Positions 1 through 17,395 are shown, counted from the first letter of the stretch. The stretch: 17,395 nucleotides of DNA from Bugula neritina (GCA_964035545.1 CAXIUT010000008.1:1-17395); one strand, 5' to 3'. The notes: generated by a model not told the origin, from the letters alone. Translations and numbers: made by a program.

Positions 1-1786
1 TTTGCTCCTGCGCATAAATGGATTTTTGCTCAAAAGCTTTAGCCAGCGCGTAATTACCATCTAATTCTTTAGTTTTTATCTCTTTGAGTGTCCAGTAAGC
101 CCAACCTCCCCCCAAAAACGTCAACAAAATTGCAACGTAAAGCACATAAATCCAGCGCTGTTGTTGTCGAAGCAACTTGCCTCTGATTTCTGCTTTTTGC
201 TGTAACTCACGCTCTCGTTCCTGCTGTTCCAGTAATTCCTGTTTACGGCTAGCCTCATCGGCGCGGCGACTATCTTCCAGAAAACCAATCGCCTGTTCAA
301 ACCGGCCGGTATAACGTCGCGCCCATATGGCACCACTTTCAACCAAACCGACCTGCTGCTGCCAGTTCAGCGCACGCTGTAAATCTGCACCACGATACAA
401 GGTCGCTTTACCCTGCTGATGCAAGAGCGCAGTTTCAGTAAGACGTGCATAAACCTTGGCATGCTCCGCCTCTTCATCCACCCACTCACGCAATAACACC
501 CATTGCCGAATCAGGCTTTCATGTGAAATATCCACCAATGGATTGCCGGAATCCTGTTCATACAACACCAGAAAGGAACGGCCATCGCTCTGGAAGCAAC
601 GTATCACATCCAATACGTCTTCAGTACTCACCCCGGCAATACTGGCCACGCCATTCAGGTGCGCTGGCCGTCTAATCCGGCGATTGGCACTATCCACCGT
701 AGTTAAGGCCTGGAACAGTTTTTTGGCAATGAGCTGACCGTGTTCATCCAGCTCCGCCATCGCCTGATTCGCATGCTGATCTAACGAACGATGGATGGTT
801 CCGGCCTGTTCATAATGCTTTATATCCAGCGCCGAATCGGGGTACTCCGAACTATTACGCCAGACATTCCAGGTACGCATCAGCGCATGTTGCAACACCG
901 GCAAATCATCCCGGCTATGCATTTGCTCATTGAGCAATTTATCAATCAACCGCTGCGAAATTTGTGCGCCCGACAATAACACCGGCTTGGTAATCACATC
1001 CTGACGTTGTTGGCGGGTCAGCCGTGGCACCAGAAACTGGCTTTTATTAATCGCTTCCGGTAAACCATAAAACGCATCACAGTCACCCAGAAAATCTGAG
1101 CGCATGGTCAGGCAGATATACACAGGCATTGCATGGTTTAACAGGCCCAGCAGCAGCGAGACGAACTGTTCTGCCTCATGGTGCTGATTGACTTTTTCTT
1201 TGTTGTGACCAAAACGGAATAACTCTTCAAACTGGTCAACCAGAATAAACAGGCTGGTATCGTTCTCACCCTGATTCGCCAATACCGGCTCTAATAAGCG
1301 AATCAGCGCCTGTGGGCCTCGCGCCTGCATCGCCGTCAGTAACTGCTCAACGGATAAGGTATTATCCAACGCGGCTGACAATGCTGGTAATTGGGTATCC
1401 GTCGCCGCCTCTACCTCAACACTTGTTTCAGGATCCGTTTCAACGTCTGTTTCAATCTCAGTCTGAACACGCTCAGCATTGGTACGCAAAGTCGCTAACA
1501 CACTCTCCGCCAGGTTTTGTAGCGGTGACTCACCGGGCTTCAGGAGCGAAATTAACCAGCGATCCCGGTCTTGCGCCAGAAAACCGGCCTCCAGCTGTGG
1601 AATCAGGCCAGCCCGAATTAAGGACGACTTACCTGAACCGGAACTACCCACCACCGCCACAAAGCGGTTTTTATAAAGCTGCTGTAATAAGGTATTGGTT
1701 TGTTTGTCGCGACCAAAATAATACAGGCTATCCTGGCTTTCATAGGGTCGTAAGCCAACAAAAGGATTGTGCAAATCACTACTCAC
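1..1786 (-). CDS. nSTAND1-type STAND NTPase with coiled coil and transmembrane helix; 5' part only, runs off the left edge
   Basis: Not in the ORF track. Manual translation from GTG at 1786 (GAGGAA upstream) gives 595 codons with no stop: MSSDLHNPFVGLRPYESQDSLYYFGRD, Walker A GSSGSGKSSL (GSSGSGKS at 1625-1648), Walker B LFILVDQFEELF, TMRSDFLG, DLPVLQHALMRTW, VDISHESLIRQW, an E/Q/R-rich coil, then hydrophobic WIYVLYVAILLTFLGGGWAYW (92-154). Confidence 0.93.
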   Translation of the reverse strand, partial: MSSDLHNPFVGLRPYESQDSLYYFGRDKQTNTLLQQLYKNRFVAVVGSSGSGKSSLIRAGLIPQLEAGFLAQDRDRWLISLLKPGESPLQNLAESVLATLRTNAERVQTEIETDVETDPETSVEVEAATDTQLPALSAALDNTLSVEQLLTAMQARGPQALIRLLEPVLANQGENDTSLFILVDQFEELFRFGHNKEKVNQHHEAEQFVSLLLGLLNHAMPVYICLTMRSDFLGDCDAFYGLPEAINKSQFLVPRLTRQQRQDVITKPVLLSGAQISQRLIDKLLNEQMHSRDDLPVLQHALMRTWNVWRNSSEYPDSALDIKHYEQAGTIHRSLDQHANQAMAELDEHGQLIAKKLFQALTTVDSANRRIRRPAHLNGVASIAGVSTEDVLDVIRCFQSDGRSFLVLYEQDSGNPLVDISHESLIRQWVLLREWVDEEAEHAKVYARLTETALLHQQGKATLYRGADLQRALNWQQQVGLVESGAIWARRYTGRFEQAIGFLEDSRRADEASRKQELLEQQERERELQQKAEIRGKLLRQQQRWIYVLYVAILLTFLGGGWAYWTLKEIKTKELDGNYALAKAFEQKSIYAQEQ

Positions 1787-3271
1787 TTAAGCTATTTCCT
1801 CATTAAGCAGCGGGCTAATCACCTCAGGATCAATGGTTTTATGACACGGGTTTTCCAGACAATTCACCCGAAATAAAGGTGGAAAGCGCAACGTATCCCG
1901 TCCCTGGCTATTTGACAGGATGAGCACCCAGATATTTTTTAGCGCCGTTTCCGAATCCGTTAGCGTCATTTTAATTGCCTCCTGCACCCGGCTTTTAACC
2001 CATTGCGGCGCGACGTTACCAAACATAACGACTAAATGCTGGCTGTCACGAACCTTCTTCCTGAAACTTTCGATATTAGCCTCTGGCGCACCGGAATCCT
2101 GGCTAAACTGCACCTGTAAACCCTCCCGGAGTAATAGCGCGCCCAGCTCAAACGCAGGGAGTAAATCCTTCTGGTGGGTATCCAACAGGTAATTCGCGCT
2201 GCTGCCTTCGGTAGACTGCTGTGAATTTAATTCATCCAGTGTCTGACTAACCTGATCAATAAACGCCTGTTGCGAACTGCGCACAAAACGGAAACTATCC
2301 CCCTGACGTTTGCTGTTTTCCAGCGCATTAAGCCAGTCCGCCTGCGTGGTATCTTCGATGCTATTAAAATCTAAGGTATCCGGCACCCAGACTAAACTTG
2401 GATGGGACAGGGTTTTAGCGGTATCAGTTTGCGCACGCGGAAAGGTCGCACCCGCCTGGCCATCAATCGCCCGACCCCGGAATTGATCAAGCAGATGGAT
2501 ACTCAGCGAAGCCTGATCCAGTGTTGCCGATAAAGTCTGTTGATGCTCCGCTGCGGTATAAGGCGGTGGCAGGGATGGTAAAATCTCAGCCCGGTCACCA
2601 ATTTCATTGAGCAGACGTTCACGGAAAAAGCTTTGTGAATCCGCCGTATCCGCGAGAAAAACGCGAATACGCTCGTCCGCCGCCGTATCTTGTGGTTCCG
2701 CTACATCAGTGCCTGCTTCCTGCTGCGGCATTGCATCAAAGGTTACCGCTACCGCTTCGACCAAATCGCGGATTGCGGTCGCAAAAGCATTACTATTGGC
2801 TGCCAGTGGATAACCAAATGCATCTTCCTCACCATCGTGAAACACAAACCCACTATTGGGGGGAAAGCTGTCCGGCCATTCCCGGTAGTGGATGTTATTA
2901 ATCAGCACATTAAATAAACGCCCCTGATTACCCACCATAATGCCACCGGAGCGCTGTTGGTTATGATCAATAAACCATTTCAACTCCTGCGCGCAGTATT
3001 CGGAACGCTGGTATTTATGTGAATGAATAATCAGAAAGAGTGCTGAGTTTTCGATGGCATGTTTGATTTCAGTATCAAAATTGGTATTCCCGCGCAGCCC
3101 ATCTGTATCGACCCAGATTTTCAGACCATTCAAATTGCGCTTATTGGCCAGCCAGTTTTCCAGATAGTCATGAAACTGTGTAACCCAGCCCGGCTGCCCG
3201 GCGAACGGTGTATCATCATCATGCGCGTAGCTGATGAAAATATCATATTGATAAGCCGGTACGTATGCCAT
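1787..3271 (-). CDS. TIR domain protein with two additional TIR/DUF4062-like alpha/beta domains
   Basis: N-terminal YDIFISYAHDD...IWVD...SEYCAQELKWF is a TIR with the catalytic-position Glu. The middle segment (RVFLADTAD...LSIHLLDQFRG) and C-terminal segment (NYLLDTHQKD...HLVVMFGNVAPQWVKSRVQE) repeat the beta-alpha pattern; those two assignments are inference. Confidence 0.85.
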   Translation of the reverse strand: MAYVPAYQYDIFISYAHDDDTPFAGQPGWVTQFHDYLENWLANKRNLNGLKIWVDTDGLRGNTNFDTEIKHAIENSALFLIIHSHKYQRSEYCAQELKWFIDHNQQRSGGIMVGNQGRLFNVLINNIHYREWPDSFPPNSGFVFHDGEEDAFGYPLAANSNAFATAIRDLVEAVAVTFDAMPQQEAGTDVAEPQDTAADERIRVFLADTADSQSFFRERLLNEIGDRAEILPSLPPPYTAAEHQQTLSATLDQASLSIHLLDQFRGRAIDGQAGATFPRAQTDTAKTLSHPSLVWVPDTLDFNSIEDTTQADWLNALENSKRQGDSFRFVRSSQQAFIDQVSQTLDELNSQQSTEGSSANYLLDTHQKDLLPAFELGALLLREGLQVQFSQDSGAPEANIESFRKKVRDSQHLVVMFGNVAPQWVKSRVQEAIKMTLTDSETALKNIWVLILSNSQGRDTLRFPPLFRVNCLENPCHKTIDPEVISPLLNEEIA

Positions 3272-3445
3272 GCAGAACCCTTAAGATGGTGGAACTGATT
3301 TGGAGTATGCCGCCCTATTATAGTCATGCTAAACGATAAGGGATACCAAGATTCCCTCCTCAAGAAAATATAGATTGGATTGTGCCGCTGGGTTTACCAT
3401 TGAAGTGAGCGATGGAACTTTTTTTATGCGCCGATCTCAGCACAC

Positions 3446-3470
3446 AAAAAAACCGTCTTGCAAAAAACGG
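3446..3470 (-). terminator. Rho-independent terminator
   Basis: Minus strand reads CCGTTTT-TTGC-AAGACGG-TTTTTTT: a 7-bp stem with one G:U pair, a 4-nt loop and a U7 tail. Confidence 0.75.
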
Positions 3471-3539
3471 CTAAGCAGGCAAGTAGGGGGTAATGTAGTG
3501 TGGTTTGCCTGAGGATGTATAATTTTAATGTATTACTAT
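3446..3539 (-). ncRNA. Candidate FNR-activated small RNA, about 94 nt
   Basis: FNR box centred 41.5 nt upstream of 3539, TG-C-AATACT extended -10 (hexamer 3546-3551), internal CAGGCAA/TTGCCTG stem with a C-rich loop, intrinsic terminator, and no ATG in the unit. Confidence 0.55.
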
Positions 3540-3573
3540 CCGCAAAGTATTGCAGTTCTATCACAAAATGTAC

Positions 3574-3587
3574 TTGACCTAAGTCAA
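3574..3587. promoter_or_regulatory. FNR/ANR-type box
   Basis: TTGAC-CTAA-GTCAA has perfectly palindromic half-sites; the consensus is TTGAT-N4-ATCAA. Confidence 0.7.
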
Positions 3588-3821
3588 TTAATGTCATGGT
3601 TAACTCCGCTTCCTCACGGAAAATTTCCAGCATCATTGGGTGACCTGGTTGCCATCGGTGGCTTATGGAAAATAACAAAAGGGGTATGTCAGCAACTAAT
3701 TCCTGTCTGATATGATGTCAAAATGAACTCAAAACCAGACCAGCCCCATTCCTACAGCCACTGCTCACTGAGCAATATATGCTTACCGATGCCCCCCCCG
3801 TAGCGCATGTAAATCTTCGGC

Positions 3822-5219
3822 TTACACCGTACGCGAAAACCGGATAGTACTATGATCATCTGTTTTGGACTCTCGCAAGCGACGATCAAACACCATCGCA
3901 ACATTACGCAGAAAGAAACGCCCTTGCGCAGCAATACCAAAACCTTCCGCATCCATTAACACTAAACCATCCTGAATAAAATCCTGTAATGCTAACAATT
4001 CCGCTGCAAAATAAGCATGAAAGTCGATGTTGTATCGCTTGCTGACCTCATTAAAATTAACAGGCTGCTGGCACATAATGCGCTGAATAATATGTGCCCG
4101 CATCCGGTCATCCGCATCCAGGCTAATGCCCCGTTGCACTGGTAACAGGTTCTTATCCAGGCTGGAATAGTAGGTTCTCAACTGGCTGCTATTTTGTATA
4201 TAAGCATCACCAATCTGGCTAATCGCACTCACACCCAGGCCAATCTGGTCGCAATCGGCATGCGTTGCATAGCCCTGAAAACTGCGTTTCAACTGTTTGT
4301 TGTGGAGCGCTTTGGCGAGCGGATCACCGGGCAGGGCAAAATGATCCATCCCAATATGCACATAACCTTTAGCGCTCAAATACTGCTGGGTATCCTGTGT
4401 GATGGCTAGCCGTGTTTCCCGATCCGGTAAATCATGCTCATGAATCAGCTGTTGTGACCGAATACGCTGCGGCAAATAGGCAAAGTTATAAATCGCAATC
4501 CGATCCACGCCGGATGTCACCACCTGCTCCAACGTATCCGCAAATGACTCACGGGTTTGGTGCGGTAAACCGGAGATTAAATCCACCGATACCGACTTTA
4601 TGCTTTGTTCGCGTGCCGCTGTAATAACGGTATCTACCTGTTCCTGGCTTTGTATGCGGTTGATCGCAGTTTGTACATTATGATCATAATCCTGCACACC
4701 GATACTCATCCGGTTAAAACCCAGCTGAGCCAGCTCTTTAGTGCGCTGCGCATCGGTATAACGCGGATCAATTTCAATACTGACCTCCAGATCTTCCGGA
4801 TAGCTCAAATGAAAATGGCGGGCTATCACATCCAGTATTTCACGGAATTGTTCAGTAGTCAGATAGTTAGGCGTGCCGCCACCAAAATGAATTTGTGTCA
4901 CCAGTCGGTCACCCGCGAGATGGGGGCTGATCAGGCTAATTTCATGATAGAGATAATTCAGATAAGCCCGCGCCTTTTCCTTGCGCGTCGTCACTATTTT
5001 ATTACAGCCGCAGTAGTAACATAGGGAATGGCAAAACGGGATATGGATATACAGCGCAACCGGTCTGGGCAGTAACAAACTATTACTGTCTTCAATATGG
5101 TGCAGATAATCATCTATGGAAAACTCATCGCAGAATTCGGGTGCGGTGGGGTAAGAGGTATAGCGTGGCCCCTGTACATCGTATTTTTTCAATAATTCAG
5201 CATTGATGTTAAGAGACAT
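3822..5219 (-). CDS. hemN: Oxygen-independent coproporphyrinogen III oxidase (radical SAM)
   Basis: GPRYTSYPTA, LYIHIPFCHSLCYYCGC (CxxxCxxC), HFGGGTP, YVHIGMDHFA, GRFFLRNVAMVFD and C-terminal RFSRTV; 465 aa. Confidence 0.97.
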   Translation of the reverse strand: MSLNINAELLKKYDVQGPRYTSYPTAPEFCDEFSIDDYLHHIEDSNSLLLPRPVALYIHIPFCHSLCYYCGCNKIVTTRKEKARAYLNYLYHEISLISPHLAGDRLVTQIHFGGGTPNYLTTEQFREILDVIARHFHLSYPEDLEVSIEIDPRYTDAQRTKELAQLGFNRMSIGVQDYDHNVQTAINRIQSQEQVDTVITAAREQSIKSVSVDLISGLPHQTRESFADTLEQVVTSGVDRIAIYNFAYLPQRIRSQQLIHEHDLPDRETRLAITQDTQQYLSAKGYVHIGMDHFALPGDPLAKALHNKQLKRSFQGYATHADCDQIGLGVSAISQIGDAYIQNSSQLRTYYSSLDKNLLPVQRGISLDADDRMRAHIIQRIMCQQPVNFNEVSKRYNIDFHAYFAAELLALQDFIQDGLVLMDAEGFGIAAQGRFFLRNVAMVFDRRLRESKTDDHSTIRFSRTV

Positions 5220-5250
5220 GGCTTTTCCAGGTTAATGATTGGTGTGTTCC

Positions 5251-5292
5251 ATCATAATCAAGCGCAGTCATTACAAACTTGATCCAGGTCAA
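5251..5292 (-). promoter_or_regulatory. Class II FNR-dependent promoter of hemN
   Basis: TTGAT-CCAG-GTCAA at 5279-5292 and minus-strand -10 TATGAT at 5256-5251, which fits a box centred at -41.5 (predicted start near 5244). Confidence 0.85.
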
Positions 5293-5309
5293 AGGTTGCT
5301 AAAATAGCC
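5268..5309 (+). repeat. 42-bp imperfect direct repeat, copy A (left boundary of the insert)
   Basis: tcattacaaacttgatccaggtcaaaggttgctaaaatagcc matches 12099-12140 at 33/42 positions ungapped; the first 15 and last 8 nt are identical. Confidence 0.8.
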
Positions 5310-5313
5310 CTAT

Positions 5314-8300
5314 CTATCCCCCAGATACTTGAGCCGTTTCTGATACTTCTGACTGACAAGCTATCTCTGCACCAGGAAGATCCAACACGCCATACTGTTC
5401 ACATTCATCTCGGGTCAAAGGCTGTAATTCCTTCACAATTTCTCCAACCTCAGCGATACGTTCCCGCAGTGAACCGGGGAATATTTTCCAGACTCGTGCG
5501 GTGCCATCGGCTGAAGCCGTTACGACCTGTCTGCCATCCGGACTAATGTCCATATCGTGAATGGTTTTCTCATGGCCTTCATGGGTTGCCAGTAGTGCGC
5601 CGGTTTCCACGTCCCAGAGGCGCATGGTCTGATCATCAGAGATAGTGACGACCTGTTTTTCATCCGGGGTGAATTTGCCTTTTTTAACTGCGCCTAAATG
5701 GCCTTTGAGAGTGGCATGGAGTTTGAAGGTTTTAGCATCCCAAAGCATGCTGCGCTTGTCTTGAGAGGCGGTTACGATGTAGTTGCCTTGTTGGCTCCAT
5801 TGGGCATCGTTGACGAAGCCTTTGTGGGTATCGAGCGTTGCTAATAGTTCACCTGTGTTGGTATCCCAGATTTTGGCAGTGTGGTCTTCTGAGGCGGAGA
5901 GAATTTTACTGCCGTCGGGGCTGAAGCTGGCGGTGAAGATGGGGCCGGTGTGGCTGCTTAGGGTGTGTAGGGGTTTTCCGGTTTCGGCGTTCCAGATTTT
6001 GAGGGTGGTATCGTGGGAGGCGGTTAGGATTTTGCTGCCATCTGGGGTGAAGCTGGCTTGGGTGATAGAAGCGGTGTGTCCTTTGAAGGTGTGGATGAGT
6101 TTGCCGGTGGTTGTGTTCCAGAGTTTGGCAGTGGAGTCATTGGAGGCAGTTAGAGTTTGTTGGTCGTTGAAGGAGAAGGTGACTGTAGTTATGGTACTTT
6201 GATGGCCTTCTAGAGAGTTAATGAGTGTATTGTTTTCAGTATTCCAAATTTTTACAACTCCCTCCCAAAAGGTTACTAAAACCTTATTGTTTAATAAGAT
6301 TAATTTAATACTCGGCAGCTTTAGGTTGAAGGTGGTTTCCATTTTAATTTTTTTCAAATAAGAAAATTCAGAGTCATTTCTTATTTTATTTGTCTTAATT
6401 AGTGTTTTTGAGGTATGGCTTGGTTTTATATCCCAAATTTTTGCAGCCCCAGATTTTTCAGAAAAGTATTTTATCTCATGAGTTATTGCAGCGTTTGACT
6501 TGGGTGAAATTGTTAAGTCGCCAATCCGGCTTTTGTAATCGTTAGTAGTTCCGTATAGTGATGCTAGTTTTCTTGTGGGCTTGGTTTTCCAGTACTCTAT
6601 ATTGCCATGTTTATTAGAAATAAAAGCAAAATCCCCATTGCCGGAAACCTTAAATATATTGAGATCTCGGTTGATATTCACGGTTTTTCTTTCAATAGAA
6701 TTATTCTGCACAATTAGAAAGGCCACGCTATCTTTCCTGCTATTAATTCCTAGTATGAAGTTTTTTTCCTTACTTACTAAGAATGTTGCAATATCCTCGG
6801 CTATCTTATCAATCACTCCTGAGGATAGGTCTAGTTTTGCTAACCAAAGAGAGTCATGTATTCCAATTAATTGGTTTTCTTTAAAGAAAAAGAAAGGGCT
6901 ATAATAAGACTTTAAATTTTCTAAAGTCTCTTCTTTTTTATATTCAGAGCCAGAAAAAATTCTGGGCGACGAAAATAAATAAGACATTAGTAGTTCGCCA
7001 TTGTTGTTGAGTTCAATGTTGTTGAAAACTGCACCGCCATACTTTGAATAGGAGTCTGGCATATCTATAGTTTTAATTTTCCGGTTTTTATCAAGATCCC
7101 ATATGTCAACTCCAACATCAGGGTATCCTTTGCTATAAAAAAGTATTACTTTACCTTTCTCTATAGACTGAATTACCCCTGAGTATTTTTTGTCCTTGGT
7201 TTTGGGGATTTTAAATTTTTTGTATTTTTTAGTTTTTATATCATACAGGCCAAAGTGATTTTTTTTTGGCACGATAAGTAGGTCTTTTTTTGAATTAGAA
7301 AAAATGAATTCGTTTTCTTTTAGCTTGAAATCATCAATGATTGAAAAGTCTTTCGTAGACCATAATCGAGCAGTCTGATTTTCGTGATGAGTTAATAAAT
7401 AATCATCAGTTATGAATTTTGCAATATACTTTGTTGGTTCATGGTATTTAACTTCATTATTTTCTAACCCTGATCTCATTCCGCTGCTATTAAGCAGGCC
7501 AAATTTAGAAAGTACGGAGTCAATAGATATTATTTTTTCTGTTTTTTCTATTTTTTTTATATTTTTTATATTTTTAAATGAGTTTGTATCCCATGCTACC
7601 GCAGAGCCATCAAGGAATATTGTTAACGCAATGTCTCCGTTTGGGCTAAAAATAGTTTGATCATGTTCTTTTAAATTTTTAATTAATTGAATGCTCCGCT
7701 TGTATATACTACTGGTCGCTTCATGAGAGAGAGTATAATTAGAGCTTTCTCTGCTAGAAAATAAGGCAAGCCAAGCTAGTGCCATAGCCTTATCATCACC
7801 ACTACGCCTCCGAACATCTTTGGCAGCTAAGGCCAGACGCTGAGCAGTATTTTTGACGTTGGCTTGAGTTGCTCGCTCAGCCTCGTTCTCAGCCATCTGC
7901 CCATTAACAAACGCTAAATACCCAGCCCCACCCGCCCCAATCGCAAAAAACGCTAAAACCGCAGCTAACCCCCGCATCTTCCGCGAGGACTTCTTAGCCG
8001 CATCCGCCACCTTCTTCTCCGCCTCAGCAGCAGCCAACGCTGCTTCCTCCCGCGCCTTAGCCGCTTTCAACTCAGCTTGTTGCCGGGCTTCCTGCTCCGC
8101 CTTCTCCTCAGCAATCCGCCGAGCTTCCTCATCTATCGAAACCTGAATAAATGCCCGATCAACCTCCGCAATATTTTCCAGGCGTGTTTCCATAAACCCC
8201 TGAGCAATGGCTAATGAACGTCCCGTCAGTAAATCCCCTTCTTTACGTTCAAATAACTTCCGCGCCCGCCCAATCTGTTCACGCCATTCCAAAAAACCTC

Positions 8301-9942
8301 GTTCCGCATCCAACCAACCAGCCAATAGCGGCCATTCACGCAAAATCGCCTCATGAGCAATTTCGATAGTTTTGTTATCACCGCGCTGGTCAGCAATCAA
8401 TAAACGCTGGCTCACCAGAACATCGACCAAAGGCAGGCAATCATTATCAATCTCCGATAATTCAGCCACTCGGCGAGCAAACTCTCCCGCTTCATTAACC
8501 CGCGCCAGATGCGGAAGGAAAGTCCGACGTAACAATTTATCTAACTCGTTAGCACGCAAACCATTAGCCTGTGCTTCTGAACGTGCCTTACCAGCCGCAG
8601 CTTCAATCGCCCCTTTCACCCCACCTAGACGGTTATAATCATCCAGAGTCAGGTTCTTATCATCCAGACGCTCGTCATAAAGTCGTTCCAGCGTAAAAGC
8701 CAGGAGCGGTAGCGTATCAGCACCTTCAGAATCACGTAGCAAAGCAGCAGTCAAAGCCGGATCAACAGCAAACCCAATGCGTTCAGCCGGGCCTTCGATA
8801 ACCTGATGCAAACCAGCAGGTGGCATTGGGCTTAAGTTAAAAGGCCGGATTTGCTGTTTAGGGATACGTGAGTCAGTTTGTAACTGTGGATAAACGTCTG
8901 AACGAACCGCAATAACCAGGGTAAAATTAGCATCCTGCTCCCAAATAGGATTCAACAAACGGAAGAAGGTGCTGGCCTCTGTTGCCCCCTCCGAATTAAA
9001 CAACTCTTCACCCTGGTCAATAAACAGCACAAGGCTGGGTGGCGCAGCATTTGTGTCAAAAAAAGACTGCATTGCAGCTTTCTTAAGTGCATCCATCAAA
9101 CGGGCAAAGGCATCAGCATTTTGTTCCACAGCAAGACGAATAGCTGCTCTTGTCTTTGGGAGGCTACCGGGTAAATGCTGTGAACGGCGCGTGTCAGCAC
9201 AAGCCGTTTCCAGCGCCTGCCATAAACCTTGCTTACCTGACAAAATAGCATTGGCCGGGCGCACTGTAGGTAGTGCAATAAAATTACGGTCATCACGATT
9301 TAAACGCGGCCAAAGTCCGGCACGCATTAATGAAGACTTCCCCGCACCACTGGCTCCCAGAATCACGAATAGCCTGCGGCGGCCTGTCGAATGAATTTCA
9401 CGCAAAGTATCCAGAGCTGCCAATACATCAGCATCCCGCCCGAATAGTAAGGCGGCATCATTTTCTGTTAAGGCTTTCAAACCGGGATAAGGGCGGCAAT
9501 CCTGCGATAATGGAAAGTTTTCCGGACCTGCGCCCGCCGCTTCCAAAGCACGTTTAAGGCGTATCTCAAATTCAGGCAATGGTACTGAGATTTTTTCAAT
9601 AACCTGATAATTATTCGTAATTTCCTGAGGCAATTCCGAAACTGCCAGACCTTCGTCAATGCGCACCGGAATACAGGGCTTGCCGTATTTTTCAGCCAGC
9701 AAAAATTCATTCCAACAAGGTTTTGAATTCAGCCATGCCCGCGACAATAACAAAATAACCGCTTCACAACGCCCGGCTGCATCACGTAACGCTGTTCGCC
9801 AGCCTTTGCCTCCTGTCAAACCATGCTCCGGGTCAATGTCCATAAAGACATCATCTTCCCAGCCGTTTTGTTCCAGCCAATTCTGAACGCTTAAGGCTTC
9901 GGGGCGTTCGGTACTTGAATAACTGATGAAAATACGTGACAT
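5314..9942 (-). CDS. TIR - nSTAND1 NTPase - coiled coil - TM - WD40 beta-propeller protein (NLR-like)
   Basis: TIR: RIFISYSS...SKPCWNEF. NTPase: PYPGLKAL...LFGRD, GASGAGKSSL, LVLFIDQGEELF, LPLLAFTLERLY, EIAHEAILREWP. TM helix GLAAVLAFFAIGAGGAGYLAFV (7906-7971). Degenerate propeller blades follow, then six canonical WD40 repeats. Confidence 0.93.
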   Translation of the reverse strand: MSRIFISYSSTERPEALSVQNWLEQNGWEDDVFMDIDPEHGLTGGKGWRTALRDAAGRCEAVILLLSRAWLNSKPCWNEFLLAEKYGKPCIPVRIDEGLAVSELPQEITNNYQVIEKISVPLPEFEIRLKRALEAAGAGPENFPLSQDCRPYPGLKALTENDAALLFGRDADVLAALDTLREIHSTGRRRLFVILGASGAGKSSLMRAGLWPRLNRDDRNFIALPTVRPANAILSGKQGLWQALETACADTRRSQHLPGSLPKTRAAIRLAVEQNADAFARLMDALKKAAMQSFFDTNAAPPSLVLFIDQGEELFNSEGATEASTFFRLLNPIWEQDANFTLVIAVRSDVYPQLQTDSRIPKQQIRPFNLSPMPPAGLHQVIEGPAERIGFAVDPALTAALLRDSEGADTLPLLAFTLERLYDERLDDKNLTLDDYNRLGGVKGAIEAAAGKARSEAQANGLRANELDKLLRRTFLPHLARVNEAGEFARRVAELSEIDNDCLPLVDVLVSQRLLIADQRGDNKTIEIAHEAILREWPLLAGWLDAERGFLEWREQIGRARKLFERKEGDLLTGRSLAIAQGFMETRLENIAEVDRAFIQVSIDEEARRIAEEKAEQEARQQAELKAAKAREEAALAAAEAEKKVADAAKKSSRKMRGLAAVLAFFAIGAGGAGYLAFVNGQMAENEAERATQANVKNTAQRLALAAKDVRRRSGDDKAMALAWLALFSSRESSNYTLSHEATSSIYKRSIQLIKNLKEHDQTIFSPNGDIALTIFLDGSAVAWDTNSFKNIKNIKKIEKTEKIISIDSVLSKFGLLNSSGMRSGLENNEVKYHEPTKYIAKFITDDYLLTHHENQTARLWSTKDFSIIDDFKLKENEFIFSNSKKDLLIVPKKNHFGLYDIKTKKYKKFKIPKTKDKKYSGVIQSIEKGKVILFYSKGYPDVGVDIWDLDKNRKIKTIDMPDSYSKYGGAVFNNIELNNNGELLMSYLFSSPRIFSGSEYKKEETLENLKSYYSPFFFFKENQLIGIHDSLWLAKLDLSSGVIDKIAEDIATFLVSKEKNFILGINSRKDSVAFLIVQNNSIERKTVNINRDLNIFKVSGNGDFAFISNKHGNIEYWKTKPTRKLASLYGTTNDYKSRIGDLTISPKSNAAITHEIKYFSEKSGAAKIWDIKPSHTSKTLIKTNKIRNDSEFSYLKKIKMETTFNLKLPSIKLILLNNKVLVTFWEGVVKIWNTENNTLINSLEGHQSTITTVTFSFNDQQTLTASNDSTAKLWNTTTGKLIHTFKGHTASITQASFTPDGSKILTASHDTTLKIWNAETGKPLHTLSSHTGPIFTASFSPDGSKILSASEDHTAKIWDTNTGELLATLDTHKGFVNDAQWSQQGNYIVTASQDKRSMLWDAKTFKLHATLKGHLGAVKKGKFTPDEKQVVTISDDQTMRLWDVETGALLATHEGHEKTIHDMDISPDGRQVVTASADGTARVWKIFPGSLRERIAEVGEIVKELQPLTRDECEQYGVLDLPGAEIACQSEVSETAQVSGG
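5488..6210 (-). repeat. Six tandem canonical WD40 repeats (42 aa, 126-nt period)
   Basis: Units begin GHQS, GHTA, SHTG, THKG, GHLG and GHEK; each ends in a (T/S)(A/I)SxD...W motif. Confidence 0.9.
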
Positions 9943-9966
9943 GACATTACCCTGTACAATTGGAGG

Positions 9967-10506
9967 CTAGCGAAACTTGACCGCTGGCTGACGCTCAGAA
10001 GGAGAACACAAAGGTTCGGCATTCTTACAGTAATCAGGTTCTTTTTCTGGTTTGCCCAGCGCATACCCGTATTTTTTACATCCTGACCTTCCTTCTGTAC
10101 AACTTTGCAAATAATGTAAAGGCCAAACCCTTGTTTCAAGATACTTACGTCCTACCAAATCACCTAGTTGAGCGCGAAAGATAAACTGTCTTTCCATACC
10201 ATCTGCCAACGTGAAATTTTGCACTGCAAAGTCATAATCGCTATCAGCATTACCTTCGTCACCAGCCAAGGCAGACAAGCCAACTAACAAAGGTAGCGTT
10301 TTTTGTAATTCAGAATCAGTAGAATTTTCATCTTGGCTTTCTGCTGAAGCACATTTAAGGGACAAGGTAAACTCAGCCAGTGTACCACTGGCTTGATAAT
10401 CCTTTAAGGTGATAGCGCAGGGGTGAGATGGGGCTTCATCAGCAGCATATAAAGCCTGCACCACTGATACGAGTATAAAAAACAATAATTGGGGAAATAG
10501 TTTCAT
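9967..10506 (-). CDS. Hypothetical secreted protein with signal peptide and 6 Cys (about 179 aa)
   Basis: Likely start is ATG at 10506: MKLFPQLLFFILVSVVQALYA-AD looks like a Sec signal. The mature part has six cysteines. The stop lies 24 nt before the TIR-STAND-WD40 start codon. Confidence 0.7.
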   Translation of the reverse strand: MKLFPQLLFFILVSVVQALYAADEAPSHPCAITLKDYQASGTLAEFTLSLKCASAESQDENSTDSELQKTLPLLVGLSALAGDEGNADSDYDFAVQNFTLADGMERQFIFRAQLGDLVGRKYLETRVWPLHYLQSCTEGRSGCKKYGYALGKPEKEPDYCKNAEPLCSPSERQPAVKFR

Positions 10507-10654
10507 AGCTGTAAAGGCTTGGGGGAGTTTTCGGTGACAATAATAGTAGCACTTGTGGTGGATAGACTCTATATAAGCTAAAAACATAAAAATAGTATGC
10601 TACTCTTACGGCCTTGCCCCACAGACCCTTTACCTTCCTTGCTGAGAAGTTTTC

Positions 10655-11854
10655 ATGAGTATTTTTACCAATCTTTTTGTTGGTTTAATAGTTATTGTTT
10701 GGTTGCGCTTGTTTGTTGTTTTCATTCTTGTAGCACTAGATATCAAAAGGCATCACACTAGAAACATACAGCTACCCAGTAAAAAATGGCTTAATGATGT
10801 GACGGTATTAATCCCGGCTTATCAAGAAGAAAAGATGCTAAGTACAACACTCGATAGTGCAAAAAAGCTGGCTTCAGGTGGGGCATCATTGGTGTTAGTT
10901 GACGATGGGTCTACAGATCATACCCCCATTATTTTTAGTAAGTTTATTGAAGAGAATGGGGATGGGCTTTTAATCCGACATGAAGAAAACCGGGGAAAAG
11001 CGAGTGCATTAAACTCAGGCCTTAATGCAATAAAAACGCCATTCGTATTAACATTAGATGCTGACACAAGCATTGAGGCTGATGCAGTAATCGCTGCCAC
11101 AGCTCTGCTAGCACACGAATCGAAAGAAGCCAATGCCGCCGTGGTCGCTTTTGATATAAGCGTCAAACCATCAAAACACCTATTTCGTGAACTACAAGGC
11201 TTAGAATATGATGGCTCACTGAATTTTGAAAGGCGCGGCCAATCAGTTGCATCAGCTGTATCTGTAGCCCCAGGAGCTGCTTCTCTCTGGCACACTCAGG
11301 CACTTAAAGACATTAATGGATTTTCCAGCGTAACAGTAACAGAGGATGTTGATGCAACACTAAAACTTGCAACTATGGGTAAGCGAGCAATTCATTGTCC
11401 ACAAGCTCAGGCCTTTACGGGCACGCCCATGACGTTTGCTCAATTAATGGTTCAACGTCGCCGCTGGTGCCTTGGGCATTATCAGGGAATAGCTCGTCAC
11501 ATTTCCTCCCTGGGCAAAGATAGCATTTTTACTTTGCTGACCTACCCGAATTTCTTTCTGCTCAGTGCCTTTATGCCGCTCATGTTATTTTTGAGCCTGA
11601 TAACACTTTTTTCAGAGTCAGGGGTATGGAGCGGCATGTTAGGGCCATTAACGCTTTTTTGGATTATTACAGTTTATTTCCAGCGTTGGGCCGCTCTAAA
11701 ATTGGCTGACCGAAAAACCACCTTGCTACCGTTTTTACTTGAACCATTCAGCACTCTTTTTTTTCACATTTGCGCAATGACTTTGGCAATCATAACTCTT
11801 TTTAAAAAACTGGCTGGCTCCAACAATGATGTCTGGAAAGGCCGAATTCGGTAA
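10655..11854 (+). CDS. Membrane-bound processive family 2 glycosyltransferase (PgaC/IcaA/NodC-like)
   Basis: VLIPAYQEE, VDDGSTD, NRGKASALN, LDADT (DxD), TEDVD and QRRRW; one N-terminal and several C-terminal hydrophobic helices. Confidence 0.9.
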   Translation: MSIFTNLFVGLIVIVWLRLFVVFILVALDIKRHHTRNIQLPSKKWLNDVTVLIPAYQEEKMLSTTLDSAKKLASGGASLVLVDDGSTDHTPIIFSKFIEENGDGLLIRHEENRGKASALNSGLNAIKTPFVLTLDADTSIEADAVIAATALLAHESKEANAAVVAFDISVKPSKHLFRELQGLEYDGSLNFERRGQSVASAVSVAPGAASLWHTQALKDINGFSSVTVTEDVDATLKLATMGKRAIHCPQAQAFTGTPMTFAQLMVQRRRWCLGHYQGIARHISSLGKDSIFTLLTYPNFFLLSAFMPLMLFLSLITLFSESGVWSGMLGPLTLFWIITVYFQRWAALKLADRKTTLLPFLLEPFSTLFFHICAMTLAIITLFKKLAGSNNDVWKGRIR

Positions 11855-12098
11855 AATTATTATTCGCTGAATCCTTGGTAGCGTAACCTCTGACAACTGC
11901 ATACAAAAAATCAGACAACCTCATTGAGGCCCAATGCCATTTAAGTTAAGAGAAATTGACCGTAATTCAATCAGTATTTCTTCCTCTCAGACATCAGTAA
12001 CCAACAACTTCAGAAGGTGTTCTGTGAGCAAAAAACCTTAGCTTAACGGCATTGCATGGAGACCATCTTGCGCCGAATCTTATATCAGTGTGTCACAA

Positions 12099-12140
12099 TC
12101 ATTACAAACTTGACGCAGATCAAGGTTGCCCCAAATAGCC
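12099..12140 (+). repeat. 42-bp imperfect direct repeat, copy B (right boundary of the insert)
   Basis: tcattacaaacttgacgcagatcaaggttgccccaaatagcc; compare 5268-5309. Confidence 0.8.
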
Positions 12141-12150
12141 TCCCTAAACT
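12110..12150 (+). promoter_or_regulatory. Class II FNR-dependent promoter of the cco operon
   Basis: TTGAC-GCAG-ATCAA at 12110-12123 and -10 TAAACT at 12145-12150; AGGA ribosome site before ATG 12186. Confidence 0.88.
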
Positions 12151-12185
12151 GGACTCTGTCTTTATAGATTATCCAGGAACCAATA

Positions 12186-13628
12186 ATGAGCGGAGTAACT
12201 TACAACGACACCGTTGTCCGGCAATTCTCGATTATGACCATAATATGGGGCATTGTCGGTATGCTGGTGGGGGTGATTATCGCTGCCCAACTCACCTGGC
12301 CGGTACTGAATTTTGATGTGCCATGGCTTACCTTTAGTCGCTTACGCCCGCTGCATACTAATGCGGTCATCTTTGCCTTTGGCGGTAGCGCCCTGTTCGC
12401 CACCTCCTATTACATCGTACAACGCACCTGCCAGGTACCGTTATTCGCCCCCAAACTGGCGGCGTTTACCTTCTGGGGTTGGATGCTGGTGATTGTACTG
12501 GCAGCGATTACCCTACCATTAGGGCTAACACAGTCGAAAGAGTACGCCGAGCTGATCTGGCCGATTGATATTCTGATCACACTGGTCTGGGTCGCGTATG
12601 GTGTGGTGTTTTTTGGCACGCTGGCGAAGCGCAAGGTTCCGCATATTTACGTGGCAAACTGGTTTTATGCTTCGTTTATTATCACCGTCGCGGTGCTGCA
12701 TATCTTCAATAATCTGGCGATTCCGGTGAGCTGGACAGAATCCTACCCGGTTTATTCCGGCGCGGTCGATGCGATGGCACAGTGGTGGTATGGGCACAAC
12801 GCCGTCGGCTTTTTCCTTACCGCCGCTTTCCTCGGCATGATGTATTACTTCATTCCCAAACAGGCGAATCGTCCGGTGTATTCCTATCGCCTGTCGATTG
12901 TGCATTTCTGGGCGCTGATCTCCGTCTATATGTGGGCCGGGCCACACCACCTGCACTACACCGCTTTACCTGACTGGGCGCAATCACTCGGTATGGTGTT
13001 CTCACTGATTCTATTGGCTCCTTCCTGGGGCGGCATGATTAACGGCATTATGACCCTGTCCGGTGCCTGGCATAAGTTACGCTCTGACCCAATCCTGAAG
13101 TTCCTGATTGTCTCGCTGTCGTTCTACGGCATGTCTACTTTTGAAGGCCCGATGATGGCGATAAAAACCGTTAACGCCCTGTCACATTATACCGACTGGA
13201 CGATTGGTCATGTGCATTCCGGCGCGCTGGGTTGGGTGGCCTTTATCACCATTGGCTCGCTATACGCGCTGATACCGAAGCTGTATGGCAAAGATGAAAT
13301 GTATAGCGTGCCGCTGATCAATACCCACTTCTGGATCTCAACCATTGGGGTGGTGCTTTATATCTCGGCTATGTGGATTGCCGGAGTGATGCAGGGCCTG
13401 ATGTGGGGTGCGGTGAATGAAGACGGCACGCTGACTTACACCTTTATCGAAAGTATTAAAGCCACCTATCCCTATTATATCGTACGTTTTCTTGGCGGCC
13501 TGATGTTCCTCGGCGGCATGTGTCTCATGCTGTACAACGTGTGGAAAACGGTAGAAGCGGATCAGTTGCTTAAAACATTCACCACTACCGGATTTAAATC
13601 CATTAGCGCAAAAGGAGCCGCAGCATGA
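12186..13628 (+). CDS. ccoN: cbb3-type cytochrome c oxidase subunit I
   Basis: [33 protein letters not shown] and [13 protein letters not shown] carry the heme/CuB histidines. Confidence 0.99.
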
Positions 13629-14242
13629 TGTCGCATGATTTTATTGAACGTAATGCGGGCGTAATGGGCATCTTTATTGCGCTGGCGATTAGTGTCGGCG
13701 GGATAGTCGAGATTGTGCCACTGATGTATCAGGCACAAACCACTGAAGCCTCACCCGGTGTTAAACCCTATCCGGCAGTTGAGTTAGCCGGGCGTGATAT
13801 TTATGTGAGTGAGGGTTGTTATAACTGCCATTCACAAATGGTGCGACCTTTTGTATCGGAGAGCCTGCGCTACGGCCCGGCGTCACTGGCGGGTGAAAGT
13901 GTCTATGACCGTCCATTCCAGTGGGGTTCAAAACGCACTGGCCCTGATCTGGCACGGGTTGGCGGGCGTTATACCGATGAATGGCATCGCATGCACCTGA
14001 TTAATCCACGTGACTTAGTGCCGGAATCGAATATGCCGGGTTTCCCCTGGCTGGAAGAAAACACCATCGATCCTGAGTTGATTCAGACCAAAATGAAAGT
14101 ATTACAGGGCATGGGCCATCCTTACACCGCTGAGGAAATCGCTGCTGTCCCCAGGGTGGTAGAAGGCGTAACCGAGATGGATGCGCTGATTGCTTACTTA
14201 CAGTTCTTAGGCTTAGCCAATAACGGGAGGGATAAACAATGA
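13625..14242 (+). CDS. ccoO: cbb3-type cytochrome c oxidase subunit II
   Basis: [27 protein letters not shown] and SNMP; ATGA overlap with ccoN. Confidence 0.98.
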
Positions 14243-14472
14243 CCGGTATCGTCAGTGGATTAATGACCTTATTTCTGATCATTCTGTTTCTTGGCATTGT
14301 GTTCTGGGCGTATAGCAAACGCAATAAGCCTGTGTTTGAACAGATGGCGCAACTGCCGTTAGCGGAGAACGAAACACCCTCACCCCAACCCCTCTCCCAC
14401 GGACGTTTCGATAGAAACGGTGCTTTCAAAAGGAGAGGGGCTAAAGATACAAAGGAGGCTCCCCATGAGTAG
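14239..14472 (+). CDS. ccoQ: cbb3-type oxidase subunit CcoQ with a repeat-derived C-terminal extension
   Basis: One TM helix then WAYSKRNKPVFEQMAQLPL; lies between ccoO and ccoP with an ATGA overlap. Confidence 0.9.
   Translation: MTGIVSGLMTLFLIILFLGIVFWAYSKRNKPVFEQMAQLPLAENETPSPQPLSHGRFDRNGAFKRRGAKDTKEAPHE
14375..14442 (+). repeat. REP-like palindromic element inside ccoQ
   Basis: caccctcaccccaacccctctcc...ggagagggg, the same family as the copies at 17060 and 17213, with an enlarged loop containing cgtttc-gata-gaaacg. Confidence 0.85.
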
Positions 14473-15340
14473 CGGCTGGAGTTTATTTATTATCTTGATG
14501 ACATTGGGCAGCATTGCCGCCCTCGGTTGGCTATTACTCGCTACCAGTCGTTCTAACGGTAAAGATGAAAGTGAAACCACCGGGCATATCTGGGATGACG
14601 ATTTACAGGAATTGAATAACCCATTGCCACAATGGTGGTTATACCTGTTTGTCGGCACGATTATCTTCTCGCTGGTGTATTTATTTTGGTATCCCGGCCT
14701 GGGTAACTTCAAAGGCATGCTGAACTGGACATCAACCAAACAGTTTGAGGAAGAACACGCTGAGATGGTCGACCGCCAGAAACAGGCGCTGGAAAAATTT
14801 GTCGATATGGATATTGTGGCACTGAGCAAAGAACCCGCCGCGATGAAAACCGCAGAAAACCTGTTTTCCAATAACTGCGCGGTGTGTCATGGCTCGGCGG
14901 CAAAAGGAGCCATCGGCTTTCCCAACCTGACTGATGATGACTGGTTGTATGGTAATACCCCGGAACAAATCCAGCACAGTATTAGCAAAGGCCGCAATGG
15001 TTCTATGCCGAAACTGGGTTTGTCGGAAGATAGTATCGAGCAGCTATCGCACTACATCTATGGCCTTAGCGGCAATAAAGTAGACGCTGGATTGGCGCAA
15101 AAAGGTAAGGCGCAATATGCCTTGTGCATGGGTTGTCATGGTGTGGATAGCACAGGAAATCAGGCACTGGGCGCACCTAACCTGACGGATAATATCTGGT
15201 TGCATGGCGATTCACTGGCAGCGATTCAGACGGTGCTGCGTGATGGTAAACAAGGGCAGATGCCTGCGCACGATTCCTTATTGACGGCGATTGAAATTCG
15301 CTTGTTAACGGCTTATGTGACTTCGTTGTCCGCACAATAA
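14465..15340 (+). CDS. ccoP: cbb3-type cytochrome c oxidase subunit III (diheme)
   Basis: Start MSSGWSLF after AAGGAGG; TTGHIWD, ELNNPLPQWW, CAVCH, CMGCH and GAPNLTD. Confidence 0.97.
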   Translation: MSSGWSLFIILMTLGSIAALGWLLLATSRSNGKDESETTGHIWDDDLQELNNPLPQWWLYLFVGTIIFSLVYLFWYPGLGNFKGMLNWTSTKQFEEEHAEMVDRQKQALEKFVDMDIVALSKEPAAMKTAENLFSNNCAVCHGSAAKGAIGFPNLTDDDWLYGNTPEQIQHSISKGRNGSMPKLGLSEDSIEQLSHYIYGLSGNKVDAGLAQKGKAQYALCMGCHGVDSTGNQALGAPNLTDNIWLHGDSLAAIQTVLRDGKQGQMPAHDSLLTAIEIRLLTAYVTSLSAQ

Positions 15341-15345
15341 GCGCC

Positions 15346-15660
15346 ATGAATCAATCACCACTACATGAAACTAATCCACGTCACGAACGCTACCGCTTAA
15401 TTGGCATTGTGGTGTGGGTGTCGTTTGTCACTGCCAGCGTGGCAACGGCGCTATTCTTTGCCACCTTCGACCCGCTGGATATTGTCGGTCAAACCACCTT
15501 CCCGCTGGATTGGAATCGCACCGAATGTTATAGCGCCGGTTTCTTTCTATTCTGGGCGCTGACGGCAAGCACCGGCTCGATAGTGGCCTGGTTGGTGAAA
15601 ACACCAGCAGCTTCAGTCAGCGCTATCCGGCAGATGAAGCATGGTGGTAAGTCATCATGA
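15346..15660 (+). CDS. Small two-helix membrane protein in the cco operon
   Basis: Two hydrophobic segments (VVWVSF...FFATFDP and YSAGFFLFW); 5 nt after ccoP, with an ATGA overlap with ccoG. Confidence 0.8.
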   Translation: MNQSPLHETNPRHERYRLIGIVVWVSFVTASVATALFFATFDPLDIVGQTTFPLDWNRTECYSAGFFLFWALTASTGSIVAWLVKTPAASVSAIRQMKHGGKSS

Positions 15661-17054
15661 ACGCCCCACAGGACAAAGCAAGCGCTAAACCTCCGGCTGA
15701 ACCGATCAAGCTGTACGCATCCAGCGATAAGATTTATCCGCGTGAGGCCAAAGGCTATTTCCAGAATCTGCGCCGCACCGCTTTGCTTGTGTTGCTGGGG
15801 CTGTATTACGGCCTGCCGTGGCTCAACTGGGGCGAGCGTCAGGCCATTCTGTTTGATTTACCGGCACGGAAATTTCATATCTTCGGCATAACCTTATGGC
15901 CGCAGGATTTCTTCTTTCTCACCCTGTTGCTGATTATGGCGGGCTTATCGCTGTTCTTCTTTACCGCGCTGGCCGGGCGGGTGTGGTGTGGTTTTGCCTG
16001 CCCACAAACCGTGTGGACGGATGCTTTCATCTGGATGGAACGCTTGGTTGAAGGCAATCGTAACGCCCAGATCAAACTGAGCAAGATGCCATGGAATGCT
16101 GAGAAAATTCGTAAGCGCGTCTTGAAACAGCTGCTATGGATGAGCTTCGCCCTCTGGACAGGTTTTACTTTTGTGGGTTACTTCAACCCGGTGGAAGAAC
16201 TGGCTTATGCACTCTGGACATTTACTGCCTCATTCTGGCAATGGTTCTGGGTTTTATTCTATGGTTTTGCCACCTACGGTAACGCCGGACTCATGCGCGA
16301 ACAGGTCTGTAAATACATGTGTCCCTACGCTCGTTTCCAAAGCGCCATGTTCGACAAAGACACGCTGGTTATTACTTATGATGAGCAACGCGGCGAACCC
16401 CGCATGCGCGGCGCGAAACGTAAAAAAGACCCGACGGCGGGCGGCGACTGTATTGACTGTGGCCTATGCGTTCAGGTCTGCCCCACCGGTATCGACATCC
16501 GCGATGGCCTGCAATATGAGTGTATCGCCTGTGCGGCCTGTGTTGATGTTTGTAATGAAGTCATGACCCAGGTCAAGCGGCCACCGAATTTAATTCAGTA
16601 CACTACAGAAGCGAGTTTAGCAGGCAATAAAACCCGTATCCTGCGCCCCCGCATCATTATTTACGCTGTGTTGCTGGGCTTATTGTTTAGCGGCTTTGTG
16701 ACCGCGCTGGCGCTGCGTAGCTCGGTGCAGTTTGATGTATTGCGCGACCGTAATGCGCTGTATCAGGTGGTTGGCGCTGACCAAATCAGCAACAGTTACA
16801 CGCTGAAAGTAATGAACAAAGGCCATATTGACCAGCGTTATCAGATTGAGGTGGAAGGTTTAGCGGGGGCGAAGATTGAGATTGCGAATGAGCGTGTTAT
16901 TAGCGCCGGTGAGATTGCCAATGTGGCGGTGCGGGTGACTGCGCCTAACGCGGCCTTAGTCAGCAAAAATCAGACGATTTATTTGCGGCTGACTGAGCGG
17001 GTCGGGGATGCGCCGGATACGGTGCGGGAGAAGACGCGGTTTTTTGGGCCGTAA
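15657..17054 (+). CDS. ccoG: Cytochrome c oxidase accessory 4Fe-4S membrane protein CcoG/FixG
   Basis: GRVWCGFACPQTVW, REQVCKYMCPYARFQS, CIDCGLCVQVCPTGIDIR and CIACAACVDVC. Confidence 0.97.
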   Translation: MNAPQDKASAKPPAEPIKLYASSDKIYPREAKGYFQNLRRTALLVLLGLYYGLPWLNWGERQAILFDLPARKFHIFGITLWPQDFFFLTLLLIMAGLSLFFFTALAGRVWCGFACPQTVWTDAFIWMERLVEGNRNAQIKLSKMPWNAEKIRKRVLKQLLWMSFALWTGFTFVGYFNPVEELAYALWTFTASFWQWFWVLFYGFATYGNAGLMREQVCKYMCPYARFQSAMFDKDTLVITYDEQRGEPRMRGAKRKKDPTAGGDCIDCGLCVQVCPTGIDIRDGLQYECIACAACVDVCNEVMTQVKRPPNLIQYTTEASLAGNKTRILRPRIIIYAVLLGLLFSGFVTALALRSSVQFDVLRDRNALYQVVGADQISNSYTLKVMNKGHIDQRYQIEVEGLAGAKIEIANERVISAGEIANVAVRVTAPNAALVSKNQTIYLRLTERVGDAPDTVREKTRFFGP

Positions 17055-17059
17055 AAGAT

Positions 17060-17252
17060 CACCCTCACCCCCAACCCCTCTCCCTGAGGGAAAGGGGAGT
17101 TTAGGCTTGGTCTATTTCAGGTTGCCGACTAAAACGGCTAATTTTCTGAATATTACTAAAAGCCTCCCAAGCGGGAAGACGAAGAGAATTTTAGATAAGC
17201 ACCCCGCTTAGGCTCCCCTCGCCCTAAGGGAGAGGGGCTGGGGGTGAGGGTG
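17060..17252. repeat. Inverted doublet of 40-bp REP-like elements (17060-17099 and 17213-17252) with a 113-bp spacer
   Basis: caccctcacccccaacccctctccctgagggaaaggggag versus the reverse complement of the second copy, caccctcacccccagcccctctcccttagggcgaggggag: 36/40 identical. Confidence 0.9.
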
Positions 17253-17296
17253 CTGAGGCACACCAGAACATTAATACTATTAGAGCGTAAACACTA

Positions 17297-17395
17297 ATGA
17301 ACAACACCACAGAAACAACCCAGCCCTGGTACCGCTACGGCATCGTCTGGCTGGTCATCATCCTACCCATGATCGCCGTTACCGCCAGTATCACC
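17297..17395 (+). CDS. ccoH: CcoH/FixH family protein, 5' fragment
   Basis: ATG at 17297 gives MNNTTETTQPWYRYGIVWLVIILPMIAVTASIT. PWY followed by a TM helix is typical of the FixH N-terminus, and the gene follows ccoG. Confidence 0.8.
   Translation, partial: MNNTTETTQPWYRYGIVWLVIILPMIAVTASIT

Follow-up and report, generated by a model that had tools for sequence, protein, structure and literature searches.

A conserved two-gene module of a three-domain TIR-family protein and a predicted membrane-anchored nSTAND1 NTPase

Gene pair at the end of the contig

The window analyzed here is an entire contig of 17,395 bp from a Bugula neritina assembly (GCA_964035545.1, CAXIUT010000008.1), and two adjacent genes occupy its first positions on the minus strand (Table 1). 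Gene 1, taken from the ORF list and its translation (3271..1787), encodes a 494-aa TIR protein termed TIR3. Direct reading of the sequence confirmed the junction given in a preliminary description of this DNA: the TAA of gene 1 (1789-1787) is abutted by the GTG of gene 2 (1786-1784), with zero gap and in a frame shared by both genes. The gene 2 reading frame continues for 595 codons from GTG 1786 to contig base 1, where the contig ends; as window and contig coincide, it is the assembly that truncates the gene. Its remainder was not found elsewhere in the assembly (G000), where only generic WD40 matches of at most 42% identity were detected. Support for the GTG start comes from the closest homologue, in which an ATG opens an N-terminus equal in length and near-identical in sequence. 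The GAGG of a putative Shine-Dalgarno-like motif, recognized from sequence only, lies 11 nt upstream of this GTG.

A pattern scan, matching to consensus only, revealed a hairpin with a 9-bp stem and T run on the upstream side of gene 1, which is likely the upstream boundary of a two-gene operon. The same scan revealed no terminator-like site between genes 1 and 2. The window also carries a second TIR-nSTAND1-WD40 gene (ORF 5314-9942), 3.5 kb from the pair.

Table 1. Features of the gene pair and its surroundings, with positions counted from the first base of the window.
Feature	Coordinates	Strand	Basis or remark
Gene 1, three-domain TIR-family subunit (TIR3), 494 aa	1790..3271	-	ATG 3271, last sense codon 1790
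D1, canonical TIR domain, residues 1-184	2720..3271	-	Pfam TIR_2, Foldseek
D2, DUF4062/NIR-like TIR-superfamily domain, residues 198-356	2204..2680	-	Pfam matches of homologues, fold
D3, TIR-like/flavodoxin-fold, predicted docking domain, residues 357-494	1790..2203	-	Fold, complex model
Junction, TAA (1789-1787) and GTG (1786-1784)	1784..1789	-	Sequence read directly
GAGGAA, Shine-Dalgarno-like motif within the end of gene 1	1796..1801	-	Sequence read directly
Gene 2, 5' part, nSTAND1 NTPase, 595 codons, cut by contig end	1..1786	-	Pfam
nSTAND1 NTPase domain, residues 8-458	413..1765	-	Pfam PF20703
Charged E/Q/R-rich helical (coil-like) linker, residues ~497-544	155..298	-	Composition only
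Hydrophobic transmembrane-type helix, residues 545-567, preceded by K/R-rich flank	86..154	-	Hydropathy scan
Terminator-like hairpin downstream of hemN-like gene	3451..3472	-	Pattern scan, consensus match

Domain composition of the two proteins

A database search recovered 124 relatives of the gene 1 protein, all stand-alone proteins of about 500 aa. The AF2 model of the protein (pLDDT 88.5) shows three beta-alpha domains. D1 matches Pfam TIR_2 (PF13676) over residues 11-107 with 56 bits against a cut-off of 28, and Foldseek pairs it with the TIR structures of RUN1, SPARTA, AbTir and MyD88. Its best NCBIfam match is FxsC_Nterm (NF040588), at 33.2 bits below the curated cut-off of 130; the C-terminal FxsC model gave no match in the gene 1 protein. 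Glu96 of D1 (codon 2984-2986) sits in a YCxxEL motif on helix C (residues 91-105 of the model) and is kept in 67 of 67 homologues. It is the putative counterpart of the catalytic Glu of solved TIRs, an equivalence drawn from motif position and not from residue-level superposition.

The second domain of the window copy has no match to PF13271 (DUF4062) at E values up to 1, and homologous regions match this model in 5 of 29 members, including P0042 (residues 208-287, 26.1 bits against a cut-off of 24.7) and P0102 (48.7 bits). Its closest folds are RCL (Z 11.8), the TIR domain of SfSTING (Z 11.3) and MilB (Z 11.0). At position 283, a candidate catalytic site, Glu occurs in 40, Asp in 16 and other residues in 11 of 67 homologues; it is acidic in 56 of the 67, and Asp in the window copy. 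For D3, weak TIR_2 matches were found in 10 of 29 members. Its best structural match, the RPS4 TIR (Z 12.3), is tied with receiver domains, and structure cannot separate D3 from receiver-type folds; scores in the ESM Atlas are below 0.9 and provide a lead only. Alignment columns of D3 homologues hold no conserved catalytic acid, and the invariant residues are H366, D369, G418, W424 (codon 2000-2002) and R428 (codon 1988-1990). D1, D2 and D3 show no mutual sequence similarity (hhalign probabilities below 1%). The label "multi-TIR" used in the preliminary description is apt only in a loose sense, D1 being a true TIR, D2 DUF4062/NIR-like and D3 TIR-like in fold but lacking a catalytic acid; "three TIR domains" would likewise apply only on the strength of weak Pfam matches and fold.

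The protein fragment encoded by gene 2 matches Pfam nSTAND1 (PF20703) with 308 bits (cut-off 27.1, E 1.9e-91) over positions 1-373 of the 379-position model. Because the domain begins at the first residues of the protein, an N-terminal effector could not be accommodated. An effector-less NTPase followed by a coil and a membrane helix had been proposed for gene 2, and this architecture is borne out, with nSTAND1 from residue 8, then the linker and the helix. The Walker A motif GSSGSGKS (residues 47-54, codons 1622-1648) and Walker B motif DQFEE (residues 184-188, codons 1223-1237) contain eight residues invariant across 45 partner proteins (G47, G50, G52, K53, S54, D184, E187 and E188); residue 51 is variable in this set, being S in the window and C in the consensus. 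Over its full length, the fragment shares 73% identity with residues 1-618 of the partner from the closest relative, a 1,724-aa nSTAND1-TM-WD40 protein.

In a hydropathy scan, 68 of the 69 partners examined had a membrane helix downstream of the NTPase domain, with a hydrophobic span of 19-26 residues. Flanking K+R residues average 6.6 on the NTPase side versus 3.2 on the sensor side, and the N-side count exceeds that of the C-side in 54 of 59 proteins. Partners from a Desulfobacterales clade have about five spans, likewise an odd number. Sensor types after the helix differ by lineage and comprise WD40, TPR, FHA, pYEATS and pentapeptide domains. By charge bias, the variable sensor would lie outside the cytoplasm (type-II, N-in, C-out).

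Conservation of the split pair and the predicted complex

In all 77 informative related loci, the TIR gene is directly followed by an nSTAND1 gene in the same orientation. The pairing spans about ten bacterial groups, with Gammaproteobacteria, Desulfobacterales, SAR324, Acidobacteriota, Bacteroidota and Omnitrophota among those that carry it, and it is conserved even in members of only 25-29% identity. Adjacency of the two genes is far beyond chance. No conserved third gene was found; the biggest neighbor cluster covers 12 of 73 loci and consists of generic repeat proteins. Pairwise distances of TIR3 and partner proteins correlate with r = 0.91, a value matched in none of 500 permutations, although shared inheritance alone could give it. 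The closest relative's pair, from a Thiotrichaceae metagenome-assembled genome, is 81% (TIR) and 73% (nSTAND1) identical to that of the window. Flanking genes differ even at 81% identity, and distribution is patchy and cross-phylum. Vertical kinship between the window and the Thiotrichaceae genome was considered and rejected, the best matches of the latter to the haem-copper oxidase and hemN-like genes of the window being 25-28% identical.

A shared frame interrupted by one stop codon with zero gap is what a recently broken TIR-nSTAND1 fusion would leave, whether by nonsense mutation or mis-sequencing, and the split would then be an artefact or the mark of a pseudogene; fused TIR-nSTAND1 genes do occur, one of them 3.5 kb away. 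Against this explanation, 75 of the 77 loci are split at the same point, mostly by an ATGA overlap (n = 48), otherwise by a 1-nt overlap (n = 6) or gaps of 1-116 nt, and mostly in different frames: stop and start overlap in 54 of the 75 split loci, and both genes share a frame in only about six. In the nearest relative the two genes lie 37 nt apart and in different frames, and the 124 proteins related to gene 1 in the database all measure about 500 aa. A search for D2-D3 among proteins of 976-3,100 aa returned only the known fusion, although the search relies on shared exact words and distant fusions could escape it. The junctions of the 77 loci and the D2-D3 search together rule against a broken fusion, which we consider close to refuted and extremely improbable. 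The preliminary description had drawn attention to the shared frame and single stop; both are present here, but the arrangement is incidental, ATGA overlap being usual.

Rare true fusions do exist. Two of the 77 loci (L008 and L037) encode end-to-end fusions joined at the junction where the other loci split. ORF 5314-9942, to which the preliminary description likened a fused pair, is not the fused form of this pair, since it belongs to another nSTAND1 lineage (26% identity to the paired nSTAND1) and has a single TIR. In a three-gene variant (P0074/L084), a ParA-like ATPase precedes the TIR3 protein, which is then followed by an nSTAND1 45% identical to that of the window.

Modeling of the pair, also proposed earlier, yielded a TIR3-nSTAND1 complex with an ipSAE, a measure of model confidence, of 0.69 (0.68-0.70 across runs) versus 0.00 for the best control; in calibration, 51 of 78 solved complexes attained the ipSAE mark applied, as did 2 of 108 mismatched pairs, and 7 of 44 blindly drawn neighboring gene pairs also passed it. 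The contacts are shared between runs to at least 64%, and partner pLDDT is at least 74. The modeled interface joins the invariant D3 residues W424, R428 and H366 to a conserved STAND segment (63-77) that includes six residues absent from the fused paralogue 5314-9942. D3 is accordingly predicted by the model to dock onto the NTPase. Collectively, the 77/77 pairing, the unfused state of the nearest relative, the existence of rare fusions and a complex model that passes its controls support the earlier proposal of a separate, translationally coupled TIR subunit acting in trans with an effector-less, membrane-anchored STAND.

Proposed mechanism, alternatives and related systems

We propose, with a probability of roughly 0.7, that one conserved operon encodes a two-subunit, membrane-associated STAND conflict module of the immune or cell-suicide type. 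Gene 2 would supply a cytoplasmic nSTAND1 ATPase switch tied by its helix to the inner membrane and ending in a sensor that varies between lineages and is of the WD40 type in the closest relative. Gene 1 would supply the effector subunit, its synthesis kept in step with that of gene 2 by termination-reinitiation coupling. D3, TIR-like and without a catalytic acid, would dock on the N-terminal face of the NTPase, while D1 with its invariant Glu, and possibly D2, would serve as NAD+-cleaving or signal-making heads. A trigger perceived by the sensor would lead to NTP-dependent oligomerization of the STAND subunit, bringing the bound TIR heads together; their assembly would switch them on and result in NAD+ depletion or a nucleotide signal. 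The analysis itself establishes the gene order and its conservation, the domains and their conserved motifs, and a complex model that passes its controls; binding, oligomerization, NADase activity, trigger, immune role and topology are what we infer for the pair as a whole. DUF4062 has been shown to act as a TIR-like NADase in phage defense (preprints 10.64898/2026.05.01.722283 and 10.64898/2026.09.04.749371). Searches with the known defense system models of PADLOC-DB 2.0 gave no full-length match to either protein; matches were local, of 25-100 residues, to P-loop (mad3, mad8) and TIR (Aga_TIR, PDC-S66) models at E values of 1e-5 to 6e-8.

The same machine could instead serve housekeeping or developmental signaling, such as envelope surveillance or cell-cell and kin signaling, with the TIR-family domains acting as scaffolds or second-messenger makers without cell killing. 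Most loci lie amid ordinary housekeeping and metabolic genes and not in obvious defense islands, some sensors, namely FHA, TPR and pYEATS domains, are typical signaling modules, nearly all partners are membrane-anchored, activity may be lacking in two of the three TIR-family domains, and the PADLOC search was negative. However, the catalytic Glu of D1 is invariant, and all characterized bacterial combinations of TIR or NIR with STAND act in defense. Variability of the sensor from lineage to lineage is typical of conflict systems, distribution is patchy as described above, and SLATT, caspase-TPR-S and patatin genes adjoin several loci. We consider a signaling role unlikely.

Where the sensor resides is a more evenly balanced matter. 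The helix may do no more than moor the complex on the cytoplasmic side of the membrane, or may itself kill, with the sensor remaining cytoplasmic as in classical Avs and NLR proteins. The sensor domains found here (WD40, TPR, FHA, pYEATS and pentapeptide) are those that STAND proteins usually deploy in the cytoplasm, no cleavable signal peptide is present, and export of more than 1,000 WD40-repeat residues would be unusual. A PG_binding_1 gene downstream in eight Flavobacteriaceae loci was considered as a sign of periplasmic action, but its product lacks a signal peptide and was not counted for that reason; this neighbor fits a cytoplasmic sensor. Conversely, a single span of 19-26 residues must set its flanks on opposite sides of the membrane, and the K+R bias and the odd number of spans in the Desulfobacterales clade agree with an outward C-terminus. 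A cytoplasmic sensor is quite possible at somewhat short of even odds. More tentative still is the full receptor form of our proposal, in which a widespread transmembrane STAND protein with a periplasmic repeat or ligand-binding sensor and one span would hold, through its cytoplasmic nSTAND1, a separate TIR adaptor-effector by means of an inactive TIR-like docking domain.

To our knowledge, nearly all bacterial STAND/NLR immune proteins described so far are single cytoplasmic polypeptides to which the effector is fused, and we found no description of the split two-gene TIR and membrane STAND design in the literature. Like single-chain Avs, bNACHT and TIR-nSTAND1-WD40 proteins such as that encoded by ORF 5314-9942, the pair combines an effector with a STAND NTPase and a repeat sensor, and the likeness extends to an effector of the TIR or NIR NADase type, a WD40 or TPR sensor and a bona fide nSTAND1. 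Unlike them, it has its effector on a polypeptide of its own, built of three TIR-family domains, a membrane helix lies between NTPase and sensor, and the paired nSTAND1 carries an additional stretch, absent from the paralogue in the window, where D3 is predicted to dock. The pair has no PADLOC Avs match. Swarozyc, Vulcan, Vesta and Avs2-NIR, which deplete NAD+ when phage proteins are sensed, carry a domain of the family to which D2 would belong, judged by its homologues and fold. NIR is the sole effector head of those systems, whereas D2 lies between a canonical TIR and the docking domain and, in the window copy, has Asp at position 283, the likely catalytic site.

Dyads of TIR and ParA (FxsC/FxsT-type), as described in a preprint (10.64898/2026.10.19.760177, section 25), share an upstream gene with an active TIR and an inactive TIR-like domain and a downstream gene encoding an NTPase switch with variable sensors; their receptor-like subtype is reported there to span the membrane once, as a type-II protein whose NTPase is on the inside. 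The window pair differs in lacking a ParA domain, in its DUF4062-like D2 and in having nSTAND1 as the switch; a ParA-like NTPase beside a TIR3 gene occurs only in the P0074/L084 variant. The preprint text consulted mentions only ParA-less direct TIR-STAND fusions, not a split dyad. EAD/Death-like adaptor-coupled STAND systems and membrane-proximal iSTAND/GTPase systems also have an effector on a separate gene that is recruited by the STAND protein, and some have TM segments and cell-wall-binding domains suggestive of action at the membrane (Kaur et al. 2020, PMC7159879; Kaur et al. 2021, PMC8195603); the name nSTAND1 stems from Kaur et al. 2021 (PMC8195603). Recruitment in adaptor-coupled systems involves homotypic domains on both partners, whereas a TIR-like domain is predicted here to bind the NTPase directly. 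By analogy, the pair resembles Toll-like receptor/MyD88 signaling, with a repeat sensor, one span, a cytoplasmic platform and a TIR adaptor/effector, and the Apaf-1 apoptosome as a WD40-regulated STAND. No homology to animal Toll-like receptors is implied: the platform of the pair is an ATPase and not a TIR, and its topology is predicted.

Across about ten bacterial groups, effector and STAND are thus stably kept apart as two co-translated subunits, with a degenerate TIR-like domain appearing to act as the docking piece through a predicted interface of W424, R428 and STAND segment 63-77. Membrane anchoring with an apparently outward sensor is the rule in the TIR3-nSTAND1 family and, if the topology is correct, raises the prospect of STAND-type immune sensing at the envelope. 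Should the receptor form hold, the module would mirror the logic of Toll-like receptors in prokaryotes, sensing outside and assembling TIRs inside, and could detect phage adsorption or injection, or a cell-wall breach, before cytoplasmic entry. The presence of two NADase-type heads (TIR and DUF4062/NIR) in one effector bears on how assembly activates TIR-family proteins. Both the natural fusions, though rare, and the three-gene variant with its ParA-like ATPase offer ready comparison constructs.

A conserved two-gene operon

Contig C17, whose 17,395 bp are the window, belongs to a 216-Mb assembly and is bacterial, with dense ORFs, among them genes for a hemN-like radical-SAM protein, a glycosyltransferase and haem-copper oxidase. 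The GTG of the nSTAND1 NTPase immediately follows the TAA of the TIR gene, with zero gap and a frame shared by both ORFs. Pfam recognized TIR_2 at residues 11-107 of the TIR protein and nSTAND1 at residues 8-458 of the second protein (308 bits). Because nSTAND1 begins at residue 8, the NTPase is without an N-terminal effector; downstream of this domain, a charged helical stretch precedes a 23-residue hydrophobic segment (residues 545-567). ORFs, Pfam matches and hydrophobic segment agree in all details with the preliminary description, which had read a zero-gap pair of TIR gene and effector-less NTPase with coil and TM helix. A strong terminator-like hairpin and a short ORF lie in the spacer that precedes the TIR gene (table).

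Positions of features in the window and in related loci
Feature	Position	Strand	Basis or context
TIR protein, 494 aa	3271..1787, stop TAA 1789-1787	minus	ORF translation
nSTAND1 NTPase, 595 codons	start GTG at 1786, to base 1 (contig end)	minus	ORF translation
D1, canonical TIR	TIR protein residues 1-184		Foldseek matches RUN1, SPARTA, AbTir, MyD88
D2, DUF4062/NIR-like	TIR protein residues 198-356		homologues' Pfam matches and fold
D3, degenerate TIR-like	TIR protein residues 357-494		weak TIR_2 matches in 10/29 members and fold
NTPase-domain insert	~1380-1470 (STAND residues 106-135)		between Walker A and Walker B
Counterpart insert	L004 ~9860-9960		closest relative's locus
Spacer, 550 nt	3272-3821		between hemN-like gene and TIR gene
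Terminator-like hairpin	3472..3451	minus	inside spacer
84-codon ORF, TTG start	3424-3678		inside spacer
Fused paralogue	5314-9942	minus	TIR_2 residues 4-101; nSTAND1 151-568; hydrophobic segment near 661; WD40 repeats ~1200-1490
206-aa ORF	9967-10587	minus	beside fused paralogue
SLATT_1/DUF4231 two-helix membrane effector gene	L022 7323-7775		upstream of TIR gene
Same	L054 7090-7536		upstream of TIR gene
Same	L056		upstream of TIR gene
Same	L065		upstream of TIR gene
SLATT_1/DUF4231 gene	L086 11642-12121		near TIR gene of distant member
PG_binding_1 gene	L040 6671-7879	as pair	example
PG_binding_1 gene	L047 11770-12993	as pair	example
Three-gene variant	L084 1-5436

The two genes form a conserved operon with coupling junctions. 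Nearly all of the 124 database relatives of the TIR protein are stand-alone and about 500 aa long. In the closest (81% identity, Thiotrichaceae MAG), TGA closes the TIR gene and is followed by a 37-nt spacer and an ATG in a different frame; the partner is a 1,724-aa nSTAND1-TM-WD40 protein with 73% identity to the window fragment from its first residues on. A profile-guided scan of species-representative genomes yielded 80 loci from Thiotrichaceae and other Gammaproteobacteria, Methylococcales, Desulfobacterales, SAR324, Blastocatellia/Pyrinomonadaceae, many Bacteroidota and Omnitrophota, of which three were set aside because the sequence stops too close behind the TIR gene for judgement. In all 77 informative loci, an nSTAND1 homologue starts where the TIR gene ends, in the same orientation, and members with only 25-29% identity keep this pairing. 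Seventy-five loci are split (48 by ATGA overlap, six by 1-nt overlap, the remainder by gaps of 1-116 nt), and only about six of these have a frame common to both genes. True in-frame fusions with a short linker precisely at the pair's junction occur in two loci (L008 and L037); when proteins of 976-3,100 aa were searched for the D2-D3 region, no fusion beyond that of L037 emerged.

The shared frame had earlier been taken to place the pair one step from a fusion, with the converse reading that the TAA had broken a gene fused in all close relatives. We rejected a broken fusion, given the predominance of split loci and the spacer and frame change in the closest relative. Since split junctions mostly overlap and rarely keep one frame, the single in-frame stop of the window is an incidental form of what is normally a coupling overlap. 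The rare natural fusions argue that both products act together.

Architecture of the proposed effector and switch subunits

By sequence and fold, the TIR protein consists of a TIR that looks active, followed by one NIR-like and one degenerate TIR-like domain. AlphaFold2 modelled three consecutive beta-alpha domains (pLDDT 88.5), and comparison of D1, D2 and D3 with one another detected no similarity. Glu96 of D1, in the YCxxEL motif on helix C, is kept in 67/67 aligned homologues. DUF4062 scores above the Pfam gathering score in homologues of D2, with no Pfam match to D2 of the window copy; modelled alone, D2 resembles RCL, MilB and SfSTING TIR (Z 11-11.8). DUF4062/NIR shares this fold neighbourhood and is a TIR-like NADase in phage defence (preprints 10.64898/2026.05.01.722283, 10.64898/2026.09.04.749371). 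The likely catalytic position of D2 is acidic in 56/67 homologues and Asp in the window copy. For D3, the best structural match is RPS4 TIR (Z 12.3), level with receiver domains; its helix C is without a conserved acid, and H366, D369, G418, W424 and R428 are invariant.

Judged in the same way, the switch subunit looks like an active ATPase. Its NTPase domain is highly conserved across 45 partners, in which the Walker A and Walker B residues do not vary. A hydrophobic helix lies right behind the NTPase in 68 of 69 partners of sufficient length. A Desulfobacterales clade (loci L013, L015, L016, L019, L020, L022, L024 and L025) has about five hydrophobic segments instead of one, then pentapeptide repeats. 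Past the helix, partner C-termini diverge: some carry long WD40 arrays, others pentapeptide repeats, pYEATS, TPR with FHA, or only TPR, and some have no recognisable domain. Lys+Arg in the 15 flanking residues of 59 single-helix proteins averages 6.6 on the NTPase side versus 3.2 on the sensor side, the NTPase-side flank being richer in 54. By the positive-inside rule, this bias therefore predicts that the variable sensor would face the periplasm, an uneasy fit with its usually cytoplasmic domain types. The insert in the NTPase domain is acidic, Thr/Asp/Glu-rich low complexity in the window and a pure (Thr-Asp)n run of other length in the closest relative, and thus resembles a fast-changing tract.

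Predicted docking of the subunits

Recruitment of the TIR subunit in trans, as originally suggested, is supported by modelling of STAND residues 1-470 with the entire TIR protein. The complex gave an ipSAE of 0.69 (runs 0.68-0.70), whereas the highest of three controls reached 0.00; at least 64% of contacts agreed between runs, and partner pLDDT was at least 74. In calibration, the mark was passed by 51/78 solved complexes and 2/108 mismatched pairs, and also by 7/44 neighbouring gene pairs drawn blindly. The modelled interface lies entirely within D3 (residues 366-368, 391-403, 420-438 and 456-466, including W424 and R428) and on STAND residues 20-38 and 63-77; six residues of the 63-77 segment are absent from the fused paralogue. 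With invariant D3 residues facing a conserved STAND segment, the best-conserved surfaces of both proteins thus meet in the model, which supports docking of D3 on the NTPase. Pairwise distances of the two proteins over 71 loci correlate at r = 0.91 (0/500 permutations as high), which shows co-inheritance without partner swapping and is not proof of co-evolution.

From established STAND and TIR biology, a sensor would release the STAND switch, the released NTPase would oligomerise, and the clustered TIR heads would cleave NAD+ or make a signal, so that the infected cell stops growing or dies.

Neighbourhood and related systems

Compared with the window, the relative of 81% identity has wholly different flanks around the pair, and its genome offers best matches of only 25-28% identity to the oxidase subunit I and hemN-like genes of the window. 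Both observations fit a mobile module, and the pair may be horizontally mobile, although incompleteness of the MAG is another possible explanation. No third conserved gene was found in the neighbourhoods of pair loci. Genes of conflict systems adjoin some of the pairs: SLATT immediately precedes the TIR gene in five loci, and a caspase-DUF676-TPR-S gene lies downstream in five; one distant member has patatin and SLATT nearby, another patatin and trypsin. In eight Flavobacteriaceae loci, the gene right behind that of a short (about 700 aa) STAND partner codes for a PG_binding_1 protein of about 400 aa, which lacks a signal peptide and may be a lineage-specific third component.

nSTAND1 was named by Kaur et al. 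2021 (PMC8195603), and the component parts (nSTAND1, TIR and DUF4062/NIR NADases, STAND sensors) are already known. Among systems already described, those nearest to the pair are single-chain Avs/NLR-like proteins, EAD-adaptor STAND systems and TIR-ParA/FxsC-FxsT dyads. By membership criteria the window pair is neither FxsC nor a TIR-ParA dyad, nor any PADLOC system, and the open-access papers and preprints searched contained no description of a dyad of TIR-NIR-docking domain protein and effector-less membrane-anchored nSTAND1.

The window's second STAND gene is a single-chain TIR-nSTAND1-WD40 whose NTPase has only 26% identity to the paired one; G+C is 36% over 6001-8000 versus ~49-51% on both sides. 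The adjacent 206-aa ORF has no Pfam family and a marginal MntA-like NCBIfam match (E 0.08). Locus L084 encodes a small TIR protein (217 aa), an 833-aa protein (P0074) with a KGGVGR-type ParA-like ATPase fused ahead of the TIR-D2-D3 module, and an nSTAND1 with 45% identity to the window's. This variant links the family to the TIR-ParA dyads reported in preprint 10.64898/2026.10.19.760177.
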